The notes beneath the pieces were generated by a model. It saw only the letters and a program-made list of their open reading frames with translations. It had not been told where the DNA came from and ran no database searches. Positions 1 to 64,000 of a DNA stretch of 64,000 nt are shown one piece after another; position 1 is the first letter of the stretch; every line of letters begins with the position of its first letter. Origin of the DNA: Nitrospirota bacterium. GTDB lineage: Bacteria > Nitrospirota > UBA9217. The stretch lies in NCBI GenBank assembly GCA_963751455.1, contig CAVVUN010000012.1, positions 64,001 through 128,000 on the forward strand, read 5' to 3'. The translations under genes were made by a program, and so were the position numbers.

Positions 1-593
1 CACGAGGAGGCTGGCAAAGAAGCTCCAGAGCGGGGAGGACAAAAAATACATCGATATCATATTGAGCGAAGTGGGCCGCCTCGAAGACGATCATCCACGA
101 TAACCTGTCCTACATCAAGGAAGCGGCCCCCCAAATGGCCGAGGGGGACCTCAATAGCGTCATTCAGGACATTCTCACTCTGTATGAAGACGAATTGACG
201 CAACGCCGGATCATCATCGAAAAGGATTTTTGCGGGAACCTTCCACTCATGAAGTTTGACGGGCAGCAGCTGAAACAGGCGATAATCAATATAATAAAGA
301 ACGCGATGGAGGCAATGGAAAACGGCGGCACCTTGACCCTCAGGACCTGCTCCCTTCCGGACACGGGAGAAGCAGCCATTGAAATCGGAGACACCGGCCA
401 CGGCATTTCGGCAAAGGCTATGAATAATGTCTTTAACCCCTACTATACGACAAAACCGCGCGGTACGGGCCTCGGATTGCCGATTACGAACAGGATCGTC
501 AAGGCCCATAAGGGCAAGATTGAAATGCGTAATAAACTGACGGGCGGCGCCGTCTTTACGATCAAACTGCCTGTACTGGCCCATAAGGAGTAA
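1..593 (+). CDS. Sensor histidine kinase, C-terminal part (HisKA/HATPase), 5'-truncated by window; apparent +1 indel near nt 85
   Basis: N box (QAIINIIKNAMEAM), G1 (DTGHG), F (VFNPYYTTK), G2 (GTGLGL). Upstream HisKA-like text (YIDIILSEVGRLE) is in another frame. Confidence 0.9.
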
Positions 594-802
594 TTACCAG
601 GCGAAGGATCCCAAGAAATAATTTTACCTTTTCTAGTGGAGCCCCCTCCGGCAGGAGCCGGAGGATTGCAAGTCGCGGGATTCATGACTCACGATTTCCT
701 TCGCGCTCTTTGCGTCTTGGCGGTAAATGATCTATACAAAATCTCTCTTGCGACCGCGCATATAATGCGATACGATATATATAACAGGAAGGCGGGGTGT
801 TT

Positions 803-1153
803 ATGAAGAAGGTCCTTGTTGTAGATGACGAAGCCAATATACGGGAGCTCTATAAAGAAGAATTCGAAGATATGGGATACGAGGTAACAACCGTGGATGA
901 CGGAGTCCAGGCGCTTGCCGTTCTCGAAACCGCCAAATTCGATCTCGTAACGCTTGACATGCGGATGCCGGACATGGACGGCATCGAGACCCTTCGCAAA
1001 ATGAAAGAAAAGGACAGCACGCTTCCCATTATTATCAGCACTGCCTACGAGGAGTATAAGCATGACTTCGGGAGCTGGTGCTCGGACGCCTATGTTGTCA
1101 AGTCCGCGGACACGTCGCTTCTGCGCGAGACTGTGAAAAAGATCCTCGGATGA
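803..1153 (+). CDS. Single-domain response regulator (receiver)
   Basis: KKVLVVDD, LDMRMPDMDG (phospho-Asp), ST and VVKS motifs. Confidence 0.93.
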   Translation: MKKVLVVDDEANIRELYKEEFEDMGYEVTTVDDGVQALAVLETAKFDLVTLDMRMPDMDGIETLRKMKEKDSTLPIIISTAYEEYKHDFGSWCSDAYVVKSADTSLLRETVKKILG

Positions 1154-2439
1154 AAGAGCGGGCGGAAGTTCGGATAGAGAAGATGGTTTACGGGGGCAAC
1201 GCCTTGGCCCGGCTCGACGGCAGCGAGACTGTTTTTGTCCCGGGCGCGCTTCCCGGAGAACGGGCACTCATCGAAATCACACGGAGGAAAAAAGGCTTCT
1301 ACGAGTCCCGCCTGGTGAATATTTTAGACCCGTCCGTTGACCGGATCAGCCCGCCCTGCAGCGGCGACAAGGAATGCACCGGCGCAACCTGGTCGTACAT
1401 CTCCTACCCTGCCCAGCTCCGGTTCAAACAGGAAATTCTGCAGGAAACGCTGAAAAGAATAGGCGGTATGGAGCCCATCCGCCCCTTGCCGATTCTCGCC
1501 TCTCCCCGCACGGAACACTACCGGCTCCGCACTCAATTTAACGTGAGAACGAAAGACGGTACACAGCGAATCGGTTTTTTTCGCCAGGGCTCCTACGATC
1601 TGATAGAAGTTGAAAACGCCTTCCTGATACACCCCGTTATTGAAAAAGTCCTGGGAAACCTCAGAATGCTTTCTGCGGAACTCCCTGCCCTGCAGGAAAT
1701 CCATATAAACGCCACGCCCACGGGCGAGGCGCATCTGCTCTTCTTCAGTGCACAGAACACGCTTGCGCCTTTGGATTCTTTTTTCTCCAGGCTCAAGCTG
1801 CACGCGCCCGAGGTCGTCGGCATCACCGGGTTTGCGGGCAGGAAAAAGGCATTCAGCCTGGGCAGGAACAGCTTGAACCTCGAAGTCGAAGGGTTGAAGC
1901 TGGTTGCAACCGAGGGTAATTTTTTTCAGGTGAACTGGGAGCAGAACAGGAACATGGTCCGCACGGTCCTGGATTTCGCGGAACTATCCGGAAAAGAGAC
2001 CGTACTGGACCTGTACTGCGGCATCGGAAACTTCAGTCTTCCGCTCGCAAAAAGAGCGAAGGCCGTGATCGGCATTGAATCGGGATATTCCGCGATAGTG
2101 GACGCAAAGGCAAACGCAGAACGGAACAAGATCGCGAACACGGAATTCATCGCGGATGACATGCAGAAGGGATTGAAAACGCTGATCCAGCGAAAAATGC
2201 GGGCGGATGTGATCGTGCTCGACCCTCCCCGGGCCGGAGCCACCCTGAAGACCATTGAACGCGTGCTCGCCTTTGTCCCGCAGAAGATAATTTACGTCTC
2301 GTGCAACCCCTCCACCCTCGCCAGGGACTTGAAATTTTTCCATCTCTTCGGCTTCCGTCTCGACCGCCTCCAGCCTTTGGACATGTTCCCTTATACTTAC
2401 CATATAGAATGCGTCGCGGAAATGGTGAGGACAGAATAG
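1150..2439 (+). CDS. rlmD: 23S rRNA (uracil-5)-methyltransferase RlmD/TrmA family
   Basis: N-terminal TRAM (VFVPGALPGE), FFQVN, LDLYCGIGNF, LDPPRAG, YVSCNPSTLARD, DMFP..HIE; ATGA overlap with the upstream gene. Confidence 0.92.
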   Translation: MKERAEVRIEKMVYGGNALARLDGSETVFVPGALPGERALIEITRRKKGFYESRLVNILDPSVDRISPPCSGDKECTGATWSYISYPAQLRFKQEILQETLKRIGGMEPIRPLPILASPRTEHYRLRTQFNVRTKDGTQRIGFFRQGSYDLIEVENAFLIHPVIEKVLGNLRMLSAELPALQEIHINATPTGEAHLLFFSAQNTLAPLDSFFSRLKLHAPEVVGITGFAGRKKAFSLGRNSLNLEVEGLKLVATEGNFFQVNWEQNRNMVRTVLDFAELSGKETVLDLYCGIGNFSLPLAKRAKAVIGIESGYSAIVDAKANAERNKIANTEFIADDMQKGLKTLIQRKMRADVIVLDPPRAGATLKTIERVLAFVPQKIIYVSCNPSTLARDLKFFHLFGFRLDRLQPLDMFPYTYHIECVAEMVRTE

Positions 2440-2577
2440 CCGCAAGCGCGGCGGCTTCTCCAAAAAGTCATCAAATCCTAGCAGAAGAGTAAAGTCCTTG
2501 TTTTTTCTGCACAGGCATTCTGCTAAACAAGTTAGCCAGCACGGAGCTGCCCAAAAGAAAATAGATCATGAACGTCA

Positions 2578-2810
2578 TGCCATGAAGTTCCAGATCCTTG
2601 TCTTTTTTCTGCACCGCCGCTCGCATCGCCGCGCAGACATGCCAGAGTGTCTTCAATTGTACTTGCCGAAACAGCCGCCCATTGCGCTGAGCTTCGCTGC
2701 GCTTCGCACGCGCATGCATGATTTATGGTTTACCGACTCTGCTACCGGTCATGGTAATGCGCGGACGCTGCTCACGGGATGCAGGGGGTTCTTGAAAAGC
2801 GTGAGAAAAA
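2578..2810 (-). repeat. ~230-bp hairpin-forming element, copy A
   Basis: Reverse complement shares AGAACCCCCTGCATCCCGTGA, CAGCGAAGC and CGGCGGTGCAGAAAAAA blocks with 4960-5198. Confidence 0.75.
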
Positions 2811-2858
2811 ACTGCAAAACGATTTTTGTTTACTCCTACGCCGAACAGGTAGGCAACT

Positions 2859-4169
2859 TCAATGGCTGGACGCCGTCTTTTTCTTCTTTTTTAGCGTGTT
2901 CTTCTTTTTCTGCGCCTGGGATGGCTGTTCTTTTTTGTGTTTGATCGAAGCGGCCCGCGATAAGGACAGTGTCGGCGTTTGAGAAGAAGCAAGTGTGTCC
3001 GTGGCCGGGCTGGCACTTCCTGAAGATTTGAGCAGGTTCTCATTGGAATTGACTGAAGAAACAGGCGAGACTGATGTGGTCGGCTCAGGTTGAGTAACCA
3101 GCAGAGGTTGGGATGCCGCAGAAGCAGGCTCAGTTGCCGGAACCGTGACGGGAACTTCGGATTTAGTCCGCAGATAATAGAAGCCGGCGCCGGAAACAGC
3201 TGACAAAAGCAAAACTGCTGCTGCCGCTTGTCTCAACCATCCACGCCTCGGCAGGCTGCCGGTAATAATGAGGGTCTCCTGGTCCGTTGCAGGCTCGATC
3301 ACCTTCTGCGAAACAAGATACTCCGTGATCCGCAGGAGCGAAGCCGCTTTCGTTGTTTTGCCCGCCAGCCTCTTCCCGAGCTTTTTCTCTATATCCAGCA
3401 TAGATCCGAAGCGTTTTTGCGGCTTCTTATTTAGACATTTTTTGACGATCCGCTGGACACTTCTGGGTATGTCGCTGTTTATGCGGCGCGGAGGAACAAA
3501 TTTGTCTTTCAGTATCTTCGCACTCACCGCCCGCGTGTCCTCGTCAACAAAGGGCTTCGTCCCGGTGAGCATCTCGTACAGGACAATGCCGAATGAGAAA
3601 ACATCCGAGCGAATATCAAGATTCTGGCCGACGATCTGCTCGGGCGACATGTAGGCAGGCGTCCCCACGACGGTCCCCGGTATGGTGAGCGCTTCAAGAT
3701 TCCTTGTATGCGCGATCCCGAAATCCATCAGCTTGACCTCGCCGTTCCGCTTGACCATGATATTGCTCGGTTTGATGTCGCGGTGAATAAGGCCTCGCAT
3801 GTGGGCATAATCAAGGGCGCTGCAGACCTGCATCGCGATCATGATCGATATGTCCACGGGAAGCCCGCCGGCCTTCTCGATGATCTCGGCCAGGTTCGTG
3901 CCGTCCACATATTCCATCACGATGCAATAGTTCGGTTTCTTCCAGTAATCATAGATATGGACGATATTCTCGTGCTGGAGCGAGGCGGCCACGATGCTCT
4001 CCCGCTCAAAGCGCCGGACTATCTGATGGTCCGCATGGTAGCCTTTCTTCAGTTCTTTGATCGCAACCGGCCTGTTGAGCGACTTCTGCAGGGCCTTGTG
4101 CACAATGGCCATGCCTCCTGCGCCGATCTCCTCGATTATTTCATATTCGTCTTTAATCTGTCTGGGCAT
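2859..4169 (-). CDS. Hanks-type Ser/Thr protein kinase with C-terminal TM and low-complexity tail
   Basis: GAGGMAIV, VAIK, HRDIKPSN, DFG, GTPAYMSPE, SDVFSFG; hydrophobic segment AAAAVLLLSAVSGAGFYYL. Confidence 0.95.
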   Translation of the reverse strand: MPRQIKDEYEIIEEIGAGGMAIVHKALQKSLNRPVAIKELKKGYHADHQIVRRFERESIVAASLQHENIVHIYDYWKKPNYCIVMEYVDGTNLAEIIEKAGGLPVDISIMIAMQVCSALDYAHMRGLIHRDIKPSNIMVKRNGEVKLMDFGIAHTRNLEALTIPGTVVGTPAYMSPEQIVGQNLDIRSDVFSFGIVLYEMLTGTKPFVDEDTRAVSAKILKDKFVPPRRINSDIPRSVQRIVKKCLNKKPQKRFGSMLDIEKKLGKRLAGKTTKAASLLRITEYLVSQKVIEPATDQETLIITGSLPRRGWLRQAAAAVLLLSAVSGAGFYYLRTKSEVPVTVPATEPASAASQPLLVTQPEPTTSVSPVSSVNSNENLLKSSGSASPATDTLASSQTPTLSLSRAASIKHKKEQPSQAQKKKNTLKKKKKTASSH

Positions 4170-4434
4170 AAAAGTCTTGAATCCTAAATCACGCGAAGCC
4201 ACTCTTTTGAACCGCGAAGTCGCGCCCTGCACTCCCGCATTCGGAAGTCTTAGAATCATTGTTGTACCATCTCGCTTAGTAACGCGAGACGGGAATCAAG
4301 GGCCTCATAAACGCTGGGTGCAAGCGAAGGACGCTAAGGTTTTAATACTCTTAAAATTCGAATTTAGGCTTTCTTAGCGCTCTTAGCGCCCTCGCGGTGA
4401 AAGCTTTTGATGTTCGAAAGCGCTTTTCCCGATT

Positions 4435-4833
4435 CTATTCGATTTCGTACGTCGTATTGCGGGGATTATCCTGGAGGATAAACTGGAAGGTCGTGTCCCC
4501 GACACGGAACTTGTCTCCATGGCGCAGGTTCGCCTGCTTGATGAAGGCCCCGTTCATGAGCGTGCCGTTTTTGCTGTCCAGGTCCTTCAATATATAGCTG
4601 TGGTCAAGGTACACGATAACGGCGTGCCGGCGGGACATATGAGCATCCGCTGGCGCGATATCAGCGTCCTTGTCTCTCCCGATGACGGTATAGGTTTTGG
4701 CAACCGTATACTCCATGCCCTTTACCTGCCCGTCCACAATCACAAGCGAGGCCTGCAGCCGTTCGGGAATTTTCTCCGTCGGCCCCGGATTGCCGATCCG
4801 GGTTGCGTCATCCCGTCCGTCGGAATTCTTCAT
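4435..4833 (-). CDS. FHA domain protein
   Basis: IGRD, MSRRHA, DLDSKNGT, LRHGDKFRVG. Confidence 0.93.
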   Translation of the reverse strand: MKNSDGRDDATRIGNPGPTEKIPERLQASLVIVDGQVKGMEYTVAKTYTVIGRDKDADIAPADAHMSRRHAVIVYLDHSYILKDLDSKNGTLMNGAFIKQANLRHGDKFRVGDTTFQFILQDNPRNTTYEIE

Positions 4834-4959
4834 AAAAATCCCCCCGTAAAAGTAATGATAAGGCACGACCCGGAAAACGTCAAGGTCAAGATCACAACGT
4901 AACTACTTATATATGAGCTTCAAGTATTTTTTGGGCGAATCATATGATCAAACCTCTTT

Positions 4960-5198
4960 TATTCTCAACCGCCTTTCCAGAACCCCCTGCATCCCGTGAA
5001 CAGGTACATGCTTTGCCATGCGTGAAAAAACATTATGATAGTCAATGAGGCCAAAACAGCACAGCGGAGCACAGCGAAGCGTGAGTGCTGCGGGTAGGTG
5101 AACTAGTCAATAAGGCCTGCAAGCAATCTGGCATGCTTGCATGGACCTGTGAACGGCGGTGCAGAAAAAAAACAAGGGTCTTGAACACCTTGGCCATG
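4960..5198 (+). repeat. ~230-bp hairpin-forming element, copy B (inverted relative to copy A)
   Basis: Homologous blocks to 2578-2810; ends pair imperfectly (CTGCATCCCGT with ACGGCGGTGCAG). Confidence 0.75.
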
Positions 5199-5295
5199 CT
5201 GTTCAGTATCTTTTTTTGAGATCCTTCTCAAAACCACGGCTCTCTTATGTTTATTTTCAATTTCCGCTTCGCGAACGATATGATACAATATCGGC

Positions 5296-6606
5296 ATGAA
5301 GAAAACCGACAAGACCCGGGTCCTTGGCACCAGCCAAAAACTGCTCGTACTCAAGAAGGCGAGGTTCACGGTAATAAAGGGCACGGACAAGGGCAAAGAG
5401 CTCGTACTCCAGAACGCCCTGGTATCTATCGGAACGCTTCCGACGAACGATCTTGTCATCACGGATACTACTGTTTCGCGGACCCACGCCGAGGTCGAAG
5501 AAAAAAGCGGCGGCTACGTCATCCGGGACTTGGACAGCACAAACGGCACGTTTCTGGAAGGCCTCAGCGTGCGCGAGGCCTTTCTCACCCCCGGGTCCGT
5601 CATCCGCCTCGGAGAAACCGAAATTATCTTTTCCCCGGTGGAAGAATGCATCGAAATTCCGACAAGCAATGCAGAAAGCTTCGGCGAGCTTACAGGCTCG
5701 TCATCCCCCATGCAGGAAATCTACGGTATTCTTGAGCGCGTCTCTCCCACAGACGTTACCGTGCTTATCGAGGGAGAAACCGGCACCGGCAAGGAACTGG
5801 CAGCGCGAGCCATCCATCGCCACAGCAAGCGAGCGGACGGCCCCTTTGTCGTGTTCGACTGCGGCGCCGTTGCCCCGAACCTGATCGAGAGCGAGCTGTT
5901 CGGCCACGAGAAAGGCGCTTTCACGGACGCAGCCAGGTTCCGCCAGGGCGTGTTCGAACTCGCTGACAACGGGACCATCTTCCTGGATGAGATCGGCGAA
6001 CTTTCCCTGGACCTTCAACCCAAGCTCCTCCGCGCCCTCGATCAGCGTGAAGCCAAGCGGATCGGCAGCGACAAGCCGGTAAGCTTCAATGTAAGGGTAA
6101 TTGCTGCCACGAACAGGGACCTTGAAAAAGAAGTGAAGGCAGGACAATTCCGCGAGGACCTCTTCTACCGCCTCTCGGTCGTGCGCGTGTCCATGCCGCC
6201 CTTGCGAAAACGGAAAGAGGATATAGAAACAATAGCCTCCGATCTGCTCGCGGGAATCTCGAAAGAAATCGGTAAAAAAATTACAGGCCTTTCTTCGGAA
6301 GCAGGGGCCGCTCTCAGCGCTTATGCCTGGCCCGGGAACGTGAGGGAACTAAGAAACATTCTTGGTCGCGCAGCCGCCCTGTGCAACGGAGACCGGATCG
6401 AGGCGCGGGACCTCTTCCTCACCCAGAAAAAGAAGAGCGCCACCCTGGACGGCCTGAGCGGCAAGACCCTCGAAGAGATCGAAAAGGCCGCGATCCAGGC
6501 GACCCTCAAATCGGCCAATGGAAACAAAACCGAAGCCGCAAAGGTCCTGGGCATCGCCTATTCCACGCTGTATGAAAAGATGAAAAAGTACGGGATGAGG
6601 GAGTAG
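5296..6606 (+). CDS. FHA-domain sigma-54-dependent transcriptional activator (FHA-AAA+-Fis HTH)
   Basis: FHA ([14 protein letters not shown]), Walker [49 protein letters not shown]-terminal HTH. Confidence 0.96.
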
Positions 6607-6650
6607 AGAGGACTGCGGCACTAGAAGGAAAAGGTCTCAAAACGTCAAAA

Positions 6651-6726
6651 CGCACCCTAAAGGGTGCGGCTACCAATTATAAAATCAATGCGTTACGATT
6701 TGGTAGTCGCAGGCTTTAGCCTGCGT
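6651..6726. repeat. REP-like palindrome pair
   Basis: CGCACCCTAAAGGGTGCGGCTACC and inverted GGTAGTCGCAGGCTTTAGCCTGCG; a related copy at 61401-61424. Confidence 0.65.
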
Positions 6727-6777
6727 AATTAGTTTTTCAACAGCCTGCTATATTGTCAAACATTGAAAGGAGACATT

Positions 6778-7063
6778 ATGAAGAACAGAGAGGAATATAT
6801 CGATAAGCTGGCAGCACAGCTCAAGGAGTGGTCCGCCAAGATCGATGAGGTTGAAATCAAGGCCCGTGCGGCCAAGGCCGACGCGAAAGTCGGGTATGAA
6901 AACCAAATCAGGCAGCTCAAGGATAAACGGGAGGCTGCGGCCCAAAAACTTCAGGAGCTTAAAAGTTCAAGCGCAGAAGCCTGGGGCACTCTGAAAGCGG
7001 GAGCGGAAGACTGCATGGGCAGACCTTAAGTCCGCCGTCACCGCGGCAAAAGAGAAGTTTTAA
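6778..7063 (+). CDS. Small coiled-coil protein, +1 frameshift near the 3' end (error or pseudogene)
   Basis: RBS AAGGAG; MKNREEYIDKLAAQLKEW...; removing one base near 7008 restores ETAWADLKSAVTAAKEKF*. Confidence 0.75.
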
Positions 7064-7188
7064 AAGCCGGACGAACGTCCAACTGACACAGAGACAGGGA
7101 ATTTTACTGCTGATATTCCGAAGAGCAGTGCAATGGCCCTGTAAAGATGTTGAAAATGTCACGCTGAGCATAACAAGGGGCTCAAATG

Positions 7189-7248
7189 ATGCAACCAGCG
7201 GGGAGAGGCCGGCGCGCTGAGATCATCCGGCTTACCCGCTCGTTTATC
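7189..7248 (+). mobile_element. Degenerate attC site
   Basis: ATGCAAC...GTTTATC, 60 bp, arms AGCGGG/CCCGCT and GCCGG/CCGGC; directly precedes a gene. Confidence 0.5.
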
Positions 7249-7262
7249 CAATGGGAAAAAAC

Positions 7263-7673
7263 ATGAAATACTCCGATATTGAAGATGCCTTCATGTTTGT
7301 AAGCATGTCTCCTCCTGACGAGAATTATGCCTATCTCAACAAAGAGACCGGGGAAGCATACTATGTTTCGTCGTTGGGCGACTCGGATGAATTGCCCGAC
7401 GATCTGGAAGAAAATGAGAAATATATAAGCATTCCGCACAAGAATGACTTAAATCTCGGCCGGAACCTGGTCTTTGATTTTATCTCCGCCAATCTCCCAA
7501 ATGAGTTTGAACGAGTCAGAGGAATTTTCAGCAGAAAAGGAGCTTATACTCGCTTCAAGGACTTGCTCGAATCAAAGGGGCAACTCGAGGCCTGGTATGA
7601 ATTTGAGCGAAAGGCTACCGAGGAGGCGCTTCGTGGCTGGTGCAAAGAAAACAACATCACTTTGGAGGGTTAA
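7263..7673 (+). CDS. UPF0158-like protein
   Basis: AYLNKETGE, YISIP, FSRKGAYTRFKDLL, WYEFE, LRGWCKEN. Confidence 0.8.
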   Translation: MKYSDIEDAFMFVSMSPPDENYAYLNKETGEAYYVSSLGDSDELPDDLEENEKYISIPHKNDLNLGRNLVFDFISANLPNEFERVRGIFSRKGAYTRFKDLLESKGQLEAWYEFERKATEEALRGWCKENNITLEG

Positions 7674-7752
7674 ATCCGTCAATGGAAGCAAGACCGAAGC
7701 CGCAAAGACCCTCGGCTTTGCCTATTCTACACTGTACGAGAAGATGAAGAAA
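7672..7752 (+). repeat. Diverged duplicate of the 3' end (HTH) of the sigma-54 activator gene
   Basis: Encodes [27 protein letters not shown] vs [27 protein letters not shown] at 6508-6588. Confidence 0.9.
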
Positions 7753-7888
7753 GCACGCGATGTAGTAGAGAGTACTTTCTTAAGTATGCAGTAGCTGCAT
7801 TTATTAAATTTCATTATTACATGATATAATCTGTATGAAAGCGCTATAAAAGTGCAAACAAAAATCTGACGATAAGGGAGGAAAGACT

Positions 7889-8287
7889 ATGAAGAGAACG
7901 CTTCTCGCAGTGCTGGCAGTTTTCGTGACCTGGTCGGTTCTCGATTTCGTCATCCACGGATTGATCCTTGGCTCTATATACATGGCGACGCCCCATCTTT
8001 GGCGCCCCATGCACGAGATGAAGACAGGCCTCTTGTATTTCTCCACGCTCGTTGCGGCGGCTTCCTTCGTGTACATCTATGCGCGGTTCGTAACCGACAA
8101 GAACATCAAGTCAGCCTCGTTGTACGGCCTCGTCTTCGGGATTGGCGCGGGTGTCGCTATGGGCTACGGAAGCTATTCGGTCATGCCCATCCCCTATATC
8201 ATCGCCTTTGTGTGGTTCGCGGGCAGTGTTGTGGAGTACACATTAGGAGGTCTGGTGTCAGGACTGATTATTAAAAAGGAACTATAG
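7889..8287 (+). CDS. Four-TM membrane protein of unknown function
   Basis: RBS GGAGG; four hydrophobic segments. Confidence 0.8.
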   Translation: MKRTLLAVLAVFVTWSVLDFVIHGLILGSIYMATPHLWRPMHEMKTGLLYFSTLVAAASFVYIYARFVTDKNIKSASLYGLVFGIGAGVAMGYGSYSVMPIPYIIAFVWFAGSVVEYTLGGLVSGLIIKKEL

Positions 8288-8321
8288 CTATTTTGAACTA
8301 TTGACGATCAACAAACATACG

Positions 8322-8360
8322 AACGCTGCTGATTAACGATAATCAGCAGCGTTGTTTTTT
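8322..8360 (+). terminator. Intrinsic terminator
   Basis: AACGCTGCTGATTA-acga-TAATCAGCAGCGTT followed by GTTTTTT. Confidence 0.8.
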
Positions 8361-8450
8361 CCTGTAACTTGCACATTGACCATCCATATCTTCATTCCAT
8401 ATTTCATTCGGCAATTATCAAGGGATACCCTAAAATACCTATCCAAACCG

Positions 8451-8479
8451 TTGACAACATCTTGCATAAAGCATATATT
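8451..8479 (+). promoter_or_regulatory. Sigma-70-type promoter upstream of cassette array A
   Basis: TTGACA-N17-TATATT. Confidence 0.6.
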
Positions 8480-8498
8480 CGTGAAAATAATGAGCACC

Positions 8499-8585
8499 TG
8501 GCACGTACTTTGCTAAACTAGACAACACCGTAAATTCGATGTTATCGAGTTAACTAGCCAATATCCCATTGGCACTTATTTTGCT
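8499..8585 (+). promoter_or_regulatory. Two tandem sigma-54 (-24/-12) promoters in a 71-bp-period direct repeat
   Basis: TGGCAC-GTACT-TTGCT (8499-8514) and TGGCAC-TTATT-TTGCT (8570-8585), both matching TGGCAC-N5-TTGCW. Confidence 0.75.
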
Positions 8586-8588
8586 AAA

Positions 8589-8673
8589 CTGGTAAACACC
8601 ATAAATCCGTTGTTTACTATCCCCCTCGTAAACAGGTGCTTTACTATGGGGGATAGTCAATTACTGGTTGAAT
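8589..8673 (+). mobile_element. attI-like site of array A
   Basis: Shares CTGGTAAACACC and CAATTACTGGTTG with the attI beside the integrase remnant (32840-32903); similarity ends at the GTT core. Confidence 0.75.
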
Positions 8674-8742
8674 TTTTCAACAACACACTCCAGACGGACA
8701 GGGTCATTGAGCATTTAAACGTCCAGAGCAAAGGGAGAGCAT

Positions 8743-9249
8743 GTGAAAGATACACTTCAAAAAAGTATAGATCGAGCAATCATTCTATTGAAAACTCCAA
8801 GGGAATATGGAAAATATATATCGCTCAAAATATCCCCGCCTTCCGGGTGTTGCTGTTCCCATTGCTGGCCAGAAACATGGAAAACAGTCAATCAAAAAAT
8901 AGCCCCATATGGTCCCGTTGGCCATGAAGGTGACGCGATAATCGTAACAAATGGAGATAGCTTTGTTCTCGAATCTCATGAAAGCGGTCCGGAAATTATT
9001 GCTTATCTCGCTCTGGCAACGGTGTCAGCAACCCTATTGAAATCGCTTATTGATCTTGTCACCACGATCATTAAGGGCTTATCAGGCGAGCATAAAAAAC
9101 AACCTCCTCGGATCAAAATTTCAAAAAGACAAATTGTCAAAGGAAAAATTGAGGAAGAACATTTAATTGAAATAGATGTTCCGATTTCAAAAGATGTAGA
9201 AAAAAAGCTAGAAGAAATAATAAGACGATCAATAAATAAAAACTCTTAA
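8743..9249 (+). CDS. Cassette-encoded hypothetical protein (CCCxHC motif)
   Basis: AT-rich ORF with RBS, followed by attC. Confidence 0.75.
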   Translation: MKDTLQKSIDRAIILLKTPREYGKYISLKISPPSGCCCSHCWPETWKTVNQKIAPYGPVGHEGDAIIVTNGDSFVLESHESGPEIIAYLALATVSATLLKSLIDLVTTIIKGLSGEHKKQPPRIKISKRQIVKGKIEEEHLIEIDVPISKDVEKKLEEIIRRSINKNS

Positions 9250-9319
9250 CAGCAATTCAGATGCCCGCCCTATACACGCCTTTGGGACAGATAGAGCAGA
9301 GCAAAATTCGACGCGATGA

Positions 9320-9378
9320 TTCCAACATCGCCGTCGAGAGGGTCGCTGAAAAACACGCCCCTCACGGCGGCGTTGGAA
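9320..9378 (+). mobile_element. attC site (59 bp)
   Basis: TTCCAAC...GCCGT-c-GAG...CTC-ACGGC...GTTGGAA, with an extrahelical base. Confidence 0.9.
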
Positions 9379-9459
9379 ACGCTGCGCATCTCTCTTCCAA
9401 CCAGCAATTCTAGCGGACAAGGCCGCTCAATGTCCGAAAATCAATAAAAGGAGAAGCGT

Positions 9460-9930
9460 ATGATCGAGTCAATTCCGGTTGCACTAACAAGCCTCAAAGC
9501 GGCAACGGACATAATTTCATCCTTGCTTAAACTTCGTGAGTTCAACAACCATGCCGGAGAGATTGCACAACTCCTCAACCACATTATCCAAGCCAATACT
9601 ACAATTATCTCCGTACAGCAAGATCATTCTTCTTTGACGGCGAAAGTACAAGAACTTGAAAAGGAATGTGTGCGCCTCAAAGATTGGAGCGCAGAAAAAG
9701 ACCAATATGAACGAAGAAACATTGGCCCCGGTGTTTTTGCATACATACTGAAAGGCTACAAAGACGAGTTCGAGAAAGCGCATAAATTTTGCTGTAATTG
9801 CTTCGATAAAACTATCAAATCTACTCTTCAACAATCTGAAGATAATAAAGGTCGTGGACGCTTTAACATTCTTACTTGTCCTAACGGATGTCCTAAAATC
9901 GAATTTCATTACTACCTCGAAAATAAATGA
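9460..9930 (+). CDS. Cassette-encoded coiled-coil plus zinc-ribbon protein
   Basis: RBS AAGGAG; CCNC...CPNGC cysteine pairs. Confidence 0.8.
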   Translation: MIESIPVALTSLKAATDIISSLLKLREFNNHAGEIAQLLNHIIQANTTIISVQQDHSSLTAKVQELEKECVRLKDWSAEKDQYERRNIGPGVFAYILKGYKDEFEKAHKFCCNCFDKTIKSTLQQSEDNKGRGRFNILTCPNGCPKIEFHYYLENK

Positions 9931-10051
9931 TCTATAGCCAGCAGGCCTATAGCCCGACAAGCGGCTCAACGTTTCAAAGGAACCCAAAGTCTTTTCTTTA
10001 TCATGTACGTTTTCCCGCCATAGATGGCGATAATCTTACTACAGGAGGAAA

Positions 10052-10369
10052 GTGATGAAATTACCAGAAAAGCAATTGCGTTACATTGATCGACCTGAGA
10101 TTTACGAGACATATGCAGACTCCTTGGGTTTGTCAACATTCGATGGTCACAGTTTGAGAGTTGAATTGTGTGTTACTCGACTTGATCCGCCTTCGCCGCC
10201 GAAACAACCAACGGGAAGAAAATATCCTACATGCCGATTAGTTTTATCTCCCGAAGCTTCCGTAGAACTATTCAATCAATTACAGCAGATGATAGGCGTC
10301 ATGCAACAGCAAGGCTTGGTCGTAAAAAACGAACCGCCTAAAGGTGGAACTCCACCAGCAGTTCACTAA
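10052..10369 (+). CDS. Cassette-encoded hypothetical protein
   Basis: RBS AGGAGG; followed by attC. Confidence 0.8.
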   Translation: MMKLPEKQLRYIDRPEIYETYADSLGLSTFDGHSLRVELCVTRLDPPSPPKQPTGRKYPTCRLVLSPEASVELFNQLQQMIGVMQQQGLVVKNEPPKGGTPPAVH

Positions 10370-10384
10370 TACGATACAACTGCA

Positions 10385-10435
10385 TTCCAACCAGCGGCTC
10401 GACCCGACGAAGCGCGGGTCATCCGGGCGTTATAT
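10385..10435 (+). mobile_element. attC site
   Basis: TTCCAAC...GACCCG/CGGGTC...GTTATAT. Confidence 0.75.
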
Positions 10436-10457
10436 CGTAATCTCTTGGGAGGTACGC

Positions 10458-10700
10458 ATGACCCCGCGCTAGAAAAAAACCCGTTACGAAGACACCGCAG
10501 AATACAAAAAAGATGTGGTGCATGAAATCAGATTTATTAAGGGCGATAAAGACTTTGGATGGCTTCATCTTTGGGGCGATCCGAAAGAAAAGCCGGGCGT
10601 TATTCAGGATGCTATAAAAGAATTCGAGCATGCGCATGGAATATTTGACTGGCACGAAAAAGCCGACCGATATGAAACACGTAGTTATTGGTTTGGATAA
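10458..10700 (+). pseudogene. Small cassette ORF with in-frame TAG at codon 5
   Basis: GGAGG then ATG ACC CCG CGC TAG, in frame with KKTRYEDTAEYKKDVVHEIRF... Confidence 0.55.
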
Positions 10701-10718
10701 ACACAAAAGGAGCCCAAA

Positions 10719-10958
10719 ATGCCTTTACCAAAAATGATGAGATCTTGTGATCTTTGCCATAGCCAATTTCAGTTTGGTCCGCACCGATATGACGGAAAGC
10801 ATATCTCACGTTATGATCTTACAGTTTGCCGCACTTGTTATGATGCAAATTGGGACGGTTGGGCACCTCATTATGAAAAAATAATTGAATCGCGTCTTGC
10901 CTCAAAGAATCTACCCAAACCGCCGAGAAATTCTAAAGGCTGGTATCCACGCGACTAA
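10719..10958 (+). CDS. Small zinc-finger protein (CxxC...CxxC), cassette-encoded
   Basis: RBS AAGGAG; CDLC and CRTC. Confidence 0.75.
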   Translation: MPLPKMMRSCDLCHSQFQFGPHRYDGKHISRYDLTVCRTCYDANWDGWAPHYEKIIESRLASKNLPKPPRNSKGWYPRD

Positions 10959-10979
10959 AACCGCTGAACGTAAATAAAA

Positions 10980-11031
10980 TTATAACCTGAAGATCGAGCC
11001 CCACGTAACGTGGCTCATCATCGCGTTATAC
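10980..11031 (+). mobile_element. attC site
   Basis: TTATAAC...GAT-c-GAGCC/GGCTC-ATC...GTTATAC; R'' complements the preceding GTTATA. Confidence 0.85.
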
Positions 11032-11044
11032 TGAGATATCGCTT

Positions 11045-12043
11045 ATGCGATGCATATATTGTTTAGAGGACAAGAAGAAATCGGATTTTCAAAAAAGAGA
11101 ACATGTGATTCCGCAGTCTTTCGGATTGTTCTCCCCAGATAATCTTCTCCTATATGAGACCATTTGTGATGATTGCAATCAATATTTCGGTGACAAAATA
11201 GAGTTGTTTTTGGGACGAGATTCATTTGAGGGTGTGGAACGATTAAGACATGGTTTAAAGCCCAAAGCTCCGCTTGCTAGGCGAAGAAGAGTAAAAAGTA
11301 AAATAAAAGAGGGTGACTGGAAGGGGCTCGTTGTAGAAGAACGACTTTGTGGAGTTAATGAGTTAGGGGTAGAGAAATCCGTTCAAGTGGGATTCTATAA
11401 TGCCAATGAAGACGAGTATCATTATTTTACTCCTGATAATATTCCCTCAAAGGAAGAGCTTATCGAACGGGGCTATCTAAAGAAAGGAACCACGATCTGG
11501 CTTGTCGCGGAAGAAGGTCGAGAAATAGATGAATTAATAGCATTGCTTCGAGGAAAAGGCATCGAAATCGCTGACAAGGATTACTTAGAAAAGAAGCAAC
11601 TACCAGACGGAAGAATACCTATTGAAATGGAAGTAACGATTGATCGCGTGATAATGAGAGGCTTCTGCAAAATCGCCTTCAATTATCTCGCATACGTTGC
11701 TGGAAAACATTTCATGTTCTCTGAAAACTTCCACGGAATACGACGATTTATTAGATATGACCAAGGTGATTGCCGCCGATATTTAAATGTGAACCAGTCT
11801 CCCATACTCTATTATGACCAAACGATGAAAATTAAAACAACTAACGGACATCTGATCACCGTCGAATGGAATCACAGCAAACTTTTTAGTAAAGTTAGTT
11901 TATTTAACACTTATACTTATGGCGTGACTCTTTGCGATAATTTTAGCGGCATTTGGATACCTCTCAAATCAGGCCATCATTTTGATATTGAAACAAAACA
12001 AGTTGGTAAGCTCATGTCAGTAAACAAGAGACTTATTATCTAA
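11045..12043 (+). CDS. HNH endonuclease-domain protein, cassette-encoded
   Basis: CIYC, EHVIPQSFG, ICDDCNQYFG; C-terminal KIAFNYL. Confidence 0.85.
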   Translation: MRCIYCLEDKKKSDFQKREHVIPQSFGLFSPDNLLLYETICDDCNQYFGDKIELFLGRDSFEGVERLRHGLKPKAPLARRRRVKSKIKEGDWKGLVVEERLCGVNELGVEKSVQVGFYNANEDEYHYFTPDNIPSKEELIERGYLKKGTTIWLVAEEGREIDELIALLRGKGIEIADKDYLEKKQLPDGRIPIEMEVTIDRVIMRGFCKIAFNYLAYVAGKHFMFSENFHGIRRFIRYDQGDCRRYLNVNQSPILYYDQTMKIKTTNGHLITVEWNHSKLFSKVSLFNTYTYGVTLCDNFSGIWIPLKSGHHFDIETKQVGKLMSVNKRLII

Positions 12044-12062
12044 TTGGCTACGGTTGCCGAGT

Positions 12063-12119
12063 GCATAACTAGCGGGTCAACATCGACTCGCCTTGCGGCG
12101 AGTTAGCCGCGTGTTGGTA
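12063..12119 (+). mobile_element. attC site
   Basis: GCATAAC...GCGG/CCGC, CTCGCC/GGCGAG...GTTGGTA. Confidence 0.85.
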
Positions 12120-12184
12120 TTGGACAAATCAATCTAAGTAGTGTGTTTATCGTTCTGCTTATTTCACAGTTAAGAGTCAACGTT

Positions 12185-12661
12185 ATGGACATAACAACTA
12201 TCACTGATCAAATCAAGAGGGTCCCTATGTCTTCCTGGATATCTTTGTGTGCATTAGCTATTTCGGTTATTAGTCTCTACGTATCTCTTCGTAAACTTGA
12301 CCGCGAGCGGAAAATGGATTCTGCGAAGAAAAGGACTGAATTGATGAACAGGCTTTCAGATGCGAAGAGGAATCTAGAAACCTCCTTGAGTTATTGCAAA
12401 CTACCAAGACCTGTATCAAAAGAATGTAAAGATAGGTGGCAAGCACATCTTCCGGGAATAGAAAATATTATTAAGAAAATAAGTGAAACATACCAGAAGC
12501 TTGAGCAATATGGACATAATATAGACCCTCTGAAGCTTGAAGCCATGACGCCGGAAATATATGAAGTGCTGAAAGTTAGTGAAGATAGCAGGTCCGAACT
12601 TAAGGAACTTCTGGAGATGTGTCTTTCATGCCCTTCGAGTAAGGTGGAGCCACCGAAATGA
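12185..12661 (+). CDS. Cassette-encoded single-TM helical protein
   Basis: N-terminal TM WISLCALAISVISLYVSL, then predicted helical region; followed by attC. Confidence 0.75.
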   Translation: MDITTITDQIKRVPMSSWISLCALAISVISLYVSLRKLDRERKMDSAKKRTELMNRLSDAKRNLETSLSYCKLPRPVSKECKDRWQAHLPGIENIIKKISETYQKLEQYGHNIDPLKLEAMTPEIYEVLKVSEDSRSELKELLEMCLSCPSSKVEPPK

Positions 12662-12663
12662 AG

Positions 12664-12720
12664 AACCAACAAGCCGGTCCACTGCGACGCGCCTTGCGGC
12701 GCGTGACCGGCGTGTTCTCC
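12664..12720 (+). mobile_element. attC site
   Basis: AACCAAC-aa-GCCGGT-c-CAC...GTG-ACCGGC-gt-GTTCTCC; R'' complements the preceding GTTGGT. Confidence 0.9.
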
Positions 12721-12789
12721 CGGCGCTTCGCGCCGCGAGAATGCGGCGGTAACTCGCGGGACTGCCATCCCGGCGCAAACAAAGCGCCG

Positions 12790-12851
12790 GGAGAACCAGG
12801 CAGTCAAGATCGTCGCCCCTTACGGGGCCGCGACTTACCGCCGCATTAGTT
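12790..12851 (+). mobile_element. attC site of a gene-less cassette (core GTT changed to ATT)
   Basis: GGAGAAC is the exact complement of the preceding GTTCTCC; ends ATTAGTT. Confidence 0.75.
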
Positions 12852-12896
12852 TTGATTAGGCCAGTCAACTCCAGTTGTTTTCAGTCAGGACTTATT

Positions 12897-14255
12897 ATGA
12901 ATGAACCTAAAGTCAACCTGTTTTATAGCTACTCTCATAAGGATGAATCGCTAAGAGACGCGCTTGAAACGCATTTATCAATTCTTAAACGGCAGGGACT
13001 TCTTTCAGATTGGCATGACCGAAAGATTATTGCTGGAAAAGACTGGGAGAGAGAAATCGATGCCTATATGACTGCGGCTGATATCATTCTCCTTCTTGTC
13101 AGTCCTGATATGATTGCCTCAGATTATTGTTATGGGAAAGAGCTAAGTAAGGCGTTAGAACGCCACGAGTCAGGCCATACAATGGTCGTCCCAGTTATTG
13201 CAAGACCCGTCGATTGGGCTAGTATGCCATTTGCAAAATTTCAAGCACTTCCCCGGGATGGAAAACCTGTAACTTCATGGGGAAACATTGATGAAGCCTG
13301 GTTAGATGTAGAGATGGGATTAAGGCGGACAATTGAAAAGATTACCACTGAAAAAGCATCCTCTTCTTCTCATCAAGCTAAGCCTGAACGTCTTAAAGAT
13401 TTGATTATGCCCGAGTTTGTTCGAATTGAGAACGCCTATGAAGGAATGAAAAAATTTAGTGGCGCATCAACAGGATTCAACGATCTCGATAAAATAATAG
13501 ATGGCATTCACCCTGGTGATATTTTATTAGTTGCTAGTCGTCCCTCCATGGGGAAAACAGATTTTGCATTAAATGTTGCCCAGCAATTTGCCATTGGTTC
13601 GGGATCAACTGTAGTCTATTTTTCGCTTCGTAAAGCACAAGATCACGTTCTTAGACGGCTTCTGTCGTCTCAAGGCAAAGTCCAAAACTCAAAGCTTGTT
13701 CGCGGCTTTTTGAGAGAATCTGACTGGCCCAAGATATCCCTCGCTGCTGGAACGCTTGCAGAAGCACCGATCTTCATTGATGGAACTTCAAATTTAACTG
13801 ATACCGATTTAACTTCACGTATAGACGGTCTGAAGGATAACAAACTAGGCTTGATAATAATCGACGGCATTGAGCACATCTCATCTGAGAAGAATCATTC
13901 TACTCGAAACACTGAAGTAACATCAATTATTTCAGCTATTAAAAATCTCGCGAGGCAGCAGAAAATACCAATCATTATAACCGCGAACACGAGTCGTGAA
14001 AGTGACCTGCGTAGAGACAAACGGCCAATACTTCGCGATTTGGCGGAATGGGAAATGTTTGCCTCGGATATAGCTAATGTTGTCATTTTCCTCTATCGTG
14101 ATGAGATATACAACATTGACTCTCCGGACAAGGGAACTACCGAAATAATAGTAGCCAAAAATGATTATGGTCCGATAAATGTAGTTCGCGTTAAATATTA
14201 TTCAGAATATTGTTCTTTTGAAAACATTGAGGATACCAACAAGCGCGTCGAGTGA
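12897..14255 (+). CDS. TIR domain-DnaB-like helicase C-terminal domain fusion, cassette-encoded
   Basis: TIR: LFYSYSHKD, WHDRKI, ADIILLLVSPD, SDYCYGKEL. DnaB-C: STGFNDLD, ASRPSMGKT, DKRP, IFLYRDE, EIIVAK. Confidence 0.92.
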   Translation: MNEPKVNLFYSYSHKDESLRDALETHLSILKRQGLLSDWHDRKIIAGKDWEREIDAYMTAADIILLLVSPDMIASDYCYGKELSKALERHESGHTMVVPVIARPVDWASMPFAKFQALPRDGKPVTSWGNIDEAWLDVEMGLRRTIEKITTEKASSSSHQAKPERLKDLIMPEFVRIENAYEGMKKFSGASTGFNDLDKIIDGIHPGDILLVASRPSMGKTDFALNVAQQFAIGSGSTVVYFSLRKAQDHVLRRLLSSQGKVQNSKLVRGFLRESDWPKISLAAGTLAEAPIFIDGTSNLTDTDLTSRIDGLKDNKLGLIIIDGIEHISSEKNHSTRNTEVTSIISAIKNLARQQKIPIIITANTSRESDLRRDKRPILRDLAEWEMFASDIANVVIFLYRDEIYNIDSPDKGTTEIIVAKNDYGPINVVRVKYYSEYCSFENIEDTNKRVE

Positions 14256-14291
14256 GTCGCGAAAATCTCGCTCCTCACGCGCGCGTTGTAA
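14234..14291 (+). mobile_element. attC site overlapping the stop codon of the TIR-DnaB gene
   Basis: TACCAAC-aa-GCGCGT-c-GAG...CTC-ACGCGC-gc-GTTGTAA, 58 bp. Confidence 0.9.
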
Positions 14292-14417
14292 GTAAGGATG
14301 AGATCGCAAAATGAAATTCATAGAACATCGCAGTCCGTTTCGACTCTTTATCCTGCATATGATGAGATCATTCTCAAGATTGTGTCTCAAACCAGTACCG
14401 CTTGACAGGAGGAAGGC

Positions 14418-15083
14418 ATGTTCGAGAATCTGAAGCATAAACTAAGGATGTTGGCGACTATACCGGCTCCCTTCGACCCTTCATGTTTCGGAGATCCCCT
14501 AGCATCGCAAACCGCCTGGACGCCGGCACGAGGGGGCGGATCGAGTTTTCGGACCCATAATCTCATAAAAGCGGGGACAAACAGAGTCGAGTTCCGGCCA
14601 TCGTTTGGGGCAGTTCTATTTTACCTTCTGTTCCTGGTTATCGGCCTGGCAATGGTTATTGGCGCCGCTGTCATCTTATTGTCGCCCGAGAAATTCGAAT
14701 GGCGTACAGTGGCACTTCTGTCGGCGGGTCTGCTCTTTGCCGGCCTCGGCGGTTATCTGTTCAACTCTAACACACAACCGCTTGTTTTCGAGAAAGCCCG
14801 GGGCGTATTCTGGAAAGGCAGGAAGGGCCCGGACGAAGTCATTGATAACAAGGTAGCCGGCCGGTTTGCCCGCCTGGATGATGTTCACGCTTTGCAATTG
14901 ATCGTGGAACACTGCAGTGGCGGCAAGAGTTCATTTTACAGTTACGAGTTGAATCTTGTTCTGAAAAATGGTGAGCGCATTAATGTAGTTGATCACGGAA
15001 ACAGAAATAAGCTCCGGGAAGATGCGGAGACAGTGGCAGCGTTTCTCGGGAAGCCGCTGTGGGATGCAACGACAAGAGTATAG
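14418..15083 (+). CDS. Two-TM membrane protein, paralog of 17465-18121
   Basis: RBS AGGAGG; shared FGDP, FWKGRK.PDEV, HALQLI, YELNLVLK, LREDA motifs. Confidence 0.85.
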   Translation: MFENLKHKLRMLATIPAPFDPSCFGDPLASQTAWTPARGGGSSFRTHNLIKAGTNRVEFRPSFGAVLFYLLFLVIGLAMVIGAAVILLSPEKFEWRTVALLSAGLLFAGLGGYLFNSNTQPLVFEKARGVFWKGRKGPDEVIDNKVAGRFARLDDVHALQLIVEHCSGGKSSFYSYELNLVLKNGERINVVDHGNRNKLREDAETVAAFLGKPLWDATTRV

Positions 15084-15382
15084 CGAGACACAGGCATCAC
15101 TTTATTGAACGTAGGCCGACAAAAAATTGACCGGTTTTATTTGGCGTTGAATTTCCCATCCATAACTCCCGGTGTCATCACGCATTGAATTAAACCGCAC
15201 CAGGAAAGGTTGCCTGGGGCATTCCCTTCAGAAGCTATTCCATATTTTTATATTAATTTATTTTCGTTGACTATTCCATATATTGAATATTAGTTTTTGA
15301 TTAACCCTTGGAATTCATGTAGTTTTTTTCTTAAATTCATTGACCATTCATTTAATCTATGTTACGGTATTTCGAACCGATA

Positions 15383-15561
15383 ATCCTGGAAACGGCATTT
15401 GGACGCAGATGAACGCAGATTTACGCAGATAAAACAAAGTCTTTTTAATCAAATGCGACTCACCAGTTGGGTGATTCTTTTTAAAAGTTGAAAATCATTT
15501 TTACTCAAGCATTATCTGCGTTTATCCGATTTTTCTGCGTCCCAACTGCTCTTTTTAGGAT
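15383..15561 (+). mobile_element. MITE-like palindromic element
   Basis: Ends ATCCTGGAAACGGCA...TGCTCTTTTTAGGAT with internal ACGCAGAT repeats; inverted homolog at 50877-51044. Confidence 0.65.
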
Positions 15562-15699
15562 AATACCATGTTAAAATCCTATGAAGATCCAGGCTCAAAC
15601 AATCAAAGTGATTTTTTGGTCGACGGTTGCAACTATTGACACCGTACTCATTTTACAGGGCGGCTTGTGTATCACAGTCGTATTTACGGCCTTAATTGC

Positions 15700-16476
15700 C
15701 AGGGGCGATTGCCTTCTGCCTTGGTGCCCTCATGTACTACTGGGTGTTCTATCAATCTAGTACACTGTAAAAGTAATTCTTGATACAGGCTGAAAACGGC
15801 ATAGAATATTTACCGCGAAGTCGCGAGGAACGCGAGGAAAGCAAAATTCCCGTACTATGTCAGCCTTCGTGGCGTCCTTTGCGCCCTCGCGGTTCAATCT
15901 TTTTGATTTCTGGCTTGGTGCCATAAAGCGCACCGGAATGACAGCTTGGCACTATTAGCAATTATGTTTACGCTGTACTAGTGCACTGTAAAACTAATTC
16001 TTGATTGTATTGCACCTTTAGCCGGGTCCAGTAGTCAGTTACAAATCAAATTCCTCTCAAAACGGCAGGAACATTTACCGCGAAGTCGCGAGGAACGCGA
16101 GGAAAGCGAAATTCCCGTAATATGCCACAGGATAGTATTGCCTTCCTGGCGACCTTTGCGCCCTCGCGGTTCAATCTTTTTAGTTCCGGCTTGTTGGCTT
16201 AAAGCACACCGTAATGACGTCGTGGAACTATTAACAACTAGGTTTACGTTGTACTAGACTCATCCTCGATGGCTATCTGGCTGGGGGCTCGTTGCAATTA
16301 CATTGCACTTATCAGCGGCTCTGTTGGATGTGTTCGGCGAAGGACCCTTTTCAATGATGACGATTCTATTAAACATTCCAATACTCCTGAATGAGATGGT
16401 TCTCGCAGCATGGCTGATAGCGAAAGTATTCAGTTCATCTGCAATCGCGTTCGGGTCTGTAGACGTTGGTTCATAG
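15700..16476 (+). pseudogene. Membrane protein remnant (DUF4386-like) interrupted by tandem MITEs
   Basis: GAIAFCLGALMYYWVFYQS before the CTAG site continues as PRWLSGWGL...EMVLAAWLIAK after it. Confidence 0.6.
15757..16257. mobile_element. Two tandem MITE-like elements bounded by CTAG
   Basis: Units 15757-15981 and 15978-16257; ends CTAGT(A/G)CACTGTAAA...TTTACG(C/T)TGTACTAG; shared internal ACCGCGAAGTCGCGAGGAACGCGAGGAAAGC. Confidence 0.8.
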
Positions 16477-16566
16477 TTGGTAGGTTCAGCAAAGGCGTTG
16501 GGTTTCACTTCGTTCTACCCAAACCTACCGACTAATTAATAAAAGGGCTTTGCGAAAGGAGATTGT

Positions 16567-17427
16567 ATGCAAAAAATGATATTGATCGTTCTGCTGCTCG
16601 TCACGATGGTTTCTCCTGTTTTCGGCGACGGTGGATGTCCCGAACGTCCGGCCAATCAGCAGGAGCTGGCAGCTTTCCAGTCAGCCTACAGTGCGGCAAA
16701 GGCAGCACTGCCTCCGGCACCCAAGGACTGGGTCATGAAGGACGACACTGAGGCGGGCCTCGGGACGTCCGTGCCGAAATGTCCGAAAAGTTCCAACGAC
16801 ACGCCCATCTTCTATTGGCTCAAGTTCAAGTATGCATACAGCGATGAGGCCTCGGACCGTGCGGACCAGAATGCGTTCAACGACGCCATGAAGGGGACCC
16901 CGGAGCAGCAGGCGAAACTGGCAGAGCTGGACCGGAAGATCGAAGCATTGGAAAATGCAAAAAAGGAAGCGCGCAAAAACAACGACTCGGCCGAGAAAAA
17001 CCGGATCAAGGAGGAAGTCAGTGCCGCGAAGGGAGAAAGAAGCAAGATCAAAACGGAGATCAGCAACGCCTATGTGCAGCGGGCCATGTCAGGGCAACTG
17101 TCCCAGGACATGGACAAGACCAAACCTGGCCGCAAGGATGCGGAGTTGATCATCAAGGTCAATGAAAACCATGCCTGGATCCCGGTCCGTGACAAGCCGG
17201 TGTCGATTGCCGGCGCTTCTCAGGCGTATTGGTGCAAGGGGGACAAGAACGGAGGCCGCCTCGTGATCCTGCTCGGCGCATGGGATAAAAACTTCAAATC
17301 GGACCTTGCCAGGACGTCTGTTGTGACCAAGGCGCAGAATATAATCATCGAGATCAACGCCGATCAGCAGATGGCCGAGACCCTGGCGCGGCAAATAAAG
17401 CTCGACCTGTTGAAAAAGCAGCTCTAG
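16567..17427 (+). CDS. Secreted hypothetical protein with central coiled coil
   Basis: RBS AAGGAG, signal peptide, heptad-rich middle. Confidence 0.85.
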   Translation: MQKMILIVLLLVTMVSPVFGDGGCPERPANQQELAAFQSAYSAAKAALPPAPKDWVMKDDTEAGLGTSVPKCPKSSNDTPIFYWLKFKYAYSDEASDRADQNAFNDAMKGTPEQQAKLAELDRKIEALENAKKEARKNNDSAEKNRIKEEVSAAKGERSKIKTEISNAYVQRAMSGQLSQDMDKTKPGRKDAELIIKVNENHAWIPVRDKPVSIAGASQAYWCKGDKNGGRLVILLGAWDKNFKSDLARTSVVTKAQNIIIEINADQQMAETLARQIKLDLLKKQL

Positions 17428-17464
17428 CTCCGCCAGTCGAACTCGTCTTTGATAAAGGAGCGTT

Positions 17465-18121
17465 ATGTTTAAAAAATTGGAGCAGAAGCTTCAAAGCATG
17501 GCCGCTGAAATCAAGAAATATGATCCTTCAGGTTTTGGAGACCCGATTGCCATGCAGACGGAGTGGACTTCCTCAATGGGCGGACCATCCGCTGATAAAC
17601 TGGTAAAAGTCTCTTCTGCGAGACTGGAATTCCGGGCATCTCTCACCGGCAAGCTGGTTTTTCTTTTTTTTACCTTGACCGGATTAGGAATGCTGATCGC
17701 CTTCACGGTCTACAAGCTTTCGCACGGAGGGCTGTCATTCGATAACGACACGATCGTGCCTCTCTTGATTGGCCTTGCCTTTACGCTCGCGGGAAGCCTT
17801 ATGCTGTATTCTATCACGGCTCCAGCCGTTTTTGACAAGCGCAGCGGGTTCTTCTGGAAGGGGCGGAAGGCCCCGGATGAGGTCAGTGACAGACGGACTA
17901 TTAAGTATTGCGCGAAGCTTGAAGATATCCATGCCCTGCAGCTCATTTCCTTTTTTTGCAGCGGCCCGAAAATGCGTCCACACTACAGATATGAATTGAA
18001 CCTTGTCCTGAAAGACGCCAAGCGCGTCTACATCGTTCTTGATGACAAGAAGGACAAGGTCAGGGAAGACGCGCGTACACTTTCTCAATTTTTGGACAAA
18101 CCTGTCTGGGATGCCATATGA
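17465..18121 (+). CDS. Two-TM membrane protein, paralog of 14418-15083
   Basis: RBS AAGGAG; shared motifs with 14418-15083. Confidence 0.85.
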   Translation: MFKKLEQKLQSMAAEIKKYDPSGFGDPIAMQTEWTSSMGGPSADKLVKVSSARLEFRASLTGKLVFLFFTLTGLGMLIAFTVYKLSHGGLSFDNDTIVPLLIGLAFTLAGSLMLYSITAPAVFDKRSGFFWKGRKAPDEVSDRRTIKYCAKLEDIHALQLISFFCSGPKMRPHYRYELNLVLKDAKRVYIVLDDKKDKVREDARTLSQFLDKPVWDAI

Positions 18122-18168
18122 ACGTATGGAACTATTTTTTACATTCTCGTTCTGATAAAGGAGAAAAA

Positions 18169-19488
18169 ATGAGAACAGCTTTCTTTTCCGTGTTCAGTAG
18201 AATCATCGTCTCTTTGGTTTTGGCAGTACTGGCATCCGGCTTGATTTCCTTCGACAATTCCGCTGTCATCGCAGCAGAGAAGCACGCGAGTTCCGAGTTC
18301 AAGGACCCTTACAACGGCGGCGGCATAAAGCTTCCGAACGGAGGCGGAGAACCAGGCAGTGCATATACGGCATTTATCAGAGCCTTGTACAGTAAGGATC
18401 ATATGCGAATCTGTAAATTGCTTGCCGAGCCCGCTGATGTGCCGAAATGTCTTGAGCAAAAAGAAGCCCTGAACGGCACCATAGGGATGTTCACCCAGCC
18501 GATAAGCCACAAAGTTCGCGGCGGGTTCATGAAAGGCGATGAGGCAACGCTCAATGTCGCATACAAGCACAAGGGGGTGCCTGAAAATACCGGGTTTGTT
18601 GTAATGAAAAAGACCAAAAACAGATGGTTCTTTTCGTCTACCGGAGGCTCGGGGTCCGCGAACATCAGCGCAGAGGCAAGCGGGACTACGGACCTGGCCA
18701 GTGGCTCAACAGCGGCGAGTGCCGGTGCCGGGCAATCGCCGGAAGCGAAATATACAGGTCCCGCGCTGGGCAAATGGACGTTCGAAGGAAAGGACGATAA
18801 GAAAGTTCTCTGGTCAGGAACTCTTATGGTCAGAGAAGATCATGAGTGTGTACTGGATATAGCTACTGAAGAGGGGGCGGGAAGAGGGGTCGGAGCCCCA
18901 TGTAAGTGGAATCCGGCTAAACGGGAAATCTCGTTTGGCGGTCCCCAAGGCTTCACTGGAATTCTGTCAACTGACGGCAAAAGGATAACGCAGGGCAAGT
19001 GGATTGAGGGGGACGAGGACTATTATACCAAAAAAGTAACTATACTGGGAACCGGGACCTGGTCGGCTGTCCTTACAGGCAATGTCAGTGCAGCGGCAAG
19101 CGGACAGGCTGATACCGGATCTGCGTCCGCTGCCGAATCCACTGGGGCTGCCACTACCGGGGGGGATCCCGAGTTTGCCGTCATTCAGATATCACCAAAC
19201 ATAGAGGAATACACCGGCAAGTGTCCGGTCAGTATCACCTATACTGCAGACATCACATTCAAGACGCCCCTTCCCGATAAATTTTCCTACCGCTGGGAGC
19301 GCAGCGATGGAAAAAAGACCAAGGATCGAGTCGTAAAGCCGTCGCGCAACGGTCAGATGTCCATCAGGGAAGTCTGGAGAGGCGGGAAGTCGGGAGAGAG
19401 GCACGATATCTCGATGAGGTTCTTTGCCGAGTCGGGCGGCGCGCAGATGGTACTGGATCCGCCGAGCGCCAAGGTGATATGTAAATAA
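18169..19488 (+). CDS. Secreted multidomain hypothetical protein with Ala/Ser/Gly linkers
   Basis: RBS AAGGAG, signal peptide; repeated linker NISAEASG/NVSAAASG; beta-rich C-terminal module. Confidence 0.8.
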   Translation: MRTAFFSVFSRIIVSLVLAVLASGLISFDNSAVIAAEKHASSEFKDPYNGGGIKLPNGGGEPGSAYTAFIRALYSKDHMRICKLLAEPADVPKCLEQKEALNGTIGMFTQPISHKVRGGFMKGDEATLNVAYKHKGVPENTGFVVMKKTKNRWFFSSTGGSGSANISAEASGTTDLASGSTAASAGAGQSPEAKYTGPALGKWTFEGKDDKKVLWSGTLMVREDHECVLDIATEEGAGRGVGAPCKWNPAKREISFGGPQGFTGILSTDGKRITQGKWIEGDEDYYTKKVTILGTGTWSAVLTGNVSAAASGQADTGSASAAESTGAATTGGDPEFAVIQISPNIEEYTGKCPVSITYTADITFKTPLPDKFSYRWERSDGKKTKDRVVKPSRNGQMSIREVWRGGKSGERHDISMRFFAESGGAQMVLDPPSAKVICK

Positions 19489-19543
19489 AGGTTGACCGCA
19501 GCAGAGAGTGTGTGCGGGTTTAGCTTATTACAGGGAGGCAATA

Positions 19544-20377
19544 ATGATGAAAAAAAGTGTGCTCATGTTTCTGGGTCTGTTCCTTATCATGTCCAGTATC
19601 GGTCTTTTTAGTGCGGCGGCCGAAGAGGATAGAAAAGGGAGCAAGGACCATCCCCTGCTGTCGAGGATGCCGAACTTCTATATATACCTGTACAGCGAGA
19701 GCGATTACGAGAGTCACAAATTTAATAAGGACAACAAGTGGATCCCGGTCGAAGGCCGCTTTTGTTCTATAAAGTACGTTCTTAACAAGAAGGCAGCACA
19801 GCCAGGAGCGCTTAAGATCATGAGGAACATCCAGAACGCTCTTACCAAAGTCGGAGGCAAGGTTCTTTACGAGGACAGCCACACTTCGACGATTTTGCTC
19901 CAGAAGGACGGCAGGGAAACATGGGTCGAGGTAAAACCGTGGCAGACTGGATACGAACTTTTTATCATCGAAAAAGAAGTGATGAAGCAGGAAGTAGTTG
20001 CTGATGCTGCAGCGATGGGCAATGACATCAACGCGACCGGCCACGTTTCGGTATACGGCATATACTTCGACACCGGGAAATCGGAGGTCAAGCCCGAATC
20101 CGACGCCGCGATCTCGGAGATTGCAAAGCTCCTTAAGAACGATGGAGCGCTGAAGCTCTACGTGGTAGGCCATACCGACAACGTGGGAACCTTCGAGTCC
20201 AACATGAAATTATCGGTAGACCGTGCAGACGCAGTGGCAAAGGCCTTGTCGGGAAAATACGCAATAGCCGCTGCACGCTTGTTGCCCCAGGGCGTTGCCT
20301 CCCTTTCACCCGTCACCTCGAACGACACGGAAGAAGGAAAGGCAAAGAACCGGCGGGTGGAATTGGTCAAACAGTGA
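19544..20377 (+). CDS. OmpA-family peptidoglycan-binding protein
   Basis: GSKDHPLLSRMP N-terminus; IYFDTGKS, VVGHTDNVG, LSVDRA, NRRVELV. Confidence 0.92.
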   Translation: MMKKSVLMFLGLFLIMSSIGLFSAAAEEDRKGSKDHPLLSRMPNFYIYLYSESDYESHKFNKDNKWIPVEGRFCSIKYVLNKKAAQPGALKIMRNIQNALTKVGGKVLYEDSHTSTILLQKDGRETWVEVKPWQTGYELFIIEKEVMKQEVVADAAAMGNDINATGHVSVYGIYFDTGKSEVKPESDAAISEIAKLLKNDGALKLYVVGHTDNVGTFESNMKLSVDRADAVAKALSGKYAIAAARLLPQGVASLSPVTSNDTEEGKAKNRRVELVKQ

Positions 20378-20427
20378 TGAAGGCGGTACTTAATTAAGAG
20401 AATATCATTCAATTAAATTGACGGAAT

Positions 20428-20484
20428 TACTAACCTGGGGCTCGAGAGCGGCGCGAAAAGCCGCGCCTCATCCCCGCGTTAAAG
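20428..20484 (+). mobile_element. Isolated attC site
   Basis: TACTAAC-ct-GGGG...GAG...GGCGCG/CGCGCC-TC...CCCC-gc-GTTAAAG, 57 bp. Confidence 0.75.
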
Positions 20485-20839
20485 GTGCTTATAGCGGTAA
20501 TCCCCGTCCTATATTATTTGTTCTTCTAACTCATTTCTCAGGTTGTCAGGCAGAATCGAGCCAAGATCTGGAGAATTATTCGGACTCGTTCGTCAAAGGA
20601 AATCTTATGGACGGCTCGATTGCTTTTTCGGTGTCCTTGATGATAATTTGATGCTGCTACTCGCAGGTGTTCCTTCCAGTCGCCTGTTTTTCATTTGTAA
20701 TGCGTAATTGCAACAACTTATCCTTGACATTTCTCCCGCCTATATGCAACTATTACAGCGGATATTAGCAGAGAAGAATTCGGTGGCGTAAGCACCAAGA
20801 AGTACAATTTCCAGTTCGCTATCCGAGGACGATGGAATA

Positions 20840-21871
20840 ATGTTCTCCCTTAAGTCATGTTCAGAACTTATCAGTAAGAAGGTTAGTCACTATTCTGCCA
20901 CGTCGCAAACCGGTTTCGACGCCAGGACAACATTCGGGCTGATGGTCATAGGCTCTCTTGTCCTGTGGCCCTTTGCGCTTTACCACATTATTGCCGGCAA
21001 CTTCTTCATGATGACGATAGTCGGCGGACTTGCTCTTCTTGCCACTGCCAATGCCATCCAAATCCAGCGCAAGGAAGTTGCTCCACCGTTACTGATGCTG
21101 ATCACATCTGTGCTTAGCTCCATTACTGCATTGTTAGCTGCCTTTCATCTGAAGCTTGCCGGAATTTTCTGGGTCTATCCGGCTCTTATCTTCAATTACT
21201 CACTGGTGGGTACGCGGGTAGCCGTCTGGGTCAATATAACCCTTTGCGTGTCGGTATTGTATTATGTCGGCATTTGGGCAGACTGGCCGCAATGGCAGCG
21301 CATAGCAGTTACCATGGCTGCCACAGCCTCTTTTGGCCATATTTTTTCATCGAATATTGACCGCCAGAAACAAGCCCTGTTGGCAATGGCAACTATCGAC
21401 CCTCTCACAGGGGTCCGTAACCGGCACGAACTGCAGTTGGAACTACTGAAGGCCTGCGGTCAACAAACTCGCTCAGGCACCCCCGTCACGCTGCTGGTCC
21501 TCGATATCGATTTTTTCAAAAAAATTAATGACACACATGGCCACATCAAAGGCGACGAAGTACTGATTGAAATTGCCAAACTGATGGGTAAACGCCTGCG
21601 CACCACAGACAGTCTTTACCGATACGGAGGAGAAGAGTTTCTTGTGCTGGCCGGCGGAACGAGTGTTGACGGGGGACGGATTCTTGCCGAGAATCTGCGT
21701 GACGCCATACAGAATGCCAGGCCGGGCGGACTGCTCGGAATCAGCATTTCGCTGGGCGTGGCACAATACGCTCCCCCGGAATCAATCAGCGAATGGCTCC
21801 AGCGTGCTGACGAAGCCCTTTATCGAGCGAAAGCGAACGGCCGAAACCGGGTCGAATTTGCTGACCAGTAA
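20840..21871 (+). CDS. Membrane-anchored diguanylate cyclase
   Basis: DPLTG, DIDFFKKIND, RYGGEEF, ADEALY.AK..GRNR. Confidence 0.95.
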   Translation: MFSLKSCSELISKKVSHYSATSQTGFDARTTFGLMVIGSLVLWPFALYHIIAGNFFMMTIVGGLALLATANAIQIQRKEVAPPLLMLITSVLSSITALLAAFHLKLAGIFWVYPALIFNYSLVGTRVAVWVNITLCVSVLYYVGIWADWPQWQRIAVTMAATASFGHIFSSNIDRQKQALLAMATIDPLTGVRNRHELQLELLKACGQQTRSGTPVTLLVLDIDFFKKINDTHGHIKGDEVLIEIAKLMGKRLRTTDSLYRYGGEEFLVLAGGTSVDGGRILAENLRDAIQNARPGGLLGISISLGVAQYAPPESISEWLQRADEALYRAKANGRNRVEFADQ

Positions 21872-21979
21872 TTCAGTTGAACTACTGGTATACGGGAAGT
21901 CGGTCATCTTTTTCGGGGTCATAGCCACGGCCGCTGCAACCAGAGGCATTAACAAAGGACATCACCACCCTACGACAGT

Positions 21980-24106
21980 CTATCGTGCTGTTGATGATGA
22001 AACTAAAAAGTCGTCTTCAATCTGAATCACCGCATCAACATCCTCTGCCGCTCCATCTGACGCAATGTTCCATGTGATCCAGACCGCAAGATGGATGAAA
22101 AGAGCCGGTATGAGGATCAGTTCCAGGCGGGCCAGTGCTCCTGTCCAGAGCCCTCCGCTGTCTCCCTGTGACAATATTTGCCTGATCGGGGCAACAAGCA
22201 CGCCGAAAAAGAATTTTAGAAAATACCCGATCCATGCTCCTGCAACAGCAGCGGGTATGATGAGCGCGGGCATTCCCTTCCTGCGAAAATAAAGATAGAT
22301 GAAAGAACTCAGCATGACGCCCTGAATCAACGGGCCATAAAGCATCCAGCCCGGCCTGTTGCCCGCAAGCACTACTGTGAACAGCCAGCTGTAAACGCCC
22401 GCCAGAAAACCAGCGGCTATTCCGGTCGCGATTTCCGACCTTTGCGCGTGCGCCTGCCAGGCGAATGTGCCAAAGAGAGCGGCAGCTGCGCCTCCCCAGC
22501 CGAAAATTATTGAAGCCGGAAGCGCGGCCTCAAAAAGGGAAGATGCGCGTTTGGTAGAGGAGATCAGGACATAAAATAACTGTTGGATCGCCGGAGGAGC
22601 TTCAGGATAGCCATATACGATAAATTCTCTCGCGAGTTGCGCGACGATTGCGGAACAGAGCGTGATCAGCAGAGCAAAGGCAGCCTGGCGCCGGCGCTTT
22701 GCATTCGCCGGGTCTTCGTTATCAGCCTTGCCGGTCAAACGCATACCGTCAAGAATAATGGAAATCCAGACGGAATAAGCCATGAGCCCTGTTGTGATCA
22801 GCATTTGCAGCGAGAGCGGCGCGCCGGCCTGGGACCGGTACCCGAGCCAGGAGTAAATGAAAAACGAGGCAAATAACAGCAACATGAGCTGCAGAATGAT
22901 TGCCCGCAACGGTCTTCCCATAGCAGCCTGGCCCAGACCCGGGACCAGAAGAAGCGCCTTCCTTCGGGTGCTGCGGGAAGGCCCCAGAACGTTCTGAAGA
23001 GCAAAGAGCCGGCTGTTTGCTGTAAAGAGCAGCCAGCCAAAAACCGCGACCATGCCTGCAAGCGCTCCTATCCTGATCCATTCATACGTTTTTCTTTGGA
23101 ACTGGCTAGCCGCGTAGAGCCTCTGTAAACCCGGATCTCCAAATGTACCCAGAAAACGTCCGCTGTTCGCATATCGTAAGACCGTCAGAGAGGCTCGGTC
23201 AGCCACAAGAACATCATCTCTGCGGGCTAAAATATCCCAAGGGTCGCTTGCTCCTGAATACCTGAAATTTCTCTGAAGACCTGTGTTAAATTCAAATGAC
23301 AGCACTTTGCCGCCAATTAAGCCCGGGCCGCGAACAACAGCATACATTGCATCGCTGACCAGGTCAACTTTCACAGGATTGATATTGTTTGATGGTTCCT
23401 GAGGGAAAACAGGAACAATTTTATCGAGTGTCCCGTCGGGATAGAAAAGAACAATACGCGAATTACCAATATCCGCAGCAATCAGCCTGTCACCTGCAAA
23501 GGTCAATCCCTGCGGGTTTTGAAGCGGCGTTTTCGGTGAATAGACCCTTTCCAGGTCAGGAACCTGGTCGCCCATGAGCGAAGACGCTGGAGCGCCGGAG
23601 GGAACGGTAATCGTCTTCATCTCTTTCTCATCCGGCCCAAATATCTGTATACGATGCTGAGACGTATCCGCGAAATAAAGAATTCCCGTGGAGGGGTCCT
23701 TCGTCAGGTTGCAGGAATGATTTTCACCGGTTGACGGCACGCGCAAATGGTTAGTAAGCAGCTTCCCCTCCGGGGAATAATACTGCAGCAGCTGAGAATC
23801 GCGCAGGGCGAACAGCAATCGTCCGTCTTCTTCAACGAAAAAGTCGGCGACATCCGGTACAGACGCCTCCGTGTCGAGCTCGAGCACAAAAAGCAGTTCG
23901 CCCTCGGAAGAAATTTTTGCAATATTCCGATCAACCTGAACATAGATGGTATCGTTCGGCCCTCTGACCAGGCGCGACGGTCCTTCAACCTCCGCTGATT
24001 TTCTGTCAGCCCACAATGACAACAGGAAAAGCCCGACCAAAATAAGCAGGACAACGGACGCGTTACGAAAAAATAATGTATTGTGCGATTTATTTTTTGA
24101 AATCAT
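21980..24106 (-). CDS. NHL/beta-propeller repeat membrane protein
   Basis: YFADTSQHRIQIF, NPQGL...ADIGNSRI; multi-TM C-terminal half. Confidence 0.8.
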   Translation of the reverse strand: MISKNKSHNTLFFRNASVVLLILVGLFLLSLWADRKSAEVEGPSRLVRGPNDTIYVQVDRNIAKISSEGELLFVLELDTEASVPDVADFFVEEDGRLLFALRDSQLLQYYSPEGKLLTNHLRVPSTGENHSCNLTKDPSTGILYFADTSQHRIQIFGPDEKEMKTITVPSGAPASSLMGDQVPDLERVYSPKTPLQNPQGLTFAGDRLIAADIGNSRIVLFYPDGTLDKIVPVFPQEPSNNINPVKVDLVSDAMYAVVRGPGLIGGKVLSFEFNTGLQRNFRYSGASDPWDILARRDDVLVADRASLTVLRYANSGRFLGTFGDPGLQRLYAASQFQRKTYEWIRIGALAGMVAVFGWLLFTANSRLFALQNVLGPSRSTRRKALLLVPGLGQAAMGRPLRAIILQLMLLLFASFFIYSWLGYRSQAGAPLSLQMLITTGLMAYSVWISIILDGMRLTGKADNEDPANAKRRRQAAFALLITLCSAIVAQLAREFIVYGYPEAPPAIQQLFYVLISSTKRASSLFEAALPASIIFGWGGAAAALFGTFAWQAHAQRSEIATGIAAGFLAGVYSWLFTVVLAGNRPGWMLYGPLIQGVMLSSFIYLYFRRKGMPALIIPAAVAGAWIGYFLKFFFGVLVAPIRQILSQGDSGGLWTGALARLELILIPALFIHLAVWITWNIASDGAAEDVDAVIQIEDDFLVSSSTAR

Positions 24107-24145
24107 GCAGACTCCTGTCTGTTTTTTGCTGTGGCTTAGCACTGA

Positions 24146-25336
24146 TTATGTACTCATCACAGCAAGCGCAACCATCGCCGCTGCAACAGCAGCTTCGAGA
24201 ACGATCCAGGGCCAGGCTTTTTTGAATATAAGCTGCGGCCGGAGAATGCCCGCATCGGTCCGGACCGTAATCAGCGGCCGGTATTCTTTTCCGAACTTGA
24301 GTTTCCTCGTCTCCACGCGGAAGAGCAGCCGTGCCGCGTCAGGGCCGAAAGAACCGCCTTTTGGTTCAATCCAGTGATCATTAGAGGAAAGAGTGCCTGT
24401 TGTTCCGCTGCAGCCCAGGGCCATTACCGGTACGCTTACGAGCGAGGTTTTTTTCCACCACGGCAGCTTGATCACCTTTCCCGTTTGAGCAACGATAAAC
24501 TTCTTGGCTCCCTTTCCCTTCACGGCTGAATCAAGCATCACTTTCTGGATGGCCTGTTTCATCTCAAGTGCTCCCTGAAACCGCTTGTCCATATCAGGAG
24601 CAAGGGCTTTGCGGATGATACCGGCAGTCTCCCGACTGACATGCGGGCTCAGGGTACAGGGATCAGGAAACTGAAGGGGATTCTCGGATGGGTTTCTTCC
24701 GGTGACACAGTGATGAAGCGTCGCACCAAGAGAAAAGATATCGGAGCGGACGTCCGTTTGGCTGGACCCGTACTGCTCCGGGGCGGCATACCCCGGGGTC
24801 CCGTACACGTAGGTGTCTTCCCGCTTGTCTTCTTTAAAGAACCGGGCAATCCCGAAATCGATCAGCTTGACCTTGCCATCGCGGGTAATCATGATATTCG
24901 AGGGCTTCAGGTCCCGGAACACGATGGGCCGCGGCTTCTGCACGCTCAGGAAGTGCACGGCCCTGCAGATCTGGAGCGCCCAGGACAGGGCAAGCTGCTC
25001 GTCAACGGGCCTTCCGTTCCTTGCGTCCAGAAGCTCTTCCAGGGTCTTGCCCCGGATGTATTCCATGATGATATAGTGCCGGTCTTTGATGCTGAAGTAA
25101 TCATACACCTTCGGGAGGTTCTGGTGTGTGAGACGCATCAGGATCCTTGCTTCGGTCCGGAATTGTTCGAGCGCTTCCAGCAGCTTCTCACCGGAAAGTT
25201 TTCCGGCCTTGAGTTCCTTTGCCGCAAAGGTCTTTCGGCCTCTCTGCCTGCGGTCCACGACTTTGTATACGCAGCCCATGCCGCCTTTGCCGAGGATGCC
25301 CAGGATTTCATATCTATTTTTGAGAATGCGGGTCAT
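24146..25336 (-). CDS. Ser/Thr protein kinase with C-terminal TM
   Basis: GKGGMGCVY, FRDLKPSN, DFGIAR, GTPGYAAPE. Confidence 0.95.
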   Translation of the reverse strand: MTRILKNRYEILGILGKGGMGCVYKVVDRRQRGRKTFAAKELKAGKLSGEKLLEALEQFRTEARILMRLTHQNLPKVYDYFSIKDRHYIIMEYIRGKTLEELLDARNGRPVDEQLALSWALQICRAVHFLSVQKPRPIVFRDLKPSNIMITRDGKVKLIDFGIARFFKEDKREDTYVYGTPGYAAPEQYGSSQTDVRSDIFSLGATLHHCVTGRNPSENPLQFPDPCTLSPHVSRETAGIIRKALAPDMDKRFQGALEMKQAIQKVMLDSAVKGKGAKKFIVAQTGKVIKLPWWKKTSLVSVPVMALGCSGTTGTLSSNDHWIEPKGGSFGPDAARLLFRVETRKLKFGKEYRPLITVRTDAGILRPQLIFKKAWPWIVLEAAVAAAMVALAVMST

Positions 25337-25348
25337 AATAACCTTTTA

Positions 25349-25428
25349 CGCATAGCGCATAGCGCATGGCGCATAGGGCAGGCGTATGGTGTATCTGCGC
25401 TCCGCGCTCTGCGCCATGCGCCATGCGA
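25349..25428. repeat. Inverted heptamer-repeat palindrome (GCGCATA/G units)
   Basis: CGCATAGCGCATAGCGCATGGCGCATAG...TGCGCCATGCGCCATGCG; related elements at 29652-29723 and 27709-27800. Confidence 0.7.
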
Positions 25429-25435
25429 TGTATCT

Positions 25436-27682
25436 TCAGGCTGCCTTCACCCCGCACGTCGGGCAGAATTTCGCATTCGCCCTGACCGGGCTCCCGCACC
25501 CTGCGCAACTTTGCGCGCTGCCTGCACTGAATACGATCGTTGAGTGTCCCATCTCTATGACGTCTCCGTCCTGGAGCGCCTGCCTGCCCGTGACTTTCTT
25601 CTTGTTCACGTACGTGCCCGCGGTTGAGCTTTTGTCCTCGATCACGTAATTCCCGTCTTCAAGGAGCACCTCTGCATGCTGCTGCTCAATGCCTTCATCC
25701 TTGAACAAACCGATTGTGTTCCGCTCGTCCCTGCCGAGCGTCACAGTAGAGTTTATATCAAGCTCTTTCTTCGTTCCCCTGCCGCGTACCAGGCTCAGGT
25801 GACCGGCGGCAAAACGGCTTTCCACGCGCCTGTACGATACAGCGGCAAGCGCCGCCATGCTCAGGAACGGCGCCAGGAAGGCCCACAAAGGCACTGCGGC
25901 GCCTGACCCGAAAAGAGACGACTGCGGCTGGAAGTACATGCGTTCGGCTGAAGGCCCCTCCTTCAGGCTGAGCGACACTTTCCGAAGATATTCACCGCGC
26001 TTTTGCGTATCATAGGTGATCACATACTCGTTCCTTATCCTTTGACTGATGGTTTCATAGATTGCTGCGAGGCCTTCTGCCGAAGGCGTAAAGAAATAAG
26101 TGCCTCCGGTCTCCTGGGCGATCCGTTCGAGCCGCGCGGTCCTCACGTCCTCGCCGAGCCCGATCACATATACCGATACGTTCGCCTTGGTGGAGAAGTC
26201 GATCGCCTGGTCGATGCTCAGGCTGCCGCGGTTAGCTTTGCCGTCGGTCAGAACGATTACTGCCCTCCGGCCTGTAGCTTCTTTAATTGAATCCACGCCG
26301 TTCGCAATTGCATCGAAGAGGGCAGTATGTCCTTCAGGTTGGACCCGTTGCAGGGCCTTCTTCAGGCTCTCCGGCACGTCGCCGAGGGCCGCCAGTTGCG
26401 TAACCTCGTCATTGAAGACGAGCAGCGACGCCTTGTCTTCCTGTTCCATAAGGGAAATGAAGCGGAGCACGGATTCTTTCGCCTGCTTCATTTTGTTCCC
26501 CTGCATCGACTCGCTCCTGTCCAGAACGAGAGAGACTGAGAGGGCTTCCCGTTTTCCCTGCGTTCCTGCCATCCTCATTTCTTTTATTTCGACTGGCGTA
26601 TCATTTTCCCTGAGCGATACATTTGCCGCGGCAAGACCGTGCACAGGCTTGTTGTTCTTGTCCAGAATGGAAACGAAGGTCTTTACCTCCGGAAATCCTG
26701 AAAGGTCGAACTGCGTTATCTGAGCCTGGAGTTTTTCCTGGGCGCTTATGCTGGTTATGCCCGTCAACAGGCACAGCATGATAAATGACGCCGCTGCCGC
26801 TGCCTTTCGCACGGCGCTGAACATCAGGAGGACGCTTCCGACACGTATGACGTCCCCGTCCGAAAGCCTGCTGCTTCTGGTCATTTTCTGGTTGACATAC
26901 ACGGCCTTGCCCTCCTGATCGGCTTCAATCATATAGTGTCCGTTATCTCGTTTGATCAAGGCATGCCGGATGCTTACCCCTTCCGCGCCCGAGAGACATA
27001 CATCGGAGCGGTCGTCCCTGCCTACCAGGTTCAGGTCCTTCAGGAGCGGAAATTCCCTGTTCAAATGTCTTCCCTTGATCACCTTCATCTTCGCTGATAC
27101 GAACGCCTCTTCAACAAGACTGATGAAGGCGCCGATGGACATTCCGAGAAGCAAAAGTCCGATCAGTACCGACCAGATGCTGGTTGCGGGAAGCGCGTTG
27201 AACATGAGGCCTCCGACGAATCCTCCGGCACAGCCGCCAAGCAGGCCGTACAGTGTCCTGTCGCGGGAACGGATCATAATGCCGCCGCTCATGCCGATGA
27301 CGGATCCAAGCACTGCCCAGCCGAGGCTGACTGACAGGGCCATGCCGAGCGATGCCTTCACCCCCCCGATATCAGCCGCATATTTCCCGAGTACTGAAAA
27401 GACGCTGTTGCCCAGACCGGCCCCTGCCAGGCCGCCGAGAAGACCGGCCATTGCGCCGTAGGCTGCCTGCTTTATCGCTTTTGTGAACTGCCTGCCGCTG
27501 AGCGCCTCGTGGCTCCAGATGAAGCCGCCGATGAATATGCCGGCAAGAGCGCCTAGCGCCATCTCCGTAAGCAGCCCGTTATCAATCTCTCCGGATACAT
27601 ACAGGATAAAGACCCAGGCAGCCGTACCGCCGAGGGCCCCTGCCAGGCCGTAGAGCAAGGTTTTATGTGAGAGTCTAGACAT
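25436..27682 (-). CDS. Membrane protein with Gly-rich TM region, FHA, vWA, FHA and zinc ribbon
   Basis: VGRDD..H (FHA), MIDAS DRSESM and LTDG, LGRDE...H...STAGTYVN (FHA), CxxC...CxxC; RBS GGAG. Confidence 0.9.
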   Translation of the reverse strand: MSRLSHKTLLYGLAGALGGTAAWVFILYVSGEIDNGLLTEMALGALAGIFIGGFIWSHEALSGRQFTKAIKQAAYGAMAGLLGGLAGAGLGNSVFSVLGKYAADIGGVKASLGMALSVSLGWAVLGSVIGMSGGIMIRSRDRTLYGLLGGCAGGFVGGLMFNALPATSIWSVLIGLLLLGMSIGAFISLVEEAFVSAKMKVIKGRHLNREFPLLKDLNLVGRDDRSDVCLSGAEGVSIRHALIKRDNGHYMIEADQEGKAVYVNQKMTRSSRLSDGDVIRVGSVLLMFSAVRKAAAAASFIMLCLLTGITSISAQEKLQAQITQFDLSGFPEVKTFVSILDKNNKPVHGLAAANVSLRENDTPVEIKEMRMAGTQGKREALSVSLVLDRSESMQGNKMKQAKESVLRFISLMEQEDKASLLVFNDEVTQLAALGDVPESLKKALQRVQPEGHTALFDAIANGVDSIKEATGRRAVIVLTDGKANRGSLSIDQAIDFSTKANVSVYVIGLGEDVRTARLERIAQETGGTYFFTPSAEGLAAIYETISQRIRNEYVITYDTQKRGEYLRKVSLSLKEGPSAERMYFQPQSSLFGSGAAVPLWAFLAPFLSMAALAAVSYRRVESRFAAGHLSLVRGRGTKKELDINSTVTLGRDERNTIGLFKDEGIEQQHAEVLLEDGNYVIEDKSSTAGTYVNKKKVTGRQALQDGDVIEMGHSTIVFSAGSAQSCAGCGSPVRANAKFCPTCGVKAA

Positions 27683-27813
27683 TTTTGTCTCCTTCGTTAA
27701 TCCGATAGACGATGGACGACTGCTCGCTATGCTCGCTGGGACGAGGGACGATTTTGCCTCGTTTGGCACTTTCCTCGTCCCTCGTCCTTCGTCCCTCGTT
27801 CCCATCTATTTTC

Positions 27814-28257
27814 CTACGCTGCCTGGAACCAGAAAGCCAGCTTGCCGAACCGTAGCTCATCGCCCGGCTTGATCGCCTGGGGCGCATGGGGCTTGATCTT
27901 TTTCTTGTTTACATACGTTCCATTCGTGGATCCCATGTCCTCAATGGTGCAGGCCATACCTGCACGGTGAATGACCGCATGCTTTCTGGAGACTCCGCCG
28001 TCTTCCCCGCCGAACTCCGTCAGGTCCAGGTCCGGGAATACCTCGCTGATCGGATCTTCCCTGCCGATCACCACTTCGGTCTTGGCGGGGAGCTCAAGCT
28101 TGCTTCCGTCAACTGATGTGAGTACGAGGCCTGCGCTTTCGCTGTCCACTGCGCCTGCACTGCCTTCCGTTTCAGCCATTGCTTCCAGTTTGCCTCCACA
28201 CTCCTCGCAAAAAATCGCTCCCTCTATGTTTTCCATATTGCATTCTGTGCATTTCAT
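27814..28257 (-). CDS. Zinc ribbon-FHA protein
   Basis: CTEC...CEEC; IGRED, VSRKHA, DMGSTNGT. Confidence 0.93.
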   Translation of the reverse strand: MKCTECNMENIEGAIFCEECGGKLEAMAETEGSAGAVDSESAGLVLTSVDGSKLELPAKTEVVIGREDPISEVFPDLDLTEFGGEDGGVSRKHAVIHRAGMACTIEDMGSTNGTYVNKKKIKPHAPQAIKPGDELRFGKLAFWFQAA

Positions 28258-28377
28258 GACAATCTCCTTTCTTTTTGTGGACCAAGGCAACCGTGCCCGC
28301 ACCCAGCGTTTACGAGTGGCATCGCGTGTGCAGGGTGTTGCCGTGATTTACGCCGACACGGTCGGCTCGCTCCATAT

Positions 28378-29628
28378 TTACTTTATCGCCACGGTCAGTT
28401 TCCGTGTGCCGTATTCGAGCTTCTTGGTCCCGGCCGTGGTGAGCGTGCCTGTCTTCTTGAGCGAGAGAATTTCCTGTTCCGCTGCTTCAGCCAGTTCGTC
28501 CTCGCCCATGTTCAGAAGAACCGTTGCCGCTGATTTCAGTTTCTTCGTGGCAGCAACGATATTCCCCGCCTCTACCTCGGTCAAGGCCCTGGTCTGAAGT
28601 TTGAACGCGCTCACTTTCTCGGCAAGGTTCATCACCTCGGCGTTCACTTTTGCGGTTGCCGCGGCGTCACTCGTAAATGTCACAAAGACTTCGGATTTTA
28701 TGCTCTTCTTTTTGATTCCCTCCGAGGGAACGTCATAGGTCACATCCACCTGTCCGATCCGGAACTTGCCGGATTTTCCGGCAGGGACCCGGGCTTCGAT
28801 AAGGATTGCCTGACCCCGTGTGCCGTCCAAAGAACCCAGCTCCGCCGAAATGTTTGAACCCTCAATTGTTTTGCCGCTTACTTCGGAGATCATCGGGACA
28901 GTGGCATAAACCTTGACAGGCTTGACCCCGGCGCTCATCCGGGCTGTCATCTTGAGGTTGACTGCCGCAACGGTCTGCATCCCTTCCACTTCCTGCCGGA
29001 AGGCATCAAGGATCGCCACGGGATTCTGGATCCAGTGCGAGTTCCCATGGGACCGCTCCGCGATCTGGAGAAGCAGCTTTTCATTCCATTCCTCTCCGAT
29101 GCCGATGCTCGTTACAGCGATCCCCTCCTTAGCAGCTTCATCCGCAAGCTTCAGGCACATGTCTTCGTCGTCCCAGGTCTGTCCATCCGTCAAGAGCAGG
29201 ATGCGGTTCACACGATCCTTCGAATATCCCTTTTTGACCTCCGCCATGCCTGCCTTGAGCCCGTCCGATATCTGCGTGCCGCCCCGGGCAATCACCTTCG
29301 CAAGCCTGTGTTTGATCTCCTCGCGGTTCTTTGCGGGCTGATTTGGCACAAGCGTCTCCACCTGGTCGTCGAAGATCGTGACTGAAACAAAGTCATTGTC
29401 GCTCAAGTGGTCCACGACGTATCCTACAGCCTCCTTCAGGTTGTCCATCTTCTCCCCGTCCATAGACCCGCTGCGATCAAGCACCAGTCCGAAATTCGCC
29501 GGCATGGCCCCGATCGATCCTTTGCTCCCGGCCTTGATATCCACGAGGGCATAAATCAGCTGTTCCGCTTCAATCGACAACAGTGCTTCCTTGCTGGTGA
29601 GACAACGTATGTTCAAATCGTTCTTCAC
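28378..29628 (-). CDS. von Willebrand factor A domain protein (YfbK-like)
   Basis: MIDAS DRSGSM, GGT, LLTDG; GTG start behind AGGAGG. Confidence 0.92.
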   Translation of the reverse strand: MKNDLNIRCLTSKEALLSIEAEQLIYALVDIKAGSKGSIGAMPANFGLVLDRSGSMDGEKMDNLKEAVGYVVDHLSDNDFVSVTIFDDQVETLVPNQPAKNREEIKHRLAKVIARGGTQISDGLKAGMAEVKKGYSKDRVNRILLLTDGQTWDDEDMCLKLADEAAKEGIAVTSIGIGEEWNEKLLLQIAERSHGNSHWIQNPVAILDAFRQEVEGMQTVAAVNLKMTARMSAGVKPVKVYATVPMISEVSGKTIEGSNISAELGSLDGTRGQAILIEARVPAGKSGKFRIGQVDVTYDVPSEGIKKKSIKSEVFVTFTSDAAATAKVNAEVMNLAEKVSAFKLQTRALTEVEAGNIVAATKKLKSAATVLLNMGEDELAEAAEQEILSLKKTGTLTTAGTKKLEYGTRKLTVAIK

Positions 29629-29725
29629 GGAATAATCCTCCTTTTTTGTCAGCATGGCGCAGAGCGCATGGCGCATGGTAGTTTGTCGTTTGTCCTCTGC
29701 CCTATGCCCTATGCGCTATGCGTAT

Positions 29726-30541
29726 TTACACCACCTTCACCACCACCGCCGTAACATTGTCCTTTCCGCCGTTATCATTCGCCAATCGGATAAGTCCTGA
29801 GCAGATCTTCCTGACATCGTCTTCTACGGCAAACAAGAAATGCATGGCCGCGTCGGTTACCTCTCCCCAGAGACCATCGGTACAGAGCAGAAGACTTCCG
29901 CCTTTCTTCAGGGTTACTGGAAATATGTCCACCTTCACGTTTTCTTCGGAACCGATGTTGCGATACAGCACATTGGAATTTGGATGCGTCCGGGCTTCTT
30001 CCCTGGTCAGCTTACCCATGGAAACCAGTTTTTGGACCAGGGAATGATCTTCTGTTATCTGCGTGATCGAGCCGTTCTCTATCCAGTATGTTCTGCTGTC
30101 GCCCACGTTTGCGATATACGCCCTGTCGTGCATAACGAGGGCCGCCGTGAGCGTCGTACCCATGTTTGAACCCTTTTGTATCGCCTCCCGGAGCACTTCT
30201 GTATTAGCCGTCTGCACCGCGTGTTCAAGCAGTTTTTCCGGATCGTATTTCCCGTTCGATCCGATCATAATTTCTCTGGCCACCGTGTCTATTGCCAGTT
30301 TACTGGCAACCTCTCCTGCATCGTGTCCGCCCATGCCGTCGGCAATTATAAACAACGTGCTTTCGCGCAAATCCGTGCAGGATACGTTGTCCTCATTATG
30401 GTCCCTCACTTTGCCGTTATCCGTGAGCCCGCACCATTCAATGGATATTTCCAAGGGACCGGGGTCGCACGTTCTATCAGGTTTCAGACGTATCGTATGT
30501 CGAGGTTGAAGAACGCCTTTAAAGAAACTTTTCGATCCCAT
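29726..30541 (-). CDS. PP2C-type Ser/Thr phosphatase
   Basis: RDHNED, ADGMGGH, MGTT, NVGDSR, DHS, CTDGL, GGKDNVT. Confidence 0.96.
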   Translation of the reverse strand: MGSKSFFKGVLQPRHTIRLKPDRTCDPGPLEISIEWCGLTDNGKVRDHNEDNVSCTDLRESTLFIIADGMGGHDAGEVASKLAIDTVAREIMIGSNGKYDPEKLLEHAVQTANTEVLREAIQKGSNMGTTLTAALVMHDRAYIANVGDSRTYWIENGSITQITEDHSLVQKLVSMGKLTREEARTHPNSNVLYRNIGSEENVKVDIFPVTLKKGGSLLLCTDGLWGEVTDAAMHFLFAVEDDVRKICSGLIRLANDNGGKDNVTAVVVKVV

Positions 30542-30587
30542 TGTGTGCCCCCTGATTCCTAAATTTATCCTTCTGGAACTTGTATTT

Positions 30588-30603
30588 TGCATTCGGCATG
30601 CCA
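30588..30603 (-). promoter_or_regulatory. Putative sigma-54 promoter of the PP2C-vWA-FHA-kinase operon
   Basis: Minus strand TGGCAT-GCCGA-ATGCA with correct GG/GC spacing, ~47 nt before the start codon. Confidence 0.55.
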
Positions 30604-30907
30604 GTCCGAAGTTAACAATATCGTCAAAGATAAAACTGCAGGAATATGATTAGTTTTCCGATGGTTAAAAATGAATCCACCGCGACTGGACTTCACCAGG
30701 AACGTACAGAAGGCAAGCGGCGATATGCGACAATCGAACAGAAGGTATTCGATTTTCGAATAGTGAATTATGGAGAAAAGATGAAAACAAATAGAAAGAA
30801 ATTAACGCAGACGGCGGCAACGGCAGGTATAGGGATGCAAAAAAACCGGATAATGCAGATTTGAGTTCTTTGTTTGGCCGCAAAAATGCGCAAAAGTCAC
30901 AAAACAT

Positions 30908-31037
30908 TGGACGCTGATTAACACAGATATACGCAGATAATTCCGATAATAAGATTGAAGATCCAAATGACTCTCTGGTCGAGGCTTCTTTTTTGCTCGG
31001 CATAATCCGCGTTAATCCGATTTTATCTGCGTCCAAT
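30908..31037. repeat. Palindromic intergenic element (ACGCAGAT/ATCTGCGT family)
   Basis: TTGGACGCTGAT...ATCTGCGTCCAA; related to 15383-15561, 50877-51044 and 58515-58632. Confidence 0.65.
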
Positions 31038-31050
31038 GTTTTTACATGCT

Positions 31051-32076
31051 CTAGACTCTCAAGACCTTGGCCCCCCGGATCTTGCGCTCCTTCAGTTCGA
31101 GCAGCGCCGTATTCGCCTCCTCGAGTCTATATTCCTGGATCTCCGGCTTGATCGGTATCAGGGCCGCAAGCTCAAGAAATGCCTGCACATCCGTTCGCGT
31201 GATGTTCGCAACGCTCTTTATCTCCTTCTCCATCCAGAGGTCACGCGTGTAATCCAAATCAAGCAGGCTGTTTTGATCGAATAACTCTTTCCGTATCGCA
31301 TTGATTACGAGCCTTCCTCTTGGAGCGAGGTTCTTGAGCGCTTCGAGGACAGGCTTCCATGCCGGTGTGGTATCTATCACAGCATGGAGCTTTTCGGGCG
31401 CTTCATCGTTCGTTCCGCCCGTCCAGTCAGCCCCAAGCTCCCTGGCAAAGCGCTGCTCCTGCTCGGTCCGCGAAAACACAAATATCTTCGAGTTCGGGTA
31501 TTTGTACTTTACCATCTTCAGCACGAGATGTCCTGAAGCCCCGAAGCCCGTGAGCCCGAGGTTGTCGCCGTCTTTCAGGTTGGTTAATCGCAGCGAGCGG
31601 TACCCGATTGCGCCCGCGCACAAAAGCGGCGCTGCCTCTGCATCACTGAAAACTTCCGGAATCCGGTAAGCGTAATCCTCGGCAACGGTCGTGTATTCGG
31701 CATACCCTCCATCCACGTCCCTGCCCGTTGCCTTGAACTCTGCGCACAGGTTCTCCATCCCGCTTGTGCAATATTTACAGCTGCCACAGGACGAATGAAT
31801 CCAGGCAATGCCCACCCTGTCACCTGGCTTAAACTTTCCCGCTTTAATTCCCGAGCTTTCAACGCGCCCCACAATCTGGTGCCCAGGAATGATCGGAAAT
31901 TTCGAAGGAGAGGTCCTTCCCTCAATCTCGTCCAGCTCCGTATGGCAAACGCCGCATGCCGAGATTTTGACAAGTATTTCATTTTTGTGTGGGACAGGAA
32001 CAGGCAGGTCTACAAGCTCCAGGGGAGATTTATTCTGACTGAACCTCGCGATATGTTTTAAAATCATTGCTTTCAT
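31051..32076 (-). CDS. Zinc-dependent alcohol dehydrogenase family protein
   Basis: GVCHTE, GHQIVG, CGSCKYC...C, APLLCAG, GFGASG. Confidence 0.93.
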   Translation of the reverse strand: MKAMILKHIARFSQNKSPLELVDLPVPVPHKNEILVKISACGVCHTELDEIEGRTSPSKFPIIPGHQIVGRVESSGIKAGKFKPGDRVGIAWIHSSCGSCKYCTSGMENLCAEFKATGRDVDGGYAEYTTVAEDYAYRIPEVFSDAEAAPLLCAGAIGYRSLRLTNLKDGDNLGLTGFGASGHLVLKMVKYKYPNSKIFVFSRTEQEQRFARELGADWTGGTNDEAPEKLHAVIDTTPAWKPVLEALKNLAPRGRLVINAIRKELFDQNSLLDLDYTRDLWMEKEIKSVANITRTDVQAFLELAALIPIKPEIQEYRLEEANTALLELKERKIRGAKVLRV

Positions 32077-32274
32077 GGAATAGCCTGTCAGTGGCGCCCC
32101 CTCCGGCAGAAGCCGGAGGCTCCCTTTAATAACGCGACCTCCCAGCGGACTACGGCGCATTACTCCCGGCGGGGAGCCGGGGATTGCAAGTCGCGGGATT
32201 CAGGCAGCTGCCTGTCCGGGAGAGCCGTATCACTTATTATTATTGTACCTGATCAAAATGATAATTGGACCTGA

Positions 32275-32810
32275 TCAAAAGTCCAGAGGGCTTTTCGCTT
32301 CCTTCACGGTCCTGCTCGGGATGCAATGCGTGTAAATCATAGTCGTCCTGACATCCGCGTGCCCGTGGAGCGTCTGAATCGTCCGGATATCGTAGTTGGC
32401 CTGCAGCAGGTGCGTTGCATAAAGGCCGGATTTTGCGTTGGTGCGAACTGGACCAGAAAATTTCAAAGTTATTTGGACGGGCTTGAGCGCGCGTTGTATC
32501 AGGGACACTTCTAACTAACGCATGAGAATAAGTTTCTTGACGGATCAACAAAGGACAGTTTTGCCGTTTCTGTTGTGAGGCAAAGAAAAGAGATACGGCA
32601 TCCGCTGCGTGTTCCACCTGCACATCATCGGAGTTTGTCTGCAAACAGCTTGACTTGAGCAGATTTCTCACCGGGGAGCGGATATTTGGCTCGAAAGTCC
32701 AGAAAATATCGCAGCCATTTGCGATATCCGGGGCGCGAAAACAGAGGAACGTTTCGGTGTTTCAGTATGCCATCAAAGCGAGCGAGAATATCTGCTGGTA
32801 TCGTCTGCAT
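32275..32810 (-). pseudogene. intI: Integron integrase (IntI-like tyrosine recombinase) remnant with the central region deleted
   Basis: C-terminal YATHLLQANYDIRTIQTLHGHADVRTTMIYTH; N-terminal YRKWLRYFLDF and HAADAVSLFF; divergent from attI and cassette array. Confidence 0.88.
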
Positions 32811-32839
32811 ATCGGCTGCTCAGTAATTCGTTTTCTATT

Positions 32840-32903
32840 CTGGTAAACACCGAGATTCCGTTCTTTACCAGTTAGCGCCTAAGTAGACAATTACTGGTTG
32901 GAT
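32840..32903 (+). mobile_element. attI site of array B
   Basis: Just upstream of the intI start; core GTTGGAT is the exact complement of the first attC R'' ATCCAAC (33850). Confidence 0.8.
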
Positions 32904-33016
32904 ATGGCTTATCAGACTGCGATTATGAATAGAGAGATCGGGGGGGGTGTAGTAACACAGATTCAAATCAGTTTAGTGGACAAGCGCTTTCCGATTTAAT
33001 AAAACGGGCTACTGTT

Positions 33017-33762
33017 TTGGCATCCATAGCAGCAATCTTTTTTTTGTATGGTTTCGGTAAAACCGCCAAAGTTAATATGTTGGCGTATGTGACTCTCAGT
33101 GATTACTTGCGAGTTGCCGTTGGTTGGATTGTGCCAGCGCTCGGTCTGCCTTTTTTGGCTGGTTATTTCGGCTCAGACCTTACCATGATGATGCGTAGTT
33201 CAAATCAAGGGCATTCCGATGATATAGAGAAACTGCGTAACAAATATGAGCACGGCAGGAAGAATGTGAAATCGTTCTATTGATATTAGTGATTGTTCTA
33301 TTACTTTTTGAGTTATTTTATATGATGCATTCAAATTTCAGCATTAATTTAAATTTAATCTATCAGTTATAATACTTACTCTTCTTGGCGTTGTTATGTG
33401 GTTAATCATTTTAACCTGGCACATTAGACATAATGGATAATGTTATAAAACTCGGCCTTGAAAAAACAAAAATACTCATGTACGTCCCACTCCTTCTAAT
33501 TTTCTCATTTGGCTCCGGATTAGCCCACGGTTCGTTAACAAATAAACCAGATAGTAAAAATTGCCAGTTTGTAGCGATCAATGGGAGCAGCAACAGCATA
33601 CCGCTTCGTGGTGAGCTACTCTTCTCTTTTGATAAATACATAATTCTAAGAGAGTCTGAACATCAAGAATTAACGTTTCTTCCTTCTGACAAAGTAGTTT
33701 CAATAAGGACACCGGTTACACTTCCATCTCTTTCAACGGCACCTGCATTTGCTGCTAAGTAA
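33017..33762 (+). pseudogene. First cassette of array B: fragmented AT-rich membrane protein gene
   Basis: Two co-oriented hydrophobic ORF pieces (33017-33283, 33433-33762) between attI and attC. Confidence 0.55.
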
Positions 33763-33849
33763 AATTATACTCGACATACAATGTGTTTATGGAATAGGTG
33801 CAATTGAATCGAGTATTTGAATCTGAGAGCCGCTAATTAATTTAGCATT

Positions 33850-33904
33850 ATCCAACGATCTCGTCGAGAGAAACGCTCTCGCGTTCCTCACGCGCGCGTT
33901 TGAA
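33850..33904 (+). mobile_element. attC site
   Basis: ATCCAAC...CGT-c-GAG...CTC-ACG...GTTTGAA; right arm CCTCACGCGCGCGTT identical to the attC at 14234. Confidence 0.85.
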
Positions 33905-33922
33905 TTCGGAGAGGAGATGCCA

Positions 33923-34210
33923 ATGGATCGACTTACGACAACTATCAGACGCCCTTGGCTTGCGGGAATCATTGCAGGCACCAAAAAAATCGAATATCGA
34001 GAGATCAAGCTGTACCGGCGAGATCGCTTAGCTCAGGTGAAAGCACCTTTTGAATGACGATTAATCAATGGCATGCAGCGCCGCGCTCCTGAAGTCACTG
34101 TTCTCATCAACAAAGTGAAAAAAGATACACGCAATGGTGTCTATGAATTGCATATACGTAAAGTCATCTCGTTCATGAACTGGGATCGTTCTCGTAGTGT
34201 GCGAAGGTAA
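33923..34210 (+). pseudogene. ASCH-domain-like cassette gene with internal TGA
   Basis: MDRLTTTIRRPWLAGIIAGTKKIEYREIK...PFE*RLINGM; GxKxxExR motif; TGA at 34055. Confidence 0.7.
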
Positions 34211-34263
34211 CGCTGGCTTACAGCCATCAAATCACCTGATACCCATCCGCGTAAAAGCGCCAC

Positions 34264-34292
34264 TTGACATCGATAAACAATTTGTTTATAAT
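34264..34292 (+). promoter_or_regulatory. Consensus sigma-70 promoter with palindromic operator for higBA
   Basis: TTGACA-N17-TATAAT; ATAAACA-att-TGTTTAT overlaps spacer and -10; ATG 7 nt downstream (leaderless). Confidence 0.85.
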
Positions 34293-34298
34293 ATTTCC

Positions 34299-34586
34299 AT
34301 GATTCAGTCATTTGCTTCTTCCGAAACGGAACGCTTCTTTGCCACCGGAAAATCGCGCCGCTTGCCGCGGGATATACTGAAGCGTGCAGCGATGCGCTTG
34401 ACACAGTTGGATGGAGCCGTGCGCCTCGACGATTTGCGAAATCCGCCTTCCAACAGACTGGAAGCGTTGGCTCATGATCGTGTCGGTCAATGGAGCATTC
34501 GCATTAACGACCAGTGGCGCGTATGTTTCCGTTTTGAAAATGGCGATGCGTATGACGTTGAAATCGTTAGATTATCATTAAATTAA
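34299..34586 (+). CDS. higB: HigB-family toxin; +1 indel removes the C-terminal DYH
   Basis: MIQSF, DLRNPPSNRLEAL, WSIRINDQWRVCF; GATTATCATTAA is out of frame. Confidence 0.88.
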   Translation: MIQSFASSETERFFATGKSRRLPRDILKRAAMRLTQLDGAVRLDDLRNPPSNRLEALAHDRVGQWSIRINDQWRVCFRFENGDAYDVEIVRLSLN

Positions 34587-34599
34587 AGGAGATACAGAT

Positions 34600-34896
34600 A
34601 TGGTTAAGAATGGTTTGCCTGCAATTCATCCGGGAGAATTCCTGGCAGAAATCCTGGGAGAGATGGGTATATCTCAGGCTGAGTTCGCGCGCACTATCGG
34701 GGTATCGCCGATGCGGATTTCTCACGTAATCAAGGGTGTTCGTCCGGTAACGGCAGAACTGGCATTGTTGTTCGGTCGCGCGTTTAACCAGACGCCGCAA
34801 TACTGGCTTAATCTTCAGGCGTCTTACGATTTAAAAATCGCGAAGGCAAGTATCGGTAAGCGCCTTGCCGGTATACATGCCCTTGCGCATTCCTAA
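34600..34896 (+). CDS. higA: HigA-family antitoxin
   Basis: IHPGEFL, HTH, TPQYWLNLQ. Confidence 0.93.
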   Translation: MVKNGLPAIHPGEFLAEILGEMGISQAEFARTIGVSPMRISHVIKGVRPVTAELALLFGRAFNQTPQYWLNLQASYDLKIAKASIGKRLAGIHALAHS

Positions 34897-34924
34897 TTTC
34901 CCGTCAACCAATACCCGAGAATAA

Positions 34925-34983
34925 TTCCAACCTGCGCCTCGACAGCTACGCGCCAAAGGCGGCGCGTCAGGCGCGCATTGGCT
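34925..34983 (+). mobile_element. attC site (core GTT changed to ATT)
   Basis: TTCCAAC-ct-GCGCCT-c-GAC...GTC-AGGCGC-gc-ATTGGCT. Confidence 0.8.
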
Positions 34984-35237
34984 CCGGGGAAAATGCTCTA
35001 CGTCGGCCGGAGCCGCTGAGTCAAGTCGTTTACCAAAAGGAGGATGTGAGCATGAGATACAGTGTACTCTGTGTAATAATTTCTGTGATTGTTGGAATTG
35101 GCCTAGCTGGATGCAGCGGTGCATCGAATAATTCAAATAATAACAGCGATTCTGCCTCTTCACCATGTTTGACGGTCTGAGGCAGTGCCTTGCTAAATTA
35201 TACTGCTTCTGAAGCCTTGATTTTTTTTTAAAAAGCC

Positions 35238-35268
35238 TTGACCTGTCTATTACTTCATAGTTTATGAT
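35238..35268 (+). promoter_or_regulatory. MerR-type promoter with 19-bp spacer
   Basis: TTGACC-N19-TATGAT with dyad CTAT-tacttc-ATAG in the spacer, directly upstream of a MerR-family gene. Confidence 0.7.
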
Positions 35269-35290
35269 ACACTCCAGCTCAGGAGGTATC

Positions 35291-35842
35291 ATGTACACCA
35301 TCGGTCAACTGGCAAAGAAAATCGGTCTCTCCCGCAGCACCCTGCTCTACTACGATTCGATAGGCCTCTTTTCTCCCTCTGGAAGGAGTAATTCCAATTA
35401 TCGTACATACACCGAAGAGGACCGCGACCGTCTTGAGCAGATCTGCACCTACCGCCGGGCCAGCCTGTCCCTGAACGATATAGGCCGGATCATAAAAACA
35501 AGAAACAAACGGAGCGTTGTTCCGCTTCTCGAAAAGCGGCTTGATGCACTGAACAGGGAAATCCGCGCTCTGCGCAACCAGCAACATTTCATTGTAAAGC
35601 TTTTGAAGAACGATCTCGCGCTTTCAAAGATCAGGGTCATGGACAGGGAGAGCTGGATCAAGCTGCTGGATAGGGCCGGTCTGGACGAGGCGGCCAGGGA
35701 CAAGTGGCATGCAGAATTCGAGATGCTTGCTCCCGACGCGCATCAGGATTTTCTCGAATCCCTCGGCATTCCAGGCAAGGAAATCACACTTATCAGGAGG
35801 TATTCAAGGCACGGACGAAAGACCGAGTCAGCCGGGCGCTAA
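35291..35842 (+). CDS. MerR-family transcriptional regulator
   Basis: MYTIGQLAK, STLLYYDSIGL, NYRTY; RBS AGGAGG. Confidence 0.93.
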   Translation: MYTIGQLAKKIGLSRSTLLYYDSIGLFSPSGRSNSNYRTYTEEDRDRLEQICTYRRASLSLNDIGRIIKTRNKRSVVPLLEKRLDALNREIRALRNQQHFIVKLLKNDLALSKIRVMDRESWIKLLDRAGLDEAARDKWHAEFEMLAPDAHQDFLESLGIPGKEITLIRRYSRHGRKTESAGR

Positions 35843-35891
35843 TGTGCGGCAAAGACTTTTGAATGACGTTTTTAACAGAAGGAGGATGAAG

Positions 35892-36650
35892 GTGAAAGAC
35901 AGGATCATGCTGGGATTATGGAAGTACATGCTGAATGTCCCTTCTTTTATGATGGACATGAAGAAGCAGATTGCCCGTGAAAAAATGAGATATGAAGCAG
36001 CTGTGGGTTTTATGACCGAGGACCACCGTCGTGTGCATCATTTCGTTGTCAGGGAACTTCCCGATGCCGGCAAACCCTTGTCCCCTGAATTAATAGCGGA
36101 CAAACTGGGCCTGCCCTATAATCGGGTCGCGTTCGTTCTTAATGATCTCGAAAAGCATATGACCTTTCTGTTCAGGAATAAGAATGGAGCAGTAACGTGG
36201 GCATACCCGGTAACGGTCGACAAAACGCCCCATCACCTCACATTCAGTTCCGGCCAACAGGTGCACGCGGCCTGAGCAGTGGACGCATTTGCCACGCCCT
36301 TCGTGCAAGGGCGATTACGGAACGAGCATATTACAGTCACGGTCCGCACTGAGTGCGCCCACTGTAAAACGCCGATGGAGCTGACTATCGACAGTGATCT
36401 CAATTGCACTATCAAGGAAAATGGGTGCGAGCCGATGGTCTTTATGCCGAATGTGGACCTCTTGAACCTTCAAGACGAGAGCATCATCAACGCATTCTGA
36501 AAAGAGACGGTCTTCTTCCGGTCGGAAGAACACGCACGAGAGCACCGAAAAAGGACACACCGGATACGAGGGGTTTATTTGACTGCGGAACAGATGAAGG
36601 AGGGCACGAAGATAATCCAGAGCGTGCTTTTTGGATTTCCTGATACATGA
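35892..36650 (+). CDS. MerB-like organomercurial lyase homolog with two in-frame TGA codons (probable selenocysteines)
   Basis: One frame through TGA 36273 (HAA-U-AVD, cf. MerB WCALD) and TGA 36498 (AF-U-KETVFFRSEE, cf. MerB FCxxVxFFxS); hairpins follow both. Confidence 0.8.
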
Positions 36651-36786
36651 TGTTTATCAACTTGAAAAAAGCAATGTGGATAGTCACCTGAACTTGAGGC
36701 CGGTGAAAATAGAATTCAATACAGTTGCCGATCCGGAATATGCAGTGTTTTCAGAATGGCTAAGGCCGTTTAAGTGGACCCCTCTG

Positions 36787-37710
36787 TCAAGACAATAAAG
36801 GGGTGAGATTAAGATGGTAACCAACCAAGCCGCAGCTGCATGGCGCTGCCCCGGTTTCTACCTCTCCCTGAGGTTCTTTTCGCTCTTTGAATTTATCCAC
36901 AATCCTTGCTCCACCGCCGTTCGCTGTTTGATAGATCACATCCGGTGTGCTGTAGTCCAATGATTGATGTGTTCTTTCCGTGTTGTAGAACATAAAGTAT
37001 TTCGTCAGCCCCAGTTGCGCTTCAGGTACTGTGGCGTACCCTTTTAAATATACGTCTTCGTGCTTTACGCTCCGCCATAGCCGTTCCACGAAGATATTGT
37101 CCAATGCACGGCCGCGGCCGTCCATGCTGATGTTAATGCAGTGCGCCTTGAGCACGCCGGTGAAGGCCTCAGAGGTGAACTGGCAGCCCTGATCGGTGTT
37201 GAAGATCTCGGGGATGCCGTATGTCTGTAATGCCTGTTCCAGGCAGTCCACGCAGAAGCTGCTATCGAGCGTGTTTGATAATCGCCATGCCAGCACTTTG
37301 CGTGAGTACCAGTCGATCACGGCCACCAGGTACACAAATCCCCGCGCCAGGCGGATGTAGGTGATGTCAGTGCTCCATACCTGATTGGGTCGTGTCACCG
37401 ATACGCCTCTGAGCAGATATGGATAAACCATGTGCTGCGGGCTGGGGCGGCTGGTGTTCGGTCCCGGTGCCATGCCTGCCAGCCCCAGAATGCCCATTAG
37501 CCGCTGTATCCGTTTTCGGTTGACCTGATGCCCTATGCCGCACAAGTACACGGTTATTTTGCGGCTGCCGTAGAACGGATGCCGGGTGTATTCAGCGTCG
37601 ATCTCACTCAGCAGGGTCAATTCCAGCTCGTCCGGGTCGGCAGTCAGATGCGGCGCATAGAAAGTGGACCGGTTGACACCTGCCAGTTCGCATTGTTTGG
37701 TTAGCGCCAA
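36787..37710 (-). CDS. IS3-family transposase OrfB (DDE)
   Basis: WSTDITY, FNTDQG, DNIFVERLWRSVK. Confidence 0.95.
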   Translation of the reverse strand: MALTKQCELAGVNRSTFYAPHLTADPDELELTLLSEIDAEYTRHPFYGSRKITVYLCGIGHQVNRKRIQRLMGILGLAGMAPGPNTSRPSPQHMVYPYLLRGVSVTRPNQVWSTDITYIRLARGFVYLVAVIDWYSRKVLAWRLSNTLDSSFCVDCLEQALQTYGIPEIFNTDQGCQFTSEAFTGVLKAHCINISMDGRGRALDNIFVERLWRSVKHEDVYLKGYATVPEAQLGLTKYFMFYNTERTHQSLDYSTPDVIYQTANGGGARIVDKFKERKEPQGEVETGAAPCSCGLVGYHLNLTPLLS

Positions 37711-37745
37711 AGGGTTTTTGGTATCTACCCAGTGCCGCCGGTCCG

Positions 37746-38039
37746 CTATAGGCTGATCCCGGACTTTTTTTTAAGCCAGTCCAGTTCCATCTTCAGCCGT
37801 CCGATCTCGGAGTAGAGCCGCTCCGAACTGGCAGCAGGATCTACCGGCGCGGGACCGCGCGTAGTGTCAAATATGCCCGCAGCCTGATCTTGCAAAACCT
37901 TTTTCCACTGCCCCACTTGCGTTGGATGTACGCCGAACGCCTGGGCAATTTCGGTTACTGTCTTGACACCTCGGATCGCCTCAAGCGCGACCTTGGCTTT
38001 GAACTGACTGCTGAAATTTTTGCGCTTTTTTTCGCTCAA
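37746..38039 (-). CDS. IS3-family transposase OrfA
   Basis: FKAKVALEA, HTH, LKKKS with a poly-A+G -1 frameshift motif. Confidence 0.93.
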   Translation of the reverse strand: MSEKKRKNFSSQFKAKVALEAIRGVKTVTEIAQAFGVHPTQVGQWKKVLQDQAAGIFDTTRGPAPVDPAASSERLYSEIGRLKMELDWLKKKSGISL

Positions 38040-38365
38040 AACCTGCTCCTTTTTAACGGCAGGTTACCATCTTAAACTATTGTCCGAAAATTGGGGTCCA
38101 CTATAGTTTTAAAGTCAATTTTTAGAGCAAAGAACTATAAAACCAAAGTCATCTTCGACATACAAAAGTGGTTTGAAACAGATGATAGAAGTAGAGTGTG
38201 AAAATCATTTTATCAACGTTGAGAGAACAAGGGATCACTCATCAAGTAGTCGATCTCAAGAATTACTGATGTGAAACCGAAACGTCGAAGTAAATCGAAG
38301 TAAGTCCTTGATTAAAAGGGCATCTCGTTGTAAAATCATTATAAACGTTGATGGAGGTGTTCCTA

Positions 38366-38596
38366 ATGCCAATGAAAGTAAAAGAAATCGAAGAAGAGGC
38401 ACTTCGGCTTAGTTCGCATGAGCGAGCCCTGCTTGTCGAACATCTTATCGGAAGTTTGGAGCCCGATGAAGATCCTGACGCTGAGCGTGCTTGGATTAAG
38501 GAAGCCGAGCGCCGCTACCAGGACTACAAGGCAGGAAAAATGAAAACGAGACCATCTGAACAGGTTTTCAAAGAGGCCCGCGCAAAATTGAAATGA
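38366..38596 (+). CDS. Putative addiction-module antitoxin
   Basis: LSSHERALL, AWIKEAERR; overlaps the toxin start. Confidence 0.85.
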   Translation: MPMKVKEIEEEALRLSSHERALLVEHLIGSLEPDEDPDAERAWIKEAERRYQDYKAGKMKTRPSEQVFKEARAKLK

Positions 38597-38895
38597 TGCC
38601 GATTGACTTCCTTCCCGAGGCAGAGCAGGAAATGATCGAGGCTGCGCTTTACTATCAGTCTCTATCATCAGGCCTAGGAGATGACTATCTCGACGAGGTC
38701 GAACGCGCTGTTCGCTCCATAACATCCTCCCCGCAAACATGGCCAATTCTTGAAGGCAATTTGAGAAGACGGCTTATCAAAAGATTCCCCTTCGCTGTTT
38801 TATACAGGATTGAGCAGGATAAAATTCTGATGGTCGCTGTTGCCCATCTGAGAAAAAAGCCAGGATACTGGAAAAATAGAATCCGTACAAAGTAA
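38593..38895 (+). CDS. RelE/ParE-family toxin
   Basis: FLPEAEQE, RFPFAVLY, VAVAHLRKKPGYW. Confidence 0.9.
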   Translation: MMPIDFLPEAEQEMIEAALYYQSLSSGLGDDYLDEVERAVRSITSSPQTWPILEGNLRRRLIKRFPFAVLYRIEQDKILMVAVAHLRKKPGYWKNRIRTK

Positions 38896-38905
38896 ATACC
38901 CGAGA

Positions 38906-38966
38906 TTCCAACCTGCGCCTCCACAGCGACGCGCCATAAGGCGGCGCGTGACCCGCATCGTTATCG
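38906..38966 (+). mobile_element. attC site
   Basis: TTCCAACCTGCGCCTC...ACGCGCC/GGCGCGT...GTTATCG; left arm nearly identical to 34925. Confidence 0.75.
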
Positions 38967-39010
38967 CGTGAGACGGGCATCGGTGCGAGGAGCTTCGCTG
39001 GAGGAAAACC

Positions 39011-39382
39011 ATGTCAAAGACTAAACCAACAACTATTGCCGAATACATAAGCGCCGCTCCAAAAGAAGCGCAAAAGAACCTGCGCGAGCTGTATACAGTT
39101 CTCAAGAAAGTTGCACCGGGAGCTACGGAAGGTATGAAATGGGGATCGCCCGTATTTGAAGAGAAGCGAATTCTTTTCGCATTTGCCGCATTCAAATCGC
39201 ATCTCAATTTCATGCCAACCCCTTCGGCGATGAGGCCGTTCAAAAAGGAGTTGGCAAAATACACGATTGGCAAGGGTTCAATTCAATTCCCCTACGACAA
39301 ACGGCTGCCAAAGGCGCTCATACGCAAAATCGCTGCACTTCGCGTCAAGGAACTCAGAGAAAAGGATGTTAGATGGATGTAA
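39011..39382 (+). CDS. DUF1801/YdhG-like protein
   Basis: TIAEYI, APGATEGMKWGSP, GSIQFPYDK.LP. Confidence 0.85.
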   Translation: MSKTKPTTIAEYISAAPKEAQKNLRELYTVLKKVAPGATEGMKWGSPVFEEKRILFAFAAFKSHLNFMPTPSAMRPFKKELAKYTIGKGSIQFPYDKRLPKALIRKIAALRVKELREKDVRWM

Positions 39383-39417
39383 AGGCAAGCCGAGCTTTGC
39401 GAGAATTGCGGATGCGC

Positions 39418-39481
39418 ATCCAACATCACGCCCACCGCACGCCTCGCGGCCGGCGGACGCGGCTGAACTCGTTCGTTGCTG
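39418..39481 (+). mobile_element. Degenerate attC site
   Basis: ATCCAAC...GCTGAACTCGTTCGTTGCTG; arms pair poorly. Confidence 0.4.
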
Positions 39482-39592
39482 CCCGTAGATAGAGATTCTG
39501 GAAGTGTCCCTCTTGACAGCTCTATCGTGGATCATCTATCCTTAGACTAAGCCTTTTTTCTACTCCCCTACGACCTGGCTGCAAAAAAACAG

Positions 39593-39997
39593 ATGAAGGA
39601 TCTCTTCCACAAAATAGCGCACAAAACATCTGAACTGGTAGGCTCGCCTGCGGCCTTCATAATCGCGGCTGCTGTCATTGTTGCCTGGGCGATATCAGGA
39701 CCAGTCTTCAGGTTCTCCGACACCTGGCAGCTCGTCATCAATACCGGTACTACGATCGTTACTTTCCTGATGGTATTCCTGATTCAGAACACACAGAACC
39801 GCGACGCCAAAGTCATACAGCTCAAGCTCGACGAGCTTATCCGGGCGGGGAAAAAGACCCGAAACAGGCTGGTAGACCTCGAAGACCTTTCAGAAGAGGA
39901 GATCAGGGATATGGAGCTGGAATTTCAGCGTCTGCGCAAGCAGGCCAAGCCCGGGCGAATGCAACAAACCGAAAAAAATAATAAACGATCATCATAA
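39593..39997 (+). CDS. Low-affinity iron permease-family protein
   Basis: FSDTWQLVINTGTTIVTFLMVFLIQNTQNRD, KLDELI. Confidence 0.9.
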   Translation: MKDLFHKIAHKTSELVGSPAAFIIAAAVIVAWAISGPVFRFSDTWQLVINTGTTIVTFLMVFLIQNTQNRDAKVIQLKLDELIRAGKKTRNRLVDLEDLSEEEIRDMELEFQRLRKQAKPGRMQQTEKNNKRSS

Positions 39998-40041
39998 TCG
40001 GGTCCTTTTTCATTCCGGAACACGCCTTGCCTTCAACCACC

Positions 40042-41634
40042 ATGCATTCAAACCTTTCATTGAATAAAACCCTCCAGCATATCGTCATCCTGATTCTGGC
40101 GTCTGCAGTTTTCTTCTTTTTCAGGCTCGGGTCCGCGCCTTTGACCGAGCCGGATGAGGGAAGAAACGCGGAAGTTGCCAGGGAAATGCTTGTGACCGGA
40201 GACTGGTGCACGCCTCATCTCAACTTTGAGAGAAAGCTGAACAAGCCTGTTCTGCTCTTCTGGGCCTCTGCCTTGTCCATGAAGCTTGCCGGGGTCAAGG
40301 AAGGAGCCGCACGGTTCCCGTCGGCAGCAGCGGCAGCCGCGGGTGTACTTGCAGTCTATTTTCTGGGACGCAGGATGTTCGGGGACCGCGCCGGACTTCT
40401 CTCAGGACTCGTGCTCGCTTCAAGCCCTCTTTATTTCGCTTTCAGCAGGATAGTCATCTTTGACATGCTGCTCGCCGTCTTTATAACGCTTGCAATGTTG
40501 TTTTTTTATCTCGGCTTTACCGAAGCCGGACAAGGCCGTAAGAGGATTTTCTATCTCCTCTTCTATGCTTCCATGGCGTTCGCTGTCCTCGCCAAAGGAC
40601 CGATCGGCCTGGTGATTCCCGTTGCGGTCGTCAGCCTGCATCTTCTTTTAACTCGAAGCACGGGCCGTTTCAGGGAGATCGAGTTCATCCCGGGCATGCT
40701 CGTTTTGCTGATCATTGCCTCGCCATGGTACGTGCTGATGAGCGTAAAGAATCCGGAATTTCCGCGTTATTTCTTTATTACAGAACATATCGTGCGCTAC
40801 ACCACGGACGCCTTTTCCCGGACAAAGCCGTTCTGGTTTTACATCCCTGTGGTGATCGGCGGCATGTTTCCCTGGATTTTATTTCTTCCTTCGGTAATAA
40901 AGATATCCTGGAAAGAAATACGCAAAAACGGCCCAAATAAACCGGCGCTGCTCTTTCTTGTTCTGTGGACCGCGCTTGTCTTCCTTTTCTTCACTTTTTC
41001 CAGGTCAAAGCTTGCCGGCTATATTCTGCCCTTATTGCCTGCAGTTGCACTTATGCTCGGATCCTTCTGGGATGCATATCTGAAGAGAAAAAAAGCGCGG
41101 CTGTTCGGAGTTTTCCTCGCTGTCTCGCTGCTCATTTTCGGGACCGGACTTTGGGCCTGGAACGTCTATTCGCCGGAGCGGTCGTCCCGGAGTTTTGCGG
41201 AACGCGTTCTGGCCGAAAGGAGGTCCGGGGATGTGGTCGTCACGTATGAGTCGTTCCCGACTTCTTTCCTTTTTTACATGGGGCAGCAAGTTCCGATCGT
41301 TTCGGACAGTGAAAATTTCATCCCCGGGAATTTCAGTGAAAACGGTCCTCGGAAAAGGGCCGCCTCGGCGCCGGCTACAATCGATCACGCCCAGTTCGGA
41401 CGTTTACTTGCTGACCGGAGAAAGAACATCTACATAGTAGGCCACAGGAGCCATGGTCCCGCAATCTCGGCTGCGGTTGAAGGGAAAGGTGTGCGATTGC
41501 TTCTTGAAGGCCGAAAGATGTGCCTCTGGGTGCGAGGTGAATCTTCAGGACCTCTCACTTTACGGACTTTTCCCGGGACTGCATCCCCGCGCGCAGATAC
41601 AGCCAAACCCCCGGCAAACTCGCTGCAACAATAA
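40042..41634 (+). CDS. ArnT-like / GT39 membrane glycosyltransferase
   Basis: DEGRNAEVAREM, KPVL, ARFPSA, LAKGPIG, SKLAGYILP. Confidence 0.9.
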   Translation: MHSNLSLNKTLQHIVILILASAVFFFFRLGSAPLTEPDEGRNAEVAREMLVTGDWCTPHLNFERKLNKPVLLFWASALSMKLAGVKEGAARFPSAAAAAAGVLAVYFLGRRMFGDRAGLLSGLVLASSPLYFAFSRIVIFDMLLAVFITLAMLFFYLGFTEAGQGRKRIFYLLFYASMAFAVLAKGPIGLVIPVAVVSLHLLLTRSTGRFREIEFIPGMLVLLIIASPWYVLMSVKNPEFPRYFFITEHIVRYTTDAFSRTKPFWFYIPVVIGGMFPWILFLPSVIKISWKEIRKNGPNKPALLFLVLWTALVFLFFTFSRSKLAGYILPLLPAVALMLGSFWDAYLKRKKARLFGVFLAVSLLIFGTGLWAWNVYSPERSSRSFAERVLAERRSGDVVVTYESFPTSFLFYMGQQVPIVSDSENFIPGNFSENGPRKRAASAPATIDHAQFGRLLADRRKNIYIVGHRSHGPAISAAVEGKGVRLLLEGRKMCLWVRGESSGPLTLRTFPGTASPRADTAKPPANSLQQ

Positions 41635-42494
41635 TCCCCAGCCAGCATATTGCGAAACCCAATGCCTGCGGCGGTGCGACGCCGACGAGCGTCAACAGGT
41701 ACACGTATGCACCTTCACGCGGCCCGACACCACTTATCGAAATCGGAATAAACCCGGCCAGGGACGAAGCCGCATAAACTACGGCGTAATTCGCTGCTGG
41801 TATGTGAAGCCCCATGGCATTTCCCAGCATGATATGGATCATGACGAGCAGAGAATGAAAAACAAAAGACCAGGCAAAAGCGCTTAAGACGGCATCCTTG
41901 CGGTGCCAGTAAATCGAAATATCTTCTGCAAATGATATCGCCCAGGTCCGTTGTTTGAATATTGTCCCGGCAAGCCTGGGGATGAACGGCGGAAACACAA
42001 CGCTCAGAAGCATGCCTGCTCCGGCCAATCCGTATGTTAGTGGGGAAAACAGGCTTCCGGGCGCGATGAACAGGGCAAGGGTGCCCGTCCAGAGCATCAT
42101 CACAAAGCCTGTAACGCGCTCGGCAAGCACCGTGTAAATCGCCGGCGCCTTTCTTCCCGAAGCGTCCTGCCGCGACAGATACCAGCATTTTATACCGTCC
42201 CCGCCGATTGACGTCGGCAGAAACAGGTTGAAGAACATCCCTATAAAATAATAGGAAACATGGCTTCTCAACGGAGTGCAAAAGCCGGCTGCATCCGAGA
42301 GCAGCTTCCAGCGGTAGGCGCTGACGACCTGGGCCAGGGCATAGATGAGAACAGCGGAAATGAAGACGAGCCGGGGAAGACCCAGGACAACCCGGAGCGT
42401 TTCCTGAACGTTCGCGCTCCTCGCAAGAATGATGACAAGCGCGCTGCTGATCCCGGCCTTGATAAGGATCGCGAGCGGCTTACGGATTGCCATG
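41555..42494 (-). CDS. Lysylphosphatidylglycerol synthase TM/flippase-like membrane protein
   Basis: YRWK, FFNLFLPTSIGGD, PISISGVGPRE. Confidence 0.85.
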
Positions 42495-43493
42495 GCTCTC
42501 GTCATCCCAGGAGCCGTACAGTTCCCGAACACGGAACACGGCCTTATTCTGAGATTCAAAATAGGTCCTTATCAGGATTTCCGCAATAATTCCCGTACTG
42601 ATGAATTGGACCCCCATTATGGTAAGGACAATGCCAAGATCGAGAAGCGGCCGCTCACCGATCGAATGACCATATATAATCTTGTCAACCCCCAGGTAGC
42701 CGCAAAGGGCCAGACCGGCGCCGAAAGAAGCCATGCCGAAACCCCCGAAAATATGGAGCGGCCTTGTTATGAACCGGCGAAAAAATACGACGGTCATGAG
42801 GTCCAGGACGACCCTGAATGTTTTTGAGAGGTTGTATTTGCTCTTGCCGAAACGGCGGGGATGATGCGCGACAGGGAGCTCCGCGATGCGGGCGCCCTCG
42901 ATGCCGGCAAGCGCCGGAATGAAACGATGCATCTCACCGTACAGAGGCAGGGTTTTCGCGATATCCGAGCGGTAGGCTTTGAGCGAGCACCCGTAGTCGT
43001 GCAGGCGGACGCCGGACACGGCGCTGATCAGCCTGTTCGCTATTCTCGACGGCAGAGTCTTTCTGATAAAATCGTCCTGCCGGTCCTTGCGCCAGCCGCT
43101 CACCACGTCATACCCTTCCTCGATCTTTTCGAGGATCTTCGGGATGTCGAGGGGATCGTTCTGAAGATCGCCGTCCATGGTTACAATGATCTCCCCTTTC
43201 GCATATTGGAAGCCGGCAGCCAGCGCCGCTGTCTGCCCGAAATTTCGCCTGAACCGGATAGCCTTTACATTCGGATACTTCTCGGAAAGGGACCTGAGCA
43301 CCCGGTCGGTCCCGTCTCCGGATCCGTCGTCGATGAATATAATCTCATACGGCATGCCAAGCGTTGACAAAACGTCGAGTACTCTGAATGCAAGAATTTT
43401 CACATTGTCCGCTTCATTATAGACCGGGATAACAACTGACAAACGCGGTTTCTCCGCAGATATGATCTTCTTTTCGAATTGCGGAGCAATCAT
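42480..43493 (-). CDS. GT2 polyprenol-phosphate glycosyltransferase (ArnC/GtrB-like)
   Basis: SVVIPVYNE, DDGS, RNFGQ, DGDLQND, MHRFIP. Confidence 0.93.
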   Translation of the reverse strand: MIAPQFEKKIISAEKPRLSVVIPVYNEADNVKILAFRVLDVLSTLGMPYEIIFIDDGSGDGTDRVLRSLSEKYPNVKAIRFRRNFGQTAALAAGFQYAKGEIIVTMDGDLQNDPLDIPKILEKIEEGYDVVSGWRKDRQDDFIRKTLPSRIANRLISAVSGVRLHDYGCSLKAYRSDIAKTLPLYGEMHRFIPALAGIEGARIAELPVAHHPRRFGKSKYNLSKTFRVVLDLMTVVFFRRFITRPLHIFGGFGMASFGAGLALCGYLGVDKIIYGHSIGERPLLDLGIVLTIMGVQFISTGIIAEILIRTYFESQNKAVFRVRELYGSWDDESHGNP

Positions 43494-44665
43494 TTTGCCT
43501 GCTCCTTGCTGAGCGCTCCACGTTCATTATTGATCGGAACGCGGGGGATACCGGAATATTCTGCTGTTCGTTTTCTCTTTTGGCCTGTTCCTGCACGGAC
43601 TCGTGCGGAGCGAGGTGTCGTGTAGTTCAAGACAGCCTTGCCTGCGCCGCCCTGAACACCCGTTTTCGCGCCGTAGAACAGCGTATACCACTCCACAAAG
43701 TTCCTGAGACCTTTCTCAAGTGGAGTGTGCGGACTGAACCCTGTGTCCCTCATGAGCGCCCCCACGTCGGCGCAGGTTGTACGGACATCTCCGGGCTGCA
43801 TAGGCTGCGGTTTGACAACGGCTTTTTTGCCGATGCAATCCTCAAGTACCTCTATGAACCGGCTGAGCTCGATCGTGGTGTTATTTCCGATGTTGTAGAG
43901 ACGATACGGCACTACTCCAGCGCCATCACCGGAGCCCCCGTCCGTATGCCGAACAAAGCTTTTGGCCATGATCCGCACAATTCCTTCGATTATATCGTCA
44001 ATGTAGGTAAAATCGCGGCGCATGTCCCCGTTATTGAACAGCTTGATCGGCGTGCCTTCCATGATCGCCCGGGTAAACATGAAATAAGCCATGTCGGGCC
44101 TGCCCCAGGGACCGTACACCGTAAAAAAGCGGAGGCCGGTGACGGGCAGACCATAGAGGCTGGCATAGGCATGTGCCATCATTTCATCAGCCTTTTTGGT
44201 TGCTGCGTAGAGCGAGACAGGACGGTCCGTGTTGCAGTTTTCTGAAAACGGAGCTGTATTGTTTTCGCCATACACTGAACTGGACGATGCAAAAATGAGA
44301 TGCTTGACTTTCGACTTTCTGCATTCTTCGAGAACATTGAGAAATCCCATAACATTGCTTTGACCGAAGGCATACGGGTCAATGAGAGAGTATCTGATTC
44401 CCGCCTGAGCAGCCAGGTTCACAACAATCTCGAACGTGTGGCCGGAGAAAATCGTCGCAATCGCGCCACGGTCCGCAATATCGATCTTTTGAAACAGGAA
44501 AGCGCTGTTTTTTGCCAGCAAGTGCAGGCGGGCTTTTTTAAGACCGATGTCATAGTAGTTATTGAGATTATCGATTCCAACCACAGGATAGCCCCGGTTG
44601 AGAAGGTTCTGACAGAGATGAAATCCGATAAAGCCGGCTGCGCCGGTTACAAGCACTTTTTTCAT
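43490..44665 (-). CDS. NAD-dependent epimerase (UDP-glucuronate 4-epimerase-like)
   Basis: TGAAGFIG, LAAQAG, YAATKK, RFFTVYGPWGRPDMA. Confidence 0.93.
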   Translation of the reverse strand: MKKVLVTGAAGFIGFHLCQNLLNRGYPVVGIDNLNNYYDIGLKKARLHLLAKNSAFLFQKIDIADRGAIATIFSGHTFEIVVNLAAQAGIRYSLIDPYAFGQSNVMGFLNVLEECRKSKVKHLIFASSSSVYGENNTAPFSENCNTDRPVSLYAATKKADEMMAHAYASLYGLPVTGLRFFTVYGPWGRPDMAYFMFTRAIMEGTPIKLFNNGDMRRDFTYIDDIIEGIVRIMAKSFVRHTDGGSGDGAGVVPYRLYNIGNNTTIELSRFIEVLEDCIGKKAVVKPQPMQPGDVRTTCADVGALMRDTGFSPHTPLEKGLRNFVEWYTLFYGAKTGVQGGAGKAVLNYTTPRSARVRAGTGQKRKRTAEYSGIPRVPINNERGALSKEQAK

Positions 44666-44910
44666 AGTTGTTCAGGATGTGCGAATGGCTGGAAAGAATG
44701 TAACCGGCGGGCGTCTATCCCGTGGGCGCACACTAAAAAGTATAACAACATCGGACGAAGCTGTCTACGGATGTTCTTTTTTTTGAACGGGAGCTGTCGC
44801 TTAATAATTCTTTAGGATTAAAAAAGCAGGAAGAAAACGATAAAGAGAATTCAGCCGGGATTGGATTTTCAGAAAACCAGGATGTGCAGAGGCAGAATTT
44901 TGAAGAGAAG

Positions 44911-45717
44911 TTATTTTATCAAATCCGAATACTCCGCTGGTTTCCGCTGCTTGAGGAAACCCCACGTCTCGGAAGCTGCATCGCGTTCCTTCAGGTCGAT
45001 ATCGGCAATAACAATCGCGTCCTTGCTGCCCGCAAGCTCGGAGATCGTTTCTCCCCACGGATCCACGCAGAAACTCCTGCCGTAGAACGAAATGTCGTCT
45101 TCCCTGCCGACGCGGTTCACCCGGAAAATGAAGATGTTGTTGGCAAAGGCGTTTGCCGATATAGCCCGTTCCCAGAGACTGCGCGTGTTGAGGCCAGCCG
45201 CAGTCGGCGCGAACACGATCTCTGCGCCTTTGAGCGCAAGGACCCGGCTTCCCTCCGGAAACAGGTTGTCCCAGCAGATCTGGACTCCGATTTTTCCGTG
45301 AGACGTTTCGAATACCGGCAGTCCTATGTTTCCGGGAGAGAAGTAGAACTGCTCGCGATAAAATTGAAGGTTGGGAATATGTATTTTACGGTAAACACCG
45401 AGAAGCCTGCCGCAGTCGAGGACGGCCGCGCTGTTATAGTACTTGCCGTTTGAAGTCTCGAAGAACGGGATAACGAACACTGTTCCCGTTTCTTTTGAAA
45501 GCGGCAGAAAGCAGTCTATTACATCGGAAGAAGCATCATGCGACAGCGAGAAAAATTCCTTGTTCTCCTCTTTTAAGAACCACGGCGAAAGAAAAAGCTC
45601 GGGATAGCATATGATCCGTGCCCCCTTGTCAGCCGCAACCTGCGCCATCTCGAGTGCGCGCTCGATGTTCCGCCCATTGTCCTTACCCGCGCTTATTTGA
45701 ATGCCCGCTATCTTCAT
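44911..45717 (-). CDS. Carbon-nitrogen hydrolase (nitrilase superfamily)
   Basis: PELF, YRKIHIP, ICWD catalytic triad. Confidence 0.92.
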   Translation of the reverse strand: MKIAGIQISAGKDNGRNIERALEMAQVAADKGARIICYPELFLSPWFLKEENKEFFSLSHDASSDVIDCFLPLSKETGTVFVIPFFETSNGKYYNSAAVLDCGRLLGVYRKIHIPNLQFYREQFYFSPGNIGLPVFETSHGKIGVQICWDNLFPEGSRVLALKGAEIVFAPTAAGLNTRSLWERAISANAFANNIFIFRVNRVGREDDISFYGRSFCVDPWGETISELAGSKDAIVIADIDLKERDAASETWGFLKQRKPAEYSDLIK

Positions 45718-45815
45718 AGATTCAGACGGAGCGACGGGGAGGTGGGCGAGGGGCGAACTGAAACTTCTTTGATGTCACCGCGTCTCTTAATCGCCGCGTC
45801 CCCGTGTCGTCGTTT

Positions 45816-48452
45816 TTACTTCCCGTGGCACTTCTTGTACTTGAGGCCGCTTCCGCACGGACAGGGCTCGTTTCTGCCCACCTTCTGCCCTGCATGAACG
45901 GGCTCGGCCGGCCTGGCCCCTTCCGCTCCGGCGCCCACAAAGCTGAGGTTTGCTATCTGGCGTTTTTGACGGCGTTCAATTTCTTCGCCCTGGCTCCGGG
46001 CGGCCATCTTGATTCTGAACAGGTTTTCGACGGTCGATTCGACGATGCGCAGCTTCATCTCCTCGAACATGTCGAACCCTTCTTTTTTATATTCGATCAG
46101 CGGGTCTTTCTGGCCGTATCCGCGAAGACCGATACCCTCTTTCAGATGGTCCATAGCGAGAAGGTGGTCTTTCCACTGGTGGTCGACTGCCTGCAGCATG
46201 AACACCTTCTCGAGGTGCCGCATGAGCTCTGTGCCGATTTCCTTCTCTTTGTTTTCGTAGCTTTCCGTTAGCGCTTCCCAGAGCTTTTCGCGAAGCTCTT
46301 CCCGGGACAGGGCCTTCGGATCAATGCCGGCCAGGTGATAGGAAAACTTGGCGGCAAGCGCATCTCTGAGGCCGGTCACATCCCATGTTTCGGGATAGGC
46401 GTTTTCGGGACAGTAGAATGCCAGCATTCCGTCAAGCATTTCCTCTGCAAGCCCGAGCACTTCTTCCTTGAGGTCCTCGCCGGCCAGGATCTGGCGGCGC
46501 TGCTCGTAGATGACTTTCCGCTGCTGGTTCATGACGTCGTCGTATTCAAGAATATGCTTCCGCATCTCGAAGTTGTGATTTTCCACCTTCTTCTGCGCGT
46601 TCTCGATCGCTCGCGACACCATGCGGTGCTCTATCGGCACGTCTTCTTCCATCCCGAGTCTGCCCATGAGCCCCGAGATGCGGTCGGACCCGAAGATGCG
46701 AAGCAGGTCGTCCTCGAGCGAGAGATAAAACCGGGATGACCCCGGATCTCCCTGCCGGCCGGAGCGTCCGCGGAGCTGGTTGTCGATCCGCCGGGCCTCG
46801 TGCCGTTCGGTGCCGAGAATGTGCAGACCGCCCGCTTCTATCACCTTTTCTTTTTCGGCCGCGCACACCGCCTTGAACTGCTCGACCGTCTTATCCCATT
46901 CTTCCCTGGTGTATTCCTTGCCCTTGAGCGCCTGGCGTGCGAGCCCTTCCGGGTTTCCGCCCAGGACGATGTCCGTGCCGCGGCCGGCCATGTTCGTGGC
47001 TATCGTGACCGCTGCATACCTCCCTGCCTGGGCCACGATCTCCGCCTCCATCTCGTGGTACTTGGCGTTCAGGACCGAATGCTTGATGTTTTTCTTCTTC
47101 AGTATCGCGGCCAGCGTCTCGGATTTGACGATCGAGATTGTACCGACCAGAACGGGCTGACCCTTCTTGTTCAGCTCTTCAATTTCCGCGATTGCCGCGT
47201 TGAACTTCGATTTTTCGTTTTTATAGATAAAGTCGGCGTTGTCCTTGCGGATCATCGGCCGGTGCGTCGGGATGACTACGACGTCGAGATTGTAGATCTT
47301 GGCGAATTCGGGGGCCTCTGTTTCCGCGGTTCCCGTCATACCTGCAAGTTTTCCGTACAGACGGAAATAGTTCTGGAACGTGATCGAGGCAAGCGTCTGG
47401 TTCTCGTTCTCGATCTTCACGCCTTCCTTAGCCTCGATCGCCTGGTGCAGGCCGTCGCTCCAGCGTCTGCCGGGCATCAGCCGGCCCGTGAATTCGTCCA
47501 CGATCATGACCTGGTTGTCCTTCACCACGTAATCCACGTCCCGATTGAACAGGGCATGCGCCTTGAGCGCCTGGTGCACGTGATGAACCAGGTCGACATT
47601 GGAGGGGTCATACAGATTGCCGGCTCCGAGCATTCGCTCCACTTTGACGTTGCCTTCCTCGGTCAGTGCCGAAGTCTTCGTCTTCTCCTCAATGGTATAA
47701 TCAACATCTTTCTTCAGGCTCGGGATGATCCGGTTGATCTTGTAATACTTGTCGGTGGATTCTTCCGTCGGGCCGGATATGATCAACGGTGTCCTGGCCT
47801 CGTCGATCAGGATCGAGTCCACTTCATCGACAATGGCGTAATTCAGCTCCCGCTGCACAAAGTCCTTGAGGTCGAACTTCATGTTGTCGCGGAGATAATC
47901 GAAGCCGAACTCGTTGTTCGTTCCATACGTCACGTCCGCTCCGTAGGCCTGCTGCCGTTCTTCGTCGGTCAGTCCGTGCACAATGACGCCCACGGTCAGT
48001 CCGAGAAATGAATAGACCGGTCCCATCCATTGCGCGTCGCGCCTGGCAAGATAGTCGTTCACGGTCACCACATGGACACCCTTGCCGGTAAGGCTGTTCA
48101 GGTAGACAGGAAGCGTGGCAACGAGCGTCTTCCCTTCCCCCGTTTTCATCTCCGCGATCTTCCCGTTGTGCAGCACGATGCCGCCGATAAGCTGCGCGTC
48201 AAAGTGCCGCAGTCCGAGCGTCCTCTTCGAGGCTTCACGCACGACGGCAAAGGCTTCCGGAAGAATATCGTCCGGGGTCTCGCCCCGATCGAGCCTCTGC
48301 TTGAACTCTCCGGTTTTGGCCCGGAGTCCGCTGTCCGAAAGCGCGGAAACACCGGACTCGAGCTCATTGATCCTGTCAACGGAAGCTTTGATTCTCTTTA
48401 TTTCCCGTTCATTTGCGGTGCCGAATACTTTTTTTAAAATCGTTCCGATCAT
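45816..48452 (-). CDS. secA: Preprotein translocase ATPase SecA
   Basis: [49 protein letters not shown]. Confidence 0.99.
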
Positions 48453-48810
48453 CAGTCTGTTCTCTCCGGTAAGAATCACAACCAGCCTTGTAACTGGGGC
48501 CGGCCGCTATATTCTTGTTTCTCAGCTTCCATCAAACTTCATAAGCTCGAGTAAATATCGATCCTCTTTTGATGGAACTGTTTTCAATAATAATCGTTTT
48601 TCGCTTGAAATTCAAGGAGAAATATCCCGTCGACCGATTGGGAGGCACAATTATCGAGAGGCACTAAAGCAAATAGCGTGAGCAGATCCATAACCCGCTT
48701 CGCGCACAGCAATCTGAATGAAAGCCGAATGGCAAAATACCACAAACGTGGTTGGAGAAAAATGATATTTCGTGCTTGACAAAAAAAAACAATACGTGTA
48801 CAAAATAAGT

Positions 48811-49143
48811 ATGAAAAGCATTATATCCGACAAATCCCTGTTTGAAATGCAGGCCGAAATCTGCAAAACCCTTACCAATCCCAAAAGAATAGAAATTCTG
48901 AATACCCTCCGAAACGAAGAAAAGACTGTTACAGAACTGGTTGCCGCCTTAGGCGCTTCAAAAGCGAATGTTTCACAGCACCTCGCCGTCATGCGCCACA
49001 AAGGAATCCTGTCAACGCGCCGTGAAGGCGTAAACATATATTACCGGGTCTCGAACCCGAAGGTGATAGAAGCATGCTCCTTGATGAAAGAAGTTCTTTT
49101 TGAGCAGCATGCTGCGAAGAAAAAGGCGGTCACCGGGATCTAG
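48811..49143 (+). CDS. ArsR/SmtB-family regulator
   Basis: NPKRIEIL, VSQHLAVM, RREG..IYY. Confidence 0.92.
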   Translation: MKSIISDKSLFEMQAEICKTLTNPKRIEILNTLRNEEKTVTELVAALGASKANVSQHLAVMRHKGILSTRREGVNIYYRVSNPKVIEACSLMKEVLFEQHAAKKKAVTGI

Positions 49144-49381
49144 GCTGAAAACCCAAACACTCTCTTTTTTTGATTATATAGTTTCAATAGTTATTAACTT
49201 ATTAACTATACGCCCTAATTATATCCTGCCGACAGAGGAGGTGAACCTACGTAACTCCTGCAAGCACGCTTCATCCAATCCCGATTTTTAACAACAGACA
49301 GATAGTTTGGGGTATGCCCCGGGGTCACGCATTCACGGCTATAGGGCAATCTCCACTCAAAAAATTTAGGAGGTTTTACGA

Positions 49382-50788
49382 ATGAAGAACTTTTTTTTTG
49401 CGGTAATTTTTCTGCTTCTAGCAGCTGCCGGCTTTGCCCAGGCAGCGGACGACTCTTCCTGGCTACAGATCGGCGGTGACTACCGCTTCAGATATGACAT
49501 GCTGAAAGGCACCATACCGGATTATATGGACGCAGGTGCCGGGTTCACTGGAAACGCTGCCGGTATTCAAAGCGGCTTCGCAGTGGAGAATGATTCTCTC
49601 ATGCTGAACCGTTTTGGTTTGAATCTGAAAGCCGATGCCATGGAGGGCGTGGCTGTCAAAGCCCGGCTTGTCATGTACAAGGTGTGGGGACATGAGACCT
49701 CGACGCCGATTCAGGGTCCGTACTTCGGGGACAGGGCCATGGGCGCGAACGACGGAACTCTGGGACATGTACCTGCGGATAACGCAATGCGTGCGGATTA
49801 TGCGTACGCCACCGTGAGCAATATCTTCGATGCTCCCGCATGGTTTTCGGTCGGCCGCAGACCTTCTACAGGCGGCATCCCGAGCAACATTCGACAAAAC
49901 CTGGAAAAGATGGGAACTGCCGGCATCCCCAGCTTGATGGTGAACTATGCCTTTGATGGGATGACCATTGGCTTTGCTCCGGACATTGAAGCATTGCCGG
50001 GCTCGTATGCGAAGCTCTGCTACGGGAAGGGTTTTGACAGCGGCTTCCAGCCCACCAGTGGAGCGACTCTTAAGGACACGGATTTCCTCGGTCTGAACGC
50101 CGCTGTTATCGATTCCGACACGTTGCATGTTGAAGTGCAGTATCAGAAAGGCTGGAATATCTTTGACGCGCCCTCGGATGGATTCACCATGGTGAATCCG
50201 GCCACGGGCGCTCTTACACCGGTAAGCGTATCCGCAAATCTCGGCGATATAGATTGGATTGGAGCTGTGGTAACAGGCAAGCTTGGCAATCTGAATCTCT
50301 TTTTGTCCGCGGCGCAAAGCAAGACAGATCCCAATGACAACACCTTCGGCGGGACCTCGCCTTGGGGCCTGCTCTGGACCGCAACCGCGGCCGGAGGCGC
50401 CGGGAAGCAGAGCGCGAAGGGCAACGCGATCTACGTCGGTGGCCGGTATGACATCAACAGGACGAAAATCGGCGTGGAATACAATCACGGATCAAAGAAC
50501 TGGATCGGAATGGTGCCGGCGGACGATGACATCTGGACAAGCAAACTCGGGACCAGGGGCGATGTCTACGAAATATACCTCATCCAGGAACTCGATCGGA
50601 AGCCGGTGTCGAAAAAAGGGAGTGCGTTCGTAAAGATTGCGTATCAATATTATAAGTTCGATTATACTCTCAGCAATTTCTGGATCGGCGCCCCTGCGAA
50701 AATGTCGGACGTTGCTTCCGTACCGCAGGCACTGGCTCCCGTCAAGGATGCGAAGGACCTCTATTTGACCTTCGACGTTCGGTTCTAG
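49382..50788 (+). CDS. Outer-membrane beta-barrel protein (DUF3373-like)
   Basis: Signal peptide, GGDYRFRYD, SVGRRPST, KLGTRG, terminal Phe. Confidence 0.8.
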   Translation: MKNFFFAVIFLLLAAAGFAQAADDSSWLQIGGDYRFRYDMLKGTIPDYMDAGAGFTGNAAGIQSGFAVENDSLMLNRFGLNLKADAMEGVAVKARLVMYKVWGHETSTPIQGPYFGDRAMGANDGTLGHVPADNAMRADYAYATVSNIFDAPAWFSVGRRPSTGGIPSNIRQNLEKMGTAGIPSLMVNYAFDGMTIGFAPDIEALPGSYAKLCYGKGFDSGFQPTSGATLKDTDFLGLNAAVIDSDTLHVEVQYQKGWNIFDAPSDGFTMVNPATGALTPVSVSANLGDIDWIGAVVTGKLGNLNLFLSAAQSKTDPNDNTFGGTSPWGLLWTATAAGGAGKQSAKGNAIYVGGRYDINRTKIGVEYNHGSKNWIGMVPADDDIWTSKLGTRGDVYEIYLIQELDRKPVSKKGSAFVKIAYQYYKFDYTLSNFWIGAPAKMSDVASVPQALAPVKDAKDLYLTFDVRF

Positions 50789-50804
50789 GGTAAACAGCAT
50801 TTCC

Positions 50805-50832
50805 GGGAGGGGCGTTGCCCCTCCTTTTTTTT
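50805..50832 (+). terminator. Intrinsic terminator
   Basis: GGAGGGGC-gtt-GCCCCTCC followed by a T tract. Confidence 0.8.
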
Positions 50833-50876
50833 GGCTATCAGGCCGGATTAAGAAAGCCCGGATACGCCCAACAATC

Positions 50877-51044
50877 ATCCTGAAAAAAGCAGTTGGACAC
50901 GGATAAAATCTGATCAACACGGATTTATAGGAAGTTACGAACAGTAATGGATTCACCCAAAAGGCGAGATGGCTTTTTGCTCTATCACATTGTTTTGATC
51001 CGCTGTTTCCGTGTTCATCCGTGTTCAAATGCCGTTTTTAGGAT
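50877..51044 (-). mobile_element. MITE-like palindromic element
   Basis: Ends match those of 15383-15561 in inverted orientation. Confidence 0.65.
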
Positions 51045-51146
51045 CATATGAATGATCGGCTGTCATAAAAACAATAACCCCGGGCTGGGGGACCCCGGGG
51101 TTTCTATCGCTTATCGATTCTAACCGGCTCAGCAGCCGGAGAAAGT

Positions 51147-51353
51147 CTAGGATGATTTGGTAACGTTGGCAGCCTGCGGCCCTTTTTCTCCCTGCGTAAT
51201 TTCGAATTCCACCATCTGACCCTCGGAAAGGGTCTTATATCCCTCCCCCTGGATTGCCGAATAATGGACAAACACGTCTCTACCTCCGCCATCCGGCTCG
51301 ATAAATCCGTATCCCTTCGATTCATTGAACCACTTTACTTTCCCGGTAGACAT
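51147..51353 (-). CDS. Cold-shock protein (CspA family)
   Basis: [26 protein letters not shown]. Confidence 0.97.
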
Positions 51354-51581
51354 AATTCTTACTCCCTCCTTGCTGGTTTCCGCAGTCTTCGGGTGTCAGC
51401 CGTTCTGTCCTGTCACCTCGTTGCGGAAAACGAATTCACTGCAAAGGGAAAGAGACGGATTCCCCCCCACGCCCTTTTCCCCGGACGATATTGTTTGCTG
51501 AATATGATGAAATGGAGGATGGGAAGACATAGGAAAGATAAGACAGAGTTCGGATGGATCTATATGTCGCAGGACCTCTTT

Positions 51582-52517
51582 TTAGTTGAGATAGCGAACG
51601 GGATTCACGGGCAGGCCGTTCACCCGCACCTCGTAATGAAGATGAGGACCGGTACTGGAACCGGAGTCTCCGATGTAGCAGATAACATCACCGCGCTTCA
51701 CCCGCTGCCCGGCTTTTACGTTCAGGCGCGAATTGTGAGCAAAAAGCGTTTTGAGTCCATATCCATGGCTGATCTCAACCATGTTTCCGTAGCCCGTAGA
51801 GAAACCTGCCTTGACGACCACGCCGTCCGCCGGGGATACCACGGGAGTTCCCGTTTGAGCGGCAATGTCCATGCCTTCATGAAACTTCAGAATGCCGCTG
51901 AACGGCGAGGTCCTGTTTCCGAAGTGCGAGGTGACCCATCCGCGTACCGGCCAGCTCGAGGGAGTGGAGGCGTAAAGCGAACGCTTGTCTTCAAAATATT
52001 CAATCAGCATCTGGAGACTGGCTTCCTGTTTCGATGCAGCGCCTTTCAGCTGCGTCAACTCCTGATGCATTTCCTTGAGCGCTTCCGCCTGCTTCTTTTC
52101 GCCCATTGTTGCCAGGTTATGAAGCCCAAGTTCATCCGGTCCGCCGATGCCGAGCAGCTGCTGGGCTTTATCCCGGGGACCGAGACTCACGACCCGGCGC
52201 AATTTTGTATCGAGATCGCGCAGCAGGAACATTTGACGTTTATAATCAATGAGGTTGAGCGCAAAATTCTGGACCTGAGCTTTCTGCTGCATGAGCTCCT
52301 CGCGCATGGACTGGAGTTCCCAGACTTTGGCTTTTACATCGTTGTATTCGTAAATCAGATAAAGAGAGAGAACAAACACTGCGGCAATAGAGATAAAAAC
52401 CGATTTGATGACTGATTTAGATATACTGAGGGTCCTGACCCGCGCATTGGGGCCGGGCAGGAACATAAAGGTAAAATATTCTTTTGTCTTAAGGTTCCTT
52501 GAATTCTTCCCCCGCAT
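51582..52517 (-). CDS. M23-family murein endopeptidase
   Basis: HEGMD, STGPHLHYEV; TM plus coiled coil. Confidence 0.93.
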   Translation of the reverse strand: MRGKNSRNLKTKEYFTFMFLPGPNARVRTLSISKSVIKSVFISIAAVFVLSLYLIYEYNDVKAKVWELQSMREELMQQKAQVQNFALNLIDYKRQMFLLRDLDTKLRRVVSLGPRDKAQQLLGIGGPDELGLHNLATMGEKKQAEALKEMHQELTQLKGAASKQEASLQMLIEYFEDKRSLYASTPSSWPVRGWVTSHFGNRTSPFSGILKFHEGMDIAAQTGTPVVSPADGVVVKAGFSTGYGNMVEISHGYGLKTLFAHNSRLNVKAGQRVKRGDVICYIGDSGSSTGPHLHYEVRVNGLPVNPVRYLN

Positions 52518-52665
52518 GATACCTCCAGGAGCGGTTACGACCTGATACAGGTTATCATAAAGTATTAGCTATTGTCAAGATTATAAAAAAATTTGTTTGA
52601 TTTAATCATTTTTATAATCAATGACTTACCCGATATTTGGCCAAAAAAAAGAGGAAAAACCACAA

Positions 52666-53337
52666 TCAGGTAAAATTTTCAAGCGGACAAGCCCGGCAAA
52701 CGGGCCTCGATTTTTTGCAGTGCTCCTTGGCTGCTTTGACGAGCAAGGCATGAAATTCGTTATAGAGCCTGCTTTGACGGGGCAGGTTATCCATGAACAG
52801 CTTCTGAACGGATTCGTACGGCGCGGTCTCATTGATGAGGCCGTGCCTGCCCAGTATCCGCCTGGTATAGGCGTCAACCACGAAAAAAGGCTTTCCCCCG
52901 GCGTACAAGAGTATTGAATCAGCGGTCTCGGGGCCGATCCCGTTTACCTCAAGCAGTTTCTTCCGAAGTTCATCGGATTTGACGGAAAACATTTTTTTGA
53001 GGCTTCCCCTGTATTGAACACGAATAAAATCAACCAGGTTCCTGAGCCGCTTTGCCTTTACATTGTGATAGCCGCTCGGCCGGATAAGCGACGACAGCCG
53101 CCGGACCGTAATACGCTCGATTCCGGCAAGCGTCAGGACGCGGCCTGACCTCAGGTTCGTGATCGCTTTTTCAACATTGGTCCATGCCGTATTCTGCGTA
53201 AGCACCGCGCCTGTCATGATCTCGAAAACCGTCTTCCCGGGCCACCAATGCTGCGGGCCCCAGGCCGAGTAGAGTGCTGTATAGATTTGGTTCAGCCGTT
53301 TGCTTATTTCAGGGCTCGCCATTGAATTACGATGCAT
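52666..53337 (-). CDS. Endonuclease III-related HhH-GPD protein
   Basis: AVLTQNTAW, GIGPETADSI, VDAYTRR, C-terminal Cys cluster. Confidence 0.9.
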   Translation of the reverse strand: MHRNSMASPEISKRLNQIYTALYSAWGPQHWWPGKTVFEIMTGAVLTQNTAWTNVEKAITNLRSGRVLTLAGIERITVRRLSSLIRPSGYHNVKAKRLRNLVDFIRVQYRGSLKKMFSVKSDELRKKLLEVNGIGPETADSILLYAGGKPFFVVDAYTRRILGRHGLINETAPYESVQKLFMDNLPRQSRLYNEFHALLVKAAKEHCKKSRPVCRACPLENFT

Positions 53338-53399
53338 ATTCTGGATCCATGATCAAGGATGCGAGTCGGAATTTATCAAGAGCCGGGCATCCATTGCTT

Positions 53400-53717
53400 C
53401 TATCCTTTCGTGCTCTCCCTAACCCACTCCAGGTACTCCTGCGAACCGCCGATGACGGGAAGCGCCAGTATTTCGGGAACCGAATAGGAGTGAACGGCTT
53501 TTACCCGCGTGATGAGCCTTTCCAGGAGGGCCTGCCTGCTTTTGCAGATAAGAAGAGTTTCCCCGGCCTCCTGGGTCTTTCCCTCCCAGAAGAAAAGAGA
53601 ACGGATTTCAGGCACTATATTGACGCAGGCTGCGAGACGCTCGTTAACAAGCATCTCCGCTATCTTTGCAGCCTCTTCCCGGGAACTTGCGGTTATAAGA
53701 ACGATGATTGCGTCCAT
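53400..53717 (-). CDS. cutA: Divalent-cation tolerance protein CutA
   Basis: LAACVN, WEGK, HSYSVPEI, YLEWV. Confidence 0.93.
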   Translation of the reverse strand: MDAIIVLITASSREEAAKIAEMLVNERLAACVNIVPEIRSLFFWEGKTQEAGETLLICKSRQALLERLITRVKAVHSYSVPEILALPVIGGSQEYLEWVRESTKG

Positions 53718-53859
53718 TTCTCTCCTCCCAGCACTTGAAACGAAAGGGGTGGGGCAAGAGGCGGAAGGGAAAAGATAAAACCAGCCCGTATTCGTCTTTC
53801 ACCTTCAGGGCTCTTCTCCCCGCAGGCCTTACGGAATTAAAAGAGGCTGACCTGATTTC

Positions 53860-55893
53860 CTAAAATTTCAAAGCGCCGAGCCCTTTCAGTTCAAGGGTCA
53901 TCATAAACTGCGTCTCTCCTGGTTTGGTAACGTACATTACCCCCAATCCCCAGCATTGCGACCCGTAATGAAGCTTATATTCCTGTTGCGTGGTCTTATT
54001 CTCCACAACGTCCCGCCAGAATTGACCATCGACGTCCCAGTTGCCTATCTTGGTGCCTGCGCCCGCGATCAGGAACCTGGTCCTCGGCGTGTGCAGGTAT
54101 TGTCGGGTAAGGTTGAACCGTGCCGTGTCGCCGTTCACGTTCACGCTCTCCGAAGAGGACGTAAAAGCATCGGCGTAAGTATCATAATTGTGGATGCTCG
54201 ACAGCGTAAGCATTTTCGGGGTCTTGACGAAAAGTTCTCCCCTGACTTCGGACCGCGGCCTTAAGGCGGTTTCCTCCTCCCGGGCCTGTTTCAAATCGTA
54301 CGACTGGGAAAGCCTGAAAACGACCAGGTCGAAGCTCCTGAAACCCGCGGCGTCTTTGTAGCGCGCGGTCAAACGGTTTATGACTGACGCAGTAACCAGG
54401 TTCTGCTCAGCCACTGCATCCGGCCAGACCTGCGGAATGTTGGTTTGCTCTACGCGCGGTATGTAGCTGTATGAGACCGCAGGCTCTATCGAGTGGCGGA
54501 TCCGGCCGACCCCGGCCTCGACATCATTCCCGTAAATACGGGATAAACGGGCATTGAGATCGGCGCCCGCGTAATAGTACCTCCGCTGGGTAGGCTCCGA
54601 AGAATCCTCGCTCCGGCCGTAAAATGTCGTGCGCGCCCCGAGGCGGGGCGTCAGGGTCAGCCCGCTTCTGCCGAACGCTGCGGAGATTCTGGGATTAAAG
54701 TCGGCGCGCATCAGATTATCACCCTTCTCGACCGTTAAATTCGTCGCCGACCCGTCAAAATTAACATGGACAGGCCCAGCTATTCTTTCTTCGAAAATAT
54801 TATACCGCAGCTCCGGCATCTTCTGGACCGTATTTTCATTCGTATCCGCGTACAGATCAATTGCATACTGGCCGATAAGATAGAGGGAAGCAGTATCCCA
54901 TCGCTCTACATAGAAAAGATTGGAATCAATATATGGTTTTGACCTCAGTTCCAGCTTTCTCTCGAGATCCGTGAAATACTCGAAATCGCTCACCAGGTTG
55001 ATATCAGCCCTGACCGAAAGATCCTCGGCCATTTCCTCGCTGTGACGATACGAGAGCAGCCAGCGCGCGTCCGGCTTCTGCGGCGATCGGTACTGATCGA
55101 ATGTGCTGAAATAATTATAATACAGAAGCCCCATTGAATCGCGGGAATTGACATAGCGGTATTCGAGCCCGTTTCCGAGACCGTGCCGTGCACGATAATC
55201 GGAGTAATACGTCATGTCCTTGGAGTCCGATATGGCCCAGAAAAGAGAATTTTTCAGGAGGAATCCTTCACTGCTGCTGTAGCCGAATTCCGGAATCAGG
55301 AGACCGCTCTGTCTTCGGACCGGAAAAAGAAAGTACGGCGTGTAAAAGACCGGTATTCCGCTCATGTTGAACGAGACCCCGGTTCCGGTTGCGTACCGGT
55401 CCATGTCGACATCGATTTCGTCCGCCTTGAGATACCAGTCTCCTTCGTCGCATGTAGTGAACGTGCCGTTCTCGATATGATAGACGTTTTCAGATTTTCG
55501 CTCGATCTTTTCGCCTCTCAGGTGCAGGTTGTCCTTTTGCATGAAGAGGTCTCCGTTATAGATGAAACCCGCCTTCGTGTTGATATTGATCTGCAGCTTG
55601 TCGGCGCGAACGACATCGCCCTTCTCCTGAAGGTACACGTTCCCCTCGGCTAACGCCTCACCGGTCTTATTATTCAGAACGATCCTGTCCGCCTGGATCT
55701 TGCTGCCCTCCTGCTCGACACGTACATGGCCGACCGCAACGTACATATCATTGCCGCGGTCATAGTCAAGTTTGTCCGCATTGACCGTGACCGGGACTTT
55801 CTTGGACGGCTCTTCGGCCAGCGCGCAATCGAACAAGGCCGCTACGCCGGTCAGGAACACCACGGTCAGTATGAATAGTGAGCTGCGCTTCAT
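53860..55893 (-). CDS. lptD: LPS-assembly protein LptD
   Basis: OstA-like N-terminus, FTTC, RQSGLLIP, beta-barrel with SQCWG. Confidence 0.88.
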   Translation of the reverse strand: MKRSSLFILTVVFLTGVAALFDCALAEEPSKKVPVTVNADKLDYDRGNDMYVAVGHVRVEQEGSKIQADRIVLNNKTGEALAEGNVYLQEKGDVVRADKLQININTKAGFIYNGDLFMQKDNLHLRGEKIERKSENVYHIENGTFTTCDEGDWYLKADEIDVDMDRYATGTGVSFNMSGIPVFYTPYFLFPVRRQSGLLIPEFGYSSSEGFLLKNSLFWAISDSKDMTYYSDYRARHGLGNGLEYRYVNSRDSMGLLYYNYFSTFDQYRSPQKPDARWLLSYRHSEEMAEDLSVRADINLVSDFEYFTDLERKLELRSKPYIDSNLFYVERWDTASLYLIGQYAIDLYADTNENTVQKMPELRYNIFEERIAGPVHVNFDGSATNLTVEKGDNLMRADFNPRISAAFGRSGLTLTPRLGARTTFYGRSEDSSEPTQRRYYYAGADLNARLSRIYGNDVEAGVGRIRHSIEPAVSYSYIPRVEQTNIPQVWPDAVAEQNLVTASVINRLTARYKDAAGFRSFDLVVFRLSQSYDLKQAREEETALRPRSEVRGELFVKTPKMLTLSSIHNYDTYADAFTSSSESVNVNGDTARFNLTRQYLHTPRTRFLIAGAGTKIGNWDVDGQFWRDVVENKTTQQEYKLHYGSQCWGLGVMYVTKPGETQFMMTLELKGLGALKF

Positions 55894-55975
55894 CTCACCT
55901 CTTTTGATTCCGCTTGTACCCGCACTCTCAACAGAGCAGGGTGAATTGCGAACTCCGCATTCCGCATTGCTGTTC

Positions 55976-57316
55976 TTATCCTTTTAATCCCCGCAGCGCC
56001 CCGTTATGAGCCGACTGCCGGACGAGAACGGTCCTGGCGTCGCCAACGACATACAACGACCCGGTAATGAGAACAAGGTCCCCGGCCTCCGCTGCCTGTT
56101 TCGCTTTTGTAATGGCCTCTGCGACTGTTTCCGCTGTTTCAACCGGTTCGGTAAAGGCCCGAACAGCTGCAGCGAGCGAAAGAACATCCATTCCCCTGGC
56201 ATAATCGGGCCTGGTTGCGATAACGCGGTCCGCGAGAGGCACGAGTTCGGATAGTATCCCGCGGAAGTCCTTGTCCCCCAAAATTCCTATAACGAGGATG
56301 AGCTTTCGATACGCGGACTTCATTCTCCGTACCTCAGCTGCCAGCATCCGCGCCGACGCCGGATTATGCGCCCCGTCGAGATACACGTCCGGATTCCGGC
56401 CGACCCGTTCGAGCCGGCCTTCCCATGCGGCCTGCGCAAGACCGTGCCGGATTGCCCGTTCGTCCACGGCGATATTTTCTTTTCTGAGGCATTCAACTGC
56501 GGCGACGGCGAGACAGGCGTTGTCCGCCTGGTACCTGCCGAGCATCGAGATCGACAGCCGCTCGTACTCTGTTCCCATCCCCCGAAAATGGAATGACTGG
56601 CCGTGCCCTGATGAGAGCGGTTCAGGCCGGAAATCGGACGGCAGCCGGTAGAGCGGCGCGTGGCGGGCCGCTGCTTCCTTTTCAATCACGCGAATAACCT
56701 CGGGCTGGACCGCTCCCGATATGACCGGAACATGCTGCTTGATGATGCCCGCCTTCTCGCCGGCAATCAGTTCCAGCGTATCGCCGAGAAATTCAGTGTG
56801 CTCGATGTCGATGTTCGTAATGACGGATACAAGCGGGGTGATCACGTTCGTAGAGTCCAGCCTGCCGCCCATGCCCACTTCGACCACAGCAATGTCCACG
56901 GCCTGCTCCGCGAAGTACATGAAAGCCATGGCCGTGGCAACCTCAAAAAAAGTCGGATTGAGCGGCTCGGCCCCGCATGAAGCGGCACATGCGGACCGCA
57001 CTCTGCACACAAGCTGGACCACCTTCGCTTCTGTTATCGCGATGCCATTGATCCTGATCCGCTCGGTAAAACTGACCAGGTGGGGCGAGGTATACAGCCC
57101 AACGCGATAGCCGGCCGCGCGCAGCATGGAGGCGATAAACGCGGACGTCGAGCCTTTCCCATTCGTGCCGGCGATATGTATTGACCGGAACCTGCGGTGA
57201 GGATTATCCATGACTCCCATCAGCATCTCGCTGTTGGAGAGCCCCAGCTTGATGCCGTGGTGCTGAAGCGCGTACAGATAATCAACTGCTTCACGGTATG
57301 CGGTATCGGATGGCAT
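55976..57316 (-). CDS. folC: Folylpolyglutamate/dihydrofolate synthase
   Basis: HIAGTNGKGS, TSPHL, EVGMGGRLDSTN, DGAHN, TGSLY. Confidence 0.96.
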   Translation of the reverse strand: MPSDTAYREAVDYLYALQHHGIKLGLSNSEMLMGVMDNPHRRFRSIHIAGTNGKGSTSAFIASMLRAAGYRVGLYTSPHLVSFTERIRINGIAITEAKVVQLVCRVRSACAASCGAEPLNPTFFEVATAMAFMYFAEQAVDIAVVEVGMGGRLDSTNVITPLVSVITNIDIEHTEFLGDTLELIAGEKAGIIKQHVPVISGAVQPEVIRVIEKEAAARHAPLYRLPSDFRPEPLSSGHGQSFHFRGMGTEYERLSISMLGRYQADNACLAVAAVECLRKENIAVDERAIRHGLAQAAWEGRLERVGRNPDVYLDGAHNPASARMLAAEVRRMKSAYRKLILVIGILGDKDFRGILSELVPLADRVIATRPDYARGMDVLSLAAAVRAFTEPVETAETVAEAITKAKQAAEAGDLVLITGSLYVVGDARTVLVRQSAHNGALRGLKG

Positions 57317-57551
57317 GCTGTTCTTGGTCCTGAATTCCGGAGTTTACGCGTCCTGTTCCTGCAAAGAGGGCGGACTGCAGGGAGCTTAATGCAAAACTTG
57401 AATTATCCTGATCTCGAGCGGACAGGCGATTCTTCTGAGAAAAAAAGCCCGTCACACACTTCAACAGGGCTTGGGCGAAGGAGAATGATCTTGAGCACCG
57501 CCATAATCCGTTCGTGGTTAAGAATGCCGAACCACGATTAAAAATATCCGG

Positions 57552-58421
57552 CTAGCGCCCGGCAGGCGCCGCAGCTTCGGCAGACGGTGCGGCTTCCGCA
57601 GCAGGCGCCGATTCGGAAACAGTGCCCGCTTGGGAGGGCGACTGGTCCGCAACTTTTGGAGCGGTCTTCAGTTTCAGAATGAACGGCACCTTCTGCGCGG
57701 CGGAAAGGGAGTTGAGCCGTTTGCGGTCGTACCGTACTTTCCCGACAGCCTCGATGTTTTTTACGAGCGTAATCAGCTCCTGCACGGTCAACTTTCCGGG
57801 CATTTGCCGTGAGGTTTCGGTCAATTTCATCGTTGCGGCAGCGCCCGGCCCGGACATCTGGTCGTTGATTCGTCGTATGGCTTCTTTCAGATCGTCAGTT
57901 ACGATCATGATCGTAAGCGGTTCAACCGGGGTGGCGATACCATCGGGTTTCGCGGCGGTCTGCGTGGGTTGAGCAGCGGCCGCTTGTATTGGTGCTGCAG
58001 CATCGGCAACCGGGTCGGGCGTGACGGTCGGCGCAGATGCGACCGTTGACGCAGGCGGCAGCGATTTTTCGATGCTCTCGATCTCCACGTCGCGGCGCTC
58101 CGGAAACAGGTTCAGGTAAACGAGCGTCAAAGTCGCCACAATTGCCAAAACCCAGAGCGGCCGGTACACCAGTTTCTTCAGCTTGGACATTCCGGTCAGG
58201 CCGTCCTTCATGCCCTGCAGGATGCCCTCGGGCGGTGTAACTGCTTTGAGCATCTCCCGGGTTTCGGCGACCCGTTTAAGGGCCTGGAATTCCGAGGAAC
58301 AGACCGGGCACGATTTCAGATGGCGTTCGATTTTCATTGCCTCGGGTTTGAACACATGCCCCCGCAGATAGTTTCTGAGCGAACTTCTCACTTTCGCACA
58401 TTCGTTTTTTTTCATCAACAC
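57552..58421 (-). CDS. zf-HC2 anti-sigma-factor-like membrane protein
   Basis: HLKSCPVC motif, single TM. Confidence 0.75.
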   Translation of the reverse strand: MLMKKNECAKVRSSLRNYLRGHVFKPEAMKIERHLKSCPVCSSEFQALKRVAETREMLKAVTPPEGILQGMKDGLTGMSKLKKLVYRPLWVLAIVATLTLVYLNLFPERRDVEIESIEKSLPPASTVASAPTVTPDPVADAAAPIQAAAAQPTQTAAKPDGIATPVEPLTIMIVTDDLKEAIRRINDQMSGPGAAATMKLTETSRQMPGKLTVQELITLVKNIEAVGKVRYDRKRLNSLSAAQKVPFILKLKTAPKVADQSPSQAGTVSESAPAAEAAPSAEAAAPAGR

Positions 58422-58680
58422 ACCTCGAGAACTTTCGGAAGTATTGTGCAGATAATCAACAAAGATTAACGAGGCAACGCCTCCGCTGAAGAACGAGAAT
58501 CTTTAAAAGTATTTATCCGCAGATTTCGTACCCTGCTGTTGCCAAAGCGCGGGCACAAGCAGATGTACGCAGACTTTAAAAGAAGAGATCAGATCTGGTT
58601 TAAATCTGTGAAATCTGCGTAATCTGCGGATAGTCTGTAGCTTTGCAATTTGAAATTTGATATTTGCAATAGCGAAGCGC

Positions 58681-59484
58681 TTACACTCCTCCCACGCTTA
58701 CCTGCTCAGCGCGGATCGAGGAATCACCGAGAAACCGCTTCCCCATCTTTTCAAAACGAACCGGAGAATCGGTAACGTAGAATTTTCGTATGTGTTCCCC
58801 TTTGCCGTTCGCTCTCCACTTCAGCCTGTCGAGTACGTTGGCAACTTCCATGGCCGTCTCCCTGGCCGAATCTATGAGTGTGACTGCGGACCCTATTGCC
58901 GCGCTGATCACGGACTTGAGAAGCGGATAATGGGTACAGCCGAGCACCAGTGTGTCTATTCCCTTTCCCCGGAGGGAAATAAGGTATTTTTCGGCAACGA
59001 GGGACGCAACATCGTTGTCCGTCCAGCCTTCTTCGGCAAGAGGCACGAAGAGCGGGCAGGCCTGGCTGTGGACCGTTATATCGGGCGCAAGGCGCTTGAT
59101 CGCCTTTTCATACGCACCGCTCCCGATCGTGGCTTCGGTCCCGATAACACCCACAGTGCGCGTCTTCGTGGCGGCAACCGCAGCCCGTGCCCCGGGCTCC
59201 AGCACGCCGATCACCGGCAGGGGAAACTCCTTCTTGACAGCCTCGAGGCTGATTGCGGACGCCGTATTGCAGGCGATCACCAGCATCTTGATCTCCTGTG
59301 CAAGCAGGAAATCCGTGTTCTCGAAGCTGTACCGTGTGACGGTTTCAGGAGACCGTATGCCGTACGGAACACGTGCCGTGTCACCGAGGTATATAATGTT
59401 CTCGACCGGCAGCTCGGCCATGATCTCCTTGAGCACGGTCAGGCCGCCGATGCCTGAATCGAATATGCCGATAGCTTTCTGCAT
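58681..59484 (-). CDS. murI: Glutamate racemase
   Basis: FDSGIGGL, PYG, ACNTA, LGCTHYP. Confidence 0.97.
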   Translation of the reverse strand: MQKAIGIFDSGIGGLTVLKEIMAELPVENIIYLGDTARVPYGIRSPETVTRYSFENTDFLLAQEIKMLVIACNTASAISLEAVKKEFPLPVIGVLEPGARAAVAATKTRTVGVIGTEATIGSGAYEKAIKRLAPDITVHSQACPLFVPLAEEGWTDNDVASLVAEKYLISLRGKGIDTLVLGCTHYPLLKSVISAAIGSAVTLIDSARETAMEVANVLDRLKWRANGKGEHIRKFYVTDSPVRFEKMGKRFLGDSSIRAEQVSVGGV

Positions 59485-59540
59485 GATAAAAAATCCTAAC
59501 CCCGATAATCCGGAACCGAAAGATCGAAGCTAAAAATCGT

Positions 59541-59640
59541 CTCGCGCAAAGCCGCAAAGACGCTAAGAAACCATTTTACGTCTTGGTTTTAGAAACAAAT
59601 GATTTAGCTTTTCTTTGCGGCTTGGCGGCTTAGCGCGAAA
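59541..59640. repeat. Palindromic intergenic element (CGCAAAG/CTTTGCG family)
   Basis: TCGCGCAAAGCCGCAAAGACGCTAAG...CTTTGCGGCTTGGCGGCTTAGCGCGA; relatives near 700-725, 4320-4400 and inside the 15.8-16.2 kb elements. Confidence 0.65.
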
Positions 59641-59670
59641 TATTCTGCGCTTCTGTATTTTGTCGTCAGT

Positions 59671-60270
59671 CTACTGTTTCACCAGGTCCATTCGTCTAGC
59701 GAACGTCCTCGAAAGGTCGATATGCCCGGCCAGCGTTTGCGCTTCCCTGCCGTCAATCAGAAAACGGACCTGCTTGATTTCTTCGAAATTCTGCGTAAGG
59801 GTGTCGACCATCGCGTAGATCGCCATAAGTTCTTCCAGGCCGGACGCCTGAACGCCGTTCGGAGAGTCCGCCACAAGATCCGCATACGCGGTGCCCGCTT
59901 CGTCAAGGAATAACTCCCTCAGCTTTATCTGGGAAAATACTGGCGACACAGCGGCTCGCGGGCCGCCGAGAACCGTAAGCAGTACATCGCGAGCCTGCGA
60001 CTGAGTGTCCGGCTTTCTCGAAACCGGGACAGGGCCGGAGACGAGCGCGCCTTCGACGGGATAATAAACCATGAAGGAGAGCGGTTCGTCAGCGCCGGCT
60101 GCGAGGCCCGGCGCTTCGGCTTGAACCGACGGCTCGGCAACGGAGGAGACCCTCAGACGCTGCCACGCAAACAGCCCTGCTGCCGATGCGATTGCGAAGA
60201 TGATAATGATCACAAGCAGCAGGTTGTTATTTCCGATCCTTCTATCGATTCTCTCCGACATACCGTTCAA
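59671..60270 (-). CDS. GerMN domain protein
   Basis: AYADL, IYAMVDTL, VRFLIDG, TLAGHIDL; lies between amidase and murI. Confidence 0.88.
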   Translation of the reverse strand: MNGMSERIDRRIGNNNLLLVIIIIFAIASAAGLFAWQRLRVSSVAEPSVQAEAPGLAAGADEPLSFMVYYPVEGALVSGPVPVSRKPDTQSQARDVLLTVLGGPRAAVSPVFSQIKLRELFLDEAGTAYADLVADSPNGVQASGLEELMAIYAMVDTLTQNFEEIKQVRFLIDGREAQTLAGHIDLSRTFARRMDLVKQ

Positions 60271-61225
60271 TTCCCTTTGCCACGGCCTCCGCCGTCCTTG
60301 TTCGGTCCTGTTCCATTCCCGCTTCCAGAACGATTGCCGGCGCGTTTATTGCCTTGAGGGCTGCAAGAGGCGCCTGGAGGGGTTCGGATTCATCTTTGCC
60401 GCTGAACTCGCGGGCCAGGATGCGGCCGAGCAGGCCGCTCTCTTTTGCATGGGCCGCCTGCTGCCTGCCCCACAGCATTTCCTCCTGCCGGCTTCCGCTC
60501 TCGAACCCGAGAAAATCACTGTTAGCGCGCTTTGCCGGCTGCTCAGCGGCATCTTCATCCGGATCCTGGATATAGATATGTTCATGCACCCCGGCAGCCA
60601 TATGAATGCTTATGAAAACTTCGGCGCCTTTGGCATTCGCTTCTGCGGCCCGCTCGTCCAGAGAAAGCATTCGATCATTGTCCCTGGTCAGGAGCACGTT
60701 CAGGCGCTGGTTTCTCTGCAGCAACTTTTTAATTGCGTGGGCGACTTCGAGCGTGATTGACTTCTCCTGCCCCCGGGCGGTAATAATGCCCGTGTCTCTG
60801 CCGCCATGGCCCGGGTCGAGCATTATCACTATGGGCTTGTCAGGCTGCGGAACCGGAGCAGCGGCCGCCGCGCCTTTTGCGATATCGAGAACGATGCGGT
60901 CGGGACCGCGCAGCACGAAATCCTTCGCTTCTCCGGCAGCCGGACCGAGCTGGATCAGGATCGTCTTTCTCCCCGCGTCGTCCTTCAGCTCGATTCCGTT
61001 TACAATGCCGTCGTGGATCAGCGGCAGGGAAGAAGCAAGGGCAAAAGGACCGTCATATGCGGAAAGAAAAAGTGTCTTGCCGTCCGGGGTTTTCGTGCGC
61101 ACATAGGGCGCGGCTGCCTCTACTTCGAAAACAATGCGCGTGAATGCGGAATACGAAAAAGACCGGACGCTCTTCACCGTAAGCCCCTTTTCGGCGGTTG
61201 CAGCAACGCCGGGAAGCAGCAGCAT
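60242..61225 (-). CDS. N-acetylmuramoyl-L-alanine amidase (Amidase_3); true start may be ~61257 across a 1-bp indel
   Basis: PDRIVLD, LDPGHGG, EK, LTR, FISIH, VLE. Confidence 0.88.
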   Translation of the reverse strand: MLLLPGVAATAEKGLTVKSVRSFSYSAFTRIVFEVEAAAPYVRTKTPDGKTLFLSAYDGPFALASSLPLIHDGIVNGIELKDDAGRKTILIQLGPAAGEAKDFVLRGPDRIVLDIAKGAAAAAPVPQPDKPIVIMLDPGHGGRDTGIITARGQEKSITLEVAHAIKKLLQRNQRLNVLLTRDNDRMLSLDERAAEANAKGAEVFISIHMAAGVHEHIYIQDPDEDAAEQPAKRANSDFLGFESGSRQEEMLWGRQQAAHAKESGLLGRILAREFSGKDESEPLQAPLAALKAINAPAIVLEAGMEQDRTRTAEAVAKGIERYVGENR

Positions 61226-61556
61226 GGCGAAAGTATCAGTTTTAACAGACTACGCATTTAAGTGGTCATACTAACATATCAAGACTTTTTGCGCAAGAAA
61301 AAGGCCGCAAATTCCTCAAAAAAAACCGGCCAATACAGGAAAAATGGTGTGTGCAGGCGCTCATTATCATGTAGTCATCTTTAGGAACGGAAGATTGATT
61401 GGTAGCCGCAGGCTTTATCCTGCGAAAATCGTTTTAAAAGAGCTTGTCGGATTCATTGTTGTAAAAATATCTCCTTGATTCTTACTCTCGAATATGGGAG
61501 ATGAATCAAGGGAATTATTTGCTTTCGCCGGCCCGGCTGTGTTAATCTGGCGACCG

Positions 61557-63485
61557 ATGAACGCTTTGAAGATGTTCGGACAACAAGGGATCCTTTCGAG
61601 GGCAATGCCGGGGACTTACGAGCATCGGCCCCAGCAGTTCGAGATGGCCGAGGCGGTCGAAGCCGCGCTCGAAGCGAAGACGCATTTGATCGTGGAGGCG
61701 GGTACGGGCGTGGGCAAGAGCCTGGCGTATCTCGTGCCGCTGATCGTCTGGGCCAGGGACGCGAACCAGCGGGCCGTTGTGGCGACATATACCAAGGCCC
61801 TCCAGCAGCAGCTTGTCGGCAAGGACCTTCCGTTCCTGAAGAAAGTACTCGGCGATTTCCGGTTCGCCCTCTGCGTCGGAGGAGAAAACTATCTGTGCCT
61901 TCGCAGGTTCGACCAGCTCCGCATGGGCGACCTGTATGAGCAGGCCGAAGTGCGGCAATTGAACGGCCTGTTCGAGTGGTCAACCCGGACGCGGAGCGGT
62001 CTCAGGAGCGACCTCGAAATCGAACCGTCCGCCGGGCTCTGGTCCAAGGCCTGCCGGCAGGCAGACCTTTGCTTCGGCAAGGACTGCTCCTATCATAAAG
62101 ACTGCTTTTACCAGAAAGCCAAGGCCTTTGAACAGCAGGCGCATATTCTCGTCGCAAACCACCACCTCTTCTTCGCGGACATGGCAACCGGCAACAACGT
62201 GCTTCCGTTTCACAAGGTAGTGGTCTTTGACGAGGCGCACCAGGTCGAGGAGGTGGCAACCGACTACCTCGGAGTGGAAGTGTCCAATGCCTCGGTCCGC
62301 TACCTGCTCGACACCCTTCTCAGCCACCGTACCCGCAAAGGCCTGCTTACACGGTTGACAACGCAGGGAGCAGAAGTACAGATGCTCCGCGGCATGGTAG
62401 AGGGCCTCCGCGTCATCGCTGAAAACTTTTTTCTGAACCTCCACCCCTTCGTAAAGGATGAGCCCGTGCTGCGCCTCCGAAGGAAAGATATCGTACCGGA
62501 CATTCTGAGCGAGCCCCTTCTCGAACTCAGGGACACTCTTCTGGAACTCGTGGTGGAAACACATGAAGAAGAGCTCGAGGTCAAGGCCTTTGCGTCACGC
62601 GCGCAGGCGCTTGCAGGGGCTGTACGGATGAACCTCGGGCAGAAGGAGGAAGGCTTCGTATACTGGGCGGAACGCGAGAATCAGCGCTACCGGCTGGTCG
62701 CGTCGCCGATCGATGTGGCCGGCAGCCTCCGAGAGGACCTGTTCGGAAAAGCCGAGACAGTTGTGCTGACCTCCGCCACGCTTTCCACGGCAGGAAACTT
62801 CACATACATCCGTGACCGGCTCGGCCTTGACGCGCCCACAGAGCTTCTCCTCGATTCCCCCTTTGATTTCGAGAACCAGATGATGCTTTATATCGCCCCT
62901 GGTCTTGACGACCCCCAGGCCGGGGACTACGCCAATAAGTTCTCTTGCGAGCTGTCAGGACTGCTTTCCGTAACGCACGGAAGGACCATGGTTCTGTTCA
63001 CCAGCTACGGGCAGCTCAAACGGACCGCGGAAACCTTGAGAAGCGAAATGCCGCACCTCGCAATTCTCTGCCAGGGAGAGATGCCGGCCTACCGCTTGAT
63101 CGAGCAGTTCAAAACCGTTCCGAACGGCGTACTCCTCGGCACCGCGTCCTTCTGGCAGGGAATCGATATCCCGGGCGAAGCGCTCCAGTGCGTGGTGATC
63201 GCAAAACTTCCCTTTGCCGTGCCGGACGATCCCATTATCGAGGCAAGAATGGAGCGGCTCAAAAACCCGTTCTTCGAGTACCAGGTCCCGCAGGCAACGC
63301 TACTCTTCAGGCAGGGTTTCGGCAGGCTGATTCGTACAAAAACGGACAAGGGCTGCGTTGCAGTTCTCGATTCACGGATTACAACTAAGAACTATGGCAG
63401 GTCGTTTTTGAAGTCGATCCCGAAGTGCAGGATAACGGATGAGAGAGAAGAGTTCAGGAAATTTTTCGAGGGGCTGAGGAAGTAA
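61557..63485 (+). CDS. DinG/YoaA-family ATP-dependent DNA helicase
   Basis: EAGTGVGKS, Fe-S cysteines, DEAH, TSATL, FWQGIDIPG, QGFGRLIR. Confidence 0.95.
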   Translation: MNALKMFGQQGILSRAMPGTYEHRPQQFEMAEAVEAALEAKTHLIVEAGTGVGKSLAYLVPLIVWARDANQRAVVATYTKALQQQLVGKDLPFLKKVLGDFRFALCVGGENYLCLRRFDQLRMGDLYEQAEVRQLNGLFEWSTRTRSGLRSDLEIEPSAGLWSKACRQADLCFGKDCSYHKDCFYQKAKAFEQQAHILVANHHLFFADMATGNNVLPFHKVVVFDEAHQVEEVATDYLGVEVSNASVRYLLDTLLSHRTRKGLLTRLTTQGAEVQMLRGMVEGLRVIAENFFLNLHPFVKDEPVLRLRRKDIVPDILSEPLLELRDTLLELVVETHEEELEVKAFASRAQALAGAVRMNLGQKEEGFVYWAERENQRYRLVASPIDVAGSLREDLFGKAETVVLTSATLSTAGNFTYIRDRLGLDAPTELLLDSPFDFENQMMLYIAPGLDDPQAGDYANKFSCELSGLLSVTHGRTMVLFTSYGQLKRTAETLRSEMPHLAILCQGEMPAYRLIEQFKTVPNGVLLGTASFWQGIDIPGEALQCVVIAKLPFAVPDDPIIEARMERLKNPFFEYQVPQATLLFRQGFGRLIRTKTDKGCVAVLDSRITTKNYGRSFLKSIPKCRITDEREEFRKFFEGLRK

Positions 63486-63509
63486 GTATAGCGGTTTCGT
63501 TGTTTTTAA

Positions 63510-63576
63510 TTATAACGCGCGCCTGAAGAGCCGGGCGGGCTTGATCGCCCGGCCTCTTTCGAGCCGCAGGTTGGCA
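63510..63576 (-). mobile_element. attC site on the minus strand
   Basis: Minus strand TGCCAAC...GAAAGAGGCCGGGCG/CGCCCGGCTCTTC...GTTATAA, just after the higA stop. Confidence 0.8.
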
Positions 63577-63582
63577 GTGCGG

Positions 63583-63888
63583 TTAGGCGGTTTTCAGCGT
63601 CAAGACACGCACTTCTTTCTGAAGACGTAATTCAAGTTTGTCTTTTTCCATTTCAAGGTCGTAGCGAGCCTGAAGATTGAGCCAGAAACGCTCAGAAAGG
63701 CCGAAATAGCGGGAAAGCCTCAGCGCGGTATCAGCGGAAATTGAACGTTTTCCCTGCACGATTTCATTGATACGGCGAGGCGGGACGCTGATGTCCTTGG
63801 CGAGCCTGTATTGACTGATACCCATGGGTTCCAGAAATTCTTCAAGCAAGATCTCTCCAGGATGGATGGGCGGCATTTTTTTTCTCAT
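63583..63888 (-). CDS. higA: HigA-family antitoxin
   Basis: PIHPGEIL, RRINEI, FWLNLQ. Confidence 0.94.
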   Translation of the reverse strand: MRKKMPPIHPGEILLEEFLEPMGISQYRLAKDISVPPRRINEIVQGKRSISADTALRLSRYFGLSERFWLNLQARYDLEMEKDKLELRLQKEVRVLTLKTA

Positions 63889-63897
63889 AATTCGCTC

Positions 63898-64000
63898 CTA
63901 ATGATAATCGGTAATCTCAACATCGTAGGCATCCCCTAGATGCCATCGAAAGCATATTCTCCATTGATCGTTGATTCGTATGCTGTGCTGCCCTTCGCGG
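63898..64000 (-). CDS. higB: HigB-family toxin, 3' part (truncated by window)
   Basis: QHSIRINDQWRICFRW...VEITDYH*. Confidence 0.92.
   Translation of the reverse strand, partial: REGQHSIRINDQWRICFRWHLGDAYDVEITDYH

Follow-up and report, generated by a model that had tools for sequence, protein, structure and literature searches.

A TIR–DnaB(C) fusion protein encoded in an integron cassette and its family, candidate integrated decoys of the replicative helicase

The DNA analysed here, a window of 64,000 nucleotides, carries at 12897–14255 on the forward strand an intact open reading frame for a protein of 452 residues, P0001, in which a TIR domain is joined to the C-terminal domain of the replicative helicase DnaB. 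The gene is flanked by an attC site upstream (12664–12720, +), whose bottom strand folds with a z score of −3.9 against shuffled sequences, and by a second one downstream (14234–14291, +; z −3.5), which overlaps the last codons of the gene. These folds, set in an array with all sites on the same strand, bear out the proposal of an earlier sequence-only reading that this is a single-gene cassette between two attC sites. The span given there, 12897..14291, starts correctly with the gene, but the gene ends at 14255, and it is the downstream attC that extends to 14291. The GC content of the fusion gene is 0.42, versus 0.51 across the window. Sequences like the upstream attC recur elsewhere in the host genome. 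Between this site and the gene lies a non-coding stretch (12714–12851, +) made of an 83-bp inverted-repeat stretch (12714–12796) and a degenerate attC-like site (12790–12851, with ATT for GTT, z −2.2). It is bounded by complementary GTTCTCC and GGAGAAC core sites, and parts of it recur on contigs C1, C2, C3, C9 and C15 of the host genome. It is likely to be an empty mini-cassette or a small mobile repeat.

The cassette array extends over 8743–14291 (+) and is AT-rich (GC 0.43 versus 0.51). Further attC-like sites on the same strand were identified at 9320–9378, 10385–10435 (weak, z −0.9), 10979–11032 and 12063–12119, and others were seen in the window at 33850–33904 and 63510–63576. Ahead of the array, a candidate sigma-70-like promoter at 8451–8479 (+) matches at 11 of 12 positions; it is the best of 18 matches, a count that is not above chance since shuffled sequences gave 14.9. 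No intact integron integrase was found in the 64-kb window, only a 79-residue remnant at about 32281–32514 on the reverse strand, 18 kb away. Matches to intI over the cut-off occur on contigs C1 and C2, and integron pieces are scattered over several contigs of the host genome. Another cassette of the array (11045–12043, +) is likewise a candidate for a defence role: its 332-residue product begins with an HNH domain (PF14279, E 6e-12). The cassettes at 8743–9249, 9460–9930, 10052–10369, 10719–10958 and 12143–12661 (+) have no convincing family match; the product of 9460–9930 has a coiled coil followed by a Cys-rich end, and that of 10719–10958 is small and Cys-rich. A pair of membrane proteins that resemble each other but belong to no known family is encoded 3 kb apart at 14418–15083 and 17465–18121 (+).

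In P0001, Pfam matches TIR_2 at residues 9–106 (E 4e-12, 47 bits against a cut-off of 28) and DnaB_C at residues 189–443 (E 2e-64). The TIR domain occupies residues 5–149 (12909–13343, +), with the codon of Glu82 at 13140–13142. It is followed by the DnaB linker helix (LH, residues 166–183, 13392–13445, +), aligned with residues 182–199 of E. coli DnaB, and by the RecA-fold domain (residues 189–443, 13461–14225, +), recognised by both Pfam and Foldseek. The docking helix (DH, residues 273–290, 13713–13766, +) corresponds to E. coli 290–307, and its W277 to E. coli W294; all E. coli DnaB numbering was transferred via alignments. The AlphaFold2 model, built from an 83-row alignment (mean pLDDT 94.5, pTM 0.81), consists of the TIR, a long helix, the linker helix at 166–181 and the RecA domain. 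The best Foldseek matches listed for this model are all DnaB or G40P, and among solved DnaB proteins 2vye aligns with E 2.5e-57. The NCBIfam models of DnaB align from around residue 155 onwards but score below their cut-offs, with TIGR00665 scoring 248 bits against a required 385; divDNAB (PF20307) is unmatched by Pfam at E up to 0.01. Among solved TIRs the nearest by sequence include AbTIR and Cat1, the latter being the closest (E 4e-5), and Glu82 aligns with the Cat1 Glu. The DnaB N-terminal collar domain (PF00772) is absent according to Pfam and the TIR occupies its place, so the description of a TIR that keeps the Glu in SDYCYGKEL and replaces the DnaB N-terminal domain holds.

The working positions of DnaB include the catalytic Glu, the RESG loop that serves ssDNA and the arginine finger. 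All three are changed in P0001: R245 is found in place of the catalytic Glu, AEWE 383–386 in place of RESG 403–406 and D423 in place of R442. The motifs on which the degeneration had been read (SDYCYGKEL, ASRPSMGKT, FSLRK, DGIEH, ANTSR, DLAEWE and KNDYGP) are all found in the translation, those of the helicase part aligning with the canonical DnaB motifs. Also as described, the linker helix is present in the model and the Walker A Lys (K220, in GKT) is in place. P0001 further retains D323, the Asp of Walker B, and K421, the Lys of KQRNG, and the nucleotide pocket is therefore dismantled only in part.

The protein belongs to a sizeable family. A protein search listed 120 proteins, 92 of which were chosen as TIR plus DnaB_C, and a profile search added more; among the 362 proteins collected, 145 have both domains and 125 are full-length TIR–DnaB(C) fusions. 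Dereplication at 70% leaves 107, whose DnaB parts are on average 32% identical. In the ESM Atlas the same architecture is found in a cluster of 62 members that bears an automatically assigned name. A search with a spaced DNA pattern returned 33 metagenome loci, of which 21 have the fusion and 3 a split copy, 1 has the TIR only and 8 are chance matches, and a scan of a genome collection was dominated by generic TIRs, fusions making up 7 of 80 loci. By name, the sources are Nitrospirota, Deltaproteobacteria, Betaproteobacteria and Gammaproteobacteria, with Massilia, Ralstonia, Luteimonas, Pseudoalteromonas and Caballeronia among the cultured carriers. Several members are annotated as replicative DNA helicase, which hides the family in databases. 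Of 64 genomes of the host's class, many of them incomplete, two carry the fusion, and an ordinary DnaB with its N-terminal domain was present alongside it in all five carrier genomes tested. The fusion gene is accessory. In viral contigs no relative of P0001 was found by a single-protein search, which is sensitive to close relatives only.

Forty loci were examined for their gene neighbourhoods; 28 hold a fusion in one frame, two of them identical, and the larger neighbouring ORFs of the 27 distinct loci were scanned. No recurrent partner gene was found among them. Five loci have defence-system neighbours: Mrr-like, Ppl-like and type I R fragment genes (L001), DRT5 (L022), PDC-S06 (L110), an AriA-type ATPase with DUF4435, PARIS-like (L112), and a McrBC-like gene (L116). 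Toxin–antitoxin (TA), Fic or IrrE genes stand beside the fusion in four (L002, L004, L092, L093) and mobile-element genes alone in another four (L067, L097, L113, L120). The loci of chance matches served as a rough control, in which PADLOC matched one generic AAA ATPase and one primase-polymerase. This informal comparison is suggestive of a link between the fusion and defence genes. On the question of whether homologs sit in defence islands, nine of the 27 loci have defence or TA-type neighbours and 14 have no recognised defence or mobile neighbour, several of these lying among housekeeping genes and many contigs being short. In most cases the homolog gene has a higher AT content than the locus around it. 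Integron location was considered as a family trait and rejected, as a heuristic scan of 28 homolog loci, several of which end near the gene, found attC-like sites downstream in none and upstream in two; the cassette is thus one vehicle among several. At one locus (L123:4869-6732) the fusion gene faces rplI, a gene near which dnaB is often located.

Across the family, the two halves of the protein have had different fates. The TIR Glu is present in 121 of 125 fusions; of the four exceptions, three are divergent TIRs that the pattern failed to match. On the helicase side, the catalytic Glu is retained in only 13 of the 107 dereplicated fusions, the motif-III Gln in 14 and the arginine finger in 26; the RESG loop keeps its Arg in 3, its Ser in 4 and its Gly in 19. 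All five motor residues tested are retained together in 2 of 125. The loss of catalytic residues noticed in P0001 is therefore conserved among its homologs. Walker A, reported as kept, is kept in P0001 but not family-wide, since the Lys is found in 63 of 107 only; the P-loop Gly is found in 88, and whole subgroups have remodelled P-loops. Retention is high at the Walker B Asp, with 102 of 107, and at the finger Lys, with 93. In the docking helix W277 is kept in 95, G270 in 89, D276 in 80 and A283 in 85, and in a loop R372 is kept in 97, K375 in 88, R376 in 95 and P377 in 106 of the 107. Y405 is retained in 87% of fusions, and the linker helix is moderately retained (E178 0.39, Y181 0.50).

A domain with such a pocket could be a sensor of nucleotide pools, binding an NTP that it does not hydrolyse and changing its oligomeric state, so as to free the TIR, when a phage shifts the pools. 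The Walker B Asp, the finger Lys and the P-loop Gly speak for this, as does the GKT of P0001, and at two of the 27 loci (L055:7107-9326, L124:104-5474) the fusion gene follows ribonucleotide reductase genes. We nevertheless consider it unlikely, given how often the Walker A Lys is missing and the P-loop remodelled; it also leaves unaccounted for the preferential retention of the outer segments 391–398 and 424–434, discussed below.

The degeneration of the helicase half might in principle reflect nothing but erosion after a chance joining of a TIR gene to dnaB. The fusions do form a gradient, from intact (P0170, P0067) to heavily changed, and in three metagenome loci (L111:971-2313, L100 and L106) the TIR and DnaB parts lie in different frames, each possibly a pseudogene or a sequencing error. 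However, there are 125 open full-length frames at a mean identity of 32%, and the losses are concentrated at catalytic and ssDNA positions, while other residues, including W385, N422, Y434 and E173, are newly conserved and specific to the family. Of the 12 closest pairs, two are not saturated at synonymous sites, and for the helicase half these give dN/dS ratios of 0.09 (L097/L022) and 0.13 (L004/L113); the remaining pairs are saturated or identical. A ratio of about 0.1 together with a family-wide catalytic loss indicates selective remodelling rather than decay. Neutral decay of the homologs, named beforehand as an outcome that would count against a decoy, was thus not seen, and as an explanation it is largely refuted and very improbable.

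A tree that combines 28 fusions with 21 canonical DnaBs places most of the fusions, P0001 among them, in one group, an early branch of which (P0052, P0058, P0081) still has the catalytic Glu, and seven near-intact fusions are placed among the canonical DnaBs. The AU test, under a simple model and on a subset of 34 rows picked after inspection of that tree, rejects a single clade for all fusions (p 0.0005). Two or more origins of the fusion are thus probable, with loss of the motor coming afterwards, in a tree whose root is unfixed and whose long branches may mislead.

The LH–DH module is described as the common binding site of DciA, DnaC and lambda P, with DciA covering the docking-helix Trp of DnaB, in the part of PMC9912922 used here. 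In E. coli DnaB, the contacts made by lambda P are at LH 182–199, DH 290–307, 391–398, 424–434 and 446–456 (PMC12661323). When catalytic and ssDNA positions are omitted, the ratio of DnaB consensus retention, relative to a canonical set of 21 rows, is 0.73 in the segments contacted by lambda P (27 positions) versus 0.59 elsewhere (113 positions); the permutation p is 0.005, from columns that are not independent and with exposed and buried positions pooled. For polar positions only, the ratios are 0.72 (12) versus 0.52 (44), with p 0.016. The set of catalytic and ssDNA positions has a ratio of 0.26. Preferential retention of the loader-binding surfaces in the fusions is therefore supported at the level of the alignment. 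The LH–DH surfaces also build DnaB rings (PMC12661323), and the lambda P segments are at once DnaB subunit contacts and partly core structure. Since the retained surfaces also form DnaB's own ring, no loader is singled out.

The reading that we favour, tentatively and with its chances slightly under even, is that the fusion may be a single-protein anti-phage alarm, in which phage proteins that take over or inhibit DnaB would be lured by the dead helicase and the TIRs would then destroy NAD+. Behind this reading stand the near-invariant TIR Glu, the loss of motor residues beside retained docking surfaces, purifying selection, a patchy distribution, the presence of a normal DnaB in the same cells, the defence-type neighbours at some loci and the lack of a recurrent partner gene. 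The decoy would assemble DnaB-like oligomers through LH–DH with its TIRs kept inactive. A phage loader (lambda P-, DnaC- or DciA-like) or an inhibitor would dock at the LH–DH junction and reshape the decoy ring, as lambda P does with DnaB. The TIRs would thereby regroup as an active NADase, and the destruction of NAD+ would lead to abortive infection. Ped1 is an example of a phage-encoded DnaB inhibitor (PMC13728149, in the part used here). The host genome encodes DciA, and host DciA binds the same LH–DH module, so the bait would have to ignore it. Counting against the bait are the retention of the Walker B Asp and of the finger Lys, residues of no obvious use to a domain that serves as protein bait alone, the moderate retention of the linker helix, the 14 loci that lack recognised defence or mobile neighbours, the failure to find a convincing exchange of the TIR for another effector, and the host genome, in which no lambda P-family gene was found. 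A complex prediction with two decoy domains (158–446) and lambda P 118–233 gave a score of 0.00 with the fold of the partner uncertain, and is given neutral weight.

Alternatively, the trigger may be the invader's helicase rather than a loader: the dead domain would join a DnaB-type helicase of a phage or plasmid by LH–DH swapping, poison the ring and align the TIRs. The surfaces retained are those that build DnaB rings, and loss of the catalytic Glu and arginine finger would be expected to yield a dominant-negative subunit. DnaB homologs are common on plasmids, where 709 records of a plasmid collection were matched; the 40 listed are of the ordinary DnaB type and one record covers 80% of the query. 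Phage primase-helicases are moreover reported as triggers of other systems (Avs20; TIR-retron escapers) in the portions of those accounts drawn on here. Such a subunit would have to avoid the host DnaB, however, which is present in all five carriers and which here, split across the ends of contigs C14 and C4, is 38% identical to P0001 over the RecA domain; the N-terminal collar, an aid to ring assembly, is also gone. We hold this to be improbable, though a real contender. It shares with the loader bait the logic of defence by protein bait.

Taken over the family, the loader-bait reading extends to a broader one, in which bacteria would have repeatedly made the replicative helicase an integrated decoy by pairing a motor-dead DnaB, pared down to what loaders and inhibitors of phages have to contact, with a TIR NADase, so that hijack brings cell death. 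This is quite possible but held with real doubt, as is the part of it by which the series from near-intact to fully degenerate fusions would record the steps of domestication. The TIR–DnaB(C) proteins are a real, selected, sensor–effector family, apparently undescribed, and there is a fair chance that in them the replicative helicase has truly been made an integrated decoy.

Several known systems are comparable in part. Cat1, AbTIR, SPARTA, TIR-SAVED and the TIR-bearing Avs/STAND proteins have NADase activity that depends on oligomerisation. They likewise join a TIR with the conserved Glu to a sensor capable of oligomerising; theirs is a CARF, SAVED, Argonaute or STAND-TPR module, whereas that of the fusion is a replicative-helicase domain, and for the fusion no signal molecule, guide or partner is evident. 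Plant NLR integrated decoys and bacterial chaperone-type TAC sensors wire a copied, pathogen-targeted host protein to a death effector. The fusion differs from these in having no NLR or toxin–antitoxin core; it joins two domains directly, and the target copied is DnaB. With DnaB itself (SF4; PDB 2vye, 2r6a, 6bbm, 6t66; TIGR00665) it shares the linker helix, RecA fold, docking helix and Walker A/B positions, but it has a TIR for the N-terminal domain, has lost the catalytic Glu, RESG loop and arginine finger, and is an accessory protein coexisting with a normal dnaB. It does not group with Avs/STAND proteins, as by Pfam and Foldseek its NTPase is of the RecA/DnaB class and no repeat domain is found. 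Avs20 is a STAND receptor that recognises phage primase-helicase by its RecA-type ATPase domains (bioRxiv 10.64898/2026.01.04.697583, in the part used here); it is likewise keyed to phage replication helicases, but there a STAND protein reads the helicase fold, whereas here the sensor is the helicase fold. In the type XI-like retron lineage TXI_noncan_h, DnaB_C genes adjoin the reverse transcriptase, similarly a DnaB_C in a candidate defence locus, though as a separate ORF and with no TIR in the description drawn on (PMC13712802).

The TIR also matches the PADLOC model of Thoeris ThsB (PDLC00420, E 3.5e-60), over model positions 3–159 of 319, the C-terminal half of the fusion being DnaB instead. 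The protein might accordingly act in Thoeris-type signalling, sending an ADPR-derived signal to an effector encoded elsewhere, or be a non-defence stress switch that monitors the host replisome, which would suit the 14 loci lacking defence neighbours. Both are rather remote: the ThsB_TIR model of Pfam reaches only E 0.01, below its cut-off; no neighbour gene is shared across the 27 loci; no adjacent thsA was found among the neighbouring ORFs scanned in the window and these loci; and no ThsA SLOG or Macro domain was found in the five carrier genomes, by searches that had no positive control.

The half-match to ThsB is all that PADLOC 2.0 returns, no system in it having the TIR–DnaB(C) architecture, and no paper describing the fusion was found, in agreement with the sequence-only reading, which knew of no such system. 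The literature covered excludes bioRxiv supplements and subscription papers, and a listing among predicted defence families is therefore possible. DnaB is unmentioned in the main text and six supplements of PMC11350192 and, by term look-up, in bioRxiv 10.64898/2025.12.03.692087, bioRxiv 10.1101/2025.01.08.631966, PMC7159879 and PMC13434031. In the Avs paper it appears in the references only, and the part of PMC7824862 used here covers phage DnaBs only.

If the decoy reading is true, the family would be a clear bacterial instance of an essential replication protein made into an integrated decoy, and would point to a testable weak point of phages, their reliance on the host helicase. As a single gene, the fusion would be a genetically simple tool for finding phage proteins that bind DnaB. 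The family also provides a natural series in which the motor residues of DnaB are separated from its docking residues.

Other arrangements of the same domain were encountered. No convincing case of another effector in place of the TIR on a degenerate domain was found by three approaches, in which ordinary DnaBs crowded the results. Two apparent effector swaps were rejected, P0372 as an intein-bearing DnaB fragment and P0458 as what looks like a frameshift artefact. Near-intact DnaB_C domains occur with other N-termini, all candidates only: P0249 is HNH-like by eye, P0217 has a DnaA-type AAA+ N-terminus (two cluster members) and P0245 an N-terminal hydrophobic segment. P0151, P0212 and P0255 have DnaB_C with altered motor motifs and no TIR, P0151 consisting of two tandem domains; they are possibly stand-alone decoys or truncated genes. 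Finally, P0125 (L002:707-2455) and P0141 are TIR–DnaB_C fusions with an extra C-terminal DUF3775.

Follow-up and report, generated by a model that had tools for sequence, protein, structure and literature searches.

A predicted two-selenocysteine branch of the MerB superfamily behind a MerR-type regulator in a Nitrospirota bacterium

The locus

The window, a stretch of 64,000 nucleotides from a Nitrospirota bacterium, contained a MerB-fold gene of 252 codons with two in-frame UGA codons (35892..36650, plus strand), assigned by a Pfam MerB match and by the predicted fold of its product. The frame starts with GTG at 35892, preceded by AGGAGG at 35880-35885, and terminates with TGA at 36648-36650. 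The triplets TGA 36273-36275 and TGA 36498-36500 were the only internal stops, thus the single frame of about 252 codons, which a preliminary description of this DNA had seen split at these two triplets, was borne out. The first UGA (36273..36275, plus strand), in the context HAA-U-AVD, is predicted to encode Sec128 and the second (36498..36500, plus strand), in the context AF-U-KETVFFRS, Sec203. The database record of the window's own product is a 127-aa fragment. A public groundwater contig, which may be the source sample, showed 99% identity across the whole stretch with 11 differing letters in total. None of its 9 tabulated substitutions touched either TGA; a TGC or TGT in their place, named beforehand as an outcome against selenocysteine, was not found.

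A gene for a MerR-family transcriptional regulator of 183 aa with a single cysteine, C52, was located upstream (35291..35842, plus strand; Pfam MerR_1, E 6e-15). It is preceded by a MerR-type promoter/operator (35238..35268, plus strand), recognised by its sequence and conserved upstream of relatives, in which the -35 element TTGACC (35238-35243) and the -10 element TATGAT (35263-35268) are separated by a 19-bp spacer with a short CTAT-n6-ATAG dyad. The 19-bp spacer is described as a hallmark of the MerR family in excerpts of PMC11049809 and PMC1526738. A generic promoter scan missed the site because its allowed spacers were 16-18 nt. A degenerate pattern built from 8 promoters matched 18 of the 111 distinct loci of the family, including 11 outside the building set, and had a single site in the host genome. 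The regulator scored far below the cut-offs for MerR, CueR, ZntR and CadR, and its Atlas assignment was 'MerR family', nothing finer. Mercury-sensing MerR proteins have three metal-binding cysteines; an assignment to this group was rejected (TIGR02051, 42.8 of 150.85 bits; one cysteine only). The MerR-type gene together with the 19-bp-spacer promoter suggests that the two genes form a small inducible unit, the regulator gene being the probable first gene of a two-gene operon. Judged by sequence, a MerR-type regulator without the mercury cysteines behind a conserved 19-bp-spacer promoter is new here.

Neighbors were surveyed at 111 loci, 59 of which extend for 700 bases or more in both directions. 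Found repeatedly were MarR-like (10), MerR-like (9, adjoining the two-UGA gene by clustering), thioesterase (7), AraC-like (5), MFS (5) and hydrolase (5) genes. mer genes were not seen among the neighbors (63 proteins; 87 at a strict E-value; 470 clustered). An IS3-like element lies directly downstream of the two-UGA gene in the window. The segments 36787-38039 (minus), 34308-34896 (plus), 38348-38895 (plus) and 32275-32810 (minus) belong to a variable, mobile-looking region that includes HigBA and ParE-type toxin-antitoxin pairs and short ORFs which we take to be integrase-like fragments.

Relation to MerB

The read-through product matched Pfam MerB (PF03243) with 61.7 bits against a cut-off of 27. 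In the alignment to MerB, U128 corresponded to Cys96, D131 to Asp99, C155 to Cys117 and U203 to Cys159, as had been proposed from the two sequence contexts for Cys96-Asp99 and Cys159; Cys160 of MerB had no counterpart in this protein. Asp131 (36282..36284, plus strand), at the position of the catalytic Asp99, was invariant in 26 of 26 and 86 of 86 loci of the two family sets described below. The C155-x-x-C158 motif (36354..36365, plus strand), with C155 at the place of the structural Cys117, was invariant in the family alignment. An AlphaFold model from 26 family members had a pLDDT of 88.8. Foldseek searches with this predicted model returned MerB 3F0O at E 2e-12 and the first non-MerB match at E 0.21. 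Superposition of the predicted model gave Z 22.8 with an rmsd of 2.6 over 206 residues for MerB2 and Z of about 20 for MerB, the best unrelated fold reaching Z 10.5. As a canonical MerB equivalog the protein was rejected, with scores below the cut-offs (NF033555, 47 of 200 bits; NF009710, 56.3 of 193 bits). The canonical residue set Cys96/Asp99/Cys159 was not present as such: the Asp is kept, both Cys codons are UGA.

Selenocysteine decoding

A lack of selenocysteine machinery, which would have spoken against the proposal, was not observed: the host genome encodes selA adjoining selB, as well as selD and two tRNA-Sec genes. The host selD carries one in-frame TGA; its matches fall into two overlapping frames, perhaps through a frameshift. 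Among the 28 carriers, selA was found in 27 and selB in 25. Since selA is widespread in these lineages in any case (267 of 301 genomes of the Anaerolineae class, 55 of 64 genomes of the host's family), its co-occurrence with the gene discriminates little; in one of the 14 carriers within the 301-genome class no selA was seen.

Each UGA is followed by a SECIS-like hairpin. Hairpin 1 (36295..36313, plus strand) has the 5-nt loop CGUGC, a distance of 26 nt to the UGA and a folding energy of -11.0 kcal/mol; hairpin 2 (36513..36530, plus strand) has the 4-nt loop GGUC, a distance of 19 nt and -10.9 kcal/mol. GGUC is also the loop of the E. coli fdhF SECIS. Loop, spacing and energy of both hairpins agree with the bSECIS values in the available part of PMC13188914 (loop of 3-9 nt with a G within the first two positions, spacing of 16-37 nt, energy of -7.5 kcal/mol or lower). 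Of the 99,679 TGAs on the plus strand of the host genome, 267 (0.27%) are followed by a 7-bp hairpin of such kind, and both sites here qualify. Within the window alone the folding energies were unexceptional (z -0.60 and -0.41), shuffles of synonymous codons gave no significance (p 0.12 and 0.17), and Rfam had no match within 33000-40000. As single-sequence folding is not exceptional, the real support for the hairpins comes from family conservation.

Across 27 genes, the same-codon rate among synonymous pairs was about 1.0 in both stems versus 0.43 elsewhere (p 1e-7), a value to be read with the dependence of alignment columns in mind and with two columns outside the stems that were also high. 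Hairpin 1, with its near-fixed synonymous codons, had five inner pairs intact in 102 of 102 distinct sequences. In hairpin 2, six inner pairs were always paired in 104 distinct sequences. Its closing pair was U-A in 94, C-G in 8, among them the window, and U-G in 2 sequences, and a second variable pair was U-A in 100 and C-G in 4, a compensatory swap. The swap from U-A to C-G in the window alters an amino acid from Trp to Arg. Hairpin 2 overlaps the FFxS motif common to Cys-type MerBs; 16 control genes of the Cys type showed weaker folds at this site (0 to -7.1 kcal/mol). The earlier observation of a hairpin behind each TGA was thereby extended to conserved pairs throughout the family. We consider it nearly certain that SelB reads each hairpin and inserts selenocysteine at both UGAs, although this remains a prediction. 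Elsewhere in the host genome, a frame of 1,130 codons that encodes ankyrin-like repeats and a GC-U-G motif (G000:C2:437438-440830, minus strand) is followed by a GGUCA-loop hairpin much like hairpin 2 and is a candidate unrecognised selenoprotein.

Conservation among relatives

TGA at both sites and no further in-frame stop were found in 26 of 28 GTDB loci with 44-79% identity, including Nitrospirota, Thermodesulfobacteriota, Chloroflexota and Myxococcota. The two exceptions were a contig that ends after site 1 and a frameshifted gene with both TGAs kept. All 86 further loci (the best 80 of 458 metagenome matches and 6 own-family loci, with 3 repeating earlier genomes) had TGA/TGA, and Asp at position +3 in every case. 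Two in-frame TGAs were likewise present in 14 of 14 carriers among the 301 genomes of the Anaerolineae class. In protein databases the family is truncated: the sequences of 74 of 118 homologues stop immediately ahead of site 1. More distant proteins were aligned in 155 rows, with seven rows of a single long repeat protein set aside. In 95 rows the sequence stops at site 1, 8 rows carry Cys there and stop at site 2, and 6 rows have Cys at site 2 behind a Gly or Ser at site 1; a Cys/Cys family member was not among these rows. The possible objection that homologues lack Cys at these positions does not hold, as MerB has Cys96 and Cys159 at both.

Sec-less members (P0120, P0127, P0128, P0135, P0166, P0168, P0177, P0017) have mostly Gly, Ser, Cys, Arg or Leu at the Sec sites. 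These residues have codons that differ from TGA by a single base, a hint of descent from UGA, and in the tree the Sec-less variants nest within the two-UGA family. Viral contigs searched contained no relative; the plasmid search yielded only distant Cys-type MerB and no record covering at least 80% of the query. No RNA data set was listed as containing the gene, a result with no bearing on its expression. In L026 and L118 the two-UGA gene is accompanied by a further copy or fragment right next to it. Taken together, the selenocysteine machinery, the family-wide UGA/UGA, the conserved hairpins and the predicted fold strongly support the two-selenocysteine MerB-fold protein of the preliminary description.

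Placement among MerB-like proteins

The two-UGA family formed one clade (97/99; 100/98) apart from a SaoL-like row and from Cys-type MerBs; in one tree it branched beside R830b-type MerB (94/91, unstarred). SaoL, a component of a nine-gene operon with Cys99, Asp102 and Sec162 (Haft and Gwadz, bioRxiv 10.1101/2022.07.06.499078, available part), had been brought up as a known MerB-related selenoprotein. The relationship as a MerB-like selenoprotein stood, an identity with SaoL did not: the protein scored 38.9 of 140 bits with NF040728, lay in a separate clade, and lacked the CU motif and the SAO operon. Site 2 reads F-U-K, and UGA, not Cys, occupies the 96 position. The flanks are the MerR-like gene and the IS element in place of an SAO neighborhood, and SaoC and SaoB were not found in the host genome in searches run without a positive control. 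An AU test did not reject the family and SaoL as one clade (p 0.064, one SaoL-like row).

When 29 genomes were searched with Pfam, a second MerB-like subfamily with two in-frame TGAs was revealed in the host genome and six others. Its motifs are WF(G/A)Q-U-(G/A)FE and U-S(T/R)xxxFRSEE, with Glu at the Asp99 position, and the GGUC hairpin after site 2 is present in most of its copies. It shares 22% identity with the window's protein, is below all NCBIfam cut-offs and forms a separate clade (100/100); a single clade of both was not rejected by the AU test (p 0.137). Given an identity of only 22%, MerB sites with two Sec may have more than one origin. The existence of this second, distant two-UGA subfamily, read from sequence, is the other new observation here. 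The host copy (L169:6276-7100 region; G000:C6, ~115300-116060, minus strand) is frameshifted soon after the second TGA, as a pseudogene or an assembly error, and follows an ORF whose C-terminal motif is Cys-rich and Fe-S-like. The copies in L140-L143, L145, L167 and L168 are apparently intact, L144 contains runs of N. A Cys/Cys MerB-like family with an N-terminal extension and ~26% identity occurs in several genomes of the host's family (L043-L051, L054).

The protein passed the cut-off of no model in NCBIfam 20.0. In the accessible part of PMC13188914, Table 1 (119 families, 2026) has SaoL, with one Sec in a CU motif, as its sole MerB-related entry, and the portion of PMC9312934 at hand has the same SaoL entry. 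The term 'MerB' was absent from the deep-Sep and BSepDB main texts and one BSepDB supplement. In the literature searched, with the families of Haft and Tolstoy 2025 covered through Table 1 of PMC13188914, no report of a two-Sec MerB was found. The gene thus apparently represents an uncatalogued two-selenocysteine branch of the MerB superfamily, with a function that we infer.

Predicted function

In MerB, Cys96 and Cys159 bind R-Hg and Asp99 protonates the carbon, and catalysis needs all three residues (PMC10114901, partial text). With the MerB geometry, two selenolates and an invariant Asp, organometal protonolysis is the best reading of the conserved site. With somewhat better than even confidence we predict a two-selenocysteine organometal lyase, whose gene is probably switched on by the upstream MerR-type regulator. 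Sec128 and then Sec203 would bind the metal of an R-metal cation, e.g., methylmercury; the two-selenolate grip would weaken the carbon-metal bond, Asp131 would protonate the carbon, and R-H would be released. Since MerA is missing, the metal ion would have to be handed to cellular thiols, sulfide or a low-potential reductant, which is the least supported step. Selenolates would capture a trace substrate more strongly than thiolates. A very tight Hg-Se binding could block product release and counts against a lyase. In oxygen-free sediments and groundwater the product likely serves as an inducible enzyme of organometal cleavage.

A possible reductase partner is a dihydrolipoyl-dehydrogenase/mycothione-reductase-like flavoprotein of the host with the redox motif C-x4-U (GGTCLNVG-U; L170:2324-3796, minus strand; G000:C15:1643820-1645328). 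Its gene has a hairpin downstream and scored 575.6 bits against the NF004947 cut-off of 592. Similar one-TGA flavoprotein matches occur in G002, G023 and G027, and no such family was seen in the available rows of Table 1 of PMC13188914.

The host also encodes hgcA (NVWCAAGK motif) with an hgcB-like ferredoxin (G000:C15:162185-163560). Of 29 carrier genomes, many of which are incomplete MAGs, none had MerA over the cut-off and 10 had hgcA over it. Within the Anaerolineae class of L021 (301 genomes), hgcA was present in 5 of 14 carriers versus 14 of 287 non-carriers (Fisher p 0.0008), a comparison confounded by kinship and genome size, which were uncontrolled. In the host's family, in which 52 of 64 genomes had hgcA over the cut-off, an enrichment was absent (4 of 7 carriers versus 48 of 57, p 0.12). 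The hgcA of the host and its enrichment among carriers of one class speak for the lyase. The missing MerA and mer neighbors, the varied upstream regulators, the one-Cys MerR, the unenriched hgcA in the family and its presence in only 10 of 29 carriers argue against it.

The least unlikely of the alternatives is a real two-Sec protein with a non-mercury substrate. Here the selenol pair would serve as a redox or nucleophilic center of a general inducible detoxification gene, by diselenide cycling or by attack on an organic electrophile or metalloid compound. Upstream regulators of the MarR, AraC and Cys-poor MerR types, the recurrence of thioesterase, hydrolase and efflux genes, the lack of a mer context and of MerA, the Glu in place of Asp in the second subfamily, and the persistence of members whose Sec sites are occupied by G, S or other residues are all consistent with such a role. 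It fits less well with the Asp at the Asp99 position, invariant alongside both Sec sites, with the predicted model, for which MerB structures alone stand clear of other folds, and with the hgcA enrichment in one class.

Also unlikely, and ranked behind the non-mercury role, is that the protein traps organomercury or soft metal ions with high affinity and largely stoichiometrically, the metal being bound by both selenolates, perhaps with a single cleavage and no turnover. No MerA is present to accept a product; the accepted way of release is by channelling from MerB to MerA, and the occurrence of MerB without MerA is called an open problem (PMC8261052, in excerpt). Chemical selenium-mediated demethylation, moreover, ends in HgSe (PMC10114901, partial text). 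Yet a trap would hardly explain the conserved Asp and the whole enzyme fold, and two Sec per ion would be costly. About half of the known merB genomes also lack MerA (PMC8261052, in excerpt), hence the absence of MerA is not decisive.

That the UGAs are true stops of a pseudogene or split gene, or Trp codons under another genetic code, is highly improbable: one relative (L035) is frameshifted, but more than 100 divergent loci retain both UGAs, the hairpins and an open frame; TGA is an ordinary stop in the host, terminating 833 of 2,156 ORFs of at least 300 aa; and the remaining Trp residues are not TGA-coded, as the two sites are the only in-frame TGAs. The W/W at both sites in 34 of 118 database homologues came in all cases from contigs below 3 kb and probably reflects gene-caller artefacts with code 4; a comparison of these proteins with the nucleotide loci of the family gave no match.

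With the organometal lyase as preferred reading, we tentatively suggest, at clearly less than even confidence, that anaerobes possess a hidden, inducible, MerA-independent two-selenolate enzyme for methylmercury cleavage, even in hgcAB methylators like this host and perhaps of more than one origin. The level of methylmercury is the balance of methylation minus demethylation, and mer-independent anaerobic mechanisms are described as poorly resolved (PMC10114901, partial text). If the suggestion is true, a gene for anaerobic methylmercury degradation has been overlooked by merB surveys, which miss two-UGA genes because these are annotated as fragments. In a survey of 84,032 bacterial genomes, hgcAB occurred in none of the genomes with MerB but without MerA (PMC8261052, in excerpt). 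In this host, hgcAB occurs together with a two-UGA MerB homologue, and MerA is not seen above the cut-off. The protein would be a concrete enzyme candidate and would represent a naturally occurring bis-selenolate form of a site for carbon-metal cleavage that has been studied in depth.

Comparison with known systems

With MerB (PF03243; 3F0O, 3F2G, 1S6L; MerB2 5C17) the protein shares the predicted fold with its winged-helix N-terminal part, and the catalytic positions 96, 99 and 159 as well as the Cys117 position are occupied. It differs from MerB in the UGA (Sec) at both catalytic Cys positions, the missing Cys160, an identity of ~20%, an extra N-terminal segment and the CxxC at 155-158, and from canonical MerB in the absence of a mer operon or MerA. 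It resembles SaoL (NF040728) as a MerB homologue from anaerobes that has kept the Asp and has Sec where MerB has Cys159; SaoL, however, has a single Sec in its CU motif, Cys at the 96 position and a nine-gene operon, whereas two Sec are predicted here. Two Sec are also found in catalogued double selenoproteins such as MbdU, MduS and the UxxU metal-binding protein, none of which is MerB-related in the accessible part of Table 1 of PMC13188914. Unlike in those proteins, the Sec pair is 75 residues apart, each Sec has its own hairpin, and both are predicted to meet in one active site.
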